Shown: piece by piece, positions 1-64,000 of the stretch | Position numbering within the stretch: position 1 is the first letter of the stretch | Layout: each line of letters opens with the position of its first letter | Assembly (NCBI GenBank): GCA_044229975.1 | Contig: JBGARZ010000025.1 | Location: forward strand, 64,001 to 128,000 | Length of the DNA stretch: 64,000 nucleotides | From: Polyangiales bacterium | GTDB taxonomy: Bacteria; Myxococcota_A; Polyangia; Polyangiales; Ga0077539 | Reading direction: 5' to 3' | The notes under the pieces: generated by a model | Seen by the model: the letters and a program-made list of their open reading frames with translations, nothing else | What the model was told of the DNA's origin: nothing | Databases searched by the model: none | Program-made: the position numbers and the translations under genes

Positions 1-37
1 TCGACATCATCCCCGCGTAGCATCCCGGTGCTTCCCC

Positions 38-640
38 ATGACCCACCCCATTGAGGCGATCAGCACTGCGGCCGCGGTGTTCACGTCGAGCAACCTGGAC
101 GACATCTTTCTTCTCGTGGCGCTCTTCTCCGACCCGAAGCTGCGCCCGCGACAGGTCGTGCTCGGTCAGTACCTCGGGATCGCCCTGCTCTTCGTCGGAT
201 CCACTGTCTGCGCGCTCGCGGCGCTGGCGGTGCCAGAGGCGTGGCTCGGCCTGCTGGGGATCGGTCCGCTGTGGCTCGGCGTGTCGCGGCTGCGAGCGCT
301 CTGGCGCAACGAGAACGAAGAGACGGCCTCCGCAGAACCGAGCTCGCGCTGGGCACAGCTCCCGGCACTGGCGGTCGCGACGCTCACGGTGGCCAACGGC
401 GGCGACAACCTGGGCATCTACATCCCGGTGTTCGCGACACGTCCGCGACAGCTCCCGATCTTCGCCGTCGTTTTCGCCGCCCTCGTTGGTGTCTGGTGCG
501 CGCTGGCGTACGGGCTCACGCGCCACCCCCGCATTGGCAAGCACATCCAGCGGTACGGTCGCGCGGCGCTCCCGTTCGTGCTCATCGCCCTCGGACTGTG
601 GATTCTGTCGCGCTCCTTGCCGCTGCTGCGCGGTCACTGA
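38..640 (+). CDS. cadD: CadD-family cadmium resistance transporter
   Basis: Hydrophobic 200 aa with the family motifs SNLDD(IFLL) and NGGDNLGIYIP. Confidence 0.85.
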   Translation: MTHPIEAISTAAAVFTSSNLDDIFLLVALFSDPKLRPRQVVLGQYLGIALLFVGSTVCALAALAVPEAWLGLLGIGPLWLGVSRLRALWRNENEETASAEPSSRWAQLPALAVATLTVANGGDNLGIYIPVFATRPRQLPIFAVVFAALVGVWCALAYGLTRHPRIGKHIQRYGRAALPFVLIALGLWILSRSLPLLRGH

Positions 641-762
641 ACGCATTCCTCAAGGCGGCGCTCGCAGTCGCTCGACGCGCGGCCTGGGGGTGTCTTCACC
701 GGCGAAGTGAGAGCCCCCAGCCGAGGTTGTTCGTGCGACTGGCCGCGTGATACGTCAGCCAC

Positions 763-948
763 ATGACCCAATGGCTTGGATATCTCGGCGCCGTCGCACT
801 GGTCTGTGCGGGCGTCGGCTTCAACGCTCCGACGGCCCCGGCCGAACCGGTGGTCGTTCCTGTCGTCGCCGTCGCTGTGCCGGAGCCTGTGGCCCCGCCC
901 GCGGCGCCGCCCGCAGCGAATCCGCAGGCTCCGCCCAGCGGCGGTTGA
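763..948 (+). CDS. Small hypothetical protein with signal-like N-terminus and Pro/Ala-rich tail
   Basis: 61-aa ORF with hydrophobic N-terminus; no recognisable domain. Confidence 0.3.
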   Translation: MTQWLGYLGAVALVCAGVGFNAPTAPAEPVVVPVVAVAVPEPVAPPAAPPAANPQAPPSGG

Positions 949-1275
949 GGTCACTGACGGGCTCCGGTCGGAGCCCACCAACCTAGCGAAGGCCGATGGC
1001 GGACAGCATGGTCCGCGCGGACTCGCTCCCCGTGTCGAGCGGCAGCGCTCGGCGGACGGTGTCGTCCGCCTTGTGGATGTCCTTCCCGCGGAGCGCCGTC
1101 TACGACGTTGCGACGCGCGAGGTCGGCGTCTGATCGACCCGGCGGGAGGAGCAGAACAAGAAGTCCTGCTGGGTGTGGAAGGGAGTCGTGTGCGTCTCCG
1201 AGACGCAGCGCACCCGCATGAACCCGCGATGCCGTTCCGACGGGCAACGCAGTTCCGTGTTCGGGTCGTTGGCCT

Positions 1276-2418
1276 CTATCGCGAAGAGGCAAGCCGCCAC
1301 GACCGCGCGAGGGCGTCTGCCGCGCGGGCGACGTCGTCGCCGGTCGTGCGACGCCCCAAGGTGAGGCGCACCGAGCCGAGCGCTTCGGCGGGTGACACCC
1401 CCATCGCGAGGATCACCGCGGACGCGAGGGCACCGCCCTCGTGGCAGGCGGAGCCCGTGGACGCGGCCACTTCGGGCGCCCCGGCGAGCACGGCGTCTCC
1501 CTGAGCCTTCGGGAAGCGGACGTTGAGGGTGTTGGGCAGACGCTGCTCGCGGTGGCCGTTGAGCGCGACGCCGGGGACGGCGGCCACGAGATGGCTCCAG
1601 AGCTCGTCGCGGAGCGCGCGGACGCGACGTGCCTCGCGGTCGAGGTCCTCCGCGACGTGCGCGCACGCGGCGCCGAGGCCGACGATCGAGGCGACGTTCT
1701 CGGTGCCGGGACGAAGGCCGCGCTCGTGTCCTGCGCCGAGCCCGAACGGCGCCAGCGGCGTGCCGCGCCTCACGTAGAGCGCACCGACTCCCTTCGGCGC
1801 GTAGAGCTTGTGGCCCGCGAGGGAGAGGAGATCGACGCCCAGCTCGCGCACCTTCACCGGAACCTTCCCGATCGACTGCGCCGCGTCGGTGTGGGTGACG
1901 GCGCCCGCCGCGCGGGCCAGCTCCACCAGCTCGGCGACGGGCTGCAAGACGCCGGTCTCGTTGTTCGAGTGCATGACGGTGACGAGGGCGGTGCGGTCAT
2001 TGATCGCCGCGCGGGTCTCGTCCACGCGGGCCCGACCGCCGTCGTCTACGCCGACGCGAGTGACGGCCCAGCCGTGACGCGCGAGCCAGGCGCAGGGACG
2101 CTCGGTCGCCGGGTGCTCGATCGCCGTCGTGACGATGTGGCGGCGTTCTTCCCGGGCCTCCGCGACGCCGCGGATGGCGAGGTTGTTCGCCTCCGTGCCG
2201 CCCGAGGTGAACACGACCTCGTCGTCGTCGCATCCCAGGAGGTCCGCCACCTGATGCCGGGCTCGATCGACCCCGTCGCGCGCGCGCACGCCGTAGGGGT
2301 GGGCGCTCGACGGGTTGCCGAAGTGCTCGCGCAGGTACGGCAGCATCGCTTCGACGACCTCCAGCAGGATCGGCGTTGTGGCGTTGTAATCGAGGTAGAT
2401 GGGGCAGTCGTTGTTCAT
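1276..2418 (-). CDS. Cysteine desulfurase (IscS/NifS-like, PLP-dependent)
   Basis: IYLDYNATTP, FTSGGTEANN, HTDAAQ, AGHKLYAPKG, STGSAC; start placed at MNNDCP (2418). Confidence 0.93.
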   Translation of the reverse strand: MNNDCPIYLDYNATTPILLEVVEAMLPYLREHFGNPSSAHPYGVRARDGVDRARHQVADLLGCDDDEVVFTSGGTEANNLAIRGVAEAREERRHIVTTAIEHPATERPCAWLARHGWAVTRVGVDDGGRARVDETRAAINDRTALVTVMHSNNETGVLQPVAELVELARAAGAVTHTDAAQSIGKVPVKVRELGVDLLSLAGHKLYAPKGVGALYVRRGTPLAPFGLGAGHERGLRPGTENVASIVGLGAACAHVAEDLDREARRVRALRDELWSHLVAAVPGVALNGHREQRLPNTLNVRFPKAQGDAVLAGAPEVAASTGSACHEGGALASAVILAMGVSPAEALGSVRLTLGRRTTGDDVARAADALARSWRLASSR

Positions 2419-2741
2419 GTTCGCTCCGCGCGGGACAAGCACCGCGCGTGATGCCAGCCCGTAGCGCGCGCCGCCGCCACGAGCGCGAGACCGACGCCCG
2501 TGTTCCCCGCGGTCGCTTCGATCAGGGTCATGCCGGCTCGGAGCACCCCGCGCGCCTCCGCGTCCTCGACGACGGACAGGGCGATGCGGTCCTTGATGGA
2601 GCCGCCAGGGTTCAGGTGCTCGCACTTCACCAGCACCGGGACTGGGAGGCCGCGCGCGATTCGCGCCAGGGGCACGAAGGGGGTGCGGCCGATGTGCTGC
2701 AACACGTCCGTTCGCTCCTTCGTCACGGCCTCCTCTGTCAC
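2415..2741 (-). pseudogene. Truncated cysteine synthase/cystathionine beta-synthase (N-terminal third only)
   Basis: IGRTP, VKCEHLNPGGSIKDRIA, IEATAGNTGVGLA; homology stops at AAAR, and the desulfurase start follows about 45 nt later. Confidence 0.85.
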
Positions 2742-2769
2742 TCTGCCGATGATCTATGCGGCGCGACGA

Positions 2770-4053
2770 TCATCCCGGCGCGGGTCCGTCGGCACCGGCC
2801 ACCGACAGGGCGCCCGGCGCGCCGCTGGGCCGCAACGTCTCGCGCATCCTCACGACTACGACGACACCGGAGGCGAAGGTGAGCGCCGCGACGAGCCACA
2901 TCGCCGCGGGCAGGCCGAACGCGTCCGCCGTCACGCCCGCGAGCAGTGCACCGATCGCGTAGCCGAGGTCGCGCCAGAGCCGATACACGCCGACCGACGA
3001 CGCGCGCCACGAGGGGTGGGCCACGTCGCCGATCGCGGCCAGCAGCGTCGGGTAGACCATCGCGGTCCCGACGCCGAGCAGCGCGGCGCCCGCCACGAAG
3101 CCCCCGAAGCTGCGCGCGAGCACCACCGCGCCGATCCCGACGGCCTGCACCCACATGCCCGCGGCGATGAGCCACTTCCGGCCGACGCGGTCAGACCACG
3201 CGCCCGTGAAGAGCTGGGCGACGCCCCAGGTCGCCGGGTAGACCGCGGCGAGGGTGCCGACCTGGCGGAGGTCCATCCGGGCAGCGGTGAAGAACAGCGG
3301 GAAGAGGCCCCACGCCATGCCGTCGTTGAGGTTGTTGACGAGGCCCGCCTGGCTGACGCTGGAGAGGTCCCGGTCGGTGAGGGTCGTGCGCCAGAAGACC
3401 TCGCGCGGGGTGAGAGCCCCGCCGGGGTCGAGCGCGCCGTGGAGCTTCGTCTCCGCCGCGACGTGGTGCCTCGTCTCCCGAACGACGAAGGCCGAGAGCA
3501 ACAGCCCGACCGCGACGAAGACGACCCCCAGGTAGAAGGGCTCGGGGCGCAGGCCGTAGCGCGCGGCGAGGAGGCCCGTGGCGAGGGCGCTGGCCGCCAC
3601 CGCGAAGTAGCCCGCGAACTCGTTGAACCCCATCGCGAGGCCGCGCTTCTGCGGGCCGGCGAGGTCGATCTTCATGATGACGGTGGTGGACCACGTCAGG
3701 CCCTGGCTCACGCCGAGGAGGGCGTTGGCGAAGAGCACCCACGACCAGCTCGGTGCCCACATCAGCAGGAAGGGCACCGGGGCTGCGACGAGCCAGCCCC
3801 CCACCAGGACGTGCTTGCGCCCGACGCGGTCGGACAGGCGCCCGGCGAGGTAGTTGGTGAGCGCCTTGGTCACGCCGAACACGACGATGAACGACAGCAC
3901 CGCCGAGCGCGCCGCGAGGTGGAACTCCCGCTCCGCGATCGGCGGCAGGATCGTGCGCTCCATGCCGACCATCGCGCCCACGAAGGCGTTGACCACCACC
4001 AGGAGCGAGAACTGGCCGAGGTTCTCCCGCAGGCCGAGACGCGGCTCGATCAC
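2770..4053 (-). CDS. MFS transporter
   Basis: About 12 TM segments; motif A twice (GRLSDRVGRK, GAWSDRVGRK). Confidence 0.9.
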   Translation of the reverse strand: MIEPRLGLRENLGQFSLLVVVNAFVGAMVGMERTILPPIAEREFHLAARSAVLSFIVVFGVTKALTNYLAGRLSDRVGRKHVLVGGWLVAAPVPFLLMWAPSWSWVLFANALLGVSQGLTWSTTVIMKIDLAGPQKRGLAMGFNEFAGYFAVAASALATGLLAARYGLRPEPFYLGVVFVAVGLLLSAFVVRETRHHVAAETKLHGALDPGGALTPREVFWRTTLTDRDLSSVSQAGLVNNLNDGMAWGLFPLFFTAARMDLRQVGTLAAVYPATWGVAQLFTGAWSDRVGRKWLIAAGMWVQAVGIGAVVLARSFGGFVAGAALLGVGTAMVYPTLLAAIGDVAHPSWRASSVGVYRLWRDLGYAIGALLAGVTADAFGLPAAMWLVAALTFASGVVVVVRMRETLRPSGAPGALSVAGADGPAPG

Positions 4054-4790
4054 GGGCCCGCCGCTGCGCGGCCGCGGTTCACGAGGAGCATCGCCTCCAT
4101 GTCGGCGGGCTTCGGGGGGACGTCGGCGAGCGCGGCGACGAAGTCTTCCTTCGAGCGGGTGAGCAGTGGGTTCCAGCGGCGCTCGAAGGCGAGTGTGCTG
4201 GACGGCTTGCCGCTCATCCCGGCCCCGCAGGGCGATCCCGCGAAGTGACCCGGATAGACCTCCAGATCGGGCGGGAGGGTGAGGATCTTGGCGTGGAGGC
4301 TGTCATACAACTCGCTGGCGCTCTCTCTCGCGCGTCCGGGAAGGTCGGGGCGGCCCACGGCGCCGACGAAGAGCGTGTCGCCCGTGAGGACGAACCACGG
4401 GTCGGGTCCCCGTCGCAGGTCGCTCACGACAAGACAGACGCTCTCGGGGGTGTGCCCTGGGGTGTGGAGCACCGTCAGCCGCACGTTGCCGAGCGCGACC
4501 TCCTGACCGTCGTGGAGCGGTTCGAAGGGCAGCGCGACGTCGGCAGACTCGTGCAGGCAGTAGAGCGCGCCGACCGCGCGGGCGAGCGCGGGGCCACCCG
4601 AGCGGTGGTCGGCGTGGACGTGGGTGTCGATGACGTGGGTGATGCGCATCCCCTTGGACGCGGCGAACGCCACGTAAGAGTCCACCTCGGGCTCGCGCGC
4701 ATCGACGACGGCGCACAACCCGAGGCCTCCGCAGCCGAGGAGGTACGCCGCGCAGCCGGTCTCGAAGGCGTAGAACGGCTTGAAGATCAC
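4050..4790 (-). CDS. MBL-fold hydrolase, persulfide dioxygenase-like
   Basis: DTHVHADHRSG, HTPGHTPES, TGDTLFVG, YPGH. Confidence 0.88.
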   Translation of the reverse strand: MIFKPFYAFETGCAAYLLGCGGLGLCAVVDAREPEVDSYVAFAASKGMRITHVIDTHVHADHRSGGPALARAVGALYCLHESADVALPFEPLHDGQEVALGNVRLTVLHTPGHTPESVCLVVSDLRRGPDPWFVLTGDTLFVGAVGRPDLPGRARESASELYDSLHAKILTLPPDLEVYPGHFAGSPCGAGMSGKPSSTLAFERRWNPLLTRSKEDFVAALADVPPKPADMEAMLLVNRGRAAAGP

Positions 4791-5473
4791 GCGCGCTTCC
4801 CTTCACGGACGACCGCGACGCGCCAGCCCCGCGCGCGCCAGTCGGGGACGCCGAGTTCCATGCGTTGGGCGTTGAAGCCCTTCTTGCGGAGCAGCTCGAC
4901 CGCCTCGACGGCCATCACGCAGTACGGGCCGCGGCAGTAGGCGACGACCTCCCGATCGCCTGGCAGCTCCTTGAGGCGGGCCTTGAGTTCGTCGACGGGG
5001 ATCGAGACCGCGCCCGGGATGTGGCCGGCCCGGAACTCCTCGGCGGGCCGAACGTCGAGGATCGTGACCTCGCCACGACGGACGCGGCGGAGGAGCTCGT
5101 CGCCCCCGACCGCCTCAGCAGCCCCCCTCCCCGCGAAGTAGTCGCGGGTCGCCTTCTGCACCTCGGCGAGCCGCGACTCGGCGAGGCCGCGCAGCGAGAC
5201 GACGAAGTTGCCCACCGCGTCGTCGGCGAGGCGGTACTCGACGTAGTGGCCCTTCTTGCGGGTCTCGACGAGCCGGGCCGCCCGCAGCACCTGGAGGTGC
5301 TGAGAGGCGTTGGCCACCGAGAGCGCCGCCTGCTCGGCGAGCGCTTCGACGGTGCGCGGGCCCTGGCCGAGGAGGTCGAGCAGCTCGACCCGCTTGGGCG
5401 CCGCGACAGCCTTCCCGATCCGGGCGAACTGCTCGTAGAGGCCGTCCTTGAAGAGCCGGTGCGGGGTCGTCAT
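4787..5473 (-). CDS. ArsR/SmtB regulator fused to a rhodanese domain
   Basis: wHTH (SVANASQHLQVL) plus LDVRP..EF..GHIPGA and the active-site loop YCRGPYC. Confidence 0.92.
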   Translation of the reverse strand: MTTPHRLFKDGLYEQFARIGKAVAAPKRVELLDLLGQGPRTVEALAEQAALSVANASQHLQVLRAARLVETRKKGHYVEYRLADDAVGNFVVSLRGLAESRLAEVQKATRDYFAGRGAAEAVGGDELLRRVRRGEVTILDVRPAEEFRAGHIPGAVSIPVDELKARLKELPGDREVVAYCRGPYCVMAVEAVELLRKKGFNAQRMELGVPDWRARGWRVAVVREGKRA

Positions 5474-5482
5474 CGGTCGTCA

Positions 5483-5504
5483 TATTCAAGTGTTCGCTTG
5501 AATA
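5483..5504. promoter_or_regulatory. Palindromic operator, probably bound by the ArsR-rhodanese repressor
   Basis: TATTCAAG-N6-CTTGAATA, AT-rich perfect 8-bp inverted repeat about 10 bp upstream of the start. Confidence 0.7.
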
Positions 5505-5641
5505 GTCAAACGTTGGGAGTGGACCATCGCGGCGCTCACAGCTCGTGGGACAGTGCCAGCGGTCGCTCAACGGCCTCACTGGTGTCTCCAGCGACGGTGA
5601 GTCTGGGGGAGCTCGAAGCGGACTGTTGACCAGCGCCTTTG

Positions 5642-5674
5642 GTTAGTGTGTGCTTACGGTTAGTCATGGCTAAC
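5642..5674. promoter_or_regulatory. Tandem imperfect palindromes (likely autoregulatory operator) overlapping the arsR start
   Basis: GTTAG-N6-CTTAC followed by GTTAG-TCATGG-CTAAC. Confidence 0.5.
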
Positions 5675-5983
5675 GGAGAGCAGGTCCTCGATGCGCTCGG
5701 CAATGGAACCCGGCGGGCCGTGCTCAGACGGTTGCAGCACGGGGCCCGCTCGGTGGGGGAGATCGCCGAGGGTCTGAACGTGACGCGCCCAGCGGTCTCG
5801 CAGCACCTCCGTGTGCTCAAGGCGGCGGGCCTCGTGACGGACCGGGCGGAGGGGACGCGGCGCCTCTACTCGGTCGATCGGCAGGGGCTCGAAGCCGTGC
5901 GCAAGTGGATCGACGGGCTGTGGGACGAGGCGTTGGTGGCGTTCGCAGAGGCCGCCGAGCGCGAGGCAGACAAGGAGAACTGA
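5666..5983 (+). CDS. ArsR-family HTH regulator
   Basis: ALGNGTRRAVL...VTRPAVSQHLRVLKAAGLV...GTRRLY. Confidence 0.9.
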   Translation: MANGEQVLDALGNGTRRAVLRRLQHGARSVGEIAEGLNVTRPAVSQHLRVLKAAGLVTDRAEGTRRLYSVDRQGLEAVRKWIDGLWDEALVAFAEAAEREADKEN

Positions 5984-5988
5984 GGACG

Positions 5989-6492
5989 ATGACCGGACAA
6001 GCGAAGACGTTGGAGTCGGACCCGAACAGCGTGCGGAAGGTGATCCAGGTCCGGGCGCCGCTCTCGGTCGCCTGGCGGGTCTTCACCGAGCGCCTCGGGA
6101 CGTGGTGGCCGCTGGCGCACTACAAGATCGGCAAGACGCGGGCGATCGACGCGGTGCTCGAACCGCGCGTCGGGGGCCGCTGGTACGAGCGCGGCGAGGA
6201 CGGGAGCACCTGCGAGTGGGGCACGGTGCTCGCGTGGGAGCCGCCCGCGCGCCTCGTGCTCTCCTGGGACATCACCGCGGACTGGCAGTACGACCCGGAG
6301 CTCAAGACCGAGATCGAGGTGCGCTTCGTCGCCGAGGGCGATCGGAGCACCCGCGTCGAACTGGAGCACCGGCGCCTCGACCGCTTCGGCGCGCGCCGCG
6401 AGGAGATGCGGCGCGTCTTCGACAAGGAAGGCGATTGGGGACGTCTCCTGGAGGGCTTCGCGGCCGCGGCCGAGGGCGGAGGCGACGCGTGA
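5989..6492 (+). CDS. SRPBCC/AHSA1 (START-like) domain protein
   Basis: AWRVFTE..TWW, LEPRVGGRW, WEPPARLVLSW, TRVELEH; typical partner of ArsR. Confidence 0.88.
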   Translation: MTGQAKTLESDPNSVRKVIQVRAPLSVAWRVFTERLGTWWPLAHYKIGKTRAIDAVLEPRVGGRWYERGEDGSTCEWGTVLAWEPPARLVLSWDITADWQYDPELKTEIEVRFVAEGDRSTRVELEHRRLDRFGARREEMRRVFDKEGDWGRLLEGFAAAAEGGGDA

Positions 6493-6794
6493 GCGACATC
6501 CGAAACGCCCTCAAGACGCTGATCGCTCGCGTCGTGGAAGGCGACGGCCGCGCCTCGCACGCCCAGCGGCGTGGCGCGTTCGATCGCACGCTCGCCGCCG
6601 AACCGTTGCGAACGCTCGTCGGCAAGGTGGCCGAGCACGCCGACCGGGTGACCGACGAGGACATCGCGGCAGCGAAGGCGGCCGGACACACGGAGGACCA
6701 GATCTTCGAGGTCGTCGTGTGCGCGGCCATCGGGCAGGCGTCCCGCGAGCACGAAGCCGCGCTCAAGGCGCTCGCGGCCGCTGGAGGATCGTGA
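6489..6794 (+). CDS. Small AhpD/CMD-like helical protein
   Basis: GTGA overlap with the upstream stop; RVTDEDIAAAKAAGHTEDQIFE motif. Confidence 0.7.
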   Translation: MSDIRNALKTLIARVVEGDGRASHAQRRGAFDRTLAAEPLRTLVGKVAEHADRVTDEDIAAAKAAGHTEDQIFEVVVCAAIGQASREHEAALKALAAAGGS

Positions 6795-6796
6795 CG

Positions 6797-7378
6797 ATGC
6801 GACTCTCGATCCTCGACGCGGGGCACGGCTCCGGCACGAAGGCCCTCTTCGCGATGATCCGCACGTTCTCTCGCCAGCCCGTGCTCGACGTCATCAAGCT
6901 GGTGAAGTACCGGGCCGAATTCTACGGCGATCCCGCGAGCGCCGTGACCCACGAAGCGATGCGCGGACCCTCCGCGTGGACGGTCGGCGACCGCGAGCTC
7001 ATGGCGGCGGTGGTCGCTCAGGCGAACGAGTGCGAGTGGTGTACGAAGGCCCACTCCGCCGTCGCGGAGGGCGCCTATCGCGACCGCACGAAGGTCACCG
7101 CGGTGCTCTCTGACCTCGACTCGGCCCCCGTCGGAGAGCCGCTCCGGGCGACGCTGCGCATGCTGCGCAAGCTGACGAAGGAGCACTCGGTCGATGCGGA
7201 CGACATGCGTGCGGTCCTGGCTGCGGGCGCAACTCGCGAACAGATCGAGGAAGCGCTCGCGGTCTCCTTCGCGTTCGGCACCACCACCCGCCTGGCCAAC
7301 GCATTCAGGTTCGACGTGCCCGGTCCCGACGCCTTCGCGGCCGGGGCGAAGTACCTGCTGGCACGCGGCTATCGCTGA
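6797..7378 (+). CDS. AhpD-like alkylhydroperoxidase (carboxymuconolactone decarboxylase family)
   Basis: RELMAAVVAQANECEWCTKAH (ExxxxxxxxxNxCxxCxxxH). Confidence 0.85.
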   Translation: MRLSILDAGHGSGTKALFAMIRTFSRQPVLDVIKLVKYRAEFYGDPASAVTHEAMRGPSAWTVGDRELMAAVVAQANECEWCTKAHSAVAEGAYRDRTKVTAVLSDLDSAPVGEPLRATLRMLRKLTKEHSVDADDMRAVLAAGATREQIEEALAVSFAFGTTTRLANAFRFDVPGPDAFAAGAKYLLARGYR

Positions 7379-7444
7379 GGCGCGGCCAGGTTGGTGGGCT
7401 ACAATTCTCGCGCCGGTGCTCGGCGTTGCTGGCAAGGTGAAGGC

Positions 7445-7735
7445 ATGCCGCGACGTGGCAGTTTCATCCGGCTTATCGGCTGCGCGGCGTTGCTAGGGGC
7501 CTGTGCCCAGACGACCACAGGAGAGCCGTCGAGGTCGGCCGACGCGGCTTCGACGATCGACGGGGGCACACCGCCGGACGCCACGGTCTACTGTTGGATC
7601 TCGGGCCCTCATTCCGTGCCCGCGGACGCCGGCGGCTGGTGGATCTGTGCGCCGTCCGATCGCTGTTGTCGGCACAACCAGGGCGGCTGGAATTGCCGTC
7701 CGCCGAGCTCGCCGGACTGCCTCTACGGGAGGTGA
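7445..7735 (+). CDS. Small Cys-rich lipoprotein
   Basis: Lipobox LGAC; 6-Cys C-terminal domain. Confidence 0.55.
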   Translation: MPRRGSFIRLIGCAALLGACAQTTTGEPSRSADAASTIDGGTPPDATVYCWISGPHSVPADAGGWWICAPSDRCCRHNQGGWNCRPPSSPDCLYGR

Positions 7736-7826
7736 TCCACAGAGGATCACGCTCACGGCGACGGCCGCGCGCGTCAGACCACGAGAGCGTGCCCATGTGA
7801 GCAGGCTCCGTGGGCTCGCCGACGGG

Positions 7827-8969
7827 TCACCTCACGACATGGACGGTCCATCCCAGAGCCGCACCACCGAGCACCAGCCACGTCGAGTTGACCTTCCATC
7901 GCACGAGCAGCACCGCGCTTGTGACCGCCAGGAGTACGGTCGGTACGTCCACGAGCGCCGCCCGACCGAGCTGCGCCGTCACGACGGCCATGAGTGCGAG
8001 CGACGCGACGTTGACGCCATCGAGGAAGGCAGCGGCGTTTGCAGAGTTGCGCAGCCGCGGAATCAACGGGCCGCTGAGTGCCACGAAGACGAAGGCTGGC
8101 AGGAAGATGCCCGCGGTCGCGACGAGCGCACCACCCGGCCCCGCGAGCAGGTAGCCGATGAAGGTCGCCGTCGTGAACACCGGCCCGGGCGTGACCTGGC
8201 CGACGGCGATGGCGTCGAGGAGCTGCGCCTCGGTCAACCAGTGCAGGCGCTCGACGAGGTCGGCCCGTAGAAACGCCAGGAGCACGTAGCCGCTCCCGAA
8301 GAGGACGGATCCGGTCTTGAGGAACACCCAGAAGATCGACGGGAGGCTCACCGCGCTCGCCGCGCCGCTCACTGCGACAGGGAGCGTGGGGAGGAGGGGA
8401 TACATCGCGGATCCGGTCACGCCCTCGGTGGGGCGCGTTCGAGCGGCCAGCAGGCTCACCGCCCCCGCGCCGAACAGGATCGCCAGCTCGTGCCCGCCAA
8501 ACGCGGCGAGGACTACCGCAACGACGCCAAGCACCCGCAGCTTGAGCGTGCGCGCAGCCTTCGGGGCGAGGCCCCACAGGGCCTGCACCACCACGGCGAG
8601 GATCACCGGCTTGACCCCGTAGAGCAGCCAGCGCGCGGAGGGCACCGTGCCGTAGCGGGCGTAGACCCAACCGAGCGCGGCCGTGATGAGCGTCGCCGGG
8701 AGGATGAACGCGGCCCCGGCGATCGCGAGCCCCGCCCAGCGACGGCGCTCCCACCCGATGTGGATGGCCATCTCCGTGGAGTTCGGCCCCGGAATGAGGT
8801 TGGTCGCGCCGAGGAGGTCGAGGAAGCGCTCCTCGGAGAGCCACCCGCGTCGGCGCACGACCTCGTCCTGCATCATCGCGACGTGGGCGGCGGGACCGCC
8901 GAAGGCCGTCGCCCCGAGTCGCAGGAACAACAGCCCGAGCTCGCGCAGGGAGGTGCGCTCGTCGCTCAT
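7827..8969 (-). CDS. chrA: Chromate efflux transporter ChrA
   Basis: AFGGP, TNLIPGPNSTE, FGSGYV, GQVTPGPVFT; two-repeat CHR architecture. Confidence 0.93.
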   Translation of the reverse strand: MSDERTSLRELGLLFLRLGATAFGGPAAHVAMMQDEVVRRRGWLSEERFLDLLGATNLIPGPNSTEMAIHIGWERRRWAGLAIAGAAFILPATLITAALGWVYARYGTVPSARWLLYGVKPVILAVVVQALWGLAPKAARTLKLRVLGVVAVVLAAFGGHELAILFGAGAVSLLAARTRPTEGVTGSAMYPLLPTLPVAVSGAASAVSLPSIFWVFLKTGSVLFGSGYVLLAFLRADLVERLHWLTEAQLLDAIAVGQVTPGPVFTTATFIGYLLAGPGGALVATAGIFLPAFVFVALSGPLIPRLRNSANAAAFLDGVNVASLALMAVVTAQLGRAALVDVPTVLLAVTSAVLLVRWKVNSTWLVLGGAALGWTVHVVR

Positions 8970-9283
8970 CGCGGAGGTCGGCGGCCGTCACTCCGCCGCC
9001 TGAGTGCCGCGTCGAGCGACCACGGCCCGCCGCCGACGAGGAACAGCGCGCTCAGGAGCATCGCGAGGTCCGTGCGCCCTTCGTGCAACAGACCCCAGAC
9101 GCCGTGCCTGCCGGGCGCGGGGATGCCAACGAGTGCGAAGCGGCCAGCCCCCAGCGCCCCGGGGAAGAGGAACTTCTGGACTCCCTCCGAGAGGAAGACG
9201 ACCCCCACCGCAGCGCGGATCAGGACCACCGCGCGCGGTGCGCTCACGTCGAAGAGGCGGGCGGCGAGCGGGGACATGGTCAC
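8966..9283 (-). pseudogene. DoxX-family membrane protein with apparent internal in-frame deletion
   Basis: FLSEGVQKF..GRF..VGIPAP joined directly to HEGRTD..GGGPWSLD; the two central TM helices expected for DoxX are missing. Confidence 0.65.
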
Positions 9284-10008
9284 GGCACCGTGAACCGGGC
9301 GAGGTCGTCGATGCCGAGCGCCGCCTCCAGACGCGCGACCTCGGCCAACACTCGCTCGAAGCCGTGCTCGCCGAAGCGGGCGTGCTCCTCCGCCTCGAAG
9401 CGCTCGCCGAGCTCGTGGTAGGCGCCGCGACCCACGACCTCGCGAAAGGCGGGGAAGAGCACCGTGTCCTCGCGCGCGGCGTGGGGGCGGTACATGCGCT
9501 CGAAGGCGCGCAGTAGCGGCGCGAGCTCGGCGGCGCCGCTCGCCGGTCCGCTGGCCAGGCGGACGATCACGTCGGTCACCTCGCGGCCGCGCTGGTGTTG
9601 GCGGCGCAGCGTCGCGACCAACTCGACCTCTCGCCGCGCGGCGTCCAGCCGCGGGAACACGACCTGCTCCTCGGTGCGCTCGTGGTAGTCCTCCACAAAG
9701 CGTCGGAAGACGTCCGCTGCGCCCCGCACGACGGCGGCATCGAAGGCCTCCCGAAGCTCGATGCGGCGCGCGGTCTCGCCGTAGATGAGGAGGATGCGCT
9801 CCACGACGCCGTGCTCCTGCATCAGGTCCTCACCCGGGGTCACCTCGGCCTCTGTGGAGTCCCCGCCGTGCGTCGGCGGATCCGATCGTGCGGCGCGCGT
9901 CCCGGGCGTGGTCGCGCACCCTGTCAGCACGAGACCTGTCGCGGCGGCGAGCGTGCCCAGGGCGCGCCGACGCGGCGCGACGGAGTCGTCAGCAGGGTCT
10001 CGGTTCAT
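9280..10008 (-). CDS. Tat-exported hemerythrin (HHE) domain lipoprotein
   Basis: RRRAL..LTGC signal; EDLMQEH, EDYHERTEE..VFP, QH, HAAREDTVLFP. Confidence 0.85.
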   Translation of the reverse strand: MNRDPADDSVAPRRRALGTLAAATGLVLTGCATTPGTRAARSDPPTHGGDSTEAEVTPGEDLMQEHGVVERILLIYGETARRIELREAFDAAVVRGAADVFRRFVEDYHERTEEQVVFPRLDAARREVELVATLRRQHQRGREVTDVIVRLASGPASGAAELAPLLRAFERMYRPHAAREDTVLFPAFREVVGRGAYHELGERFEAEEHARFGEHGFERVLAEVARLEAALGIDDLARFTVP

Positions 10009-10154
10009 GGCTCGTCTCCCGTCTCCACATGGGGCGAGGTGCCCTCGCGCCCTTCCTGGTCCTCAGACGGTTCGTTGTAACGCCCCGACGGCGAGCGGAT
10101 GACGCGAGTCTCTACCGCGGTCATCGAGTCGTCTCCGGTGGAATGCCGCGCGCC

Positions 10155-11204
10155 TCAGTGGCGGTGCCGGTGGTGGGCGTCGGGGGTGTGGGGGTGGTCG
10201 TGCGCGAGCGGCGCGTGGTGGTGGGCGTGGGCGTGGGGTTCTCCCGGTGGGTCGGCGGGGCCGTGCGTGTGCTCGTGGTGCTCGTCGTGGACGTGCGCGT
10301 GCGCGTGGTCGAGCGCCTCGTGGGTGTGGCCGTGGCCGTGCCGCTCGTGCAGGAGCAGCGCCACGCCGGCCGCCATCACCGCCATCGCGAGCCCGTCGGA
10401 CCACCCGAGGTGCTCGCCCGTGAGGGCGGTCGCGGCAAGCGCGCCGAGGAACGGCGCCGTGGCGAAGTACGCCGCTTCGCGCGCGGCGCCCACGAGCCGC
10501 AGCGCGTAGGCGTCGAGGACCACGCTCGCGCCGTAGCTCACGCTCCCCAAGGCGAGCGCGGCCGCGGTGATGCGGGCGGAGGGGAGCCGCCCCGAGACGG
10601 CCAGGCCGAGGACCAGATTGAAGGAGCCGGCGGCCAGCGTCTTCACTCGCACGAGCGCGAACGGGTCGCGCAGCGACAGACGCTGGGTAAGGTTGTTGTC
10701 GAGCGCCCACGCCGCGCAGGCGCCCGCGAGCAGCAGCACCCCCGGCGTGTCCGCGCCGTGCGCTCCCGGCTGGAGCCGCAGGATCACAGCGCCCGCGAGG
10801 ATGAGCGCCATGGCCCCCGCCGCGTAGCGCCCCAGGTGCTCGCGAAACACCAGGACGGCGAGCGCGATGGTGAAGAGCGCTTCCAGGTTGAGCAACAGCG
10901 AGCCCGTGACGGCGCTCGTGCGCTGTAGCCCGAAGAGCATGAGCAACGGCCCCGCGACCCCGCCCGCCGCGACGAGGACCGCGAGCTTCGGCACGTCGGC
11001 CCGTGCGAGCGGCGCCTCCGTCGTCGCGGGGCGCACGAGCCGGTAGAGCGAGAGCGCGAGGCCCGCGCCCAGGTAGAGGAGCCCGGCGAGCACCTGCGGG
11101 CTCACGTCCCCGAGCAGCCGCTTCGAGAGCGGCGCCGAGACGCCGAAGAGCGCCGCGGCCAGGAGCCCCAGCGCGGCCCCCCTGGGTGCCTCCGGGCGGC
11201 TCAC
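10155..11204 (-). CDS. EamA/DMT transporter with His-rich C-terminal tail
   Basis: Ten-TM DMT pattern (LLLNLE, WALDNNL); tail of HxH repeats ending HHRHRH. Confidence 0.88.
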   Translation of the reverse strand: MSRPEAPRGAALGLLAAALFGVSAPLSKRLLGDVSPQVLAGLLYLGAGLALSLYRLVRPATTEAPLARADVPKLAVLVAAGGVAGPLLMLFGLQRTSAVTGSLLLNLEALFTIALAVLVFREHLGRYAAGAMALILAGAVILRLQPGAHGADTPGVLLLAGACAAWALDNNLTQRLSLRDPFALVRVKTLAAGSFNLVLGLAVSGRLPSARITAAALALGSVSYGASVVLDAYALRLVGAAREAAYFATAPFLGALAATALTGEHLGWSDGLAMAVMAAGVALLLHERHGHGHTHEALDHAHAHVHDEHHEHTHGPADPPGEPHAHAHHHAPLAHDHPHTPDAHHRHRH

Positions 11205-14200
11205 GTTCTCACCTCGCCGACGAGTGGCCGCGTCGCAAGCGCGCCAAAGCGTCGGTAGAGCGCGGGGACCACAAACATGTTGAGCACCGTCGAGGAGAGC
11301 AGACCGCAGAGGATCACGACCGCCATCGGAGACTGGATCTCGCTCCCGGGCCGTCCTCCAGCCAGGGCGAGGGGCACGAGCCCGAGGCCCGCCGCGAGCG
11401 CCGTCATGAGGATCGGGACCAGACGTTCGAGGGCGCCGCGGCGCACCGCTTCGTGCGGGTCCGTCACGCCCTCCTCGTGCGCGAGGTGGCGGACGTGTGA
11501 GACGAGCATGATGCCGTTGCGGGTCGCGATGCCGAAGAGGGTGATGAAGCCCACGAGCGAAGCGACCGAGAGCACGCCACCTTCCAGGTAGACGCCGAGG
11601 ACGCCTCCCACGAGGGCGAGTGGGAGGTTGAGCATGACCAGGAGCGCATCGCGCCCCGAGCGGAACGCCAGCGCGAGGAGCGCGAAGACGCCAAGGATCG
11701 CCGCGGCGCCCGCGAGAGCGATGGTCCGCGTCGCCCCTTCGGCGCTCTCAAACTGGCCCCCATAGGCGATGCGGTAGCCCGGGGGGAGCGTGACGCCGCG
11801 CGCGATGGCGGTCCGCACGTCGGTCACGACGCTGCCCACGTCGCGGCCGGCGACGTTGCAGCTCACCACGAGCTTGCGCTCGACGCCCTCGCGGCCGATC
11901 TCGTGGGGGGCCCGGTCGCGCCGCACGTCCGCCAGCGCCCGCAGCGGCAAGCGTGCGCCGCGCGGGGTCAGGACGAGGGTGTCGCCGAGCGCGTCGATCG
12001 ACGGCGTGCGCGCGGGGTCCATGCGTGCGACGAGCTCGAAGACCGCGGCGCCCTCGGTCACCTCCGAGACGACGCGGGTGCCCGTCGTGACCTCTAGCGT
12101 GCGGGCGACGTCGGCCACCCGGAGCCCGTGGCGGCCGATCGCCGCGCGGTCGAAGCGCACTCGCACGAAGGGGATGTCCGCCTGTTGCTCGCGGGCGAGG
12201 TCCACGACGCCGGGGACGCCGCGCATGGCGGTCTCCACGGCAACCCCGAGGCGGCGCAGCTCCGAGAGGTCGGGGCCGAAGAGCTTCACCGCGACGCTGG
12301 CGCGCGTGCCCGAGAGCATGTGGTCGATGCGGTGGCCGATGGGCTGGCCGACCGTCACGTTCATCCCCGGCAGCCGCGAGAAGTCCCGCCGCAGCGCGGC
12401 GAGGAAGTCCTCCCGCGAGCGCGTGGTCTCGCGCAGGCTGACGTCGAGCTCGGAGGCGTGGACGCCCTGGGCGTGTTCGTCCATCTCCGCGCGGCCTGTA
12501 CGGCGGGCGACGGACACCACTTCGCGGTGGCCGAGGAGGATCCGCTCGACCCGTCGCCCCATGGCGTCCGACTCCGCGAGCGAGGTGCCGGGGAGGGTCA
12601 CCGTCGCGATCGTGAGCGTGCCCTCGCGAAACTCCGGCAGGAACGATCGACCTGCGAGGGAGAGCGCAACGCTGGCCCCGACGAGGAGCACCAGGGAGAC
12701 GGCGGCGAGGCCCCGCCAGCCGCGCAGAGCCCGTTCGAGGAGCGGGGCGTAGCGAGCTTTCAACCACCGGGCGAGGCGGGGCTCCTCGGCCGCGGTCACC
12801 GCGCGCGCGCCCGGTAGGAGAAGCGAGCAGAGCACCGGCGTCACGGTCACGGCGACGAGCAGCGACGCCCCGAGCGACACCACGTACGCGAGTCCGAGGG
12901 GCTGGAGGAGTCGGCCCTCGACCCCGGAGAGGAAGAAGAGCGGCGAGAACACCGCCACCACGATGAGGGTCGCGAAGACGATCGAGCTGCGGATCTCACG
13001 GCTCGCGGCGAGGACGACGGCGAGCGCAGGCTCGCGCAGCGCGGGCTCCAGGCGGGCGTTGTCGCGGAGGCGGCGAACGACGTTTTCGACGTCGATCACC
13101 GCGTCGTCCACCAGCTCGCCGACCGCGATGGCCATGCCGCCGAGCGTCATGGTGTTGAGCGTGGCGCCGAAGGCCGACAGCGCGAAGACCGCCATCATCA
13201 GGCTCAAGGGGATGGCCACGATCGTGATGACGCTCGCCCGCCCGCTCGCGAGGAAGAGGAGCACGACGAGCAACACGAGCCCGACGCCGTCGCGCAGGGC
13301 GGTCGTCACGTTGTGGATGGCCACTTCGATGAAGTCGGCCTGGCGGAAGATGTTGCGGTGGATGGTCATGCCCGCGGGCAAGGCGCGTCCGATCTCGTCG
13401 AGCTCACGATCGAGGCGTGAAGTGAGCTCCAGGGTGTTGGCGCCGGGTTGCCGCTGGATGCCCAGGACGACCGCCGACTCTGCGCGGTACGAACCTTCGC
13501 CGCGCTTGAGGGCCGCGCCGACGCGAACCTCTCCCAGGTGGCGTACGAGCACGGGCTCCTCGCCGCGCATCGCGACGAGCGTCTCGGCGACGTCCTCAAC
13601 CGAGCGCACACGGCCGGTGCCGTGGACGAGGTACTCCTGCGCCCCCTCGGCGAGGAAGCCCGCCGACACGTTGAGGTTGGTGTCGGCGAGCGCGCGGAGC
13701 ACCTCGTCCACCGTGAGGTGGTAGGCGACGAGGCGGTCGGGGTTGAGCACCACCTGGAACTGCCGCCGCTCGCCGCCGGTCACGACCACCTGCGACACGC
13801 CGGGGACTGCGAGGAGGCGCCGCCGAACCGTGAAGTCGGCTGCGGTGCGCACCTCCATCGGCGTGTGCTGCGCGCTCGTCATCGCGACGAAGAGGATCTC
13901 CCCCATGATGGACGACACCGGCGCGAGCACCGGCGTCTCGACCTCCGCAGGGAGCGTGTCGCGCACCAGTTGGAGCTTTTCGCTCACGATCTGCCGCGCG
14001 CGGAATACGTCCGCGCCCCACTCGAACTCGACGTAGACGATGGAGATGCCCACTGCCGTCGAGGAGCGCACGCGCCGCACGCCGGGCGCGCCGTTGACGG
14101 CCGTCTCGATGGGCCAGGTGACGCGCGTCTCCAGCTCCTCGGGCGCCATGCCGTGCCCCTCGGTGAGGATCGTGACCGTCGGGGCCGTGAGGTCGGGGAA

Positions 14201-14314
14201 GACATCCACGGGCATGCGGGAGGCCGTCCAGGCGCCCCACACGAGGAGGACAGCCGCGAGCCCGAGAACGACGGCCCGGTGGGCGAGGGACCAGCGCAGG
14301 ATGGCGTCGATCAT
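11201..14314 (-). CDS. Heavy-metal RND efflux permease (CusA/CzcA family)
   Basis: 1037 aa; PVDVFPDL, GELVDDAVIDVEN, RLVPILMTA. Confidence 0.93.
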   Translation of the reverse strand: MIDAILRWSLAHRAVVLGLAAVLLVWGAWTASRMPVDVFPDLTAPTVTILTEGHGMAPEELETRVTWPIETAVNGAPGVRRVRSSTAVGISIVYVEFEWGADVFRARQIVSEKLQLVRDTLPAEVETPVLAPVSSIMGEILFVAMTSAQHTPMEVRTAADFTVRRRLLAVPGVSQVVVTGGERRQFQVVLNPDRLVAYHLTVDEVLRALADTNLNVSAGFLAEGAQEYLVHGTGRVRSVEDVAETLVAMRGEEPVLVRHLGEVRVGAALKRGEGSYRAESAVVLGIQRQPGANTLELTSRLDRELDEIGRALPAGMTIHRNIFRQADFIEVAIHNVTTALRDGVGLVLLVVLLFLASGRASVITIVAIPLSLMMAVFALSAFGATLNTMTLGGMAIAVGELVDDAVIDVENVVRRLRDNARLEPALREPALAVVLAASREIRSSIVFATLIVVAVFSPLFFLSGVEGRLLQPLGLAYVVSLGASLLVAVTVTPVLCSLLLPGARAVTAAEEPRLARWLKARYAPLLERALRGWRGLAAVSLVLLVGASVALSLAGRSFLPEFREGTLTIATVTLPGTSLAESDAMGRRVERILLGHREVVSVARRTGRAEMDEHAQGVHASELDVSLRETTRSREDFLAALRRDFSRLPGMNVTVGQPIGHRIDHMLSGTRASVAVKLFGPDLSELRRLGVAVETAMRGVPGVVDLAREQQADIPFVRVRFDRAAIGRHGLRVADVARTLEVTTGTRVVSEVTEGAAVFELVARMDPARTPSIDALGDTLVLTPRGARLPLRALADVRRDRAPHEIGREGVERKLVVSCNVAGRDVGSVVTDVRTAIARGVTLPPGYRIAYGGQFESAEGATRTIALAGAAAILGVFALLALAFRSGRDALLVMLNLPLALVGGVLGVYLEGGVLSVASLVGFITLFGIATRNGIMLVSHVRHLAHEEGVTDPHEAVRRGALERLVPILMTALAAGLGLVPLALAGGRPGSEIQSPMAVVILCGLLSSTVLNMFVVPALYRRFGALATRPLVGEVRT

Positions 14315-14321
14315 GCGGGCC

Positions 14322-15872
14322 TCAATGGGAGTGTCCGTGCGCGGGAACGGCGCCGCCCGAGGCCGCGAGCTTCACCGACCACGCGCCCTGCGTGACGACG
14401 CGCTCGCCCACGCGCACCCCTTGGGTCACGGCGACGTAGCCACGATCGAAAGGGCCGAGCCGCACCGCGCGGCGCTCGAACGCCTCGCCCTCGACCTGCA
14501 CGAAGACCACGCGCTGGCTGCCGTCGTCCACGATGGCGGCGGCGGGGACGGCGACGGCCTGCGTCGGCTCATCGACCAGGATGTGGGCGGTGACGAGGGC
14601 ACCCAGCGGCAGGTGCGCGTTGGAGTTCTCGACGGCGAAGAGGGCGGTCATCGTGCGCGAGATGGGGTCGATGCGGTGGTCGCTCCCGAGGAAGGCGTCG
14701 GCCCCGAGCTCGACGGGTCGATCGGTCCCAGGTGGCTCGAACCACGCGCCGCGGAGGTTCGCGACCCGGTCCGCGTCCGCTTCGGGCACTCGTGCGTCGA
14801 GCCAGAGCCTCGTCAGATCCGCGACGTGAAAGAGCGGAGCACCTGCTTCGACGAAAGCGCCCGGCGCGACCTCGACCTCGACGAGCGTGCCGGTGAGCGG
14901 GGCGCGCACCTGGATGTTCCCCGTACCGCCGCGGTTGCGCGTCTGCTCGACGCTCTGGAACTGTGCCCGCCGACGCTCAGCCGCGGCTAGCGCAGCGCGC
15001 GCTTCCTCCTCGACGTGCGTCGCCTCGACCACCCGGTGTTCGGGGACGGCGCCCTCGGCCCGCAGGGCGTCGAGGCGGCCGCGTTCGTGGATGGCGCGCG
15101 CGAGGTCGAGACGTGCGCTGGTGGAGGCAAGGTCGATCGACGCCCGGTCCGAAGCCTCCAGCCGGGGGACGAGGAGCGCGAGCGGAGTCTCGACTGCGAC
15201 CGCTTCGCCAATGCGAGGGAACGTCGCGCCGACCCGCACCACCCGGCCCGCGGCGGGGGCCGTGACGATGACGTCGCCGTCACCCCGAGCGCGCAGCGTG
15301 CCGGTGACCGCGAGGGAAGGCCGGAAGGGACGCTCGGTCGCAGTCTCGGTTGCGAACTCCGTCTGCCACTGCTGCTCCTTGAGGAAGGAGATTCGTCCGG
15401 CGGGCTCGGGCTCGTGGGGAATGGCCCGCCGCGCTGCCTCGACGGACTCGAACACCTGCACGTCGCCGAGGTCGTGCGTGACCGTACCATCGGCCAACTG
15501 GACCTCCACGAGGAGGCGTCGCGCGCCCGCCGCGGTGGGGATCGCGACGGGGCGGAAGATGCCGGGCACCTCGGGGTGTTCGGCGAGGAAGCGCTCATCA
15601 GACGGGCCGCCACGCAGGATGACCGTCACCCGCCCGGCGCCCAGGGCGGAGAAGTCCGCGAGGCGCGTGACGTGCGCCGCGAGGGTCGAGGGGCGCCCAC
15701 GGACGAGGGCACGCAACTCGACGAAGAGCTCGGTGCGGTCGGTCCAACTCGTGAACGAGAGGGGCGGCGGTGTTGTGGCGGGCGGTTCGGCGCGCATGCC
15801 CGGCCGGTCGGAGCGAGCGCCGCAGGCAGCGAGCGCGAGACTGAGGACGAGGAGAAGGCTTCGGTCGTTCAT
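14322..15872 (-). CDS. RND periplasmic adaptor (MFP) lipoprotein
   Basis: Lipobox LAAC; lipoyl half-motifs APAAGRV / APLTGTL; C-terminal AHGHSH. Confidence 0.88.
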   Translation of the reverse strand: MNDRSLLLVLSLALAACGARSDRPGMRAEPPATTPPPLSFTSWTDRTELFVELRALVRGRPSTLAAHVTRLADFSALGAGRVTVILRGGPSDERFLAEHPEVPGIFRPVAIPTAAGARRLLVEVQLADGTVTHDLGDVQVFESVEAARRAIPHEPEPAGRISFLKEQQWQTEFATETATERPFRPSLAVTGTLRARGDGDVIVTAPAAGRVVRVGATFPRIGEAVAVETPLALLVPRLEASDRASIDLASTSARLDLARAIHERGRLDALRAEGAVPEHRVVEATHVEEEARAALAAAERRRAQFQSVEQTRNRGGTGNIQVRAPLTGTLVEVEVAPGAFVEAGAPLFHVADLTRLWLDARVPEADADRVANLRGAWFEPPGTDRPVELGADAFLGSDHRIDPISRTMTALFAVENSNAHLPLGALVTAHILVDEPTQAVAVPAAAIVDDGSQRVVFVQVEGEAFERRAVRLGPFDRGYVAVTQGVRVGERVVTQGAWSVKLAASGGAVPAHGHSH

Positions 15873-16115
15873 GGCGCGTCCGCGGCGGTCGCGCGATCGA
15901 GCTCGACCCGCGCCCGCCGGGCGGCCTGATCGAGGTCGAGTGCGGTGAGCTCGTCGTCCCCGGCGCCGCGGTAGGCGTCGAGGAGTTCGAGCAGGGTCAT
16001 CTCGCCGCCCTGGTAGCCCGCGGTCGCGATGCGGACGAGGTCCGCCGACGCCGCCCGCGCGTCCTCGCGGAAGCGCCGGGCCGCGCGCACGAGACGAGTC
16101 GCCTCGGCGTGTAGC
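15869..16115 (-). pseudogene. 3' fragment of an IS-interrupted TolC-family outer-membrane factor
   Basis: LHAEATRL...YQGGEMTLLELLDA; in frame with the 5' fragment once the IS and one TSD copy are removed. Confidence 0.88.
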
Positions 16116-16287
16116 TGCGCTTGTCAAACACCTACCAACAAGAAATGGCGGACGTCCGTTGGCGCGGCCTGGCGAGCGCCTTGGCGTGACCGGCTGACGC
16201 TCGGGCGCTCGTTGGTTTTGGCGTCGCAGCGATCGCCGTCGAGCCCGTCGCCGTCGGGGTCGCCCACGGTGTGCGGGCGCCTCGCCG

Positions 16288-18183
16288 TCAGTGCAGCGCC
16301 ACGACCCGATCGACGATGAATCGCACGGCGTCCGCCCGCTCGCGGGGCGTGATGCGAAACGTGGCGTGAATCCTCCGCGAGAGGTTCTCGGTCAGGCTGG
16401 CGTGTTGCGCCCGCGGCTGGGCGCGCACGGTGTCGATGAGGACGAGCAGCCAGAAGCGCCGGTCGAGCACCGCGTCGATCTCGCAGGCGCGGTCGGCGAA
16501 GGCCTTCAGGCGGTCCCCGACGACCGGGAGGATCTGCTCGATGCGCACACGCTCGGTCTGCAGCGACGCGAGCATGCGGTCGCGCTGGGCCATCCGCTCG
16601 CGGAGCAGCGCCTCGCAGATTCGTTGTCCCTCGTTCTGGGCGGCGAGGTTCCTGACGATGCCGAGCAGGTAGCGCGCGTCGGTGTCGGCAGCGATCGTTC
16701 CGGTGGCGCGCTTGCCCTCGAAGATCGCGACGCCATCGACGATCGCGTCGAGCGGATAGCGCGCGAGGGCGATGCGGAGGCTGCGCTCCGGGTCGAGCAG
16801 CGCGAGCCGCTCGAAGGACCGATCGAGGTACGCGCGCACCTCGGGATCCTGCCGCGCCTCGAGCGTCTGTCGCGCGAGCTCCTGGCGGCGGCACCGCTCC
16901 GCGAGCGCCTTGCGCGCCTCGGCGATCTGCTCCGGCGTCGGCGTCTCCCCGTGGATCGTGACGCGCGAGCGACCGTCGCGATCCTTGCGCGGACGATGAT
17001 TGATCGTGCGGAAAAAGGTCGTGAGGACCAGCCGGAGGATCGATCGTGCGAGCGAGCGCGCGTCCTCTCCCTCGACGAGCAGCGGCGGCGCGGTCTGCTG
17101 GAAGAGCCCGAATCCACCTTCGATGTGCGCCTTGTTCTGCGGCCTCTCGGGGGTCGCGCGAATGCGCTCGGCACCATCGAGCGCACGATCCACCTCAGGC
17201 GCGTGGTTGCTCGGCTTGTTGTCCAGGAGCACCGCGAGCGGCAGCGGCGGCGCGGCGCTCGTCGTCGCCCTCGCGTCCGCCATCGCGAGGGCGACGGCTT
17301 CGCTGTCCTCCTGGTCGCCGAGCGACGCGCCGACGAAGGCGCCGCTGTACGGATCGACCAGCAACTCGAGGTTGAAGACGTGGCGCGCGCCGGAGAGTTC
17401 GAGCGCAACCTGCGAGCCGTCGCCGACCCACTGCGCGTCCGGGAAGAAGACCTCGAAGGCACCGCGCAGCGCACGCTCGTCGGGCGATCGTCCCTCGCGC
17501 CGAGCCGGCGTGCGAATCCCGCGCGCGGCGAGGATGGAGCTCACCAGCGTGGGGCCGTACGGGACGCGGCAGTCGGCTTTCAAGTACGCGCAGAAGTCCG
17601 AGAAGCCGCCGCGCCAGGTCTTCCACTCCGCGAGCACGGTCTCGAGATGCGTGAGCCGCGTGGCGCTCGTGTCGTTCTCCACGTCGCGCACCGGCTCGTC
17701 GGGTGGCGCGGTGATCGCTCCGGCACGCAGCCAGTCTTCGACGGTCTCCAGCGGCACCTCCACGGCCTCCGCGAAGCGTGCGAGAGGAAGATCCTCATGC
17801 GCGGCGTGCAGCTCCAGCACGCGGTGCCGGAAGGCATCGGTGTAGTGCCGCCGCCGGTCACCCCCGACGCACCCAGGATGCTCGAAGGTGAAGCGCAGCA
17901 TCGCCCGCGAGATGGAGAGCAGCTCCTCGCACGGGCCGCCGCATGGTGCCGTCTCCGCGACCGCTGGGCGCCCCGCAGGGCGTTGCAACGACGGCAGCGA
18001 GGCCACGAGCGCGTCGCGCAACTCATACGCCCGCGAGCGCGTGGCGCCGGTGGCCGCGAGGATCTCACCGACGGACGGGTGCGCGAGCGAGACCCGCCGA
18101 GCGTGCTCGGCGGACGCAAGAAGCAGGGCGGAGATCAGGAGCGGCGAGACGGACTCGCCGGACTCTGGTAGGTCGGAGCGCAC
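16288..18183 (-). CDS. DDE (rve-like) transposase B with long C-terminal helical region
   Basis: HTH (HYTDAFR..FAEAVEVPLETVEDW); QWVGD, LLVDPYSG, LLDNKPSN, PQNKAHIE, INHRP; RBS AAGGAG before GTG. Confidence 0.8.
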   Translation of the reverse strand: MRSDLPESGESVSPLLISALLLASAEHARRVSLAHPSVGEILAATGATRSRAYELRDALVASLPSLQRPAGRPAVAETAPCGGPCEELLSISRAMLRFTFEHPGCVGGDRRRHYTDAFRHRVLELHAAHEDLPLARFAEAVEVPLETVEDWLRAGAITAPPDEPVRDVENDTSATRLTHLETVLAEWKTWRGGFSDFCAYLKADCRVPYGPTLVSSILAARGIRTPARREGRSPDERALRGAFEVFFPDAQWVGDGSQVALELSGARHVFNLELLVDPYSGAFVGASLGDQEDSEAVALAMADARATTSAAPPLPLAVLLDNKPSNHAPEVDRALDGAERIRATPERPQNKAHIEGGFGLFQQTAPPLLVEGEDARSLARSILRLVLTTFFRTINHRPRKDRDGRSRVTIHGETPTPEQIAEARKALAERCRRQELARQTLEARQDPEVRAYLDRSFERLALLDPERSLRIALARYPLDAIVDGVAIFEGKRATGTIAADTDARYLLGIVRNLAAQNEGQRICEALLRERMAQRDRMLASLQTERVRIEQILPVVGDRLKAFADRACEIDAVLDRRFWLLVLIDTVRAQPRAQHASLTENLSRRIHATFRITPRERADAVRFIVDRVVALH

Positions 18184-18261
18184 GGTCTCCTTGTCTGGGT
18201 GGTGCGTTGCGGTGTCTGGAAACTTCGCAATACACGACCAGGGCGGGAGACCGCTTTCCTT

Positions 18262-19680
18262 TCAGGGGCGCAGCTCGATCAGCTTTCGGCCCATGAGCCA
18301 CACCTCGGGCACGCCGTCGCGGCTGGTGACCTTGAAGAGATCCAGCGATCGGGCGCGCAGGTCGATGCCGTCGCCGACGTCGCGCCCCGCGCCGGCTTCG
18401 ATGCGCGCGAGCACCTCGTCCACGCGGCCGTAGTAGCGGTCCGCGGGCACCAGCAGGCCGCCCAGCGCGTGGTGCGTGCGGCCGTGATTGTACCAGTGCA
18501 TGTGCGTGTCGAGCCGCCGCCGCATCTCGCCCACATCGGCGAAGCGCTGCACGTCGAACAGCTCCTTCGCGAGGTTGGCGTTGAAGACCTCGACCTTGCC
18601 GTTGTGCTCCTTGTCCACGGCGACGAGCTGGTCGATGCCGAGCTCCGTGAGCAGCGCCGTGAAGCGCGAGATGCCGTTCCACGCCCAGAACGCCGCGCCG
18701 CGGTCGTGCATCACCATCTCGGGCTTGCCGTACCGCGCGACGGCGCGCTCGAAGGTCCCGATCACCATGTCCGCGCGCTCCGCGTCGTCCACCCCGTGGC
18801 CCACGACGAAGCGCGAGTGGTCGTCGATCAGGATCAACGTGAACGTGTTCGCGCGGTGGATGTTGCGATGCACGAAATCGAGGTGCCAGAGGTGGTTCGG
18901 GCGCACGGCCTCGAAGCGTTGGATGTGCGGATGCCGCGCGACCTTCGGCGGCCGATAGCCCGCCTCCTCCATCACCCGCCGCGCCGTGTGGACGGAGACC
19001 TTCACGCTCTTGCGACGGAGCTGGTTGCGGATCTGGCTCGGCCCGAGGCCGGGGTGCCGGCTCCACTCGTCGAGGATCTCCTTGTCGCGCCGCGCCTCGA
19101 TCTCCTTGACGCCCGCACCGCTCGTCGGCGACGGGCCCTCGCCCTTCGCCGCGGCGCTGACCTTGCGCTGCCACTCGTAGATCGAGAACCGGCTCACTTT
19201 GAACTTCGTCGCCGACTCGGTGACGCTCTTCTCGGCGGCGTACTCGAGGATCTCCGCGCGCTCCGACGGCGTGTACGAACGCGCGACGGTCTTCGGCTTC
19301 GCCGCGGGCGTTGCGACGGCTTTGGCGGGGAGGCCCGTGGTGTCAGGCGACTTGTTGCCCGCCGACGACGGCGGCGCCGCCTTCGCCGACGCGGTGGACT
19401 TGCGCCGCGCGGGTGCCGCCTTCGCCTTCGCGATCACCACTGGCGGCGGCGGCGCGGCGGGCGCCGCGGGCGCCGTGGGCGTCTCGTCGCTGCTCGACGC
19501 CTTCGTGACCCCGGCAGCCTTCGCCCAGCGGAAGACGTTGGGGGCCGGAACGCCATGCTTCGCCGCCGCGGGCTTGCAGCCCAACGCCGGCACATCGGCG
19601 AGCACCACCGCGCGCTCCTCGGCTGTGTATCGCCGCCCTACGCTGCGTGGCAGCCGTTGCTCATCTCGCTTCTCGTCCAT
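18262..19680 (-). CDS. IS481/IS3-like DDE transposase A
   Basis: Two HTH repeats (YTAEER.., YTPSER..); PNHLWHLD, IDDHSRF, MHDRG, NGKVE, YNHGRTHHALG; RBS GGAGGAG. Confidence 0.9.
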   Translation of the reverse strand: MDEKRDEQRLPRSVGRRYTAEERAVVLADVPALGCKPAAAKHGVPAPNVFRWAKAAGVTKASSSDETPTAPAAPAAPPPPVVIAKAKAAPARRKSTASAKAAPPSSAGNKSPDTTGLPAKAVATPAAKPKTVARSYTPSERAEILEYAAEKSVTESATKFKVSRFSIYEWQRKVSAAAKGEGPSPTSGAGVKEIEARRDKEILDEWSRHPGLGPSQIRNQLRRKSVKVSVHTARRVMEEAGYRPPKVARHPHIQRFEAVRPNHLWHLDFVHRNIHRANTFTLILIDDHSRFVVGHGVDDAERADMVIGTFERAVARYGKPEMVMHDRGAAFWAWNGISRFTALLTELGIDQLVAVDKEHNGKVEVFNANLAKELFDVQRFADVGEMRRRLDTHMHWYNHGRTHHALGGLLVPADRYYGRVDEVLARIEAGAGRDVGDGIDLRARSLDLFKVTSRDGVPEVWLMGRKLIELRP

Positions 19681-19762
19681 CGTCTCCTCCAGCGATTTGA
19701 GGAGGTCTCCGAAGTCCGGAGTTTCAGGTCCTCAAACCGATGGAAGTTGTGCGGCAAGAGCA

Positions 19763-20838
19763 TGTAGCCCCGCCACGTCGCCCGAGAGTTCGGACTCCAG
19801 CAACGCTCGTCGGCCTTCGAGCGCCCGTGCTTCGCCGCGGGCGGTGAGCGCCAGGCCCCCCGAGGTGTCCCAGAGCGGGAGGGTCAACGTGGCGCCCAGG
19901 AGGAAGCCGTCGGTGCGCCCCTGCGCTCCTGCATCGACGCCCTTCCAGCCGGCCTCCAGGCGCAGGTCGGGGAGCCACCACCGCGCCGCCGATGTGAGTT
20001 CCAGATCGGCGGCGCGGAGACGCTCTCCGACAGCGCGGAGGCGTGGACCGCGTCGCGCAACGTCTCGGAGGGTCGGGAGCGCGGTGGGCTCGTTGTCGGG
20101 CAGCAGCGACCCTTCCAGAGTGAGCCCCGTCAACTCGCCGTCGGTCAGTCCAACCAGGGCCGCGAGGCGAGCTCGGGCGCGATCGAGGGCAGCCTCCTCG
20201 ACCTGCACGCGCCCCTCCGCCACGATTCGTTCGCGCTCCAGACGGCGCCGGTCGTAGAGCGCCGTGTCCCCGCGCGCGGTGCGGCGCGCCACGATCGTCA
20301 GGGCGGCCTCGATGCGTGCGCTCCAGGCGCGCACCGCCGCCGCCCGCTCGTGGTGGTAGAGGGCCTCGTAGAAGCGCAGCCGGGTGTCGGCGGCCACCTC
20401 GACGCGCACCGCGGCGCCGTCGTGCGTCGCGGCGTTCGCTCGGCGCTCGCCGGCCGCGCCGCGGAGACCGCGACGGTTGCCGAGGTCGATGACCTGCGAG
20501 ACGGAGAGGTAGTCCTCGCCGGTCCCGAGGGCCCCGAAGGTCTGCTCGCGCAGGTAGGTGATCTGCGGGTTTGGAGAGGCTCCGAGGGTGCGAGCGCTCC
20601 CCCGCTCGGCGTCGATCGCCCCGCGGACGGTGTCCGCGAGGGGAGCCCGCGCGAGCGCTCGTCGCACCGCCTCATCGGCAGTGAGCACCGTGGCCGTTGC
20701 AGCGCGGTCCGTCCCGGGCGCCTCGGTCTGCTGCGCCCGTGCAATGGACGGCAGGAGCAGGAGGGCGGCGGTCACAAGGAACCGGCCGACGGTCGGTTTT
20801 TCGGACACGGCGAGCAGCACGACGTTTCCTCGACGCAT
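19763..20838 (-). pseudogene. 5' fragment of the IS-interrupted TolC-family outer-membrane factor
   Basis: Signal peptide, PNPQI, WLPDLRL, LTLPLWD; reconstituted gene is 438 aa. Confidence 0.88.
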
Positions 20839-20847
20839 GGTCCCGCG

Positions 20848-21828
20848 TCAGTGGGTGAGCGCCCCGAGGATCGACTCGGTGGCGTGATGGAGCGGGTCGC
20901 TCGCGGCGAGCAGGCCGAGTGCGACGAGGGCAACAAACGCGATCGGACGCGCGAGCGTGCCCGGCGTTCGCGGCGGTTCGAGCAGTGCCTCGACGCGGGC
21001 GGGCACGTCGCCGCCAAACGAAGCCGCGACGTTAGCGAGGCCGGAGGGCGTCTGGAGGAGGCGCTCGACCCGGAGGATCACCTCCGCGACCCGCAGCCGA
21101 TCGCCGACCGCATGGCCCGCGGCCTCGTCGCAGCTCTGCTCGGCGGCGAGCGTCAGCGCACGCAGGAGACGCGTACGTGCCGGACTCCAGACGAGCACCG
21201 TGGCGGCGCGTGCGAGGAGCCGCAGGCCGGTGTCGCGTCGCAGCGCATGCGCGCGTTCGTGATGAAGCATGACGTCGAGGTCGGCCGGCGGGACCCGCGA
21301 GAGGAGTCCCTCCGAGACGACGACTGCGGGGCGGACGACGCCCACGAGGAGGCAGAGCGGCGTCGCCGTGGGCAGCACCTGCGCGCCGAGCTGCGGGCTG
21401 TCGTAGCGGTGAATGAGTAGGCGTCTCGCGACGCGCGCAGCGCGGACGAGTCCGACCGTCGAGCGCAGCGCGCGGGACGCGAGCCACCCGGCCGCGAGGG
21501 CGAGAAGGAGCCAGGAGGCGGGGTTCGCGGCGTGCGTCGGCGGGTGCAGGAAGCACAAGTGCACGTGCCCATGGTGGGCGAGGCAGTGGTCATGCGCGGG
21601 CCACCGCAGTGCGACGACCGAAGGCAGCAGCACCGCGAGAAGGCCGACGAGCCCGAGCACCAACGGCGCGACCGAGAGCAGCACGAGCGTGCGGTGGCGA
21701 CGCTCAGGAGCCCACGACGTGATGTGGGCGAGCACCGCGGGAATGAGCGCGGAGACGGCAAGTCCGGTGAGGGACGCGAAGCCGAGGCCCGCCAGGAGCA
21801 CGAGCTGGAGCACGCCGAGGGCGTTCAC
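20848..21828 (-). CDS. M56 (BlaR1-like) membrane metallopeptidase with His/Cys loop
   Basis: HERAH..RRD, EQSCDE, RVEAL; loop HDHCLAHHGHVHLCFLH. Confidence 0.85.
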   Translation of the reverse strand: MNALGVLQLVLLAGLGFASLTGLAVSALIPAVLAHITSWAPERRHRTLVLLSVAPLVLGLVGLLAVLLPSVVALRWPAHDHCLAHHGHVHLCFLHPPTHAANPASWLLLALAAGWLASRALRSTVGLVRAARVARRLLIHRYDSPQLGAQVLPTATPLCLLVGVVRPAVVVSEGLLSRVPPADLDVMLHHERAHALRRDTGLRLLARAATVLVWSPARTRLLRALTLAAEQSCDEAAGHAVGDRLRVAEVILRVERLLQTPSGLANVAASFGGDVPARVEALLEPPRTPGTLARPIAFVALVALGLLAASDPLHHATESILGALTH

Positions 21829-22232
21829 GGGCGACCTTTGGCGCGGGCACGCCGCTCTGCGACCAGGGCTTCGAGGCGTGCGAGGTGCTCTGGTCCGGCT
21901 CGCTCGGTGAGCTCGACGAAGGCCGAGACCATCGCGTTGGCCTCGCCGCGCATCAGCTCCCCGACGAGCTCGCCCAGAGCGCTGTGTTGGAACTCCTCGC
22001 GGGTGATGCGCGGCCGGTAGACGTGCGCGTGACTGACCTTGTCGCGCTCCAGGAGGTTCTTCTCGAAGAGCCGTTTCAGGGTCGATTGGATGGTGTTGAG
22101 GGTGATGCCGCGCTTCGCCCCGAGCGCGCCGTGGATGGCCTTCACCTCACCCTCTCCGCCCCTCCAGAGGTGCTCCATCACGGCGGCTTCGAGGGTGCCG
22201 AGAAGCGGTGGTCGGACGGGTCCCAGCGCCAT
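21825..22232 (-). CDS. BlaI/MecI/CopY-family repressor
   Basis: LGTLEAAVMEHLW...NTIQSTLKRLFEK.LL.R..HVY. Confidence 0.9.
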   Translation of the reverse strand: MALGPVRPPLLGTLEAAVMEHLWRGGEGEVKAIHGALGAKRGITLNTIQSTLKRLFEKNLLERDKVSHAHVYRPRITREEFQHSALGELVGELMRGEANAMVSAFVELTERAGPEHLARLEALVAERRARAKGRP

Positions 22233-22382
22233 CCCCAGACGGTATCCGAAGAAAACCGGGCGTCAATCGGTTTTCGCCCAGACGTCTACGACGCGGCGCT
22301 GAGCGGGTATCCGCTCTTTCAAGCGACGGGACGCCGTGCCTACGAGGCCCTCGTCGAACTCATCGACGGACGGCCCTCGTCG

Positions 22383-23363
22383 TCAGCACGCCGGTCCGCC
22401 CGGTGCGGGAGTCAGAGAACACGGCTCCGGCGCCTCGGCGGGGTCGATCTGCACGGTCGTGTGACCGATCGCGAAACGCTCCTTCATGGCCGCAGCGAGC
22501 TCACGGTGGAACGTTGTGGAGCACGCGTTCCAGGGCATCGTCAGGTGCGCCGTCAGGGCGACCTCGGTGGTGCTCAGCGCCCAGACGTGGACGTCGTGGA
22601 TCTCCCGCACGCCCGGCAGCGATCGGAGAAACGCACGGACCTCGTCCACGTTGACGTGGTCGGGCGCTGCGTCGAGCGCGAGGTCGAGGGACTCGCGCAG
22701 GAGCTTCCAGGTGCTGCCCACGATGACCAGGGACACCGCGATGCTGATCGCAGGGTCGAGCCACCACCAGCGGGTCTTCAACATCACCGCGCCCGCGACC
22801 ACCACCCCGAGCGAGACCGCGGCGTCTGCGGCGAGGTGCAGGAACGCGCCCCGCACGTTGGCGTCGTGCTCCTTCCCCTGCCGAAACATCAGCGCCGATG
22901 CGCCGTTGATCGCCACGCCCACCGCGGCCACGACGATGACCGTCGCACCCACGACAGGTTGAGGCGAACGGAGGCGCGCCAGGGCCTCCCACACGACGAT
23001 CCCCACGGCCACGAGCAGGAGGATCGCGTTGGCGAGCGCGGCCAGGATCGTCGAGCGCCGGAAACCGTAGGTGCGCTGGGCGGAGGCCTTCCGGCGCGCC
23101 AATACCGTGGCGCCCCAGGCGAGCGCCAGGCCCATCACGTCGCCGAGGTTGTGCGCAGCGTCCGCGACGAGCGCCATCGAATGAGCGATCAGTCCGTAGA
23201 CCGCCTCGATGACCACGAAGGCCACGTTGAGCGCGATGCCGACGGCGAACGCCCGTCCCATCGGTGCTCCACCGAAGACCTTTCCGTGGGCGTGGCCTTC
23301 CTCTCCGTGATCCCGCTCTCCGTGGGCGGGATGTTCGTGCGTGTGGTCGTGCTCGTCGGGCAT
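22383..23363 (-). CDS. czcD: Cation diffusion facilitator (CzcD-like)
   Basis: ADAAHNLGD, GAFLHLAAD, HDVHVW, HTTVQ; His-rich N-terminus. Confidence 0.9.
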   Translation of the reverse strand: MPDEHDHTHEHPAHGERDHGEEGHAHGKVFGGAPMGRAFAVGIALNVAFVVIEAVYGLIAHSMALVADAAHNLGDVMGLALAWGATVLARRKASAQRTYGFRRSTILAALANAILLLVAVGIVVWEALARLRSPQPVVGATVIVVAAVGVAINGASALMFRQGKEHDANVRGAFLHLAADAAVSLGVVVAGAVMLKTRWWWLDPAISIAVSLVIVGSTWKLLRESLDLALDAAPDHVNVDEVRAFLRSLPGVREIHDVHVWALSTTEVALTAHLTMPWNACSTTFHRELAAAMKERFAIGHTTVQIDPAEAPEPCSLTPAPGGPAC

Positions 23364-23555
23364 CAGCGCGCCTTTCTGTGGTGCGGGAGTGACGTCACGG
23401 GCCGCAGTCTCGCCGAGACGTCGCAGACCGGGAGATCGAAGAGGAACGCCCGCATCCAGCTCGATCGTCGGCGGTGTTTCTACGAGCGCTCAGCACGAGT
23501 GTCGCGAGGAGCGCTACCCCCGCCCGGCGTGCCGACATTCGATCGAGGGAGCGGG

Positions 23556-26500
23556 TCATGGCGACGGCCTCGTTGAGTACGGGACCACGGTCTCGGTGTC
23601 GGCCTCGTCTGGCGGGGTGACCACGTCGTCGCGGAACAGGTACGCATAGACCGTCGGCAGCACGAAGAGGGTGAGGAAGGTCGCGCTGATGAGCCCTCCT
23701 ATGACCACCGTCGCCAGCGGGCGCTGCACCTCGCCGCCCGCGCTCGACGACAGCGCCATGGGGATGAACCCGAGCGCCGCGACGGTTGCGGTCATCACCA
23801 CGGCCCGCAGCCGACTTTCGGCGCCCTTGCGCGCGGCCTCCAGGGCGGGACGTCCCTCGGCGCGCAGCTTCTTCACCGTCGTCAGGAGCACCACTCCGTT
23901 GAGCACCGCGATCCCGAAGAGGGCGATGAAGCCGATGCCCGCGCTGATGGAGAAGGGCATCCCCCGCGCGCGCATCAGCAGCACTCCGCCGACCGCCGCG
24001 AAGGGGACGTTGAGATAGATCAGCAGCGCGGTCTTCATCTCCCCGAAGGCCATGTAGAGCAGCACGAAGATGAGCCCCAGCGCGAGCGGCACCGCGAAGG
24101 CCAGACGCTCCGAGGCCGCCGCCAGGTTCTCGAACTGACCGCCCCAACGCAGCACGTACCCCGGCGGAAGGTGGACCCGCTCGCGCACCCGCTCCTGGGC
24201 CTCGCGCACGAAGCCGGCGAGGTCGCGCCCGCGGACGTTGACCTCCACGTTGGTTCGGCGCCGCACCGCCTCGCGGCTCACGCTCGCCGGCGAGTCCACC
24301 ACCTGGATGCTCGCGATCTGCCCGAGCGGAACGAGGGTGTTGCTCGGTCCGCTGACCGGAAGCATCCGCACCTGATCCATGTCGTCGCGCAGCGCCTGCG
24401 GCAGGCGCACTTGCAGCCGGATGCGCCGCTCGCCCTCGTAGACCTCTCCCACCCCGCGGCCGCCGATCACCTCGATGGCATCGAGCGCGTCGCGCACCGA
24501 CACGCCGTAACGTGACGCCGCGGCCCGATCGACGGTGACCTCCAGCGTCGGCAGACCCGCGAGCTGTTCACCTCGAACGTCGGTCGCTCCGGGCACCCCG
24601 CGGGCCACCGCCTGGATCTGTCCGCTCAGTCGTTCGAGGGTGCCGAGGTCGTCGCCGTAGAGCGTGATGGCGACGTCTGAACGTGTGCCGCTGATGAGCT
24701 CGGCCATCCGCAGTTCGATGGGCTGTGAGAAGGAGAAGCCCATGCCGGGCAGGGCCTCGGTGAGGCGCGCGGAGATGCGGGCGATGAGCGCCTCGCGGGT
24801 GTGAGCGGTGCGCCACTCGTCGGGTGGCCGCAGGGCCACGAGAACGTCCGACAGCTCGACGCCCATCGGGTCGGTGGCGATCTCCGCGCGCCCGGTCTTG
24901 GTGACGACGGTCAAGACCTCGGGGAACTCCCGCAGCACCTGCTCGAAGCGCGTCGCGCCGCGCACACTCTCCTCCAGCGACACGCTTGGCAGGCGCATCA
25001 CCTGGATCGCCAACGCGCCCTCGTCGAGCCTCGGGACGAACTCCGCGCCCATGCTCGACCCGACCGCGCCGGTCACGGCGAGCAGCGCGAGGCACAGGGC
25101 GATCACCAGACGCGGCGCGCCCATCACCGCCGCTAGCAGGCGCGGGTACACGCGGTGAAGAAGACGGACGACGAGGGGCTCGTGCTCTTCGGGCTTCTGT
25201 CGCATCAGCGACGCGACGAGCACCGGCACGAAGGTGAGCGACGCGATGAAGGCTCCCCCCAGCGCGAACAACACCGTGATCGCCATCGGCTTGAACATCT
25301 TCCCCTCGACGCCCGCGAGGGTAAGGATGGGTACGTACACCAGGACGATGATGGCCTCGCCGAAGAGCGCAGCCCGGCGCACGTCGAGCGTAGATCCCAG
25401 CACCACGTTGGCTGCCTCGCGGTAGGTGAGCGGCCGCTTCAACCCCTTCGCCGCCGCGGCGAGGTGGACCACCGCGCTCTCGACCACGATGATGGAGCCG
25501 TCCACCACGATGCCGAAGTCGATGGCGCCGAGGCTCATCAGATTGCCGCTCAAGCCGAGCGCTTTCATGCCGGTGAAGGCCACCAGCATGGCGAAAGGGA
25601 TGGCCGCCGCGACGATGAGCCCGCCGCGCAGGCTGCCCAGCAGCAGGAAGAGAACCGCGACGACGAAGAGGGCGCCCTCGGCGAGGTTCTTGGCGACGGT
25701 GTGGATCGTGCGGCGGACGAGCTCGCCGCGATCGTAGAACACGTCGATGCGCACGCCCGGTGGGAGAGACGGGGCGATCTCGTGGATGCGCGCCTTCACG
25801 CTCTCGACCACCTCGCGGCCGTTGGCGCCGACCAGCATCATCACGATGCCTGTGACCACCTCGCCTCGGCCGTCGCGGGTCACCGCGCCCTGGCGGAGCA
25901 TCGGCGCGAGGTGGACGCGCGCGACGTCCCGCACTCGCACCGGGACGCCGTCCGCGCGGGTCTCGATGAGCACGTCGCCGATCTCGTCGAGGGACTGGAT
26001 GCGTCCCTCACCGCGCACGAGAAGCTGCTCGCCCGCGCGCAGCAGGTAGCCGCCGCCGGCAGTGGCGTTATTGCGTTCGATCGCCTGGAAGAGGTCGTTG
26101 AGCGACACGCCGAGCGCGCGTAGCCGGTCAGGCAGCACGGCGACCTCGTAGGTCTTCAACTCGCCGCCGAAGGCGTTGACCTCGACCACGCCGGGTACCG
26201 ACCGGAGCTGAAACGCAATGAACCAATCGAGCGTCGAGCGCAGCTCCATCGGCGTGTGGCAGGCGTCGGTGTCGGGCTGCCCAGCGGCACACGGCCGATC
26301 GCTGCGCACCTCGAATTGGAAGATCTCTCCGAGACCCGTGCTGAGCGGCCCGAGCTCGGGCGACACGCCATCCGGGAGTCGCTCGCGAGCTTGAACGAGG
26401 CGCTCGGAGATGAGCTGCCGCGCGCGCAAGAGGTCGGTGCCTTCCTCGAAGACGACGGTCACGGCGGAGAGGCCGAAGCGCGACACGCTGCGCACCTCCG

Positions 26501-26735
26501 TCAGCCCCGGGAGACCGCTCATGGCCGACTCCACCGGGAATGTGATCCGCCGCTCGACGTCCACCGGGCCCAGTGATGGCGCCTGCGTCAACACCTGCAC
26601 CTGCACGTTGGTGATGTCAGGCACGGCGTCGATCGGGAGTCGCAGCACGCTCTGCACGCCGACCGCGACGACCAGCGTGACGAACGCGAGCACCAGCACG
26701 CGCCACTGGAGGCAGAGTTCGAGGAGCTTCTTCAC
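23556..26735 (-). CDS. czcA: CzcA-like heavy-metal RND permease
   Basis: LPIDAVPDITNVQVQ, GAIDFGIVVDG, EVQRPLATVVIGG; GTG start at 26735. Confidence 0.92.
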   Translation of the reverse strand: MKKLLELCLQWRVLVLAFVTLVVAVGVQSVLRLPIDAVPDITNVQVQVLTQAPSLGPVDVERRITFPVESAMSGLPGLTEVRSVSRFGLSAVTVVFEEGTDLLRARQLISERLVQARERLPDGVSPELGPLSTGLGEIFQFEVRSDRPCAAGQPDTDACHTPMELRSTLDWFIAFQLRSVPGVVEVNAFGGELKTYEVAVLPDRLRALGVSLNDLFQAIERNNATAGGGYLLRAGEQLLVRGEGRIQSLDEIGDVLIETRADGVPVRVRDVARVHLAPMLRQGAVTRDGRGEVVTGIVMMLVGANGREVVESVKARIHEIAPSLPPGVRIDVFYDRGELVRRTIHTVAKNLAEGALFVVAVLFLLLGSLRGGLIVAAAIPFAMLVAFTGMKALGLSGNLMSLGAIDFGIVVDGSIIVVESAVVHLAAAAKGLKRPLTYREAANVVLGSTLDVRRAALFGEAIIVLVYVPILTLAGVEGKMFKPMAITVLFALGGAFIASLTFVPVLVASLMRQKPEEHEPLVVRLLHRVYPRLLAAVMGAPRLVIALCLALLAVTGAVGSSMGAEFVPRLDEGALAIQVMRLPSVSLEESVRGATRFEQVLREFPEVLTVVTKTGRAEIATDPMGVELSDVLVALRPPDEWRTAHTREALIARISARLTEALPGMGFSFSQPIELRMAELISGTRSDVAITLYGDDLGTLERLSGQIQAVARGVPGATDVRGEQLAGLPTLEVTVDRAAASRYGVSVRDALDAIEVIGGRGVGEVYEGERRIRLQVRLPQALRDDMDQVRMLPVSGPSNTLVPLGQIASIQVVDSPASVSREAVRRRTNVEVNVRGRDLAGFVREAQERVRERVHLPPGYVLRWGGQFENLAAASERLAFAVPLALGLIFVLLYMAFGEMKTALLIYLNVPFAAVGGVLLMRARGMPFSISAGIGFIALFGIAVLNGVVLLTTVKKLRAEGRPALEAARKGAESRLRAVVMTATVAALGFIPMALSSSAGGEVQRPLATVVIGGLISATFLTLFVLPTVYAYLFRDDVVTPPDEADTETVVPYSTRPSP

Positions 26736-26736
26736 G

Positions 26737-27879
26737 TCAGTCGGCCTCGCCGAGCTCACCGCTCTGGAGCGCGCTCTTGAGCGTGAAGGCCCCGCTGACG
26801 GCGAGGGGAGCGCCCTCCGCCAGACCCGAGCGCACCTCGTGGAGGCCACCGGCCCGGCGCCCCAGCTCGATCGCCTGCGGTCGAAATGTGCCAGGTCCGC
26901 TCCCGGGCACGAAGACCGTCGGTTGCCCCTCGACGATCGCCACCGCGTCGATCGGGACCACCAGCACTCGCTCGTCGGAGACGCCCCCCACGAGCTCGAC
27001 GCTCCCGAAGAGGCCGCTTCGCAGGCGTGGGTCCGGGTTCGCGAGCGCGACGCGGATGGGGAGAGACCTCGTGCGTTCGTCCAACGCCGGCGCGACGTAG
27101 ACGATCGTGCCGGGCAGCGCGTGGTCCGGGAAGGCATGCAGCCGAACGATCGCTGCGTTGCCGATCGAGACCCGCCCGAGCTCCAGCTCCGGCACGTCTC
27201 CGCGCACCCAGACGCGGGTTGGGTCGGTGACGACGAAGACTGCGCGGTCGGGGCTCGCGGTCTCACCGAGCGCCGCCTGCACGGCCACCACGACGCCGTC
27301 GATCGGTGACCGCAGTTGCAGCTCCCCCGCGGTCCCCGACCCGAAGAGCGCGAGCTGGCGCTGGGTCCCCTCGACTTCGGCGCGCAGCTCGCCGACCTGC
27401 GCCTCGGCGTCGATGACCGCGCGTTGGGCGCCGATGCCCTCGGTGGACAGCGCACGTTGGCGACGGAGCGTGGCCTCGGCTGCCGCGAGTCGGGCTCGCG
27501 CTTGCCCCAGCCGCGCGCGAGCGGCGGAGACATCGTTCGATGCGACGACCCCGAGTAGCTCGTTGCGCGTCACCCGCTGCCCGAGCACGACGGCCACGCG
27601 GGTGATCCGCCCGGGGACGAGCGGCCCGACCTGCGCGGTGCTGCTGGGCTCGAACTGCACCTCCGCAGGGATGGCCACGCCGCCGCCGAGCGCGCGCCGT
27701 TCGATCTGTCCGGTGCGGATGCCCGCGAGTCGCATGGCTTCCGGCGTGAGGCGCACCTCGTGCGGCGTCCCTGCTTCCACGGCGGGTTCGGAGCGCGGTG
27801 ATGCTGGTGGGGCGTCGTCGCGGCAGGCGGCGAAGGTGAACGAGAGCGCGATGAGCGCCGCGGACACGAGTCGGGTCAC
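26737..27879 (-). CDS. czcB: CzcB-like RND periplasmic adaptor
   Basis: Lipobox FAAC; LRSPIDGVV, LRSGLF, GAFTLKS. Confidence 0.85.
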   Translation of the reverse strand: MTRLVSAALIALSFTFAACRDDAPPASPRSEPAVEAGTPHEVRLTPEAMRLAGIRTGQIERRALGGGVAIPAEVQFEPSSTAQVGPLVPGRITRVAVVLGQRVTRNELLGVVASNDVSAARARLGQARARLAAAEATLRRQRALSTEGIGAQRAVIDAEAQVGELRAEVEGTQRQLALFGSGTAGELQLRSPIDGVVVAVQAALGETASPDRAVFVVTDPTRVWVRGDVPELELGRVSIGNAAIVRLHAFPDHALPGTIVYVAPALDERTRSLPIRVALANPDPRLRSGLFGSVELVGGVSDERVLVVPIDAVAIVEGQPTVFVPGSGPGTFRPQAIELGRRAGGLHEVRSGLAEGAPLAVSGAFTLKSALQSGELGEAD

Positions 27880-29321
27880 GGGGAGTTCTCCGGGCTGTGG
27901 TCGTCGGGCCAGAGATCGACGCCAACCGCGCGCTCCAGGTTGGCGAGGGCGACGAAGTAGTCGACCTGTGCGTCGAGTGCGTCGCTCTGGATGCGCAAGA
28001 AGCGCTCGCGCCCGATGGACAGGGCGAGCACGTCGATCTCTCCGAGTTCAAACGATCGACGCAGGAGCGCGAGGTTCTCCTCGAAGCGGGGCAGCACCTC
28101 GGTGCCGTAGCTCCGCAGCCGCTGCGCCGCGGAGGCCACTTCGCTGCGTGCGAGGGCCACCTGCCCGCCGAGGAGCGACAAGGCGGCGGACGCCTCCGCC
28201 TCGGCGATTCCTACGTCTGCGCGAGTTCGCGCTCGCTCACCCTGGTTGCGCTGGAAGCTGGGGATGGGGACCGAGATGGTTCCCATGAAGATGTCGTAGG
28301 CGCCCTCGGAGGTCGGGTTGCCCTCGCGCTGGTACTGCACCCCGATGGTCGGCTGGGGCCAGGACTGGCGGTCGGCGACGGCGACCCGCGACTGCGCCTC
28401 GCGCACGGCGGCATCCCGCGTGCGGAGCGACGGGAGCCGTTGGCGCGCCGTGGCGAGGAGTGCGTCGAGATCCGGGGGATCGCGTGGCGCGTCCACGTCT
28501 CCGAGCGGCACGGGCGGTCTCGCGACGGGCCAGCCGGAGAGCTGCGCGAGCTGGATGCGCGCGCTGAGGTAGGCCTGAGTAGCGGCGACCGTGAGCTGCC
28601 GCGCCTGCGCGACCTCGGCCTGCGTGAGGCGCAGCGTCAGACCAGCGGTCTCTCCGGCGCGGATCTGACGCTCGACGATGCGCAGGAGCTCTTCTTGGAA
28701 GGCGAGGATGCGCGATGCGAGGAGGGCGCGATCACGCTGCACCAGGGCCCGGTGGAAAGCCGCGTGGACGTCGCAATGGACAGCCCACCGGAGCTGGTCG
28801 ATCTCGGCGTCGGTGAGGTCGCGTTGTCGGTCGGCGGCCGTGAGTCGAAGGCCGCGCTCGCCCGCGATGGAGAACTGCTGGGTGACGCTGGCCTGCACGT
28901 CCACGCCGGTGCCCGTCAGGCCGAAGCGCGGACCGACGCTGATGCTGACCTCGGGGTTGGACGGCAGCAGCGGTGAGGCTGCGGTGCGCGCGGCCGCGGC
29001 CCGCGAACGGGTGCTGCGTGCAACGACGAGCACAGGCGCACGAGCGTCGGCGTAGGCGAGGAAGGACGAGAGCTCGACCTCCTCGCGCCCGGTCGGATCG
29101 GCAGGGCTCACCGCTCGGGCGGGCGTCCGTGCCTCGACACCACCGACGGATGTCGGTGGGAAGCGGAGGTGAGGCGCGACGGACTCCGCCCGCTCGATCG
29201 GGGCGGCGCCCGCGCAGGCTCCTACGACGACTGCTGCACAGAGGCCAAGGCACCGCGCGAGGTAACTACTACGACCGATCGTAGGTTGAGGCGCGCGGGA
29301 CGATCGAAGGTTCTTCTTCAT
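27876..29321 (-). CDS. czcC: CzcC/TolC-like outer-membrane factor
   Basis: PSNPEV, PIPSFQRNQG, SFELGEID, LERAVG; start approximate. Confidence 0.85.
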   Translation of the reverse strand: MKKNLRSSRAPQPTIGRSSYLARCLGLCAAVVVGACAGAAPIERAESVAPHLRFPPTSVGGVEARTPARAVSPADPTGREEVELSSFLAYADARAPVLVVARSTRSRAAAARTAASPLLPSNPEVSISVGPRFGLTGTGVDVQASVTQQFSIAGERGLRLTAADRQRDLTDAEIDQLRWAVHCDVHAAFHRALVQRDRALLASRILAFQEELLRIVERQIRAGETAGLTLRLTQAEVAQARQLTVAATQAYLSARIQLAQLSGWPVARPPVPLGDVDAPRDPPDLDALLATARQRLPSLRTRDAAVREAQSRVAVADRQSWPQPTIGVQYQREGNPTSEGAYDIFMGTISVPIPSFQRNQGERARTRADVGIAEAEASAALSLLGGQVALARSEVASAAQRLRSYGTEVLPRFEENLALLRRSFELGEIDVLALSIGRERFLRIQSDALDAQVDYFVALANLERAVGVDLWPDDHSPENSP

Positions 29322-29326
29322 GGCGT

Positions 29327-30358
29327 TCAGGGGCCGACGAGGAGCGCGGCGGCGCGTTCTGAGGCGCGATGAAGGGTGTCGAGCGGGAGGGTGCCCGCGT
29401 GATGTGGGAGGACCAGCACGACCGCGAGGAGCGCGAACGCAGGGCGGAGTGATGGTGGCGGCGTTGCAGGTCGCGGACGCCGATCGGCATAGGAGAGCAG
29501 AAGCCCCACACGCAACTTGATCGCCTCCGCGTGGGCTGCGCCGAGCGCTGGCTGGGGCGAGGGCGAAGGAGGGCGTGCGGCCGAGATGAGGGCTTGCGCG
29601 AGGGCAGGTGCCGAAGCGCCGGAGACCACCGCCGCGCGGTCGCAGTGGAGCTCGCGGGCCAGCACCCAGCGGGCGAGTTCGTCCCCGAGCATTGCGCGCC
29701 CGAGGGGGTTCACGGCCAGCGCCCATCGTGCCGCGAAGTAGCGGAGCGGGTCCTGGTCGCGGAGGTGTTCGAGCTCGTGGTGCAGGGCCGCGCAGAGCGC
29801 TTCGTCGTCGAGAGCGCGCGCGAAGTCCGTCCGCAGCACCACGCGAGGGACGACGACGCCCAGGGTCGCGATCGGGTCTGCACAGGCGTCCTCCACCATC
29901 ACGAGATCGCGGAGTGGGTGGAGCGCTGGGTGGCGGACGATCAGGGCCTCAACGCGGAGGCGCTGGAGCGCGGAGCCCTCGCTCGGTGTCGGCGACCGCC
30001 ATGATCTCCGCTCTCGGAGGATGCTTGGCACCGCGAGGGCAGTAGTCAGCGCCGACAGAACGAGCGCGAAGCTGATGGCCTCCAGGTTGAACCCGCCGGG
30101 AGCGGCATGTGCGGCGCAGATGAACAAGCGCTCGCCCGGCTCGGCCTGGTGGAGGCTCGCAGAGAGGAACCAGGCCAGCGGAGCCACGCTCGACGCCACG
30201 ATGATCGCGTATCGCAGGGACGATTGCCGAGGGAGACCCGCGGCGGGTTCAAGTCGGTCGAGCACGGCAAGCAGCGTCTTGGCGGTCAGCGCGGAGGCCG
30301 GGAGCGCGAACAGCACGACCAGCACTGGTCCCAGCAACGGGAAGATCGCCTCGTTCAC
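29327..30358 (-). CDS. M56 (BlaR1-like) membrane metallopeptidase
   Basis: HELEH..DQDP, ELHCD, LAQALI. Confidence 0.82.
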   Translation of the reverse strand: MNEAIFPLLGPVLVVLFALPASALTAKTLLAVLDRLEPAAGLPRQSSLRYAIIVASSVAPLAWFLSASLHQAEPGERLFICAAHAAPGGFNLEAISFALVLSALTTALAVPSILRERRSWRSPTPSEGSALQRLRVEALIVRHPALHPLRDLVMVEDACADPIATLGVVVPRVVLRTDFARALDDEALCAALHHELEHLRDQDPLRYFAARWALAVNPLGRAMLGDELARWVLARELHCDRAAVVSGASAPALAQALISAARPPSPSPQPALGAAHAEAIKLRVGLLLSYADRRPRPATPPPSLRPAFALLAVVLVLPHHAGTLPLDTLHRASERAAALLVGP

Positions 30359-30777
30359 GAACCGAGTTCCTTGCGGCGCAACTGGATCAGTCGTTCAAGC
30401 TCGTCCAACGCCGCGGAGTCCGCCGAGGAGACAGTCTCGACAAGGAGCGCCAGCGACTCTCGGCCCGCCGGCGCGCCGAGGCTCTCGAAGACCTCGCGCG
30501 CCGTGGATTGGAGGAACTCCTCCCGATCACCGCAGGTCGAGTAGAGGTAGCGCTTGCCGTCGCGCTCGCGGGTGAGGAGGCCCTTCTCGTGCAGCCGCAC
30601 AAGCGTCGTCATCACGGTCGTGTAGGCAACCTCGCGGCGCGTTTCGAGCACGACGAGGACGTCGCTGACCGCGAAGCGCCGCAGCTTGCGCGACCACACG
30701 ATGTCCATGATCTCCGCCTCGAAGTCGTGGAGACGGATCGCGACACCGGTCTGCCCTGGCCGTAGGCGAAAGGTCAT
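30355..30777 (-). CDS. BlaI/MecI/CopY-family repressor
   Basis: EAEIMDIVW...AYTTVMTTLVRLHEKGLLTR..GKRYLY. Confidence 0.92.
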   Translation of the reverse strand: MTFRLRPGQTGVAIRLHDFEAEIMDIVWSRKLRRFAVSDVLVVLETRREVAYTTVMTTLVRLHEKGLLTRERDGKRYLYSTCGDREEFLQSTAREVFESLGAPAGRESLALLVETVSSADSAALDELERLIQLRRKELGS

Positions 30778-30789
30778 GCTCGGAACGGA

Positions 30790-30810
30790 TCTACTATGGT
30801 GAGTAGTAGA
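30790..30810. promoter_or_regulatory. Putative BlaI operator
   Basis: TCTACTA-N7-TAGTAGA perfect 7-bp inverted repeat about 12 bp upstream of blaI. Confidence 0.65.
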
Positions 30811-30853
30811 CTGCAACGTCGGCTGCGCGACGCGAGGTGTCCGCTCACTCCGA

Positions 30854-31435
30854 TCACGTAGCGACGCGTGCCCGCGTCCAGACCCACGCCCCTGCGCTCA
30901 CCACCATGGCGCCGCCAAGGAGCCCGGCGAACATACCCAGGGCCTCGCCCAGGAACAGCCCGCTGCACCGCACCGACCCGATCGACACCACGCCAAGCAG
31001 CATCCCGACCCCGGCGCGCGCTCGCTGCCCTGCGTCGCCGCGACGCGGGAGGAGCGCCGCGAGCACCACGCCGAGCGCGACGCCGGCGAGGGCGCAGGTG
31101 CCGGGTCGGGCGCAGCAGTTCTCGCAGACCATCATCCCCGGCGCGCAGCATGGGCGGAGCAGGGACATCGGGAGCAGGAGCGTCGCGAGGCCGCCGAGCA
31201 GGCCCACCTGCGCGCCCCGCAACCACCACCCCCGCCGCCACCCCAGGAAGGTCCAGGCGAGGACGAGGGGTATCAACGTCAGGGGTTGCAGTGCGACGCC
31301 CGTCACGCGCGCCGCGAGAGCCGCGAGCACGAGTACGACGAGCGCGCGCACGAGGCCGTCCCGCGCGAGGCCCCACTCGTAAGCCCGGCGGGCGCGGGCT
31401 TCGAGGGACGACGGGGCGGTCGGATCAGGGGTCAT
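30854..31435 (-). CDS. Multi-TM putative anti-sigma factor with Cys cluster
   Basis: Overlaps the ECF stop; about 6 TM; PCCAPGMMVCENCC..C loop. Confidence 0.65.
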   Translation of the reverse strand: MTPDPTAPSSLEARARRAYEWGLARDGLVRALVVLVLAALAARVTGVALQPLTLIPLVLAWTFLGWRRGWWLRGAQVGLLGGLATLLLPMSLLRPCCAPGMMVCENCCARPGTCALAGVALGVVLAALLPRRGDAGQRARAGVGMLLGVVSIGSVRCSGLFLGEALGMFAGLLGGAMVVSAGAWVWTRARVAT

Positions 31436-31961
31436 GGTCACCTCCCAGGAGGGCGCGGATTCGTGCGTAGGCGCGAGACAGTCGCTTGCGGTACGTGGCG
31501 GGAGCGATCGGCGGAGGAGCCGCCTCCCCGAGGAGGACGGCGACGGCCTCGGCCGATGTCGGGTCGAGCGCGTCCACGCATTGCTGGAGCGCCCGGCGCA
31601 GTTCGTGGTCGGCGAGCGCGTCGTCCGCCTGGGCTTCCGCGTTCGGGTGGTGCTCCGGCACGGCGCTCTCGACGGTGCGGGTGCGGCGGAGCTCAGCACG
31701 GACCTCGTTGGCCACCACGGCGTAGAACCAGGGCAACACCGGGCGGCCGGGGGTGAAGGCGGTGGCGCGGGTGAAGAGCTTGAGCATGGCGGCCTGTGCG
31801 ACCTCATCAGCGCGTGCGGGCTCCAAGCGTCGACCGGCCGCCCGGAGAGCGCGCGGGTGGAGCGCGCGGAACAGGGGCGTGAACGCTCCGCGCTCGCCCT
31901 CGCAAAGGCGGACCATCAGGTCGTCGAGCTCGGCCTCCGAGGCTTCGCGGGGCGGAGGCAC
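31425..31961 (-). CDS. ECF sigma factor
   Basis: sigma2 (ADEVAQAAMLK..F..PW..AVVANE) and short sigma4 (ATYRKRLSRA). Confidence 0.85.
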   Translation of the reverse strand: MPPPREASEAELDDLMVRLCEGERGAFTPLFRALHPRALRAAGRRLEPARADEVAQAAMLKLFTRATAFTPGRPVLPWFYAVVANEVRAELRRTRTVESAVPEHHPNAEAQADDALADHELRRALQQCVDALDPTSAEAVAVLLGEAAPPPIAPATYRKRLSRAYARIRALLGGDHDP

Positions 31962-31973
31962 GCGGGCGTCGGG

Positions 31974-32156
31974 TCAGCCTGCGCGGTGGCGGCCCTGGCA
32001 GCAGGGCGAGCCGGGGTGGCAGCAGGGCGAGCCGGGGTAGCAGCAGTCGCTGGCGCCCCGGGCGGCGCGAACGGCGACAACCGTCGCCCCGAGGCCCGTG
32101 GTGAGGGAGAGAGCCCCGAGGATCATGAGGGTCCGGGGAGAGAGCAGCTTCATCAT
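31974..32156 (-). CDS. Small exported peptide with CCxPGSP repeats
   Basis: RBS AGGAGG; signal-like N-terminus; DCCYPGSPCCHPGSPCCQG. Confidence 0.75.
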   Translation of the reverse strand: MMKLLSPRTLMILGALSLTTGLGATVVAVRAARGASDCCYPGSPCCHPGSPCCQGRHRAG

Positions 32157-32180
32157 GGGTAGAGACCTCCTGTCCCCCTG

Positions 32181-32207
32181 CTAGCCGTTCGGGCGGCGGC
32201 CGTGACC
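32181..32207 (-). promoter_or_regulatory. Putative ECF promoter GGTCAC-N17-CTAG
   Basis: Identical motif and spacing at 42662-42688 (-) and 43087-43113 (+). Confidence 0.65.
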
Positions 32208-32247
32208 GACAAAGTGTCGCGCGGGCTGTTTCGGGCGTCGTGGTCGC

Positions 32248-32835
32248 CTACGTCGCCGGGGCGCAGGTGCAGTCGGCGCACCCGTCGTCCGCGCAGGACC
32301 CGCAGCAGGCCTGCACCCGCGCGCGGAGCGCCTCACGCGCCCGGAAGACCCGCACCGCGGCGTTGTTCGCGGTGATGCCCTCGGCCTCGGCGAAGTCCTT
32401 CACGCTCTGCCCCTCGACGGTCACCTGCCGGAGCGCCGCCGCGTACTCGGGCTTCATTGCGTCCGCCAGCCGCCCCACGCACGCGCAGGTGGTCGGCGCG
32501 AGGGCCGCCGGTGGCGGCGCCTCCGGCTCGTCCAGCTCCGCGGCCAGGGCGTCGAGCGCGCGGCCGTGGCTCGCGTCCCGGCGCCGACGGTCGATCACCG
32601 CGTTGCGCAGGATCCGGTAGAACCACGCGCGCGACGACTCGTCCTGCCGGAGCGAGGCGCCGTGGGTCACGCTGCGGGCGTAGGCGTCCTGGAGGATGTC
32701 CTCGGCCGCGGCGCGGTCGCCGAGGCGGCGCTCCAGGAAGGCGAGGAAGCTCGCGCGCGCGGCGAGCAGCGACTCGGTGACGTGGGCGTCCACGGGCCGG
32801 AGTCTAGCGCCGGCGGCGGGTACGGAGGGGGTCAC
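32248..32835 (-). CDS. CorE-like metal-responsive ECF sigma factor
   Basis: AEDILQD, WFYRILRN; CxC (CAC) between sigma2 and sigma4; C-terminal CCGSCADDGCADCTC; overlaps the copA stop. Confidence 0.85.
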   Translation of the reverse strand: MTPSVPAAGARLRPVDAHVTESLLAARASFLAFLERRLGDRAAAEDILQDAYARSVTHGASLRQDESSRAWFYRILRNAVIDRRRRDASHGRALDALAAELDEPEAPPPAALAPTTCACVGRLADAMKPEYAAALRQVTVEGQSVKDFAEAEGITANNAAVRVFRAREALRARVQACCGSCADDGCADCTCAPAT

Positions 32836-35183
32836 GGCGTCCACCGCCGCAGCCGAAGTGAGTTGAGCAGCACCGAGACGCTCGACAGCGACATCGCCGC
32901 GCTCGCGAAGACCGGCGAGAGCGACCAGCCCGTGACGGGTTCGAGTAGCCCCGCCGCGAGGGGGATGCCCACGAGGTTGTAGACGAAGGCCCAGAAGAGG
33001 TTCTGTCGGATCGTGCGCAGCGTGGCCCGCGCGAGCGCGAGCGCTGTCGGCACCGCCCCGACGCCGCCCCGCAGGATCGTCACGTCCGCGGCGGCCGCCG
33101 CGACGTCCGCGCCGCCGCCCATCGCCACGCCGAGGTCGGCCGCGGCCAACGCGGGCGCGTCGTTCACGCCGTCGCCCACCATCGCCACGTTGTGCCCCGC
33201 CGCGCGCAGCCGCGCCACCAGCACGGCCTTCTCCTCGGGGCGCACTTCCGCATGCACCTCGCCCACGCCCGCGGCGCGCGCGACCGTCAGCGCCGTCGCC
33301 CGCCGGTCGCCCGTCGCCATCGCCACGGAAACGCCCATCGCCGTCAACGCGGCCACGGTCGCGGCGGCCTCGGGGCGCACCGTGTCGGCCACCGTCACGA
33401 GGCCCGCGAGGGCGCCGTCGATGGCCACGAACACGGGCGTCTCACCCCGGCCCGCGGCCGCGGCTGCGGCGGGCTCCAGCGCGTCGGCGGCGACCCCCTG
33501 CGACGCCAGCCAGCGGGCCGTGCCGACAGACACGAGAGACGCGCCGACGCGCGACCGCACGCCCCCTCCAGGGGTCGCCGTGAAGTCCGTCGCGGTGACG
33601 GCTGTCAGGCCCTGCGCGGCGGCGCCCGCGACGATGGCGCGCGCCACGGGGTGTTCGCTCCCCGCCTCTGCGGCGGCCGCCAGCGCGAGCAGCTCGTCGT
33701 CGCGGCGGCCGCCTACGGGGAGTACCCGCGCGAGGGCCATCCGGCCCAGCGTGAGGGTGCCCGTCTTGTCGAAGAGCACCTGATCGATCTTCGAGGCGCG
33801 CTCCAGGGCCTCGCCGCCCTTCACCAGCAGCCCGAGGGCGGCCGCGCGGCTCGTGCCCACGGCGACGGCCGCGGGCGTGGCGAGCCCGAGCGCGCAGGGG
33901 CAGGCGATCACCAGCACGGCGACGGCCGCGGGCGTGGCGAGCCCGAGCGCGCAGGGGCAGGCGATCACCAGCACCGCGACGAAGTGCTCGACCGCGGCGG
34001 CCAGTCCGTCGGACCCGCGCGGGAGCACCATCCACGCGGCGAAGGTGAGTCCGGCGAACGCGACCACCGTCGGCACGAACACCGCGCTCACCCGATCGGC
34101 GAGGCGGGCGATGGGTGCGCGCGTGCCCTGAGCTTCGGAGACGGCGTCCACGATGCGCGCGACGGCCGACTCGGTGCCCCGGCGCGTCACCTCGATCACG
34201 AGGCTGCCGCCCTCGACCAGCGTCCCGCCCTGCACGGGGTCGCCGGAGCCGCGCTCCACGGGCACGCTCTCGCCCGTGAGCATCGACTCGTCCACAGCGG
34301 CCTGACCCTCCACGACCGTCCCGTCGGTCGGGACGCGCTGCCCGGGTCGCACGCGTACCCGGTCGCCCGGGAGCAGGGAGCCCACCGTCACCTCGATCTC
34401 GGCCCCGCCCCGCAGGCGCGTCGCGCTCGGCGGCTGGAGGGCCACGAGGCCGCGCACCGCGTCCCCGAGGCGCCGACGCGCGCGCCGCTCCAGGGCCTTG
34501 CCCAGCAGCATGAACGCGACGATCGCCCCGGCCGCCTCGAAGTACACCGGGACGTGGCCGTGCTCGCCGTGCGGGAGCAGGCGCGGCACGAAGGTCACCG
34601 CCGCCGACCAGCCCCAGGCGGTGAGGGCGCCGAGCGCGACGAGGACGTTCATGTCGGCGCTCCGGTGGCGCAGCGCCGCGACCGCGAGGCGGAGGAAGCG
34701 GCGGCCGGGGCCGAAGACCACCGCCGTCGCCAGTGCGAGCTGGAGGTAGCGCCCGGCGGCGCCCGCGGTCCCCGGGATCGCGCCGTGCGACATCCCGACG
34801 ACCAGGAGCGGCACAGCCAGGGCCGCAGCCACGATCAGGTCGCGCCGGTCGCGGCGGGCGTCGGCTTCTTCGGCGGCGTCGATGCGTGCGAGTCGGGTCG
34901 CGCCATCGGGCGGGGCCTCGCCCGCCGCGGGCACGTCGGGGACCTCGTAGCCCGCCCCGCGAATCGCCTCGGCGAGGGCCTCCGGGGCCGTCGCGGTGGG
35001 GTCGTAGTCGATCGTCGCGTGTTGGCTGGCGAGGTTCACCCGCGCGTCGAGCACGCCCGGGGCGCGCCCGAGCACGCGCTCGATGCGGCCGACGCAGGCC
35101 GCGCAGGTCATGCCGAGCACCGCGAACTGCACGCGCGTCGGGTCGGCGGGAAGGGACAGGGGGTTCGCGAGCGAGGATGTCAT
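32832..35183 (-). CDS. copA: Cu(I)-translocating P1B-type ATPase with duplicated CPC helix
   Basis: GMTCAAC, TGES, CPC, DKTGT, SEHP, GDGVND, YN..MSLSS. Confidence 0.93.
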   Translation of the reverse strand: MTSSLANPLSLPADPTRVQFAVLGMTCAACVGRIERVLGRAPGVLDARVNLASQHATIDYDPTATAPEALAEAIRGAGYEVPDVPAAGEAPPDGATRLARIDAAEEADARRDRRDLIVAAALAVPLLVVGMSHGAIPGTAGAAGRYLQLALATAVVFGPGRRFLRLAVAALRHRSADMNVLVALGALTAWGWSAAVTFVPRLLPHGEHGHVPVYFEAAGAIVAFMLLGKALERRARRRLGDAVRGLVALQPPSATRLRGGAEIEVTVGSLLPGDRVRVRPGQRVPTDGTVVEGQAAVDESMLTGESVPVERGSGDPVQGGTLVEGGSLVIEVTRRGTESAVARIVDAVSEAQGTRAPIARLADRVSAVFVPTVVAFAGLTFAAWMVLPRGSDGLAAAVEHFVAVLVIACPCALGLATPAAVAVLVIACPCALGLATPAAVAVGTSRAAALGLLVKGGEALERASKIDQVLFDKTGTLTLGRMALARVLPVGGRRDDELLALAAAAEAGSEHPVARAIVAGAAAQGLTAVTATDFTATPGGGVRSRVGASLVSVGTARWLASQGVAADALEPAAAAAAGRGETPVFVAIDGALAGLVTVADTVRPEAAATVAALTAMGVSVAMATGDRRATALTVARAAGVGEVHAEVRPEEKAVLVARLRAAGHNVAMVGDGVNDAPALAAADLGVAMGGGADVAAAAADVTILRGGVGAVPTALALARATLRTIRQNLFWAFVYNLVGIPLAAGLLEPVTGWSLSPVFASAAMSLSSVSVLLNSLRLRRWTP
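33858..33974. repeat. Perfect 57-bp tandem duplication inside copA
   Basis: Units 33858-33914 and 33915-33971 are identical; encode VLVIACPCALGLATPAAVA twice. Confidence 0.95.
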
Positions 35184-35210
35184 GGGATTCGGCTCCGGTT
35201 CGATCGGGCC

Positions 35211-35237
35211 GACGCAGCAGGGCGGGCTGGATTACAG
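35211..35237 (-). promoter_or_regulatory. Putative ECF promoter CTGTAA-N16-GCGTC upstream of copA
   Basis: Same motif and spacing at 36458-36484 and 36818-36844. Confidence 0.65.
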
Positions 35238-35282
35238 TCGTCGTTCGTCGAGGGCGCGCGGTGCAAAGCTGATGGCAGCAGC

Positions 35283-35825
35283 TCAGTGCGCGGCGCCGTG
35301 GGTCGGCGGCGCCGTCGAAGTGAGGCGCCGCCACGTGGGCTCGTCAACGACCTGCTGGCGCCACGCGGCGTGGCAAGAGGTGCAGGTGCGGAGGGTGGCG
35401 CCGAGCTCGGTCACGACCCGCGCGCGGTCCCGCTCGCGGGCCGCGACGCCGATGCGATCGGCCGTGTGGTGGAAGTTGAGCGCCTGCTCGGTAAAGCCCG
35501 GCGCGCCTGCCCCCATGTGGCTGCACTTCCGGCCCATCTGCTCGGAGTAGCCGAGCTGGGCCGCCGCCCGCTCGATCGCGGGGAAGTCTTCGACGGCAAG
35601 CGCCGCAACGATCTCCTGCACGGCGACGAGGTGACCCCGCATGTTCTGCTTCTGGTGGTTGGCCATCATTGGCAGCAGGGGAACGGCGTTGCGAGTGTCG
35701 AGGCGATCGAGCGCCTGCTGCGCCGACGGCTCGACCGGCGCGGCGGGCGCCGCGGCTCGAAGCCCCTCGGGCGCGCAGCCGGCGGCGGCGAGTGCGGCGG
35801 CAAGCAGCAGGATCGTGCGGGTCAC
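35283..35825 (-). CDS. Cytochrome c'-like lipoprotein
   Basis: Lipobox AAGC; helical body; C-terminal CTSCH. Confidence 0.75.
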   Translation of the reverse strand: MTRTILLLAAALAAAGCAPEGLRAAAPAAPVEPSAQQALDRLDTRNAVPLLPMMANHQKQNMRGHLVAVQEIVAALAVEDFPAIERAAAQLGYSEQMGRKCSHMGAGAPGFTEQALNFHHTADRIGVAARERDRARVVTELGATLRTCTSCHAAWRQQVVDEPTWRRLTSTAPPTHGAAH

Positions 35826-36289
35826 TCTGTTTCCCCTTCGCCCTCGGAGGCCACAGTGGCAGGCAGCGCGTCGAGGGCGGCGACGAGGTGCCCCAGGGCC
35901 TCGACGACCTGATCACGCCGTCCCTTGGGCACGGCAGCGAGCAACGCGCTGAACCGCGCGCCGCTGGCGACCTCGACCTCCCTCGCGAGAGTCTGACCGC
36001 GCTTCGTCAGGGTCACCCTCCGGCTGCGGGCGTCGTTCGCGTCCGCGTGCTGCCTGACATGGCCCGCCTCCACCATCTTCGCGCAGAGGCGGGCGACATT
36101 GCTCTTGTCGATGCAGAGCTCAGCGCCGAGGTCGCGCTGCGACACTTCGCCCTTCGAGAGCAGCACCATCAGCGCGTGCGCGTGCGCCACCGGCAGCGGC
36201 TTGCCGCACGGCGTCCGGTCGGTCGCGAGGGCGCCGAAGCGTCGAAACAACCGCTGCATGAGGCGGCGGAGCTCATCGGACTCCGCCAT
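35822..36289 (-). CDS. MarR-family regulator
   Basis: SQRDLGAEL.IDKSNVARL..KM..G.V...DARSRRVTLT..G; start uncertain. Confidence 0.88.
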   Translation of the reverse strand: MAESDELRRLMQRLFRRFGALATDRTPCGKPLPVAHAHALMVLLSKGEVSQRDLGAELCIDKSNVARLCAKMVEAGHVRQHADANDARSRRVTLTKRGQTLAREVEVASGARFSALLAAVPKGRRDQVVEALGHLVAALDALPATVASEGEGETE

Positions 36290-36330
36290 GTCAGGAGCCT
36301 TCGACATCGTGGCCGTGTCCGTAGTCGCAA

Positions 36331-36350
36331 ATGGTTGCGGTCGCAACTAT
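36331..36350. promoter_or_regulatory. Putative MarR operator
   Basis: ATGGTTGCG-GT-CGCAACTAT near-perfect palindrome upstream of marR. Confidence 0.6.
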
Positions 36351-36457
36351 ATCAGCACGGTCGTCTTCTCCCCTTGGGATGGCGAGCCTGTCGCAGCCAT
36401 GAGCTGGAGTTCCGTCATCGCCAACGCCCTCCGCCCGCGCCTGTGATGTCGATGCGG

Positions 36458-36484
36458 CTGTAAGGCGAGGAGGGGGACTGCGTC
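36458..36484 (+). promoter_or_regulatory. Putative ECF promoter CTGTAA-N16-GCGTC upstream of copZ
   Basis: One of three identical motifs. Confidence 0.65.
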
Positions 36485-36532
36485 TGCCTTGGTGCGAGCC
36501 GAAGCAACGCGGCCCGCAGGAGCGACGAAGCC

Positions 36533-36757
36533 ATGAACCCCACCGAGACCCTGCTCGACGTCCGCGGCATGAACTGCGGGTCGTGCGTCCGCCACATCTC
36601 CGAGGCCCTCGACGCGCTCGACGGCGTCGAGGAGGTCTGCCCCTCGCTGCCCGACAAGACCGTTCTCGTCCGGCACGACCCGGCGCGGGTGAGCGCCGAG
36701 CAGCTCGCCGACGCGCTCACCGCCCGGGGCTACCCCGCCGCCGCGCGTGCCGCGTGA
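36533..36757 (+). CDS. copZ: HMA copper chaperone
   Basis: GMNCGSC...GY. Confidence 0.88.
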   Translation: MNPTETLLDVRGMNCGSCVRHISEALDALDGVEEVCPSLPDKTVLVRHDPARVSAEQLADALTARGYPAAARAA

Positions 36758-36767
36758 ATCGACTCCG

Positions 36768-36814
36768 ACCGGGTCACAGGTCGGCCGCCCGGCCCTAAGA
36801 GCCTGTGACCCGGT
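36768..36814. repeat. 13-bp perfect inverted repeat downstream of copZ
   Basis: ACCGGGTCACAGG-N21-CCTGTGACCCGGT. Confidence 0.8.
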
Positions 36815-36817
36815 TCG

Positions 36818-36844
36818 CTGTAATCCCCACCCACCACGCGCGTC
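36818..36844 (+). promoter_or_regulatory. Putative ECF promoter CTGTAA-N16-GCGTC upstream of the lipoprotein-tolC-oxidase operon
   Basis: One of three identical motifs. Confidence 0.65.
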
Positions 36845-36860
36845 TGCCGCCACGAAGCCC

Positions 36861-37121
36861 ATGAACCTCTTGATCCCACGCGTTCTCATCCTGGTCGGTG
36901 TGACCGCCCTCCCGCTCGGGTGCGGAGGACGCGAGGTGCCTGTGCGCTTCGGCGAGCAGTCCGCCCTCTCGTCGGGCGCTCGTGAGGCGCCGGTCGCTGA
37001 CCCCACGGTGGCCCTCGCGGGCGACCCGCCCCTCCCGGGCGAGCCCACCGGGGCCTGGTCCGGCCTCGCGGCGGACGCGGGCGCCCCCCCTACCGGAGGA
37101 GGCCACGTCCATGCGCACTGA
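36861..37121 (+). CDS. Small lipoprotein with His tail
   Basis: Lipobox PLGC; ends GGGHVHAH; overlaps the next gene. Confidence 0.65.
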   Translation: MNLLIPRVLILVGVTALPLGCGGREVPVRFGEQSALSSGAREAPVADPTVALAGDPPLPGEPTGAWSGLAADAGAPPTGGGHVHAH

Positions 37122-38541
37122 GCGCCTCCTGCCGGCCGCCTTGGCGCTGCTGCTGCCGCTCACCGGGTGCGCGACGACGTCGTTCTCCTCCGATCTGCGG
37201 CGCGTCGAGCAGCTCTCCCACTCGCCCATCCCCCTACGCGTCGCGGACAACCCCCCCGAAGACCACGACCCGGCGGTCACGCGGGAGGTCCTCGCCCGCC
37301 CGCTCACGGCCGACGCCGCGGTGGGGGTGGCCTTCCGCAACAACCGGCACCTGCGCGCGTCGCTGCGCGATCTCGGCGTAGCGCGTGGCTGGCTCGCCCA
37401 GGCTGGCACGCTCCCCAACCCCGCCATCGAGTTCGACGTGCGCTACCAGACTGACCGCTCGCAGCCCCTCCAGGGCGACGTGCGCCTGGAGTTCGGGCTG
37501 ACGCGAGCGATCCTCACGACGCAGCGGGCGGGCCTCGCGCGGGCGGAGCTGGAGACGGCGCAGGCGCGCGTCGCAGGGACGGTGCTGGAGACGGGCTACG
37601 CGGTGCGCGTCGCCTTCTACGCGGTGCAAGCCTCCGAGGAGCGGCTCGCGGCCGCCCAGCAGGCGCTGGACGCCTTCGCGGCTGCGCGTGACGCGGCCCG
37701 CGCGCTCCACGCGGCGGGCAACATCAGGACACTCGACCTCTCGGTGCAGGAGGCGGCCTACGAGACCGCGCGCATCACGGTGGCGGAGATCGAGCTGGAG
37801 CGACTCGACCGCCGCGAGCACCTCCAGCGCCTGTTGGGGCTCCACGGCGACGCCACCGAGTGGACCCTCGCGGAGAGCCTACCCCCCGCGCCCGAGGCCC
37901 TCTCGCTGGAGGCGATGACCGAGACGCGCGCGCTCGAAGCCAGCCTCGACCTCGCGGCCCAGCGCGCGAACCTCCAGGCCCTCGCCCGGCGCGTCGGCCT
38001 CAGCCGGGCCGAGGGGTGGCTGCCCGACATCACGGTGGACGCGCACGCCGAACAAGACGGCAACTCCGTGGAGGTCGGCGGCGGGGCGCGTGTCACGCTC
38101 CCGATCTTCGACCAGCGTCGGGGGGCCACGGCCGCCTATGGTGCGCAGTTCGACGCCGCGCTTGAGCGCTACTACGCCAGCGCCGTGGACCTGCGCTCAG
38201 CCCTGCGCTCGGCCCGCAACCGCCTGCGCTCGGCGCACGCCCGCACACGGCAGTACGACGCCGTCATCGTACCAGCGCGCGAGCGTGTGCTGCGCGAGAC
38301 GCTGCTCCAGTACAACGCCATGCAGGTCTCGGTCTTCCAGCTGCTTGAGGCACGGCGCGAGCTGCTCGACGCCACGCTCCGCCGCGCCGAAATCCGCCGC
38401 GAGTTCTGGACCGCCACCGCGGGCACCGTGGCCCTCTTCGCCGGGCGCCAGGTGGGCGCGGCGGAGCACACATCCGATGCCACCGAGTCCATGTCCGCCA
38501 CGTCCATGGGCGCGAGCGGTGCGTCCGCAGGAGGCCATTGA
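37111..38541 (+). CDS. TolC-family copper-resistance outer-membrane lipoprotein
   Basis: Lipobox LTGC; LPNP, LPIFD, QYNAMQVSVFQLL. Confidence 0.87.
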   Translation: MRTERLLPAALALLLPLTGCATTSFSSDLRRVEQLSHSPIPLRVADNPPEDHDPAVTREVLARPLTADAAVGVAFRNNRHLRASLRDLGVARGWLAQAGTLPNPAIEFDVRYQTDRSQPLQGDVRLEFGLTRAILTTQRAGLARAELETAQARVAGTVLETGYAVRVAFYAVQASEERLAAAQQALDAFAAARDAARALHAAGNIRTLDLSVQEAAYETARITVAEIELERLDRREHLQRLLGLHGDATEWTLAESLPPAPEALSLEAMTETRALEASLDLAAQRANLQALARRVGLSRAEGWLPDITVDAHAEQDGNSVEVGGGARVTLPIFDQRRGATAAYGAQFDAALERYYASAVDLRSALRSARNRLRSAHARTRQYDAVIVPARERVLRETLLQYNAMQVSVFQLLEARRELLDATLRRAEIRREFWTATAGTVALFAGRQVGAAEHTSDATESMSATSMGASGASAGGH

Positions 38542-38545
38542 AACC

Positions 38546-39907
38546 ATGAACCGACGATCCTTTCTCCAAGCGGGCAGTGCGGCGACTGCGCTGGGGCTCA
38601 TGACCCGTGCGGAGCGGGCGGAGGCGCAGACCCACGAGGGTCACGGCGCGCCCGATGCCCCGGCGACGGGGCAGACACCACCGCCGCCAGCGACCTCCGC
38701 CGCGATCGCACGTCGCTTCCCCGCGGGGCAGCCCGGAGTGACGGTGCCGAACGGGGGCACTCTCCCTCTCCGCCTGGTGGACGGGGTGAAGGTCGGCCAC
38801 CTGGTGGTCGAGGCGTTCCCCAACGAGTTCGCGCCGGGGCTCACCGCGGAGGTGTGGGGCTACAACGGCACGACGCCGGGACCGGTGATCGAGCTGGTCG
38901 AGGGCGACCGTCTGCGGATGTACGTGACCAACCGGCTACCCGAGCCGACGACGGTGCATTGGCACGGCATCGTTCTGCCCAATGGCATGGACGGCGTGAG
39001 CGGCCTCAACCAACGCCCCATCCCGCCGGGCGAGACGTGGATGTACGAGTTCACGCTCCGGCACCCGGGCACGTTCATGTACCACTCGCACTTCGACGAG
39101 ATGACCCAGATCGCGCTCGGCGCGGTGGGCATGATCGTCGTCCACCCGCGCCAGGCGCGCGGCCCGCGGGTCGATCGGGACTTCGTGCTGATGGCGCACG
39201 AGTGGAAGATCGAGGCGGGTGCTCACCGCCCCGACCCCAACGCGATGAACGACTTCAACGTCCTCACCTTCAACGGCAAGGCGTTCCCGAGCACGGCGCC
39301 GCTGCTCGTGGGGAAGGGCGAGCGGGTGCGCATCCGCCTGGGCAACCTCGGGCCGATGGACCACCACCCGATCCACATCCACGGCCTCTGGTTCCACGTC
39401 ACGGCGACCGACGGCGGCTACGTGCCGGCGAGCGCGCAGAAGCCCGAGACGACGGTGCTGGTGCCGGTGGGAGCGACGCGGGTGATCGAGTTCGTGCCGC
39501 CCGAGTCAGGCGACTGGGCGATGCACTGCCACATGACCCATCACGTCATGATGCAGATGGCTCATGGCCTGCCGAACATGGTGGGGATGAACCCGGCGGC
39601 GTTGGAGCGACGCATGAGCCGGGTGATGCCCGAGTACATGACCATGGGGCACAGGGGCATGGGCGGCATGGGCGAGATGCGGATGGAGATCCCGCCCAAC
39701 AGCGCCCCGATGCGCGGTGGCATGGGGCCGCACTCGTACATCGACATGGGCGGGATGTTCACCATCCTGAAGGTGCGCGACGACGTCACCACCGCCGACC
39801 CGGCGGGGTGGTACCAGGCGCCCGCCGGGACGGTGCCCACGGCGGCACAAGAGGCGCGGCTGCGGGCTGACGGCATCGACGTGGCGCGGACCTATCGGCC
39901 GGGGTGA
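38546..39907 (+). CDS. Tat-exported multicopper oxidase with Met-rich C-terminus
   Basis: RRSFL; HWHG, YHSH, HPIHIHG, HCHMTHH. Confidence 0.92.
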   Translation: MNRRSFLQAGSAATALGLMTRAERAEAQTHEGHGAPDAPATGQTPPPPATSAAIARRFPAGQPGVTVPNGGTLPLRLVDGVKVGHLVVEAFPNEFAPGLTAEVWGYNGTTPGPVIELVEGDRLRMYVTNRLPEPTTVHWHGIVLPNGMDGVSGLNQRPIPPGETWMYEFTLRHPGTFMYHSHFDEMTQIALGAVGMIVVHPRQARGPRVDRDFVLMAHEWKIEAGAHRPDPNAMNDFNVLTFNGKAFPSTAPLLVGKGERVRIRLGNLGPMDHHPIHIHGLWFHVTATDGGYVPASAQKPETTVLVPVGATRVIEFVPPESGDWAMHCHMTHHVMMQMAHGLPNMVGMNPAALERRMSRVMPEYMTMGHRGMGGMGEMRMEIPPNSAPMRGGMGPHSYIDMGGMFTILKVRDDVTTADPAGWYQAPAGTVPTAAQEARLRADGIDVARTYRPG

Positions 39908-39977
39908 GTGGGCACGATGCGACGCATGGTGAGCTCAACCGCTACGGGCCTGTCGATCGCTCGCGGTCCGCCGGGCC

Positions 39978-40466
39978 TCAGCCGACGCGCCTCATGCGTT
40001 TTGCGTAGATGACCTTGTCGTCTCCGTCTGCGTAGAAGTCCGGCACGCGTCCGCACGCGGAGTACCCGTGCTTCTCGTAGAAGCGCCGCGCCCGCGCCGT
40101 CGGTGGCAAGGCGCTCGTCTCGATCACGAGAATCCGACCACCCCGGGTGCTCACTTCTGACTCGACGGAGCGCAACAGCGCATCGCCGATGCCCTGACCG
40201 TGATGGGCAGGGGCCGCGCCGATCCACCAGAGGTCCCACACGCGGTCGGCCTTCTCGTTCGAAGAGAAGTACGCCCATCCGAGCGGCGGTCAGGCCGGAC
40301 CCTCGGACCACACCCACGCCAGATGATCGGGACCCAAGCGACCGGCGTGAATCTCATCGAGCGTCGCCCTGAGCAGGAGGTCCGCTTCGTCGGCTTGGAA
40401 GAGCCCGGTCGAAACGGCCAGCGAGACCAGGGCGGGTGTGTCGTCGGGGGCAGCGGGGCGCATCAT
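39978..40466 (-). pseudogene. GNAT acetyltransferase with in-frame TGA
   Basis: Two ORFs in one frame separated only by TGA at 40290-40292; HGQGIG, ARRFYEKHGY. Confidence 0.8.
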
Positions 40467-40571
40467 GGCCGCGACTACGGAACCCAATCACCGGCAGTTA
40501 CACGCGATCGCTGCTTGGAGTCGCGTGGTGCGCCGAGACGATCGCGGGAGGGCCCTACCGACAGGGGCCAG

Positions 40572-41156
40572 TCAGGGAAGGACGCGGACCACGCCCGCCA
40601 TCCCGACGTGTCCGTGGGTGTTGCAGTAGAACGGGTAGAACCCGGCGCCGGGGAAGGTCACCGCGTAGGTCGTCCCCACGCGCTGCGCGTCGATGGGGCT
40701 CGGGGTTGTGGCGCCCGCGCTCGACCCGTGCGGCACGCCGGGGATCAGCGGGTGCGTGGTGAAGCTCATCGAGAAGGTCACCGACTGCCCGGTACGGATG
40801 GTGAGACAGCGCGGCGTGTAGCCCGTGGTGCCGCGGGGTACCACCGTGCGCTCGGCGTCGTCGGCGCTGCGGTCTACGTAGTTCGCGGCCCGGCAGTCGT
40901 TGAGCAGGGGCACTACCGTCGAAGCGTCCGCAACTGTCCCCGCGTCGGTCGCGGCATCCTGGTCGGTGGTCGCGACGTCGACGGCTGTCGGCTGGTCCGT
41001 GGCGGTGCCGACGTCGGTCGTCCCAACGTCCGAAGTCCCGACGTCGGCCGCGTCGTGACCCTCGTGGGCGGCCGCGTCGGTCGTGTCGTGTGCCATGTCG
41101 CCGCAGCCGGCGAACAGAGGAAACAGGGCGAGGACGAGGGTCATTCGAGCGGGCAT
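40572..41156 (-). CDS. Cupredoxin (plastocyanin/halocyanin-like) lipoprotein
   Basis: Lipobox FAGC; type-1 Cu ligands HP...YCNTH...M. Confidence 0.85.
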   Translation of the reverse strand: MPARMTLVLALFPLFAGCGDMAHDTTDAAAHEGHDAADVGTSDVGTTDVGTATDQPTAVDVATTDQDAATDAGTVADASTVVPLLNDCRAANYVDRSADDAERTVVPRGTTGYTPRCLTIRTGQSVTFSMSFTTHPLIPGVPHGSSAGATTPSPIDAQRVGTTYAVTFPGAGFYPFYCNTHGHVGMAGVVRVLP

Positions 41157-41191
41157 CGAGGGGCCTTTCCGGTGCGCAGTGGGGTCGTGGC

Positions 41192-42616
41192 TCAGGGCTC
41201 CACGCGGACGGTGGCCATCATCCCGTGCTCGATGTGCTCAAGGATGTGGCAGTGGTACATCCAGTGGCCGGGGCGCTCGTCGGGGCGGAACGCGATGCGC
41301 ACCCGCTCCTTGCCACGCAGCTGGATCGTGTCCTCCCACGAGCGCTCGGCCTCGTCCGCGCCGTTGCGCGACACGACCTGGAAGAAGAACCCGTGCAGGT
41401 GGAACGGGTGCTCCATCTCGCTCGCGTTGACGAGGTCCCACACCTCGGTGTTGCCCACGCGCGCGACGACGTCCGGCACGTCCGGGTAGGACCGGTCGTT
41501 GATGGTGAACACCACCTGCTCGCGGTCGCGATCGATGTACTCGTTGAAGGTCACCGTGCGCGGCGCGATGCCTGCCGTGACCAGCGGCTCGACCCGTATG
41601 CGGGGCGCGGGGGCGGCGAGTGTTGGCAACGCCGAGTCGGGCGCGTAGCGGAGCCGCAGGACGTCCGCCGCCTCGGTGAGACCAGCGCCGTGGCCGCGGG
41701 CGTAGGGGAGGTTGCGCAGGGGCGCGGTCGTGCCCGGGCTGCCGACGCCGTCCACCAGGACGTCGAGGCGATCGCCAGGGACGAGAAAGAGCTCGTCGGA
41801 CGTGCGTGGTGTCGCGACGGACCCTCCGTCGGTCCCCACCACGGTGAAGCGGTGCCCCGGGAGAGCGAGGCGGTAGAAGCGGGCGCTGCCGGCGTTCACG
41901 ACGCGCCACCGCTGCCGCTGGCCCGCGCGGATCGGCAGCTCCGCGCCCGCGCGTCCGTTGACGAGCGAGACGGGACCCTCCCTGCCGCTGTGCTGCTCGA
42001 CGAGGTCCCCGGTGGGCGCGATCTCCCCGTCCGACCCGACCAGGAGGTCGTCGAGCATGACGACGCCCTCGACGTCTGCGCGGGGTTCATGGTCGCCGCG
42101 CACCACGACCGCGCCGTAGAGGCCGCGCTCCATCTGTACGCTCTCGGTGACGTGCGGGTGGTACCAGAAGGTCCCCGCGTCCGGAACGGTGAAGCGGTAC
42201 TCGAAGCTCGCGCCGGGGGCGACGGGCGGCTGCGAGTGGGGGCTGCCGTCCATCGACGCAGGCACCCGCACGCCGTGCCAGTGGATCGTCGTCGGCTGGT
42301 CGAGCCGGTTGGTGAAGTGCACGACCACGGTGTCCCCGGCGCGCGCCTCGATCGTGGGCCCGGGGACCATGCCGTTGTAGGTCATCGCTCGGACGCGCCG
42401 ACCCGGCGAGTACTCCCACTGACCGAAGCGCGCTTCGAGGTCGATCTCGACGACGCGCGGATCGGGGTTGCGGTCGGCGGCGGGCTCGACGCGGAGCGCC
42501 GCGGCCCAGGGGTCGGGGCCGGTGCGAGGCGCAGGCGGTGCCTCGGGGGCGTCGCCGCAGCCGACAGCTACGAACAGCGCGGAGAGGGTCCAGCGGAGGT
42601 GGGGCGCGAGAGGCAT
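41192..42616 (-). CDS. Three-domain multicopper oxidase lipoprotein
   Basis: HWHG, WYHPH, HPFHLHG, HCHILEH...M. Confidence 0.93.
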   Translation of the reverse strand: MPLAPHLRWTLSALFVAVGCGDAPEAPPAPRTGPDPWAAALRVEPAADRNPDPRVVEIDLEARFGQWEYSPGRRVRAMTYNGMVPGPTIEARAGDTVVVHFTNRLDQPTTIHWHGVRVPASMDGSPHSQPPVAPGASFEYRFTVPDAGTFWYHPHVTESVQMERGLYGAVVVRGDHEPRADVEGVVMLDDLLVGSDGEIAPTGDLVEQHSGREGPVSLVNGRAGAELPIRAGQRQRWRVVNAGSARFYRLALPGHRFTVVGTDGGSVATPRTSDELFLVPGDRLDVLVDGVGSPGTTAPLRNLPYARGHGAGLTEAADVLRLRYAPDSALPTLAAPAPRIRVEPLVTAGIAPRTVTFNEYIDRDREQVVFTINDRSYPDVPDVVARVGNTEVWDLVNASEMEHPFHLHGFFFQVVSRNGADEAERSWEDTIQLRGKERVRIAFRPDERPGHWMYHCHILEHIEHGMMATVRVEP

Positions 42617-42661
42617 GGTCCTCGGTCGGTTTTGGGGTTGGCTTGCACGCCGCCCGACCTA

Positions 42662-42688
42662 CTAGCCGCCAGGGCCGGAGGTGTGACC
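42662..42688 (-). promoter_or_regulatory. Putative ECF promoter GGTCAC-N17-CTAG
   Basis: One of three identical motifs; about 45 bp upstream of the oxidase. Confidence 0.65.
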
Positions 42689-42766
42689 CGCGTCGCTCCA
42701 CAACGCGCACTTTGCGCCTCGTCTCAAGCCTTGAGCGCGCTCTCCCGCCGCGCGAGTATCGACGCC

Positions 42767-43039
42767 ATGTCGCTCGCTCCTCACGCTCACCTGCTCACCT
42801 TCTACGGCGCGGCCCTCAACGAGTTCGGCATGCCGAAGGACTTCCACCGCTACCAGATCTTCGTCGGCCCCCTCGTCGTGACGGGAGGCACCGTGTACGT
42901 GGCATCCATCGCCGCAGCGACCGACAGCCCGACGCCAAACCCGAAGGAGTACTCCTCCAAGGCCGACACGACCGACGCGTTCGAACAGGCCAGGCGAGCG
43001 CTCGCGGCGCTCCACCCTGGTCTGACCTGCGTCGGCTGA
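42767..43039 (+). CDS. Small hypothetical protein
   Basis: 90-aa ORF with natural composition and GC-rich third positions. Confidence 0.55.
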   Translation: MSLAPHAHLLTFYGAALNEFGMPKDFHRYQIFVGPLVVTGGTVYVASIAAATDSPTPNPKEYSSKADTTDAFEQARRALAALHPGLTCVG

Positions 43040-43086
43040 CGTCACCGGTGGTCCGCGGTCCGTCCTCGGCAAAGTGGCTCTGGACG

Positions 43087-43113
43087 GGTCACGAAACGTC
43101 GCGGCGGAACTAG
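43087..43113 (+). promoter_or_regulatory. Putative ECF promoter GGTCAC-N17-CTAG
   Basis: One of three identical motifs; about 60 bp upstream of the MNIO precursor. Confidence 0.65.
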
Positions 43114-43173
43114 ACAGGGATCCGCCGAAGTACCCGCGGCCGTCCGCCGCGCGCCCGAAGGAGCGAAGACCTG

Positions 43174-43605
43174 ATGAACAAAGAGACCCGAGCGAAGTTG
43201 CTGGTGATGGTATCCGCGGCCTTTGGGGTCGCCGCGGTGGAGGGCTGCGCGAGCAACCCGTCCATGATGGCGCAGCCGCCCGCAAGCTCGCAGTCGGCTG
43301 ACCCCGCACCCGCCACGACGCCTGCGCCCGCCGCGCAGGTCGGCACCGGTCCGACGCAGACCCCGAGCTCGACGGCCCCTGCGCCCGCCTCGGCCCCACA
43401 GGGAGCGGCCACGGGTCAGGCCATGAGCTGCGGCCAGGACGGCAACTGCGGCGCGCACATGGGCTCCTCGTCGTCGCCCGCACCGGGCACCACGGCGGCC
43501 CAGCCGACCCCGACGGCGGCCCCGACGCCGGCCACCACACCGACGACGGCTCCCGCCACGGCTCCAGCAACGGCGCGGCCCCACCAACACAACCACGCAC
43601 ACTGA
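43174..43605 (+). CDS. Putative MNIO precursor: lipoprotein with SCGQDGNCG core and His tail
   Basis: RBS AAGGAG; lipobox VEGC; P/A/T linkers; directly upstream of DUF692. Confidence 0.75.
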   Translation: MNKETRAKLLVMVSAAFGVAAVEGCASNPSMMAQPPASSQSADPAPATTPAPAAQVGTGPTQTPSSTAPAPASAPQGAATGQAMSCGQDGNCGAHMGSSSSPAPGTTAAQPTPTAAPTPATTPTTAPATAPATARPHQHNHAH

Positions 43606-43608
43606 TCG

Positions 43609-44442
43609 ATGGCGCACGTCGAGGGCGTCGGCCTGGGCCTGCGGGCCCCGCTGTTTCGCGACCTGATGTCGCGGGCGCCCGCGGCGTTGCGCTGGGTCGA
43701 GGTCTCTCCCGAGAACCATCTCGGGCGCGGCGGCTTCTTCGAGGCGATGCTGGCGGAGACCCGCGCGCGCTACCCGGTGGTGACGCACGGCGTAAGCCTC
43801 GGGCTCGGCGACCGCGAGCCGCCAGCGCGCGACCTGCTGCGCGCGATGCGGGGCTTCCTCGAAGCCGTGCAGACCCCCTGGCACAGCGATCATCTGTGCT
43901 TCGGCGCGGTCGACGGCGCCCACCTCCACGACCTCCTTCCCCTACCGTTGACCGAAGAGAGCGTCGGTCGTGTGGTGGACCGGGTTCGGCTGCTCGAAGA
44001 CGCGCTCGGTCTCCCCATCGCCGTCGAGAACATCTCCTGGTACGCGCACCCCGGCGAGGCGGAGATGGACGAGGCCGACTTCCTCGGCGAGATCACCGCG
44101 CGCAGCGGCGCCCTCCTCCTGCTCGACGTCAACAACGCCTACGTCAACGCGCGCAACCGCGGGGGAGACGCGCGGGAGTTCATCCGTCGCATCCCGGCCG
44201 ACCGTGTGGTGCAGATGCACGTCGCCGGGCACCTCGTGGCCGCCGACGGGTTTCGCCTCGATACGCACGGCGAGGCTGTCTGCGACGATGTGTACGGGCT
44301 GCTCGCGTACACCCTGTCGCGCACTGGGCCCGTGCCGGTTCTGTTGGAGAGAGACGGCGGCTTTCCCCCGTGGGACGAGCTCGTCGCGGAGCTCGAACGA
44401 CTCGACGCCATCGTCCGCGCTTCAACACAGGCAGCGCCTTGA
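43609..44442 (+). CDS. DUF692 multinuclear non-heme iron oxidative enzyme (MNIO)
   Basis: GVGLGLR, EVSPEN, HGVSL, SDHL, LLPLP, EN, LLLDVNNAYVN, HVAGH, DTHG, LLERD. Confidence 0.95.
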   Translation: MAHVEGVGLGLRAPLFRDLMSRAPAALRWVEVSPENHLGRGGFFEAMLAETRARYPVVTHGVSLGLGDREPPARDLLRAMRGFLEAVQTPWHSDHLCFGAVDGAHLHDLLPLPLTEESVGRVVDRVRLLEDALGLPIAVENISWYAHPGEAEMDEADFLGEITARSGALLLLDVNNAYVNARNRGGDAREFIRRIPADRVVQMHVAGHLVAADGFRLDTHGEAVCDDVYGLLAYTLSRTGPVPVLLERDGGFPPWDELVAELERLDAIVRASTQAAP

Positions 44443-45170
44443 GCGGGCTCGACGCGCACCAGCGGGCCATCGCCCGGCTCACACTTGGGGCCGAACTCGA
44501 CGAGGCGTCGCTGGCCTCGCTAGGCGGCGACCGCGTTCGGTGGCTGGTGTACCGCGACCTCGTGCGCAACCGGCTCTGGTCGCTGCTGCTCGAAGCGCTG
44601 CCGCGCACCTTCGCGGCGGCCGGCAGCGCGCGCTTCGGGGGGTGGTTTACCCGCTACCTCGACGAGGAGGCGCCGCGCACGCACTTCGTCCGCGACGTGG
44701 CGCCGGCCTTCGGTCGGTGGGTGCGCGCGGCGGAGGCCGAGGCCCTGGCGTCACCGTCGCCGTGGCTGCCCGAGGCGCTGTCCCTCGACCTGGCCGAGCA
44801 TCACGTCGGCCTCTCGGCAGCGCGCGTCGACGCATCGCGACTCACCGACTTCGCGATGGACCTCCCCGCGGCGCTCGATCCGACACACCAGCGGCTGCGC
44901 CTCTCGTGGACCCCGGAGGGCGCGCCCGATGCGCGGGCACTGCTGCTGTTTCGTCACCCGGAGCGCCACTCTGTGGAGACGCTCGCGCTCACCCCGATGG
45001 CGGCCGACGTGCTCGACGCGATGGACGACGGGGCGACGCCCGCGGCCGAGGCCGTGCGCGCGGTGCTGGCACGCTACGACGTGGTCGCGGGGTCGGCGTT
45101 TGTGGAGAGCTTCGCGGGCCTGCTCGCCGAACTGATGGAGCGCGGTGTCTTGAGGGGCTCGCTGCGGTAG
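44439..45170 (+). CDS. DUF2063-like MNIO partner protein
   Basis: TTGA overlap; RWLVYRDLVRNRL...LPRT; PqqD/RRE-like C-terminus (LAELMERGVL). Confidence 0.8.
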   Translation: MSGLDAHQRAIARLTLGAELDEASLASLGGDRVRWLVYRDLVRNRLWSLLLEALPRTFAAAGSARFGGWFTRYLDEEAPRTHFVRDVAPAFGRWVRAAEAEALASPSPWLPEALSLDLAEHHVGLSAARVDASRLTDFAMDLPAALDPTHQRLRLSWTPEGAPDARALLLFRHPERHSVETLALTPMAADVLDAMDDGATPAAEAVRAVLARYDVVAGSAFVESFAGLLAELMERGVLRGSLR

Positions 45171-45174
45171 GGCG

Positions 45175-45528
45175 TTACATGGCGTGGCGGAAGGCCGTGA
45201 GGTCGACGCGCACGCGGGTGTCGTTGCTCACCTTGAGCCGCAGCAGCGCCGGAACGCCGATCCCGTAGTCGGTGGGCGACAGGTTGGGAAGGTCGACGGT
45301 GAAGCGCCCGGCGGTCGAGGTGGAGATGCCGTCGACGGTTTCGAGCGGTGCGTCGGAGGTGAAGAGTACGCGCGACTCGCCGTTCGTGCGGAGGTCGAAG
45401 CGCTGCACGCCGGTGGGCGCGGCGGCGGGCGCCATGGTGGGAGGCGTCGGCGGTGTCTACGCGCCGAGCGGAGCGGACATCGAGAGGAGACTGATCGCGA
45501 CGAGCGAAGCGAGAGGGCTGATCTTCAA
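45175..45528 (-). pseudogene. YceI-like remnant (nonsense codon plus internal deletion)
   Basis: Signal peptide ended by TAG at 45457-45459; SRVLFTSDAPLETVDG sits close to DYGI.VP..L.LKV. Confidence 0.65.
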
Positions 45529-45572
45529 GGGCGACCTCCGACGGTCTTGGTGGTGGGCGCGGTCGACGTCCG

Positions 45573-46196
45573 TCAGCGTACGTGGGTGAAGACGAAGTCC
45601 CGCGGGGCGCTCACGTGGCAGCCGACGCAGATGGTGCGCGCGGGGCCGCTCGTGCCGAGGCCGTCGGCGACGTAGCGGGTGCCGATGCGCTCGAACCAGT
45701 ACCAGTTCTCGCCCCCGGTACCGACCGCGACCTTGAGGTAGACGGCGTAGCCGGTGACCACGCCCGCGCTGGAGAGCAGCTCCTTCACGGCGGCCGCGCC
45801 GACGGGGTAGGGGCCGTCGCCGCTCGACCCGCTCAACAGCTCGTTGGAGCAGATGCGGTTGATGCCGTGAGGCGACGGCGAGCGCGACGCGTGCGGTGCG
45901 GGCTCACAATGCCAGGAGCGGTAGTGCCCCGCCGTGAGCCATGCTTCCATGTCCACGCGCCCCGAGGACGGCGGCGTTTGGGGCCCGACCATCGGCGGTG
46001 GAGACTGACCCGCGTCCGTCGGAGCGCCGACCTCGGTGACCGCGGACTGATCGATCGTGGCATCCGCGTATCTCGCCGACGAAGCATCGATGGTCTGTGT
46101 CGGAACGTCCGTCGCGATCGTGCCATCGGCTGTCCCGCAGCCCACGGCCAGCAACGCCAGCGCCCCGGCTGCCAACACCCTTCGTCGATCAACCAT
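45573..46196 (-). CDS. Lipoprotein with cytochrome P460-like domain
   Basis: YPVGAAAVKE, VYLK, WYW, C-terminal CVGCH..DFVF. Confidence 0.7.
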   Translation of the reverse strand: MVDRRRVLAAGALALLAVGCGTADGTIATDVPTQTIDASSARYADATIDQSAVTEVGAPTDAGQSPPPMVGPQTPPSSGRVDMEAWLTAGHYRSWHCEPAPHASRSPSPHGINRICSNELLSGSSGDGPYPVGAAAVKELLSSAGVVTGYAVYLKVAVGTGGENWYWFERIGTRYVADGLGTSGPARTICVGCHVSAPRDFVFTHVR

Positions 46197-46656
46197 TGGC
46201 GCGCGCCGCCTCGGTCACCGCGGTGTCCGGGTGCACCATGAGCTCGCCCGCGGCGACGGTCACCCGGTAGTGCGGCAGGGTGGCGGTGGATGGCGCTCGC
46301 GTCACGGCCCCGTTGCCGTCGTACTCCGAGAAGTGGTTGGGGCAGCGGGTGTTGCCCGTCGTGCTGACGGAGGTGCAACCCGTCGGTGTCGCACACGCCG
46401 CGCCGTCGCGAAACGCGATCTCAGTCCCCTCGTGCGTACACAGCGTCGAGTAGGCGAAAAAGCCTCCGGCGTCGCGCCCCACGATCACCTTCTGCGCGGC
46501 GTACAGCTTCCACATCCCGACGGCGTGATCGGCCACGCGCCCGCCGCTGAAGGGCGTCGTCGGCATTGCCGCGTCGCCGCAGCCCACGGTCACGCCCGCG
46601 ACCCCCAGCACACACAGGAACGTCCTGCGCTCCAAGCGCTTCGTGTCTTCATCCAT
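46189..46656 (-). CDS. Tat-exported Rieske [2Fe-2S] lipoprotein
   Basis: RRTFL..VGC; CTHEG and CPNHFSEY. Confidence 0.85.
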   Translation of the reverse strand: MDEDTKRLERRTFLCVLGVAGVTVGCGDAAMPTTPFSGGRVADHAVGMWKLYAAQKVIVGRDAGGFFAYSTLCTHEGTEIAFRDGAACATPTGCTSVSTTGNTRCPNHFSEYDGNGAVTRAPSTATLPHYRVTVAAGELMVHPDTAVTEAARANG

Positions 46657-46684
46657 GTTGGTTCTTCCTCGTCGCGTGTCGCGG

Positions 46685-47629
46685 CTACGGCGCGACCATC
46701 GGGCAGTTGACGGTGACGGGCAGAGGACCGGCCACGTTGGCGAGCGCCGTGTTCCAGTCGCGCACTCCGCCGAAGCCCGCGAGGTTGCCCCGCTGATGCG
46801 ACCACAGCGACGAGTACCCGGGTTGTCCCGGCAGCACCTGCACCACGTTGTGGGTCATGCCGTCGGCCTCGGTCTCAAAGCCCATGGAGGGGTCCGTGTC
46901 GTTGCGGAAGATCACGATGATGCCCGCGCTCGGGACGCGCCCATTGGCGGTCACCTGGAGGTTGGTCTCGAACTGCATCAGCGGCGCGATCATGCCGCGC
47001 ACCCAGCCCCGGAACCCGGTGACCACGTTGCCCTGAAACCGCAGGGTCGCCGTCGAGCCCGCGGGCACCACCGCCCAGTCGACGATGCGCGTGGTGAGCG
47101 TTGCGGTGGCGTCGCCCTCGGCCACAGCGGCCAGTACGTCGGCTTCGCTCGTGAGCGAGTTGACGTTGTAGCCCTCGTGCGTGCGCACCTCGGTGATGCG
47201 CATGAAGTCGTTGTACCCGGTGTCACCCGGGACGCCCGTGAGCACCGGGAGCTGCCCCGGGATGGCTTGTCCGTTGGCGTCGAGGATCATGTACGCGCGG
47301 CCGGGCACCACCGGGACGATGTCGAGCGAGTAGTACAGGACGCGCTCGCCGCCTGGTCCGAACGAGCGCACGCCGAAGAGCTGATCGAAGTGGATGGGCG
47401 CGTTGGGCGCGGGCACGACCGGTCGCACGTTGGCCGTGTCAAACGCGGGCGCGCTGCGCTTGAAGAGCGTCGCGAAGCTGTCCTGGAAGCGGTCGACGGA
47501 CACGATCGCCGCGGTGTCGGGGTTGACCGTCGCGCGGTCGGACGTGGTTCCACAGTGCGCGAGGAAGACCGAGAAGCCTGCGAGGCAGAGGGCGTGGCGC
47601 GGCGATCGAAGCGTGGGCGTGGCACACAT
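46685..47629 (-). CDS. Hypothetical lipoprotein with internal repeat
   Basis: Lipobox-like LAHC; paired motifs VPGDTGYNDF / LPGQPGYSSLW; ends VNCP. Confidence 0.7.
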   Translation of the reverse strand: MCATPTLRSPRHALCLAGFSVFLAHCGTTSDRATVNPDTAAIVSVDRFQDSFATLFKRSAPAFDTANVRPVVPAPNAPIHFDQLFGVRSFGPGGERVLYYSLDIVPVVPGRAYMILDANGQAIPGQLPVLTGVPGDTGYNDFMRITEVRTHEGYNVNSLTSEADVLAAVAEGDATATLTTRIVDWAVVPAGSTATLRFQGNVVTGFRGWVRGMIAPLMQFETNLQVTANGRVPSAGIIVIFRNDTDPSMGFETEADGMTHNVVQVLPGQPGYSSLWSHQRGNLAGFGGVRDWNTALANVAGPLPVTVNCPMVAP

Positions 47630-47726
47630 CGGAGAGGGGACACCTTCGGTGTTCGCGGGGCTCTCCAATGAGCGTCGCGTGCCGACGTCTACGAGCGCGC
47701 GCGCTGACGGTTACAGCGTGTGTGGC

Positions 47727-48150
47727 GGTTGGGGTCGCGGCCGATGCCCTGCTCGCTCACCCACATCGGCAGGCGCGCCCCGCGGTGATCGACCGCGTTG
47801 TCCTGCTCGTCGACGCCCAGGAGGTGCGACTTGGCCTCGCAGCGGAAGGGCACCCCCGGGCTCGCACGGGGCAGGCATCCCTTACAGCGATGCACGCGGC
47901 TCGACCTCATCAGGAGACACGCGGCGCGCCCGCAGCGAGGAGGTGTCGTCGGTCCCGCGGGCTTCGAGCACGATGACGTCACCGTCCATCGTGAGGCGGG
48001 TGATGGTTGCGGGCTGCCGCGTGGCGACGTCGCGGTGGGCGAAGGTTCACTGACCGCAGGCGCTTTGCACGGTCTCGTCGTAGGTGCTCGCGAACACCAG
48101 CGGTCGGTCGGCGCAGAGCAGCACGCCCAGCTACCGCAAGCTCGACGCCG
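47727..48150 (-). pseudogene. Degenerate glycoside hydrolase GH31 (YihQ-like) fragment
   Basis: HLLGVDEQ..VDHRG..LPMWVSEQGIGR resembles the GH31 N-terminal motif; surrounded by stops and frameshifts. Confidence 0.45.
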
Positions 48151-48300
48151 CCACCCGCGGTCGGACCCGCAGCGCTCCGACTGTGTCGTCGGCAGGTGAT
48201 GGCCGACCACCGCAGGTTTTGGGAGACCCGATGTGAGACTCTTGTCACGATGACAGCGTTCGGAGCTTCGTCAGGATCTGCTCCCTTACTTCGCGCGTCG

Positions 48301-48705
48301 ATGCCCCTCGCGCTGCTGTTGGGCACGGCTTGCTCGTACACCGTCGGCGCTGCATCGGTCCGTCGGGACGCGGTCGTGATGGACGAGCCAACGCTGGCGA
48401 CACCCATGACCGAGGCAGGAAGCCGCTCACTTGACGCGACGCCGGTCGATCTGCCAACGACGAGCGCGCTGGACGCAGCACTCGCGGACGCGGGCCTGCT
48501 CGATAGCCCGGACATCCTTCTGCCCGTAGACCCGTTCATCGGCGACTGCATCTCCGACGTCCCCTACGGCGTCTACTTCCCCGACGGCGGCCTCGCTGGA
48601 GCGCGACCCGCGCGCTGTTCAGAGCTTCGCGGGATGATCTGCTGTCGCTTCGAGAACCTGATCTACGAACGGGACGAGGACCGAATCGACCACGGTCGGG
48701 TCTGA
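48301..48705 (+). CDS. Hypothetical lipoprotein
   Basis: Lipobox GTAC; DA-rich linker; 4-Cys C-terminus. Confidence 0.45.
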   Translation: MPLALLLGTACSYTVGAASVRRDAVVMDEPTLATPMTEAGSRSLDATPVDLPTTSALDAALADAGLLDSPDILLPVDPFIGDCISDVPYGVYFPDGGLAGARPARCSELRGMICCRFENLIYERDEDRIDHGRV

Positions 48706-49009
48706 GGGCGCGCGACCCTATCCCCACAGCTCTCGGTGCCGGGTCTCCGGCCTTTCGCCCTCCGCCTCGCCGACACCCTTCGCCGACGACTGCCTCACTG
48801 GACTCATCACCGGCTATGGCGATGAGTGGCGCGCCCGTCGCCCGCTGCTCTGCTCCGATCTGCCAGGCCGGGTCTGCTGTCAGGAGTCAGAGATCATCGA
48901 GCCCATCCGGTCGGGCCCCGGTGCTGTCGTCGATGACGGCCGATCGTGCGTCCCACGGGGCGATTGTCACTCGACTGGCCGCGATCGGTAGCGACCGAAT
49001 GGCACGCGC

Positions 49010-50680
49010 TCAGCGGCTGGTGCGGACATCGACGACGACGTACCGCAGGCGCACGTCCGAGTTGTCGGTCGATGGGAAGCCACTGGCGGCGACGTGCAGG
49101 TGGTCGCCGCGGCCCTGGAGAGTAAATCCCTGGATGTCGGCGTGGACCGAGATCGGCAGGCGGTACCGCACGGCGTGGGCGCCGGTGCGCGGATCGACCT
49201 CCTCGATGACCGCCTCGGCGCCATCGCGCGCCGAGACGAGCGAGAGGTCGCAGCTACAGAACTCGCGACCGCACCGCGGGGTGACCGCGAACTCCCGATC
49301 GGTGTGCAGGCGCAGGTAGCCGAGCCAGACCCGGCCGTCCCGAGTCTGCGCCAACGCGTGGTGGGAGACGGCCGGTCCGACGCCCTGCGCGTGACAGGTG
49401 GCACCCTCGCGACAGCCGGTCGGCGGCATGAAGCCAGTACTCGTCATGGATGGGCAATCGCTGTGCGTGACGCTCTCTCCTGCCGAGATGGGCACGTCTC
49501 GCAGGCCACTCGGCCCGGCCAAGAAGAGATGCAACTCGGACTCGGACAGGGCGAGGGTGACGAGCGGTGCGCCCGGCGCTCCGTGATCCGACGGGACGAT
49601 CATCGTACCGCCGCCTGCGGGACCCGACGGGAGGCGAGTGAGTACGACCGGAGGAGAGCCCACGCGCTGGTAGGCGTAGTCGTCGCCTCCGAGGCGTTCG
49701 AGGCGTCGCAGGATGTACGGCTCTCCGGCCAGGTCGGTCGCCAGCGACGCGCCGATCGTTCCCGGTACGGCCGATCGGCTCCAGCTACCGTCGGGCGAGC
49801 GCGTCGCGAGGGTGAAGGTCAGGTCGGTGGCGACGTGAGAGAGCACTCGGACCTGGCCGAGCGGGTCGATGATCGCGTCGTCGAAGTAGGGCCTTGGCGT
49901 GCCACCAGGTGTGACGTCCTCGGCCGACCAGGCGCCATCCCTGCGCGTGAAATGCGCGAGGTTGAGTCCGGGACCGAGCTCGCTGACGAGGTGAACCGAA
50001 CCGTCCGGTCCGCAGAGAACGGCGGACAGCCGCGACGGTCCCATGAGGAGCTGGGTGTTCGCGACGAAGGGATCCGCGGCGACGCTGCTGCCTCCGCCCG
50101 GATCGAAGGTCACGAGCTGTTTGTGATCCCCATAGCCGCTGTTGGAGAGCAGCGCGTAGCCGCGCCCGTCGTCGGCGGCCGCTGCGGTGAACCCCCAGGA
50201 GTATTCGTTGCAGCGCACCTCCCAGGCCGCGGCGGTCGGGCATGCCCCGCACCCGCAGGACAGGGCCTCTGGCGAGAGCGGCGCGACCACACAGGTGCCT
50301 GCGGGCGGACGCGCGACGTCGGGCGGCGCCATCGTCGCAGAACAGTCGGCGGGCGTTGTCCCGCCATCCACGCCGGCATCCGTGTGTGTCACGGGCGCGA
50401 CGTGCACCGCGTCGATCACCGCCCCGTCGGAGCCCTCGATCGTCGCGTCCGAGGCCACGTCGAGATCCCGGGCGCCCCGGTCATCTGGCGTCGTCACGTC
50501 GGGGACCACGACATCGACGATGGCAACCTCCACGAGCGCAGGTCCGTCTACGAGACCGACGTCCGCGATCGTGGGCTCACGGTCGCTCGTGGTCAGCGTC
50601 CCGGCGTCGTTCCGTGCCGCGACCCCTTGAACGCAGCCCATCTGCGCGACCCACCAGAGCGCCCAGGTCCATCGCTTCAT
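49010..50680 (-). CDS. Large hypothetical lipoprotein, probable beta-propeller
   Basis: QMGC signal; DAG linker; repeated beta motifs (PDGSVHL, DGAWS, DGSWS). Confidence 0.7.
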   Translation of the reverse strand: MKRWTWALWWVAQMGCVQGVAARNDAGTLTTSDREPTIADVGLVDGPALVEVAIVDVVVPDVTTPDDRGARDLDVASDATIEGSDGAVIDAVHVAPVTHTDAGVDGGTTPADCSATMAPPDVARPPAGTCVVAPLSPEALSCGCGACPTAAAWEVRCNEYSWGFTAAAADDGRGYALLSNSGYGDHKQLVTFDPGGGSSVAADPFVANTQLLMGPSRLSAVLCGPDGSVHLVSELGPGLNLAHFTRRDGAWSAEDVTPGGTPRPYFDDAIIDPLGQVRVLSHVATDLTFTLATRSPDGSWSRSAVPGTIGASLATDLAGEPYILRRLERLGGDDYAYQRVGSPPVVLTRLPSGPAGGGTMIVPSDHGAPGAPLVTLALSESELHLFLAGPSGLRDVPISAGESVTHSDCPSMTSTGFMPPTGCREGATCHAQGVGPAVSHHALAQTRDGRVWLGYLRLHTDREFAVTPRCGREFCSCDLSLVSARDGAEAVIEEVDPRTGAHAVRYRLPISVHADIQGFTLQGRGDHLHVAASGFPSTDNSDVRLRYVVVDVRTSR

Positions 50681-50789
50681 GTAGCGCACGCCTCAGCCTC
50701 CGCCTCTGCGGATACGGTCGCGCCGTCGGCGTGCCGTCGCAAGGGGCGCCGGGCGCACAACGGTGCAACTGCGCTGCCGTCCCTCGGCG

Positions 50790-51764
50790 TCATCGTCGCC
50801 GCATCGCCGCGATCGCGGCTTCGAGTGCGCGGATGCGACGGTCCTGAGCCTGCACGGTGGCCACCAGCATGCTGGTGTAGCCGTAGAGATCGACCGCGCT
50901 CCGGTCCGGCTCCCGCGCGTAGCTAGCTGCGGGCTGGTCTTCGATGATGAAGCCCAGGCGTCGGCGGCCCGCCAGGAGCGGCTCGGTGTACTCGTAGGTC
51001 GCGAGCCGTGTCGCCAGCACCTCGCGGGACAGGCGCTCGGCCTCCGGCGCGGTGAGGTAGGCGATGTCGCGCTTCGCCGCGCGGGTCGAGCGCGGGCAGC
51101 CGGCGGGCGAGTCGGCTGGGGTCCACAGCCCACCGACGCACCGACGCGCGCGGGCCGGCTCGCATCCGTAGTCGCAAGAGAGTCCCTCGGTTGCGCACAC
51201 CGTCCCAGCGCGTGGACGCGCGGCCGGGCAGGGAGTCGCCGTACTGGGGGCGGCGCAGTGCCAGGTGCGCGGGCCGTCACAGCGCCCGATCGGGTAGCGG
51301 ATGCAGTTGGTGCATTCGCACGCCAGGCCCGCGTAGGCGCAGAACGCCCCTTCGACACTGCACGCTTGACCATCGGCCGCTTCGCGCGACGTGGGACAGG
51401 CCGCGGTGGGCAGCGGGTCGCAGGTCGCCGTCGCGATCGACCAGCGCGACCCCGAGCAGGTCGCGAAGGTGCGGCACTGCACCCGAGGGTCGTCGCCGAA
51501 CTCGGACACCACGCCCTCCCGCGCGCAGCCGCTGCCTTCGCTCGGCACCGACGATGGACACGCGGGGATCACTCCCGCATCTGGGAGGCCGCCCCGATCC
51601 GTTGGCACTCCGAGGTCGGCGATGCCGCTGTCGGTCGTAGCAACGTCTACTGCGGCGCCCGCGTCGGCAGGTGCGGAGGTGTTGGACGTCGTCCCTACGC
51701 AGCCCGCTGCCCAGCCGCTCACGGCCAGCATCCACCCGAGATGAAGAGACGCCGCGATCCTCAT
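50790..51764 (-). CDS. Cys-rich lipoprotein with C-terminal peptidase S74 / intramolecular chaperone domain
   Basis: Lipobox AAGC; three CP..P..G..C..EG..C.Y repeats; STRAAKRDI, LGFIIED, VDLY, terminal coiled coil. Confidence 0.78.
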   Translation of the reverse strand: MRIAASLHLGWMLAVSGWAAGCVGTTSNTSAPADAGAAVDVATTDSGIADLGVPTDRGGLPDAGVIPACPSSVPSEGSGCAREGVVSEFGDDPRVQCRTFATCSGSRWSIATATCDPLPTAACPTSREAADGQACSVEGAFCAYAGLACECTNCIRYPIGRCDGPRTWHCAAPSTATPCPAARPRAGTVCATEGLSCDYGCEPARARRCVGGLWTPADSPAGCPRSTRAAKRDIAYLTAPEAERLSREVLATRLATYEYTEPLLAGRRRLGFIIEDQPAASYAREPDRSAVDLYGYTSMLVATVQAQDRRIRALEAAIAAMRRR

Positions 51765-51863
51765 GGCTCCGATCCTCCTTGCGAGCCGGGCGACCGTCGC
51801 CCGCGGTCGTCATGTTCCGGTGCGACGTTCGAACGGTTCGGCCCTCCCGGTCGGGCCGCAACG

Positions 51864-52958
51864 CTATGGGCGACGGAAGGTCGTGCAGGTTCCGCTGCGG
51901 CACTCCACCGGGATCGTGGTTGACGGGTCGGCGCTTGCGCCGTCGTCCGTCCTTGGCGGCCCGGCGGGGCAACCGCAGCCGGGATACATCGGTCTGCACA
52001 CCGCTTCGGCGCGGTCGAAAGCCTCGCGCTGACCGGCGTTGATGCCCATCGCGCGCGAGTTGCCGCAGCAGTCGGTCTGGTGGACAGCTACCGCGCAGTC
52101 AGTCGCCGCGCCGCAGCTCCGGTCGAAGGCGGGGAACGATCCTCCGCTGGCCGGGCCGCACACGATCTCCGCGCCAGCGTCCACGCAGACCAGGCGCCCG
52201 CAGCTCGGCGGCTCGCAGGTGATCGGCCCTTCGTAGCGGCATCCTGGCGGCGGGGCGGCGCAGTCGATCACGCAGGGCTCGGCGTCCGGTGCGCCGGCGT
52301 CGGATGCGCCAAGGTCGGTCGCGCCCGCGTCGGTCGCGCCCGCGTCGGGCGGGCACGCGAGGCGGGTGCAGACCGCGCGTCCGCTCGCCTCGCACGAACA
52401 GGTGTTGCAGCCGTCGCCCGCCGGGCAGCTTGCGCCGATCGCGCAGGTGCGTCCGTCGCGCAGGACACAGGTCATTCCGGCATCGATCGCGCACGCGCGC
52501 TCGGTGCATGCCAGCAGGCGTCCCGCCGAGCATGTGCAGGTGTTGCAGCCGTCGGGCGCCGGGCACGCCGCGCCCTCCGCGCACGTTCCTCCGTCGGGCA
52601 GCGCGCACGCCGCGCCAGCGTCTGGCGTGGCTGGACAGTCGCGCAGGTACCACCCGCAGGCGTCGCCCGCGCGCACGCCGCAGGTCGGGCCCCCGACAGA
52701 GCCGTCGGCGCAGCGGATGTTCGGGGCGCCGAATGGGTTGGGCCCGCACGTCGCGGCGTCACACATCGCGGCGTCTCGCGAGACGACGACGTCGGCGGGA
52801 AGGCCCATGGCATCTCGCCGTACGCCTCCATCGACGGCGCCTGCGTCGCCCGCGGTGGTGACGACGCCGCCGCACCCGACACTCGCTCCGAGCGAGGGGA
52901 ATCCCAGCGCCAGCGCCGCCGCGTAGACCAACGAGAATGGACGCCCGCGCTGTGGCAT
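51864..52958 (-). CDS. Cys-rich lipoprotein with two pacifastin-like repeats
   Basis: SVGC lipobox; DGCNTCTC..G....CTERAC and DGCNTCSC...G...CTRLAC. Confidence 0.7.
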   Translation of the reverse strand: MPQRGRPFSLVYAAALALGFPSLGASVGCGGVVTTAGDAGAVDGGVRRDAMGLPADVVVSRDAAMCDAATCGPNPFGAPNIRCADGSVGGPTCGVRAGDACGWYLRDCPATPDAGAACALPDGGTCAEGAACPAPDGCNTCTCSAGRLLACTERACAIDAGMTCVLRDGRTCAIGASCPAGDGCNTCSCEASGRAVCTRLACPPDAGATDAGATDLGASDAGAPDAEPCVIDCAAPPPGCRYEGPITCEPPSCGRLVCVDAGAEIVCGPASGGSFPAFDRSCGAATDCAVAVHQTDCCGNSRAMGINAGQREAFDRAEAVCRPMYPGCGCPAGPPRTDDGASADPSTTIPVECRSGTCTTFRRP

Positions 52959-53167
52959 TGGAACCGTCGCTCCCTTCGTGCGAGGAGCGTAGAGCGCGAT
53001 GGCGCGGTTCCGCCACTGGATGCGGACCGAGGGCTGTCGCCGCGTAGGTCGGCGGCGCGCGTGGACCGCGAGGTCCAGGAGGCGCAGAGTCTCTCTGGTC
53101 GTCGGGCGCTGTTCGGCGCTGTCGTCGAGGAAACCTCCCGTCACGGTCGAGAGCTCATGGGGTCGCG

Positions 53168-53950
53168 ATGAGATCGCATTCGCTCTGGATCGCGTGCGGA
53201 GTTCCGTTGCTCCTGTCGTCGTGCGAGGGATCGAGCGTCACTGTGACCACGGGCGTGGACGTGCCGATGGACGTGGGTGCCGTAGACACCTTCGTGGGCG
53301 ACCGCGAGGACGCCGCTGGCGCGACGCTGGACGCCGCGACGGATGGCGGTCTCGACGCGGACATTGGTGATGCTCGTGGTCTTGACGCGGATGCCTGGGA
53401 CGGGTCGTTCCCCGCGGACCTTGGAGCCGGCGTCGAGGAAGTCGGCACGGACCTCGGGCTCGCCGACGTGGACCACGGCGAAGGAGGTTGCGGCGACGGT
53501 CGGATGCGCTGCGGCGAGACGTGCGTGGATCTACACAGCGATTCCGCGCATTGCGGCGCGTGCGAAACGCGCTGCTGTCCGGGTCTCGTCTGTTCGTACG
53601 GCGAGTGCCAGAGCGCCTGCGGCGCCGGACTCTCCGTCTGTGGCTCCGATCCCACCTGCCGCGGCGGTGCCTGTCGCGATCTCCGCACCGACTACGCCAA
53701 CTGCGGCGCCTGTGGCCACGCCTGTTGCGCGGGCACGGTGTGTTCGGGAGGTCGCTGCTTCTTCTCTTGCCCAGTTGGCCTGACCACCTGCGGGGAGGCA
53801 TGCGAGGGCGGCGGATGTTTCGGTCTTGGGAGCAACCCCACCCATTGCGGCGCCTGCGGGAACGCTTGTCGTGCCGGAACGCACTGCGTCGTCGGCACCT
53901 GCACGCCGACGACCCTCGATGCGGGTGGCGGCGATGTGGGGGACGGGTGA
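53168..53950 (+). CDS. Cys-rich lipoprotein with Stig1-like D..[HN]CGAC repeats
   Basis: Lipobox LSSC; three C.DL..D..xCGAC...C repeats. Confidence 0.75.
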   Translation: MRSHSLWIACGVPLLLSSCEGSSVTVTTGVDVPMDVGAVDTFVGDREDAAGATLDAATDGGLDADIGDARGLDADAWDGSFPADLGAGVEEVGTDLGLADVDHGEGGCGDGRMRCGETCVDLHSDSAHCGACETRCCPGLVCSYGECQSACGAGLSVCGSDPTCRGGACRDLRTDYANCGACGHACCAGTVCSGGRCFFSCPVGLTTCGEACEGGGCFGLGSNPTHCGACGNACRAGTHCVVGTCTPTTLDAGGGDVGDG

Positions 53951-54209
53951 GCGTTCGCCCGCGGCCGTCACATGATCGGGCGCGGTCGGCAGCGGCTATC
54001 GCGCGGCTGCGCGTCTGCGGATCCACGTCGAAGCCTTCCGGCGCGCCCGCATCTTTGAGGTACGCGAGCGCCTCACCGACGCAGTCTCCGTCTTCGTCGC
54101 GCTCGACGATCAAGGCGCCGAGCGTTCTGTCCCGCCGATGCGATCAGACTCAGGTTTGGCCCTTGATGGTCGCTGATTGGACGGCTTGAGGTGCAAGAGC
54201 TCCTGACCA

Positions 54210-54720
54210 ATGGTGGCGTGTGCCACACGACCCCCACCGATCGGAGGCCCCGTACCCACGCATTGGGCTCGCACCTTCCAGCGCGCTTCGGAAGTGTTCC
54301 GGCACGCGTTCGCGGCGCCGACCTTCGCGCGCTCGCTCCTGCTGATGGCGGCATGGATGCTGTGCACCGAGCATCCCGCGCTCACCGAGTGTCTCGTCGT
54401 CAGCGGCGCGGCTGGCATGTGGGAGCACTCGGCCTTCCACCGCGTCTTCTCCCGACGGCGGTGGGATCTCGACGTTCTCGCCCGGCTCTGGCTCGCGGCG
54501 CTCAGCGAGCGCCTCACCGCGGGCGAACTGTGGTTGCGGTTCATGATCGACGACACGTTCGGCACCCGCAGGGCCTCGCGGCCCACGGCCTCGGCACACA
54601 CCTCGATGCGGTGGGCCCCACCCGCACGCGCAAGACCTTCACCTTCGGCCACGTCTGGAGGACCTGCGATCTCGCCGTCACGGTGCCCTTCTCGACTACG
54701 CCGTTCACCGCCCGTCGCCT
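54210..54720 (+). pseudogene. Degenerate IS701-like transposase remnant
   Basis: FHRVFSRRRW..IDDT, then frameshift to HGLGTHLD..FGHVW; truncated. Confidence 0.65.
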
Positions 54721-55337
54721 TCGACCGCCCTCGCGTCTTTCGCACCGGCGTCCTGGCCAAGCGGATGAAGGCCTCCAAGGGCGACACCCTCACGCGCATT
54801 CTCGACGACAGCGCGGCCATGGTCCGCTCGCTCGTGATGCGCGGGCACCCGATGGTGACGCCGACCCACGCCGACCCGCGTCGGCTCTACCGGAGCCATG
54901 ACGGGGTGTTCCCGACGCAGTGGGTGCTCTCGCTGGCACGGATGCCGAGGGTGCTCGCGGCGATGGTCGGCCGCGTTCCCGACGCCGGATGCCGCGCTTC
55001 CTCGACGAGCGCGCTTAGGCTCGGGACGTGGCGGAGCGCGTGACGTACGACGGGTTCACCCCCGCGAACTCCCGTTGAGGTCGGGACGCGACTATGATCG
55101 TCTCGGACGCGCTCGACCTGATGGGCCACCAACGCTCACACTTCTCTCCGTGGCGTTTCGCCGAGCTCCCGCGATCAATGAACACTCCGACAGCGACCCC
55201 CAATTCGCGATTGGCGCGGGCCGAGTGAACCGCTCCGACGGATCGTGGCGCCGACCTGCCCTGCGCCCATTCTCGCTCGACGCCCTAGCGGTTGTTCGAC
55301 GCATGGCCCACGACGCAGCAGAGCACCGGGACGGACC

Positions 55338-56048
55338 GTGACGCTGGGCAAGCGAAGAGGTGAGGCCACGGCCGCCGAGTACCCGGTTTCTGCGCGGACA
55401 GCGTTGCCGTTCACCGTTGATCGACCGGAGACGACGGCGGAGCGGCACGCGCGGGAACTGCAACTACAGGTTTCGACGGAGGCTCGGCGCCGCTTCGCCG
55501 CCTACCTCCGGGAAAACCTTGCGATGGTCATCGCGGAGGCTGCCGTTCCCCCGGAGGAGTTCCGGGACCATCAGGAGCTCCCTGCTCTGGGCCTTACGTA
55601 TGCGGTCGACGGCCGAACCGCGGTCGACGATGCGTTCATGGACAACCTCCGTGAGTTTCGTTCGTCGGCTGGAAACGAGCCTCAGATCGAGGCCGGCGTG
55701 ATCTCGCCGGAGATCTTTCTCGCGTACGCGCCGACCGCCATCCTCGACGTTGCCGCGGACCTGATCGAGGGGGAGGGGTTGTCGGCGCGGGCAGGCAACA
55801 CGCTGTCGGCTATTGGAAATCTCGTGTCCGTCGCGGTCCGCCGCGCCTTGCTTCGCGAGTCCCTCCATCGGAACCGCTGGAACCTGACCGCGGTGGGAGT
55901 GGAGTTCGGCCTGGGCGCCAGCGGAAACGTCCTGCGGACGCTCAGGGACCTTGGTCTTGAGGACGAACTGGATGCCGCACGTCGCGATGGGTCCGTCAAG
56001 AGAGGTCGGCCCCGAAAAGAACCTCTTGCTGACGATTCCGAAAAATAG
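55338..56048 (+). CDS. Hypothetical DNA-binding protein (Fis-like HTH plus AT-hook)
   Basis: LLRESLHRNRWNLTAVG..FG; C-terminal KRGRPRK; start uncertain. Confidence 0.6.
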   Translation: MTLGKRRGEATAAEYPVSARTALPFTVDRPETTAERHARELQLQVSTEARRRFAAYLRENLAMVIAEAAVPPEEFRDHQELPALGLTYAVDGRTAVDDAFMDNLREFRSSAGNEPQIEAGVISPEIFLAYAPTAILDVAADLIEGEGLSARAGNTLSAIGNLVSVAVRRALLRESLHRNRWNLTAVGVEFGLGASGNVLRTLRDLGLEDELDAARRDGSVKRGRPRKEPLADDSEK

Positions 56049-56253
56049 ATCGGATCTGAGCCTTCGGGTTTGATCCAATATAGTTCGTGCGCTAGGTCTT
56101 GCCCCGAAGGTGAGGCCTCATGTCGAACACAGGCATTTGTCATCCGAACCAGCAGGTTGAGCGCGGCGGAGGTCTCCGTCGGCCCGCCAAATCGTGTCCG
56201 GACCGTGAGGACAGCATCTCGCGCGCGGGACTGCATCTCGCCGGTGGTCTGCG

Positions 56254-56592
56254 GTGAACCGTCACGACAGCGCGGCCATTTCCATCGCACCGCAGCAGCC
56301 GGACCACCGTTCGCACCCCGTGCGCGACGTTCTCGATGGCCCCATCGCTGACCTGGGCGTGGTCACGATGGCGGCCCTGGCCCCCCTCCTGGGCAAGGAC
56401 ACCGCTCGTGCGGTGCGGGACTGGTGCCAGCGACATGCGATCCCGTACCGACGCGACGGAAAGCACAACTGGGTAGCGGTCGCCGACTTCCGCGCGGCGG
56501 TCGCCCGCCTTCCGCTGCGGTCTGAAGCGATCGGCCGCGAGCGGGAGCGCGCTGGTGCCGACGCGGTGGCTCGCCTGATCGGGCGGCGGTAG
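56254..56592 (+). CDS. Excisionase-like small HTH protein
   Basis: LAPLLG...RAVRDWC....IPYRRDG; 2 nt before the integrase start. Confidence 0.6.
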   Translation: MNRHDSAAISIAPQQPDHRSHPVRDVLDGPIADLGVVTMAALAPLLGKDTARAVRDWCQRHAIPYRRDGKHNWVAVADFRAAVARLPLRSEAIGRERERAGADAVARLIGRR

Positions 56593-56594
56593 CG

Positions 56595-58058
56595 ATGGGA
56601 CGCAAGCGCACTGGCTGGGTCCGGCAGAGGGACGGGGTCTGGTACGTCGGCCTGACACTCCGGTCGGGGAAGGCATTCGAGAAGCCCATCCCTGCGCCCT
56701 CGGATACAGGACCAGCGGACGACACCTACCGCTCGGTCGTGCGAGCGCAACTCGTGCGCGCGTACGAGTCGGGTTCTTGGGACCCCGAGGCCCCACCGTT
56801 ACCTGCGCCCGACGCTCCCCCTCTGCCCGCAGCAACTGTCCCCAGAAACCCGACGTTCATTGAGTTCCTCCGGGCGTACACCGCGTCGCGCAAGTACGAG
56901 TCTGCTGCGAAGGACCAGGGACGAGTCGAGTTCTACCTGGCCGGATCCCCGGTTGCTGCCATCCACGTTCGGGAACTGCGTCCTGCCCACGGGGCCTCGC
57001 TCATCGCGTTTCTTACTGCGCTGCCGTCGCGGAGGGGGTCCACCCTCGGATCCAGCGCGGTGCGGAGCATCTACGACGTATGCCAGCGCGCACTCGACGA
57101 CGCGATCGTCGAGGAACTCCTGTTGACGAACCCCCTCCGCCTGGGTCCTGTCCGCGCGCAGCTCCCCCCGAAACGCTTCAAGAACGCGAAGGCCCGCAAG
57201 GAGGGGTGGTTCGCTCGCGACGAGGTCGGACGGCTCCTGTCGGACCCACGCGTTGAGGAGGACCGCCGCGTTCTTTACGCGCTCCTGTTCCTGACCGGGA
57301 TGCGCCCCGGAGAGTCTGCGGCGCTGCGCTTCTGCGACTGGGACCGGGCAGCGCTGCCGCTCACGCGCCTGTGCGTTGAGCGCGCAATCAAGTCCGTCAC
57401 CGGCGTTGAGGGGCCGACGAAGACTGGCGCCGAGAAAGAGGCGCCCGTCCACCCCGCGCTTGAGACGATCCTCCGGGCGTGGTTCGAGACGGGATGGGCC
57501 CGCTACATGGGACGCGCGCCGACGGCGACGGACTACGTCGTGCCCTCGGTGCGGGGACGCCGCAAGGGTCAGCCCCGCAACGAGAGCACGCTCAACCGAA
57601 CGTTCCGCGACGACTGCGTGGCGATCGGGCTGCGTTCGCGGCACGTCTACACCGCGCGCCACACTTTCATCACGCAGACGAAGAAGGACGGCGGCGACGC
57701 CGCGCTCCTCCGGCTCATTACGCACGCGCCCCCAAGCAGCGCCTACGAGGGCTACGTGCGCGACCAGTGGGAGCCACTATGCGCCGCGGTCATGAAGCTA
57801 CAGGTCGACCTGCCTTCACCTGCGAAGCACGCAGAGCCGGATACTTCAGACGGCTCAGGAGAAACCCCCGGGCCCGATACCCTGGCGGATACCTTGGAGT
57901 GCAGCGCCGCCCTCGCCGCAAACACTGTAGAACAAGGCGAATCAGACGGAAGCACAGAGGAATCGAACCTCCCGCGCGGTGCGGAGGGCACCGTCGCCAC
58001 CAGTTTTGAAGACTGGGCCCGTCACCAGATCAGGTCGTGCTTCCGCCGACCACGCTAG
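56595..58058 (+). CDS. Tyrosine recombinase/integrase
   Basis: TGMRPGE (R), TKTG (K), HVYTARHT, ITH, YEGY; adjacent to a tRNA 3' end. Confidence 0.92.
   Translation: MGRKRTGWVRQRDGVWYVGLTLRSGKAFEKPIPAPSDTGPADDTYRSVVRAQLVRAYESGSWDPEAPPLPAPDAPPLPAATVPRNPTFIEFLRAYTASRKYESAAKDQGRVEFYLAGSPVAAIHVRELRPAHGASLIAFLTALPSRRGSTLGSSAVRSIYDVCQRALDDAIVEELLLTNPLRLGPVRAQLPPKRFKNAKARKEGWFARDEVGRLLSDPRVEEDRRVLYALLFLTGMRPGESAALRFCDWDRAALPLTRLCVERAIKSVTGVEGPTKTGAEKEAPVHPALETILRAWFETGWARYMGRAPTATDYVVPSVRGRRKGQPRNESTLNRTFRDDCVAIGLRSRHVYTARHTFITQTKKDGGDAALLRLITHAPPSSAYEGYVRDQWEPLCAAVMKLQVDLPSPAKHAEPDTSDGSGETPGPDTLADTLECSAALAANTVEQGESDGSTEESNLPRGAEGTVATSFEDWARHQIRSCFRRPR
57947..58044 (-). tRNA. selC: tRNA-Sec (anticodon UCA)
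   Basis: 8-bp acceptor stem GGAAGCAC/GTGCTTCC plus discriminator G; anticodon arm CCAGT-CTTCAAA-ACTGG; long variable arm; GGTTCGATTCC; CCA not encoded. Confidence 0.95.
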
Positions 58059-58150
58059 ACCACCCGACGAGGCTCACACCAGCCTCTCGTCCGGGTGGTC
58101 AGTCCCGTGACCGTTGCGCCACGCGACAACGTAGGCGAGGAACATCCTTC

Positions 58151-59743
58151 GTGGTGGTGCCATCCCCGACCCGGCTCCTCGGCGTCCTTGGTGTGGTCGC
58201 CTGCGCCTCGTCTCCGCCGATGGTTCGCTCGACGCGTCCCGTCGCCGACCCGCAGCCCCGCACTCTCCACGCGCCCCGCGTGTCCTGCCGTCCGCCCGAG
58301 GCGCCCGACCTCGTCGCCGGCTATCAGGTGATCCGCTGGCCAACGGCCCCACGTTTCTTGTCCGTCGGCTCGCTCGGCGGCGGGCTCTTCGCGACGACGA
58401 CGAGCTCCGTCTGCACCAGCGCCGACGGCGGCCTCTCGTGGCGCCCGCTGCTGGAATCACTGGAATACCCGACGCTTCTCGCGATGGAACACGGCACCGT
58501 CGTCGTCCGTGAGGGCATCGACCCCAACGGCGAGGCGGTCCCGGGCGCCGAGCTCCGCTGGTGGGTCAGCACCGACGGCGGCGAGCGTTGGCGTGACCAG
58601 CGCGACGCCCCCGAGGCCGTCGGGCAGGGCATCACCCGCGTCACCATTCCCCACCTGGGCGAGCGCGAAGCCGTCGTCTGCGGTGGCGTGCTCTTCACCA
58701 CGGTGGCGCGCGCGGGCGCCGCGCCCACCCTCATCGAAAGCCTCGATCACGGCGAGGGTTGGCGCCGCGCCCGCGGGCTCGGAGCGCTGCCTCGCGCGGG
58801 CGTCGGGGTGCGCTGCGTGTCGTCGGGCTTCGTCATGGTCGAGCGTCACGATCGATTGCCCATCGCGTTCTCGCGCGACGCGGGCGCGACGTGGCACGCG
58901 GTGCGTCCGCCCCCGGTGGTGGTGCCCGAGGACGACGACGTGGTGCGCGTCGAGCGCGGCTGCGTTCCGATGTTGCAGCGCGGTCTCTTCTGCGAGCTCT
59001 ACGGTCAGGTGTGGGTGAGCGACGACGACGGTCGTCGTTGGCACCGCGGCTCGTCTCCCGTCGGCGGCCGGGCCCTGGTCGAGCGCGGAACACAGATCCT
59101 CGGCGTCGGCGGCGGCGTGGCTGAGAGCAATGACGCGGGCCGCCGGTGGATGCTGCGCGCCGCGGGGTCGGGGCGGTCCAACCTCGGGTTGCGCGGCGGC
59201 GTCATCGACGACCGCACCTTCTGGCTGGCGGGCGCCGCGCTCTGGTGGACCGACGACGGCGGCGAGCACTGGTCCGCCACGCTGCTCTCATGGGAGCTCG
59301 TCGCGGTGCTCGATCGTCGGCGCTGGGTGGGCTTCGTGCGTGGCCCCGACGGCGGTGGCTGTGGTGGCAAGGTCGTGACCACCATCGACGGCGGGCGCTC
59401 GTGGCGCACAACGCTCTCTTCGGTGGCCTCGGTGCGTATGCTCAACGGCGCGCTGCACGCAACGCTCTGCGGCGCTCGTCCGCGCTACCGCACGGGTCGC
59501 GACGGACTGACCTGGCGCCCGCTGCTCATCGAGGCTCCGGCCGACGAGGCCGAGACTGACGGCGCGGCCCACGCCGACGACGGCACCCCGCTCCGTCTGG
59601 AGCGCGACGAGCTGCGCGCGGGAGGGACGGTGCTCGCGTCGGGCTGGCCGCGGGACATCGTCCCGGTGACGGGCCGCTCGGTCGCCGGAACCGTCGACCT
59701 CGTGGTCTTCGGCAACGGCACCGTGCTGCGCCGCGGTCAGTAG
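58151..59743 (+). CDS. BNR/Asp-box beta-propeller lipoprotein
   Basis: About 8 S/TxDxGxxW Asp-boxes; VVAC lipobox; start approximate. Confidence 0.8.
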   Translation: MVVPSPTRLLGVLGVVACASSPPMVRSTRPVADPQPRTLHAPRVSCRPPEAPDLVAGYQVIRWPTAPRFLSVGSLGGGLFATTTSSVCTSADGGLSWRPLLESLEYPTLLAMEHGTVVVREGIDPNGEAVPGAELRWWVSTDGGERWRDQRDAPEAVGQGITRVTIPHLGEREAVVCGGVLFTTVARAGAAPTLIESLDHGEGWRRARGLGALPRAGVGVRCVSSGFVMVERHDRLPIAFSRDAGATWHAVRPPPVVVPEDDDVVRVERGCVPMLQRGLFCELYGQVWVSDDDGRRWHRGSSPVGGRALVERGTQILGVGGGVAESNDAGRRWMLRAAGSGRSNLGLRGGVIDDRTFWLAGAALWWTDDGGEHWSATLLSWELVAVLDRRRWVGFVRGPDGGGCGGKVVTTIDGGRSWRTTLSSVASVRMLNGALHATLCGARPRYRTGRDGLTWRPLLIEAPADEAETDGAAHADDGTPLRLERDELRAGGTVLASGWPRDIVPVTGRSVAGTVDLVVFGNGTVLRRGQ

Positions 59744-61008
59744 GCCGACTGGTTGAACTCGACGTTGGCGTTCGAGTTGGAGCGTCGCGCCGGGCGCGCG
59801 GAGGTCGGCCGCGGGGCAGAGGGCTGGGCCGTGGCCGCGGAGGTCGCCGTGCGCGGCACCGACGGGCTGACCTGCCCGGCGAGCGAGGTCGGGTCGGCCG
59901 CAGGCGTGAGGTACTGGGCTCGCACGCGGGTCGCCTCCTCGGGGTTGCCCGCGCGGTTGAGGGCGTTGACGAGGTCGCGCGCGATGGCCTGCTGCTCGGA
60001 GGGCGGCGGGTTGAGCCGCAGCGCCTGTCGGTAGCCCGCGATGGTCGCGTTGAGGTCACCGCGCGCGGCCGCGCTGTCGGCGCCGGAGCGCGCGGCCGTC
60101 CACGTGGTGGGTGCAGGTGCCGGCGGCGGAGGGCCCGCTTGCTGGAGTTGCCGCTCCTCGTCCATGGGTATCGGCGCTCGCCCGTAGCTGGAGGCGCTGC
60201 CCGGGGCGACGGGTGCCTCCGGCGGCGCCGCGGCAGCCGCGACGGGAACCTCTGCCTCCGCGGTCGCCACGTTCATCCGTTGCTGCTGCTGGCGCGTGTC
60301 GCCCGTCGCGGTGCCCCGGTCGGCAAACACTCCCTCGTCGCGCGCCGATCTGGCGCCTGACCCCGCGAGACCACCGCGCGCATTGGCCGCCAGATCGAGC
60401 CCGCTGGAGCGGCTCGCGACGCGACCCTCGAAGGGCGCTGCTGGCCCTGGCGTCGCGGTCGCCCGAGCGACCGGTGCCCGGGCGCGCATGGTGGGGGTCG
60501 TCGCCTGCGCCACGACCGTGGGCGCGGGAGCGCTCGGCGTCGGTCGCAGCTCTGTCGCTGGAACGACCTCCGGCTGCGTCATCTCCGTGGTGATGGACTG
60601 CGTGGGTGATCGCAGCGGCATGTAGCGCAGCCCGAGTCCGACCATGAGCATGAACACCGCGGCCATCGCTACCTGTCGGCGCATGGCGAGCTCACCGACG
60701 CGCTGCAGCCAGCCGGCGGCGCGCGCCTCGCGGGCTCGCTCGATGGGGATGACGGCCGACACCCGCCCCGACACCGCGGCGGGGACGGCGACGGTGGCGG
60801 AGAGCGCGGCCATCACGGCCGCGGAGGACGGGGGCGCGTCGGGGAGGGCGAGGCGGGCGGCGAGGATGCGGGTGCGGCCGAGGCGCTCGCTGGCGGCGCG
60901 GCACTCATCACAGTCGGCGAGGTGGGCGCGCACCTCGCCGGCGCGAGCGTCATCGAGCTCGTCGTAGTGCAGGTCCAGCAGGAGGTCTGAGCAGGTTTCG
61001 CAGTCCAT
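59737..61008 (-). CDS. Zinc-finger (zf-HC2) transmembrane anti-sigma factor with C-terminal TPR
   Basis: MDC..HLADCDEC; one TM; TPR-like YRQALRLNP. Confidence 0.85.
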   Translation of the reverse strand: MDCETCSDLLLDLHYDELDDARAGEVRAHLADCDECRAASERLGRTRILAARLALPDAPPSSAAVMAALSATVAVPAAVSGRVSAVIPIERAREARAAGWLQRVGELAMRRQVAMAAVFMLMVGLGLRYMPLRSPTQSITTEMTQPEVVPATELRPTPSAPAPTVVAQATTPTMRARAPVARATATPGPAAPFEGRVASRSSGLDLAANARGGLAGSGARSARDEGVFADRGTATGDTRQQQQRMNVATAEAEVPVAAAAAPPEAPVAPGSASSYGRAPIPMDEERQLQQAGPPPPAPAPTTWTAARSGADSAAARGDLNATIAGYRQALRLNPPPSEQQAIARDLVNALNRAGNPEEATRVRAQYLTPAADPTSLAGQVSPSVPRTATSAATAQPSAPRPTSARPARRSNSNANVEFNQSAY

Positions 61009-61012
61009 GGCA

Positions 61013-61702
61013 TCACCCGAGGGTGCGGGCGTAGTCCTCGTACTCGACGAGAGAGGACTGCAGCCGCTCGAGAGCGTAGCGCATCCGAGACTTCACGGTG
61101 TTTTCCGGGGCGCCGACCACGTCGGCGATCTCCTTGAACGACAGGTTGGAGTACTCGCGCATCACGAACACCTCCCGCTGATCGTTGGGCAGCGACTCGA
61201 TGGCCGAGGCGAGGCTGCGCTGGAGCTGATGCCCGATGGCCTGCCGATCGGGCACGGCGTCGTTGGCGGCGACGGAGTCGCCGAGCGTGGCGCCCTCGTC
61301 CTCGCGGGGTTGATCGAGGGAGGGGTGCCGACGGTGCACGGCCTTCCGCGCGTGGTCGATACAGAGATTCCGGGCGACCGTATAGGCCCAGGTGGTGAAG
61401 CGCGAGGCGCGCTGGAAGTCCCGCGCCCCTTGAATCATGCGCAGCCACGCGTCTTGGAGAATCTCGTCGGCGGTGGCCGGGTTCTTCACCGATCGGAGGA
61501 TGAAGTGGAAGATGGGCGTGCGGTGTCGGCGCATGAGTTCCTCAAAGGCGCGGGCCTCCCCCTCCCGAAAGCGGTCGAGCAGCAGTTCGTCGCTGAGCGT
61601 TGCGAAGCGTTCGGCGTTCACTGTGCCAGGCACGTTGGGATCTTGGAGGTCGTTGTCTACGAGCACCTTGGGACGCACGGCGGACGCGGACGGTCTTCCC
61701 AT
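61013..61702 (-). CDS. ECF sigma factor (RpoE-like)
   Basis: ADEILQDAW, FTTWAYTVARN, LSFKEIA..GAPENTVKSR. Confidence 0.93.
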   Translation of the reverse strand: MGRPSASAVRPKVLVDNDLQDPNVPGTVNAERFATLSDELLLDRFREGEARAFEELMRRHRTPIFHFILRSVKNPATADEILQDAWLRMIQGARDFQRASRFTTWAYTVARNLCIDHARKAVHRRHPSLDQPREDEGATLGDSVAANDAVPDRQAIGHQLQRSLASAIESLPNDQREVFVMREYSNLSFKEIADVVGAPENTVKSRMRYALERLQSSLVEYEDYARTLG

Positions 61703-61900
61703 CCGTGACCGTGACCCATGTGTGACGCAACGGTCGGGCGTCAGCAGGGGACGATACTAGGTCAGGTCGGGGACGCGGGTCCATCGCGACATTGCTGACG
61801 GCGCGACGGAGGCTCACCGGTGCGGCCGACGTGCGCGTTGACCCTCGGGAGCCCATTGGTATAAACCCTCGCAGCGATTCGAGCGGTACTGCCCGATAAC

Positions 61901-62683
61901 GTGGTGAGACGGAGGGTGCGCGTGCAACGGCAGAGTCTGCTTCGATGGTTGGTCCCGGCGGCCGTGACCCTGTGCCCCTTGCTCGCCACCGCGCAGCCCG
62001 CGCCTGCTCCGGCGCCCACCGACGCGCCCGCGGCACCGGTCGTCGTCGCTGCGCCGGTCACGCCCTCCGCGACGACGCTCTCCGTCGCGCCGCCCGCGCC
62101 CGTCACGGGTAGGTCGGTCACGCTGCGCGAGATCGACCGCGAGATGACGGCGCTCTCCAACGACCTCACGCAGGCGCACACGCGGCTTCAGCAGCTCACG
62201 ACCACGGTGCTGAGCCAGGTCGGCGGCGGTGGCGCCCAGCTCATCATCGAGCACCAGAACGACATGGGGTCGACGTTCCGTCTGGCGCGCGCGACGTACA
62301 GCCTCGACGGGGCGACCATCGGCACCCGCGTCGATGAAAACGGCTCGCTCGCCGAGCAGCACACCTTCCCGGTCTTCGACGGTCGCATCACGTCGGGCGA
62401 GCACACCCTCACCGTGAGCCTGGAGTACCAGGGCAACGGCTTCGGGATCTTCTCGTACATCCGCGGCTACACGTTCCGCGCGCGATCGGTGCAAGCCTTC
62501 AGCGTGCCTGAAGGGCGCGGGCTGCGGCTGACGGTGGTGGGGTACGAGCGCGGCGGGCCGACCGTCGCGGTCGAAGAGCGGCCGGCGATCCGGTACACGC
62601 AGCAGGTGATGACGATTCCCGAGGCGCAGGCGTTGACCCGCGCGTCAGTGGGCGGAGCGGCGACAGCGCCGGCGGCGCGATGA
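61901..62683 (+). CDS. Secreted myxobacterial-type protein (coiled coil plus beta domain)
   Basis: Signal peptide; HQNDMG..F.L....YSLDG; paralogue of the next gene. Confidence 0.75.
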   Translation: MVRRRVRVQRQSLLRWLVPAAVTLCPLLATAQPAPAPAPTDAPAAPVVVAAPVTPSATTLSVAPPAPVTGRSVTLREIDREMTALSNDLTQAHTRLQQLTTTVLSQVGGGGAQLIIEHQNDMGSTFRLARATYSLDGATIGTRVDENGSLAEQHTFPVFDGRITSGEHTLTVSLEYQGNGFGIFSYIRGYTFRARSVQAFSVPEGRGLRLTVVGYERGGPTVAVEERPAIRYTQQVMTIPEAQALTRASVGGAATAPAAR

Positions 62684-63486
62684 GGCAGTCAGTGAAGAAT
62701 CGAGACGGCATGCGGCGGTTGACGGCGACGGCGATGGTCCTTGCGGCGATGGCTCCTGGCGGGGCAGCGCTCGCACAGCAGCTCAGCGACGGCGGTACCA
62801 CCCAGGCGGCAGCCGACAGTGGCGCCGTGCTCGTGGCGTCGCCCGTCTCGCCCGTGCTGACGGCGGCGGCGGTCCCGACGGACGACGGCGGAACGGTCAC
62901 CGGCGAGCAGTACGTGGTTCGCCTGCGCAACCTCGAGCAGCGCATCAATGAGTTGAAGGAGGAGATCTTCCGCTCGAAGGCCCGGCTCTCGCTGCTGGCC
63001 GAGTCGGTGCTGCAAAACGCCGTCGGCGGCTCGCGCGCGCAGATCGTCCACCAGAACGAGATGGGCGGCTCCTACCGCCTCGCCTCGGTGGTGTACTCGC
63101 TCGATGGCGCGCCGATCTTCAACCGCGAAGACGACTCCGGTGCGCTCGCCGATCGCCACGAGTTTCAGGTCTACAACGGGCAGATCGGTTCGGGCGATCA
63201 CAGCCTCGGCGTCAACCTCACGTACATCGGCGCGGGCCTCCCCTACATGCGCGGCTACCGCTTCTCGGTGCGCTCGACGCAGAGCTTCTCCATCCCCGAG
63301 GGCAAGGCCATCCAGATCCGGGTGGTGGGCTTCGAGAAGGGCGGCCCCTTGGAGTCGCCCGAGAGCCGCCCCGCGGTGCGCTACGTCCAGCGGGTGATCT
63401 CGCTGCGCGAGGCCGCCGAGGGCGCTGAAAACGCCCCGGCCACCGCCCCGACGACGGCGCCCGCGAGCGCAAGCGGAGCGCGATGA
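62680..63486 (+). CDS. Secreted myxobacterial-type protein, paralogue of 61901-62683
   Basis: LKEEIFRSKARL, HQNEMG..YSLDGAP, EKGGP..RPAVRY. Confidence 0.78.
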   Translation: MRQSVKNRDGMRRLTATAMVLAAMAPGGAALAQQLSDGGTTQAAADSGAVLVASPVSPVLTAAAVPTDDGGTVTGEQYVVRLRNLEQRINELKEEIFRSKARLSLLAESVLQNAVGGSRAQIVHQNEMGGSYRLASVVYSLDGAPIFNREDDSGALADRHEFQVYNGQIGSGDHSLGVNLTYIGAGLPYMRGYRFSVRSTQSFSIPEGKAIQIRVVGFEKGGPLESPESRPAVRYVQRVISLREAAEGAENAPATAPTTAPASASGAR

Positions 63487-64000
63487 AGCGCGTCGGAATC
63501 CGAGGCTGGGGCCTGCGCGCGGCGCTCGCGGTGCTCACGGCGCCGTCGTTCGTCGCCGCGCAAGACCTTGGCGAGGTGGGCTCGCAGCTCTCGGTGCTCG
63601 AAGGGCAGGCCGCGCAGATCGGGCAGGCCGCCACGAGCGCCGCCGCGACCCCCGCGCGCCAGGGCCCCGACTACCAGGAGCGCTTCGCCGACGCCGAGCT
63701 GCTCTACCGTCTGCGCGACTACGCGCGGTCGGCGGTTCTCTTCACCGACATCGTCGAAAACTACGCCAACACGCCGGCGTTTCCGCAGGGCCTGTACCTG
63801 CTCGGCGACGCGCTCTTCCAGGCGGGCGACCGCTACGGCGCGCGGACCCGCTTCCGCCAGGTTCTCGACCACGCGGGTGAGCCGGTGTTTCGCCCCTTCG
63901 TGCAGCGCGCGCTCGGGCGCCTCATCGAGATCGAGATCGCGCTCGGCGCCAACGACGAGGACAGCAGCCGCCGGGTCGAGGAGTACTTCCGCCGCCTCGG
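63483..64000 (+). CDS. Secreted TPR protein (partial, runs off the window)
   Basis: ATGA overlap; signal peptide; TPR helices (AELLYRLRDY.., LYLLGDALF). Confidence 0.78.
   Translation, partial: MKRVGIRGWGLRAALAVLTAPSFVAAQDLGEVGSQLSVLEGQAAQIGQAATSAAATPARQGPDYQERFADAELLYRLRDYARSAVLFTDIVENYANTPAFPQGLYLLGDALFQAGDRYGARTRFRQVLDHAGEPVFRPFVQRALGRLIEIEIALGANDEDSSRRVEEYFRRL

Follow-up and report, generated by a model that had tools for sequence, protein, structure and literature searches.

A cysteine-heptad peptide encoded ahead of a myxobacterial ECF sigma factor is a candidate metallothionein-like sponge facing the periplasm

Results

A cysteine-dense peptide gene in a heavy-metal island

The window (the whole 64,000-nucleotide stretch of Polyangiales DNA that was analysed) is a heavy-metal island that carries genes for RND efflux, CDF, ChrA-like and BlaI/M56 proteins, a Cu-type P1B ATPase, a CorE-like sigma factor, CopZ, multicopper oxidases, a cupredoxin and an MNIO cluster, with some of these names resting on a reading of the translations. 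Within this island, genes for a 60-residue peptide, an ECF sigma factor and a six-helix membrane protein follow one another on the minus strand (Table 1).

Table 1. Features of the window, given by coordinates, and classes of related loci, given by locus name
Feature	Position or loci	Strand	Remarks
60-aa peptide ORF	31974..32156	-	Basic N-terminus, hydrophobic helix, Cys core, His-containing tail
Ribosome-binding site AGGAGG	32166..32171	-	5' of the first ATG of the peptide gene
21-bp tandem repeat	31996..32046		Encodes the CC-x-PG-[SA]-[PA] heptads of the peptide
ECF sigma factor, 178 aa	31425..31961	-	Sigma70_r2, E 8e-8
Predicted anti-sigma factor/sensor, 193 aa	30854..31435	-	Six predicted membrane helices; conserved Cys, predicted periplasmic
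Predicted ECF promoter GGTCAC-N17-CTAG	32181..32207	-	Before the peptide operon
Second motif site GGTCAC-N17-CTAA	36772..36798	+	Before an operon for a lipoprotein, an outer-membrane efflux protein and a multicopper oxidase (oxidase named by blastn/tblastn context)
Third motif site GGTCAC-N17-CTAG	42662..42688	-	Before multicopper oxidase 41192-42616 and cupredoxin 40572-41156
Fourth motif site GGTCAC-N17-CTAG	43087..43113	+	Before the MNIO cluster
MNIO cluster	Precursor 43174-43605, MNIO 43609-44442, partner to 45170	+	Own lipoprotein-type precursor
Upstream context	32248..35183	-	Cu-type P1B ATPase 32832-35183 and CorE-like ECF 32248-32844; outside the conserved module
Arsenite methyltransferases with CCYPGSPCC and further CC pairs	L301, L308, L318, L319, L321, L322, L324, L325, L327, L330, L333, L102, L106, L111		
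Upstream Cys-rich ORF	L044:9627-9938, L086:9607-9951, L046:9567-9941, L050, L079, L085, L109, L110		
CxC-type slot peptides	L212, L213, L215, L229, L235, L236, L238-L242, L244-L246, L250		
134-142-aa slot protein	L219:564-989, L220:2267-2668, L221, L222, L225:2348-2761		

The original prediction had singled out the peptide ORF for its strong ribosome-binding site, and an AGGAGG sequence indeed lies 9 nt before its ATG and is retained in the seven close homologues compared. The core of the peptide, DCCYPGSPCCHPGSPCCQG, comprises 24 residues, six of them Cys (25%), in the proposed three CC pairs at 7-residue spacing, and the 21-bp DNA repeat held to underlie them is present at 2.4 copies with 96% match. 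Its unit is a heptad with a CC pair, as proposed, but follows the looser form CC-x-P-G-[SA]-[PA] rather than strictly CCxPGSP. The pattern CC-x5-CC-x5-CC occurs only four times in a six-frame translation of the genome, twice in the peptide gene and its paralogue, which argues against a chance origin. Among the seven close homologues, the N-terminal region drifts; in the core, 20 codon differences are synonymous and 14 non-synonymous, and no Cys codon is among them. This conservation is better evidence for a gene than the codon-position test, in which the third-position lead is only modest, and, judged by its sequence, the ORF is a real gene. Expression was not demonstrated in five RNA runs that contained only 4-5% of the words. 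Contigs from relatives span the ORF in runs X1, X2 and X5; since every one of the 30 bins is covered in X1 and X2, DNA carry-over is possible, and these contigs do not count as evidence of expression.

Contig C29 (about 65-104 kb) carries most of the island again, at 76-95% identity. This second copy includes the peptide (93% identical), the ECF, the membrane protein and the MNIO cluster; it may be a real duplicate or stem from a related strain in the bin. The P1B ATPase and the CorE-like ECF upstream adjoin the peptide only in the source genus, with a CorE-like match 1.8 kb away in one other locus. A scan for sigma-70 promoters and terminators found none, and read-through from copA-corE may therefore occur. 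In three loci of close relatives (L032-L034), an opposite-strand gene for a Tat-signal protein, which by a reading of its translation resembles Fe/Mn superoxide dismutase, lies between the CorE-like sigma factor and the peptide. A 57-bp tandem duplication at 33858-33981 doubles a CPC-containing membrane segment of the P1B ATPase; the C29 copy apparently lacks it, and the difference may be real or an assembly error. Further away, a 3.6-kb two-ORF element at 16115-19762, identical (100%) to copies on contigs C11 and C38, splits an apparently single outer-membrane efflux gene and is a probable insertion sequence; its ends match several contig breaks.

The peptide core is predicted to face the periplasm

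A basic n-region followed by a hydrophobic h-region is present in 89/89 three-CC peptides, and the best 15-residue hydropathy mean is 1.97 in this group and 1.71 in the type to which the window peptide belongs. In the myxobacterial alignment, the N-terminal region conserves nothing except charge and hydrophobicity. None of 138 peptides has a Tat motif, and the three-CC peptides lack a lipobox. A loose regular expression for AxA near the core matched 24/82 myxobacterial-type and 1/8 Bacteroidota-type peptides, and the window peptide has no AxA after its hydrophobic stretch. Of the earlier claim that the peptide is exported, N-in/C-out targeting is thus supported and cleavage is not. By these sequence criteria, the core very probably faces the periplasm, cleavage of the signal is doubtful, and the peptide may stay tethered to the membrane. 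An AlphaFold2 model of low confidence (mean pLDDT 62, pTM 0.26) places a helix at residues 7-35 and coil at residues 36-60.

An ECF sigma factor and a six-helix membrane protein without a family name

The ECF gene and the gene for a membrane protein with a Cys loop were found where the original prediction had placed them, downstream of the peptide gene. Region 4 of the ECF escapes detection by Pfam, as it does across this ECF family. Compared with the consensus, it appears throughout the family to be about 7 residues short and to lack the first helix of the helix-turn-helix motif but not its recognition helix. The membrane protein has no Pfam or NCBIfam family; its AlphaFold2 model contains six helices (pLDDT 85), and a fold search with this model returned generic helical matches only, with a best Z of 7.8. 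Lys and Arg are enriched in its N-terminus, loops 2 and 4 and C-terminus and Cys lies in loops 3 and 5, a distribution that predicts a periplasmic position for the Cys residues. Its Cys loop reads PCCAPGMMVCENCC, and C114 and C157 are invariant in the alignment. Gene order suggests that the protein acts as an anti-sigma factor, and we refer to it as the sensor; its profile matches in 135/401 genomes of the order.

Promoter, peptide, ECF and sensor form a conserved module

Among 49 distinct myxobacterial peptides, the ECF is directly next in 47 and the six-helix Cys protein is found in 45; the peptide is always the first gene of the operon. The flanking genes vary, and the conserved unit is thus promoter-peptide-ECF-sensor. 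A motif of the form (G/T)GTCAC-N16-18-C(C/T)A lies within 90 nt upstream of 45/49 peptides and in 105/15,872 background windows of 90 nt (0.7%); its conserved form is (G/T)GTCAC-N17/18-CTA. The site before the window operon is probably autoregulatory. The motif also directly precedes ECF/sensor pairs that lack the peptide, from which we infer that it belongs to the ECF of the module and not to the upstream CorE-like sigma factor, a link that is based on gene order.

GTCAC-N17-CTAG occurs at seven sites in the 10-Mb genome, six of them within the two island copies, and a relaxed motif at 18 sites. In five genomes of the source genus, the motif stands before MNIO precursors in three and before oxidases in four. 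In 15 genomes of other genera, no motif site precedes an MNIO precursor, the promoter of the module is the only site in four (4/10 genomes of one search set) and a strict site is missing in three; a few sites, out of many that resemble chance, precede genes for efflux proteins or lipoproteins. Since genome-wide counts do not exceed those of a reversed-pattern control in most genomes, the evidence from the motif is positional only. At a minimum, the output predicted for the switch and conserved across genera therefore comes down to the gene that opens its own operon. On the contig of the window, about 11 kb outside it, lies a paralogous ECF/sensor pair (L247, G000:C31:52210-53266), the third in the source genome; it is of a second type and without cargo, has a variant of the motif and could read the same promoters.

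A peptide family that extends beyond the myxobacteria

A single-sequence search with the peptide recovered 17 clusters, and a 41-row profile 561 protein clusters of 30-139 aa; in the order, a profile of the peptide matches in 56/401 genomes (three of them weak, with E above 1e-4; the unpublished G723 included). Pattern scans returned 80 genome and 80 metagenome loci, from which false or mis-extracted loci (L093, L111, L137), one with a wrong start (L128), one without an ORF (L326), ArsM proteins and duplicates were excluded before counting. The six Cys, P48 and G49 are invariant across 41 aligned homologues of 25-73% identity. The peptide has no Pfam or NCBIfam match at E 0.05, and the named clusters among the 120 of 561 listed are hypothetical or uncharacterised. 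The 41-row profile matched no PDB chain at E 1, and a query of the ESM Atlas returned two unnamed clusters (0.76-0.77) that are no more than leads. No publication on the CC-heptad family was found in the largely open-access literature covered.

By record title, carriers belong to Myxococcota, Bacteroidota, Planctomycetota, Abditibacterium, Vulcanimicrobiota and Akkermansia; one carrier in culture is Labilithrix luteola DSM 27648 (L069). Across the family, the number of CC pairs ranges from 3 to 15: the Myxococcota form has three and a His tail, with a His after the last pair in 81/82 myxobacterial-type peptides, the Bacteroidota form is mostly 47-50 aa long, and the Planctomycetota form has 5-15 pairs. 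In one Akkermansia record (L072:183-743), a single ORF joins CC heptads with EF-hand repeats and His-rich stretches, which parallels the EGKCG/EF-hand bufferin chimaeras described in the accessible part of PMC12452194.

Metal links of the family and the question of redox chemistry

Outside the myxobacteria, domain fusions and neighbours tie the family to metal. A copper-chaperone HMA domain (PF00403) is present in 12/17 longer homologues, with the fusion confirmed in L054, L057, L080 and L085. HMBD lipoproteins neighbour the peptide in three Bacteroidota loci and CopA in two Planctomycetota loci, and a Csp-like gene (below the cut-off) lies two genes from one Planctomycetota member. Metal-resistance genes, searched with seeds from the window, were found in 6/28 myxobacterial and 10/28 other loci as against 17/521 background tiles, a comparison in which the background is a single genome and related loci are not independent. 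Most loci are thus situated outside metal islands. Within about 10 kb, 22/28 myxobacterial loci have no recognisable metal gene, and the identity of the metal is thus not fixed by context. The nonapeptide CCYPGSPCC also ends the Cys tail of arsenite methyltransferases at 14 loci (two were tested, both above the cut-off); these tails, like the heptad statistics, come out of a pattern search in which the motif itself was the selection criterion. The tails look like one lineage, and convergence is possible. Bacteroidota and Planctomycetota members are often immediately preceded by a Cys-rich ORF of 100-170 aa without a Pfam match, which is reminiscent of the DUF2946-type leader ORFs found in metal-regulated operons.

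In an oxidising periplasm, free thiols may be converted to disulfides. The peptide could be a thiol-redox buffer or a disulfide-stapled mini-protein, in which CC pairs oxidised to vicinal or cross disulfides would serve as an oxidant sink or as a folded ligand. The predicted location and the even number of Cys in the six-Cys forms are compatible with such a role, and ECF16/NrsF-type systems also answer oxidative stress, as stated in the accessible part of PMC7826278. By contrast, thiolates of metals or metalloids are suggested by the HMA fusions, the metal-gene neighbours and the ArsM tail, which is cytoplasmic; a range of 3 to 15 CC pairs is easier to reconcile with a capacity that can be scaled than with a single fixed disulfide fold, and the nearly constant His after the last pair also speaks against redox chemistry, which we consider an improbable main function. 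On the basis of its sequence and relatives, it is instead likely that the three CC pairs of the peptide bind soft metal ions, with Cu(I) as the most probable one.

Other cargoes can take the first place in the operon

The sensor profile also identifies about 90 loci without an adjacent peptide match, 40 of which were sampled. All 40 contain the ECF. In 15/40 of these more distant sensor loci, the slot of the peptide is occupied by an unrelated CxC peptide of 38-63 aa with a signal-like N-terminus, 6-9 Cys and 27-43% Cys in its core; AxA is present in 15/15 by the loose expression used above. One CxC peptide scores weakly on Metallothio_2 (E 0.034). As a group, these peptides resemble exported metallothioneins even more than the CC peptide does. 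Another 5/40 loci have an exported protein of 134-142 aa with two conserved Cys and no Pfam or NCBIfam match, 12/40 are cargo-less, the ECF gene coming straight after the motif, and the other 8/40 were not classed. The presence of two unrelated Cys-dense peptides in one slot suggests a shared chemical job rather than a specific ligand.

These replacements bear on the earlier proposal that the peptide is a signalling partner of the anti-sigma factor, that is, a tethered co-sensor that would capture metal, pass it to the Cys loop of the sensor or bind there, and control release of the ECF. Its invariable first place in the operon is consistent with such a role, as are the rarity of AxA (24/82, as against every CxC peptide) and the longer N-region, which fit an anchored protein. 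Moreover, the main clade of 25 ECFs is entirely of the CC type, and its sensors also have CC loops. However, the ECF/sensor pair occurs with CxC peptides, with the 134-142-aa protein or without cargo, CC peptides occur with a second sensor type too, and the Bacteroidota and Planctomycetota peptides have no such ECF or sensor alongside. In a quick ECF tree of 63 rows, cargo type is clustered, the CC label requires at least two changes, and one supported clade mixes five CC cargoes with one CxC cargo. A complex prediction for peptide and sensor (alignments A3 and A4), which scored 0.02 against a mark of 0.32, weighs neither way. Since the pair exists with another cargo or none and the peptide exists without the pair, an obligate role in signalling is disfavoured; an accessory relay is possible, and the co-sensor explanation as a whole appears unlikely.

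The neighbouring MNIO has its own precursor

The MNIO gene starts 11.5 kb from the peptide, and its product matches PF05114 at 299 bits and the bufferin-clade model NF050167 at 271 bits (cut-off 310), which makes it bufferin-clade-like by sequence. Upstream of it lies a precursor of 143 aa that is rich in Pro, Ala and Thr and has a lipobox-like Cys, one CGxxGxCG and a His-rich end; it has no Pfam or NCBIfam match. An MNIO cluster on contig C19 (MNIO 92% identical) has no motif in the region examined. The original prediction held that the MNIO shares the promoter motif of the peptide operon and might modify the peptide in trans; the product would be a bufferin-like metallophore. The shared motif was confirmed for the source genus, where G365, G476 and G501 have it before the MNIO cluster as in the source genome, and was not seen beyond it, with no site at 30 other myxobacterial MNIO loci sampled, about a third of them from sensor-positive genomes. 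Stand-alone precursors and multi-substrate MNIOs are described in the accessible part of PMC12452194, and they would accommodate a distant substrate. The proposed check of co-occurrence with DUF692 gave 55/56 peptide-positive genomes of the order that list an MNIO, but it is uninformative since 360/401 genomes of the order (the unpublished G723, G732 and G479 included) have one.

Other observations speak against modification in trans. The peptide gene does not directly precede the MNIO gene, which already has its adjacent precursor, and the peptide matches neither DUF2282 nor other curated precursor models. No peptide-bearing locus of L001-L140 and L254-L333 has an MNIO match, and neither does any of 56 long peptide loci, whose flanks of at most 10 kb would miss the source-genus clusters at 11-20 kb. 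Among non-myxobacterial carrier genomes, whose completeness is not given, 11/15 (an isolate and a single-chromosome assembly among them) yielded no MNIO, and the CC heptad is absent from the MNIO precursor families in the accessible part of PMC12452194. Absence of an MNIO from these carriers and from the peptide loci examined indicates that modification is not needed for the family. The peptide may be modified opportunistically in the source genus; as an explanation of what the peptide is for, the MNIO-substrate hypothesis is very unlikely.

Discussion

We favour, with somewhat better than even confidence and on the basis of sequence comparisons, the reading that the peptide is an unmodified, metallothionein-like sponge that faces the periplasm and is produced from an autoregulated ECF operon under a membrane Cys sensor of periplasmic metal. 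The chelator function put forward in the original prediction is well supported by the HMA fusions, the replacement by CxC peptides in the slot, the copper genes in the predicted regulon and the metal-gene neighbours. What is observed is the arrangement of genes and motif sites, the conservation and the fusions; these features would accommodate anti-sigma activity, induction, metal binding and a metal identity in the following scheme. Through a cytoplasmic helix at its N-terminus, the membrane protein would keep the ECF inactive. Metal binding at the periplasmic Cys loop of this protein, or thiol oxidation driven there by metal, would free the ECF, which would then transcribe its own operon and yield the peptide in bulk. 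With its N-terminus inside and its C-terminus outside, and often left uncleaved and tethered in the myxobacterial type, the peptide would wrap metal with its thiolates and tail His, lower free periplasmic copper and thus damp the sensor by negative feedback. For the switch, it would be a payload rather than a requirement.

Few bacterial metallothioneins, SmtA and MymT among them, are reviewed in the accessible part of PMC7558416. Like MymT of Mycobacterium tuberculosis, which binds Cu(I), and SmtA/BmtA, as portrayed there, the peptide is tiny, Cys-dense and easily left unannotated, has a core that may be unstructured, as its low-confidence model suggests, and is tied to metal-stress genes. Unlike them, it has an N-terminal export or anchor segment and a core that is predicted to be periplasmic, is built of CC-x-PG heptads, and is associated with an ECF, not with a repressor in the cytoplasm; it has no Pfam metallothionein match. 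Csp1 and Csp2 are exported, unmodified Cys-rich copper sinks, as proposed here for the peptide, but, as pre-folded four-helix bundles, they measure about 140 aa and leave the cytoplasm by the Tat pathway (PMC11672702, accessible part), whereas the peptide has a 24-aa core and no Tat motif.

The switch most closely recalls the SigF-NrsF (ECF16)/bufferin system of Caulobacter as described in the accessible parts of PMC11626156, PMC7826278 and PMC8224329, which likewise combines an autoregulated ECF with a six-helix membrane protein containing periplasmic Cys, features that are recognised here from sequence. The likeness extends to the copper context and to a predicted regulon in which an exported Cys peptide and an MNIO cluster both occur. 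The modelled sensor shows the layout given for NrsF/OsrA in the accessible part of PMC7826278, with six helices, periplasmic Cys and a gene right after that of the ECF. However, it has no PF06532 (DUF1109) match, although the true NrsF of this genome does, and hhalign against the latter gave a probability of 0.1, a weak test with a single-sequence template. The GTCAC/CTAG motif of the module also differs from the GTAACC/CGTA promoter of ECF16, whose partner is DUF1109, as far as the accessible text of these sources goes, and the conserved payload is a peptide without a modifying enzyme in its operon.

Metal-responsive ECF control is also known from myxobacteria, in CorE/CorE2 of Myxococcus xanthus (ECF238; PMC8999054, accessible part), and the upstream gene 32248-32844, with its CxC linker and Cys-rich tail beside the P1B ATPase, resembles these proteins. 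According to the same part of PMC8999054, CorE has no anti-sigma factor and senses cytoplasmic metal; the ECF of the module has no Cys tail. By analogy, then, the peptide may work like a metallothionein under a SigF-NrsF-like switch while belonging to no named metallothionein, bufferin or NrsF family.

It is tempting to view these peptides as a cross-phylum family of periplasm-facing metallothioneins, built of scalable CC-x-PG-[SA]-[PA] heptads with 3 to 15 CC pairs in free, tethered or CopZ-like-fused form, which in myxobacteria would be the payload of an unnamed ECF/six-helix Cys-sensor family with an interchangeable CC/CxC slot, and thus an enzyme-free counterpart of the SigF-NrsF-bufferin copper defence. 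We regard the case for this wider view as evenly balanced. Periplasmic copper sinks have been credited to folded chaperones, Csps and enzyme-modified peptides such as bufferins. To our knowledge, metallothionein-like proteins are not normally described outside the cytoplasm, and no account of a periplasmic metallothionein was found in the largely open-access literature covered. The unmodified 24-residue core can be synthesised and would provide a cheap test of metal-thiolate clusters in an oxidising periplasm, and the natural series of 3 to 15 CC pairs, together with the CxC alternatives, would allow comparisons of capacity and selectivity. Moreover, the analysis defines an unannotated ECF/sensor family, with a predicted promoter, that extends through about a third of the genomes of the order that were searched.

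Follow-up and report, generated by a model that had tools for sequence, protein, structure and literature searches.

A three-gene MNIO operon of a Polyangiales bacterium and its probable product, a lipid-anchored copper-binding peptide

Introduction

Beside a set of copper genes in a Polyangiales genome lie three adjacent genes encoding a small predicted lipoprotein with two core cysteines, an MNIO and a DUF2063-containing partner. What does this operon make, and is the product a membrane-tethered, MNIO-modified copper chelator, as the first-pass annotation of the window (the whole stretch of DNA analysed, 64,000 nucleotides) had proposed? That proposal stands as the best reading of the locus, given the lipobox cysteine, the presence of Lgt and LspA, the partner gene and the copper island. 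What the analysis establishes is the gene content, conservation, selection, tree position and copper-gene setting; the chemistry, lipidation, location and metal are inferred from these.

The three-gene operon probably directs the synthesis of a lipid-anchored, 5-thiooxazole-containing, copper-chelating RiPP, that is, a captophorin-type DAG-RiPP. In the cytoplasm, the DUF2063/RRE partner would bind the precursor and the MNIO would convert Cys86 and Cys92 to 5-thiooxazoles, an oxidation of 4 Da at each residue. Exported by Sec, the peptide would then be diacylglycerated at Cys25 by Lgt and cleaved by LspA; as the +2 residue is neither Lys nor Asp, it would probably travel to the outer membrane. 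The Pro/Ala/Thr linker would keep the modified Cys pair off the membrane, and the pair would capture excess Cu(I); oxazolin suggests a ratio of about one ion to each pair.

Organization of the operon

The three genes form an intact operon under purifying selection (Table 1). Genes A and B are separated by 3 nt, and the TTG start of gene C overlaps the stop codon of the MNIO gene; together with the ribosome-binding site, this spacing suggests a single transcript. A scan for promoters and terminators found nothing and is uninformative at the GC content of this 10.0-Mb genome (about 71%).

The precursor gene is a real gene, as seen from its ribosome-binding site, its tight spacing to the MNIO gene, a GC3 of 0.85 and a dN/dS of 0.15 against the paralogue on contig C29. 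Against the paralogue on C19, its dN/dS is 0.49. For genes B and C, dN/dS against the paralogues is 0.15–0.32, on which ground a decaying duplicate was rejected. The lipobox, stalks, two-Cys core and His tail that the first-pass annotation had described in the precursor are all in place.

Table 1. Positions of the operon, its elements and its neighbours in the window
Feature	Position	Strand	Remark
Ribosome-binding site AAGGAG	43158..43163	+	Same element 5' of both paralogous precursors
Precursor gene A, 143 aa, predicted lipoprotein (P0001)	43174..43605	+	No Pfam or NCBIfam match
Signal peptide and lipobox VEG-C25	43174..43248	+	Predicted diacylglyceryl site; +2 residue Ala
Core QAMSCGQDGNCGAHM, Cys86 and Cys92	43417..43461	+	Predicted MNIO targets; 87% nt identity to C29 core
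His-rich tail PHQHNHAH	43579..43602	+	Lineage-specific, 4/77 precursors
MNIO gene B, 277 aa (P0002)	43609..44442	+	PF05114; active-site acidic and His residues conserved
Partner gene C, 243 aa (P0003), PME1 type	44439..45170	+	DUF2063, weak NGO1945_C, PqqD-like
yceI remnant	45175..45435	-	Lacks a large internal, in-frame segment of the 205-aa copy that adjoins the C19 paralogue
Multicopper oxidase	41192..42616	-	Divergent from operon
Cupredoxin-domain protein	40572..41156	-	Context
CopZ-like HMA protein, outer-membrane efflux protein, second multicopper oxidase	36533..39907	+	
Copper-translocating P-type ATPase	32835..35183	-	TIGR01511, 564.5 bits (cut-off 397)

The MNIO and its partner

The pairing of an MNIO with a DUF2063 protein, already recognised in the first-pass annotation, is borne out by profile searches. 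P0002 matches PF05114 with 298.7 bits (cut-off 25) and P0003 matches PF09836 (DUF2063) with 27.7 bits (cut-off 27.2), its matches to PF22106 (NGO1945_C) and PF05402 (PqqD) being below cut-off in the window protein and stronger in relatives. P0003 also scores below cut-off for HvfC (51 against 142). In NCBIfam, P0002 reaches 272.5 of the 360 bits demanded for HvfB (NF003818), 271.3 of 310 for BufB and 51 of 600 for ChrH; as it is below both the HvfB and BufB cut-offs, its chemistry is extrapolated. Three relatives score 282–296 with the HvfB model, which the controls from N. gonorrhoeae and a P. aeruginosa plasmid pass (371.8 and 406.3). The closest solved structure is 3BWW (E 1.4e-49), followed at a distance by the DUF692 protein 8HCI (E 1.7e-22) and MbnB (E 7e-8).

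The MNIO appears to have an intact metal site and catalytic Asp. Residues H60, H95, E140, D173, N176, H204, H208, E247 and D249 do not vary among the 74 clade rows and are shared by the N. gonorrhoeae enzyme, D249 being the equivalent of the catalytic base. The ligand roles are presumed from MbnB or from the HvfB preprint.

In FonB, Arg15, Arg16, Asp249 and Phe250 are the specificity and catalytic residues (PMC13097082). Mapped through the GYRR and LERDF motifs of the N. gonorrhoeae enzyme, the window MNIO keeps Arg12 and Asp249, while Ala13 and Gly250 occupy the Arg16 and Phe250 positions. At these two positions neither Arg nor Phe is common across the 74 clade rows, and the replacement may fit substrates that contain no Lys-Cys. 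Every MNIO-PME1 cluster characterised so far installs 5-thiooxazoles and, as a rule, binds Cu, and Gly after Cys, as in the window core, is the residue preferred by FonB (PMC13097082).

The placement of the MNIO, for which the first-pass annotation had proposed a sequence-similarity network, was carried out with an IQ-TREE tree of 34 rows comprising 19 Myxococcota enzymes, three EGKCG-type references, three Obscuribacterales enzymes and nine bufferin-type enzymes. The 19 sampled Myxococcota MNIOs form one clade (100/98), and they are separated together with the EGKCG and Obscuribacterales enzymes from the bufferin-type ones at 100/100. The sister of the Myxococcota enzymes, whether the EGKCG or the Obscuribacterales group, has 82/44 support and no order is assigned. 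A quick tree of 95 rows agrees. The Buf1 and Buf2 labels on the reference loci follow annotations and the Cys patterns that we take to mark each type.

Copper genes, DoxX and YceI around the operon

A copper ATPase, CopZ, two multicopper oxidases and a cupredoxin are all encoded within 11 kb of the operon. The C29 paralogue has a similar copper island, so that two of the three operon copies in the genome adjoin copper genes; no copper-type neighbours are present among the ORFs listed around the C19 paralogue. Context in the wider family was counted in 80 related loci, kept of 127 confirmed, with flanks up to 6 kb. A multicopper oxidase with a cupredoxin occurs in three of these loci, a heavy-metal P-type ATPase in seven and an ECF sigma factor with NrsF in four.

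DoxX was found in just one of the 80 loci, in a screen of 24 short, crudely called hydrophobic ORFs (14 scanned individually, plus cluster representatives), and it is annotated in five of six annotated plasmid reference loci. The first-pass remark that no DoxX gene is adjacent to the operon proved right: the two matches in the genome are on contigs C2 and C10, neither with an MNIO. YceI genes are present in 33 of the 80 loci, in 28 of them immediately 5' of the precursor gene and in its orientation, in the other five 3', a count that is not independent as the loci are kin.

These data bear on the first alternative, that the precursor is modified and lipidated, but that the product is of another kind, such as a ChrH-like macrocycle, or that its role lies with another soft metal or with oxidative or envelope stress. 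The separate clade of the enzyme, its scores below both curated cut-offs, the clade-wide replacement of the equivalents of FonB Arg16 and Phe250, and the prevalence of YceI and housekeeping genes over copper genes beside most related loci would agree with it. Against it stand the very low ChrH score, the absence of a CPxCGxG motif from the precursor, the PME1 partner, the copper genes beside two of the three operon copies and the length of the MNIO, since 277 residues are too few to include the C-terminal bundle of ChrH (PMC13056109). Such a product or role is considered unlikely, and a copper-chelating 5-thiooxazole peptide is preferred.

Several further features of the surroundings were observed. 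The copper-resistance island (30358-42616) also contains a CopY/BlaI-like repressor, two ECF sigma factors and a MarR protein, and is largely duplicated on C29. The yceI remnant is convergent with the operon, has lost about 115 codons relative to the C19 copy and owes its label to homology with L093:7751-8377. Beyond it, the segment 45573-53950 holds a series of small lipoprotein-like genes whose products combine Asp/Ala/Thr-rich linkers with Cys-rich domains, among them one Rieske-domain and one DUF7482 protein; it is partly duplicated on C19. In related loci, the upstream YceI-domain gene often has a lipobox-like signal (28 loci among L056-L105, most from Polyangiaceae and Labilithrix, such as L063:4423-5199) and is 24–181 bp from the precursor gene in 27 loci and 477 bp in L096. 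Three of the five loci with a downstream yceI belong to a second subtype.

The precursor and its Myxococcota relatives

The N-terminus of P0001 has a positive charge followed by a hydrophobic stretch and VEG-C25. Cys25 is followed by a stretch rich in Ala, Pro, Ser and Thr, and the core AMSC86GQDGNC92GAHM comes next; another stretch, of Ala/Thr/Pro, leads to the His-rich tail. Cys25, Cys86 and Cys92 are the only cysteines, and Gly follows both core ones. The protein contains no Lys-Cys, and it matches neither NF050137 nor NF050188 in NCBIfam; a DUF2282 match, a 6-Cys pattern and a CPxCGxG motif were likewise looked for in it and not found. The nearest Atlas clusters, a lead only, are unnamed and mostly from Myxococcota (0.90, 0.85 and 0.84).

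The genome encodes three such operons (window, C19 and C29) and a distant fourth MNIO on contig C38. Genes B and C of the window are 92% and 91% identical to those of C19, and 78% and 64% identical to those of C29. The window precursor, in turn, is 65% identical to that of C29 and 56% to that of C19, and its 69-nt core has a blastn match in C29 only. The left flank of the window operon is similar to C29 (85–90% nt) and the right flank to C19 (78–90%), from which the locus is inferred to be recombinant, with a C29-type precursor placed before C19-type enzymes. The C38 locus (102269-104682) encodes the fourth MNIO, whose sequence groups with bufferin-type enzymes, a partner and a convergent lipoprotein-like gene with a Cys-rich end.

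The C29 and C19 precursors have four and five core cysteines, respectively. The first stalk of P0001 aligns with a Cys-bearing module of the C29 paralogue, so that two cysteines represent the low end of a variable repeat number; the two stalks were therefore rejected as a defining feature, and so was the His tail as a defining metal site in view of its rarity in the family (Table 1).

Related precursors were gathered from 112 loci, namely a set of 30 that includes the window, the two paralogues and the 80 retained from 127 confirmed loci. A rule-based search gave a full precursor in 85 loci and 77 distinct sequences, one start being hand-corrected. The 27 loci left out comprise nine cut by contig ends, six of the Obscuribacterales type, one with a Nannocystis lipoprotein missed by the rule and 11 in which no precursor was found directly upstream, a result verified by eye for L034 only. 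At L034 (5762-6001) and L047-L049, which encode an MNIO and a partner, no precursor was found directly 5', and the gene for the substrate may lie at another site; in L034, about 240 bp separate NrsF from the MNIO that follows it.

The residue before the 350 core cysteines is Ser in 230 cases, Gly in 40, Thr in 31, Ala in 22, Asn in 15 and Lys in one, and the residue after is Gly in 241 and Ser in 73, EASCG and EGSCG being the commonest 5-mers. The last two cysteines are 4 residues apart in 61 of the 77 precursors and 5 apart in 11, and the last one is no more than 13 residues from the C-terminus in 65. The window core has a spacing of 5 in place of the usual 4, and the window lineage ends in a Pro/Ala tail instead of a terminal Cys pair.

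By these comparisons the window precursor appears to be a minimal two-Cys member of this set. Its direct sequence tie to the distant precursors is weak: an HMM built from 66 distant-clade precursors gives P0001 26.2 bits, a score reached by five of 300 shuffled sequences, and with a core-only HMM it goes unrecognised, 176 of the 300 shuffles scoring as high. The link is made instead by enzyme orthology, gene order and the intermediates L038, L039 and C19.

The precursor family appears to be related to the HvfA/EGKCG group. In the loci from N. gonorrhoeae and the P. aeruginosa plasmid (L115, L116), whose enzymes pass the HvfB model, the precursors have QGSCG or EGSCG repeats, and EGTCG and EGACG occur in other HvfA-family homologues, which places Ser-Cys-Gly among the variants of the EGKCG sphere. 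No named H. influenzae HvfA was returned when the N. gonorrhoeae precursor served as query. The HvfA model NF050137 is passed by one of 30 scanned relatives (L098, 28.9 against 19.5), while none passes a Pfam model; across the phylum it passes in five of 151 genomes and nowhere in the window's own genome (G000). On the question raised in the first-pass annotation, whether the precursor falls in a characterised family, the answer is thus yes for some relatives and no for the window precursor itself.

The second alternative is that Cys86 and Cys92 escape modification and pair as a disulfide, or serve as thiol ligands of a metal, in the manner of C38 and C43 of HvfA, the true substrates of the MNIO being the paralogous precursors. 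The two N-terminal cysteines of HvfA, outside the EGKCG motif, do form a disulfide (PMC11252979), the window pair aligns with internal repeats of the longer relatives and not with their terminal pair, and the precursor appears swapped relative to its enzyme. Yet Cys86 and Cys92 are the sole core cysteines of a gene coupled to an MNIO, and 11 of the 12 precursors without a terminal pair are those of the window lineage, each directly 5' of intact enzymes. Moreover, the QAMSCGxxGxCG pair is retained in seven precursors, and residues 74–143 of P0001 are under purifying selection (dN/dS 0.10 against C29). An unmodified pair is thus quite improbable, and oxidation of both cysteines by the adjacent MNIO remains the preferred reading.

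Some relatives depart from the common pattern. The precursors of L031-L033, from the same genus, are rich in His, Cys and Gly, with nine core cysteines including CxC and CPC motifs, and are located 3' of an ECF sigma factor and NrsF, as in Buf1 bufferin clusters. The Obscuribacterales-type loci, where a precursor was read, have EGSCK repeats and no lipobox Cys; those of L099-L101, L107 and L108 are Lys-rich with tandem GKEGSCK repeats, and the L101 precursor has no NCBIfam or Pfam match.

The lipid anchor

A lipobox-like Cys is found in 76 of the 77 distinct related precursors by a home-made rule, a count that is partly circular since the rule chose starts placing a Cys at 14–40. Across the family this Cys is kept at position 20–29, after an uncharged stretch. 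To this extent a lipobox-like Cys is conserved, a point on which the first-pass annotation had made its reading depend, and relatives have canonical boxes such as LSAC, LAGC and VAAC. The genome encodes both Lgt and LspA. The lipid anchor is not exceptional in it, as 480 of 7511 crudely called genes contain the lipobox pattern, against 24 in shuffles. Lgt (PF01790) matches at five loci, but LspA at one only (G000 C38, C11, C31, C17).

The consensus lipobox is L-[A/S/T]-[G/A]-C, and Lys is at +2 in 8 of 12 M. xanthus inner-membrane lipoproteins (PMC3222651); the Ala at +2 of P0001 hints at the outer membrane. The Glu at -2 is atypical, being present in six of the 77 family precursors and in 3 of 563 lipobox-like matches in the genome (1.4 in shuffles).

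This off-consensus Glu would suit a precursor not lipidated in the window lineage but cut near Ala21 by signal peptidase I to give a soluble periplasmic peptide, which is very unlikely given the Cys kept at 20–29 throughout the family, the canonical boxes of relatives and the contrast with the outgroup Obscuribacterales precursors, which resemble substrates of signal peptidase I and lack a Cys right behind the hydrophobic stretch.

A lipid anchor on MNIO RiPPs is already known from published DAG-RiPPs and from lipoprotein subsets of bufferins and oxazolins. Both triacylation and MNIO modification have been demonstrated for DybA and for the EGKCG peptide NedA (PMC13056109), and the case of NedA indicates that the two are compatible. 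Lipoprotein signals are predicted in about 16% of Buf2 (PMC12452194). The first-pass impression that the window precursor is unlike known ones therefore does not hold, lipidated MNIO RiPPs of both EGKCG and bufferin types having been published (PMC13056109, PMC12452194).

Comparison with known systems

The window cluster has the genomic marks of MNIO-PME1 (captophorin) clusters, namely the MNIO metal site, an adjacent DUF2063/RRE partner and an exported Cys-containing precursor directly 5', and it falls outside the strict HvfA/HvfB, bufferin and ChrH families. The captophorins described are oxazolin (HvfA), gonophorin, fontiphorin and bulbicupramide (PMC13097082, PMC11252979, PMC12538549). They share with the window operon the A-B-C gene order, the PME1 partner, the LERD active-site motif and paired Cys-Gly cassettes, and the fon cluster is similarly minimal, with three genes. 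Unlike the window precursor, HvfA has a signal peptidase I signal, and characterised captophorin sites are Lys-Cys; in the window MNIO, Ala13 and Gly250 take the places of an Arg and a Phe of NgoB.

NedA/NedBC of Neisseria dentiae (PMC13056109) resembles the window operon in its lipobox precursor, MNIO, partner and Cys-Gly repeats, and membrane-bound copper sequestration has been proposed for it, as it is here; for NedA, triacylation and a loss of 4 Da per motif were shown. The window lineage differs by Ser/Asn-Cys-Gly in place of Lys-Cys-Gly, a separate MNIO clade and long Pro/Ala linkers. In the window lineage the lipobox is also the rule and not confined to a subset.

The bufferins Buf1 (DUF2282) and Buf2 (PMC12452194) also combine an MNIO with DUF2063, some Buf2 are predicted lipoproteins, and the ECF sigma factor and NrsF 5' of four related loci recall Buf1 clusters. 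The window operon lacks DUF2282, the 6-Cys pattern and DoxX, and its enzyme is on the other side of the well-supported split. The chryseobasin/DybA DAG-RiPPs of the ChrH family similarly have a lipobox Cys and two core cysteines, but the window operon differs in its ChrH score, in having no CPxCGxG motif and in its partner protein.

In the main texts and passages covered, no description of the Myxococcota precursor family or of a YceI-MNIO-RiPP link was found. The precursors may well be included in the sequence tables published with PMC13056109 (Table S6, Dataset 2), with PMC13097082 (Data set S2) and with PMC12452194 (Table S2).

A myxobacterial captophorin lineage

The window operon adds no new kind of system. 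Lipidated MNIO peptides were known; judged from the sequences compared, what is added is a widespread Myxococcota branch with Ser-Cys-Gly repeats, mostly without DoxX.

A wider reading, speculative and doubtful as a whole, is that Myxococcota have a captophorin lineage of their own, nearly always lipid-anchored. Its enzymes, devoid of the Arg/Phe pocket, would modify Ser/Asn-Cys-Gly on almost any linker, so that precursors could be swapped between paralogous enzymes, as has seemingly happened in the window. The lipid-binding YceI protein encoded in the same orientation would, in many members, stand in for the usual DoxX and aid trafficking or reloading of the lipopeptide, leading to a surface or vesicle-borne copper shield. 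If true, lipidated captophorins would go from scattered subsets to a whole myxobacterial lineage, one mostly missed by present curated models. It would also provide a thiooxazole-forming enzyme that is naturally Ser-Cys-specific and tolerant of linkers, on which the specificity rules proposed for FonB could be tested. The physiology is testable in a cultured member, Labilithrix luteola DSM 27648 (locus L063).

In L054 (8882-11094), the MNIO cluster is followed about 1 kb 3' by another, whose precursor is a Buf2-like lipoprotein with six Cys; yceI lies between the two.
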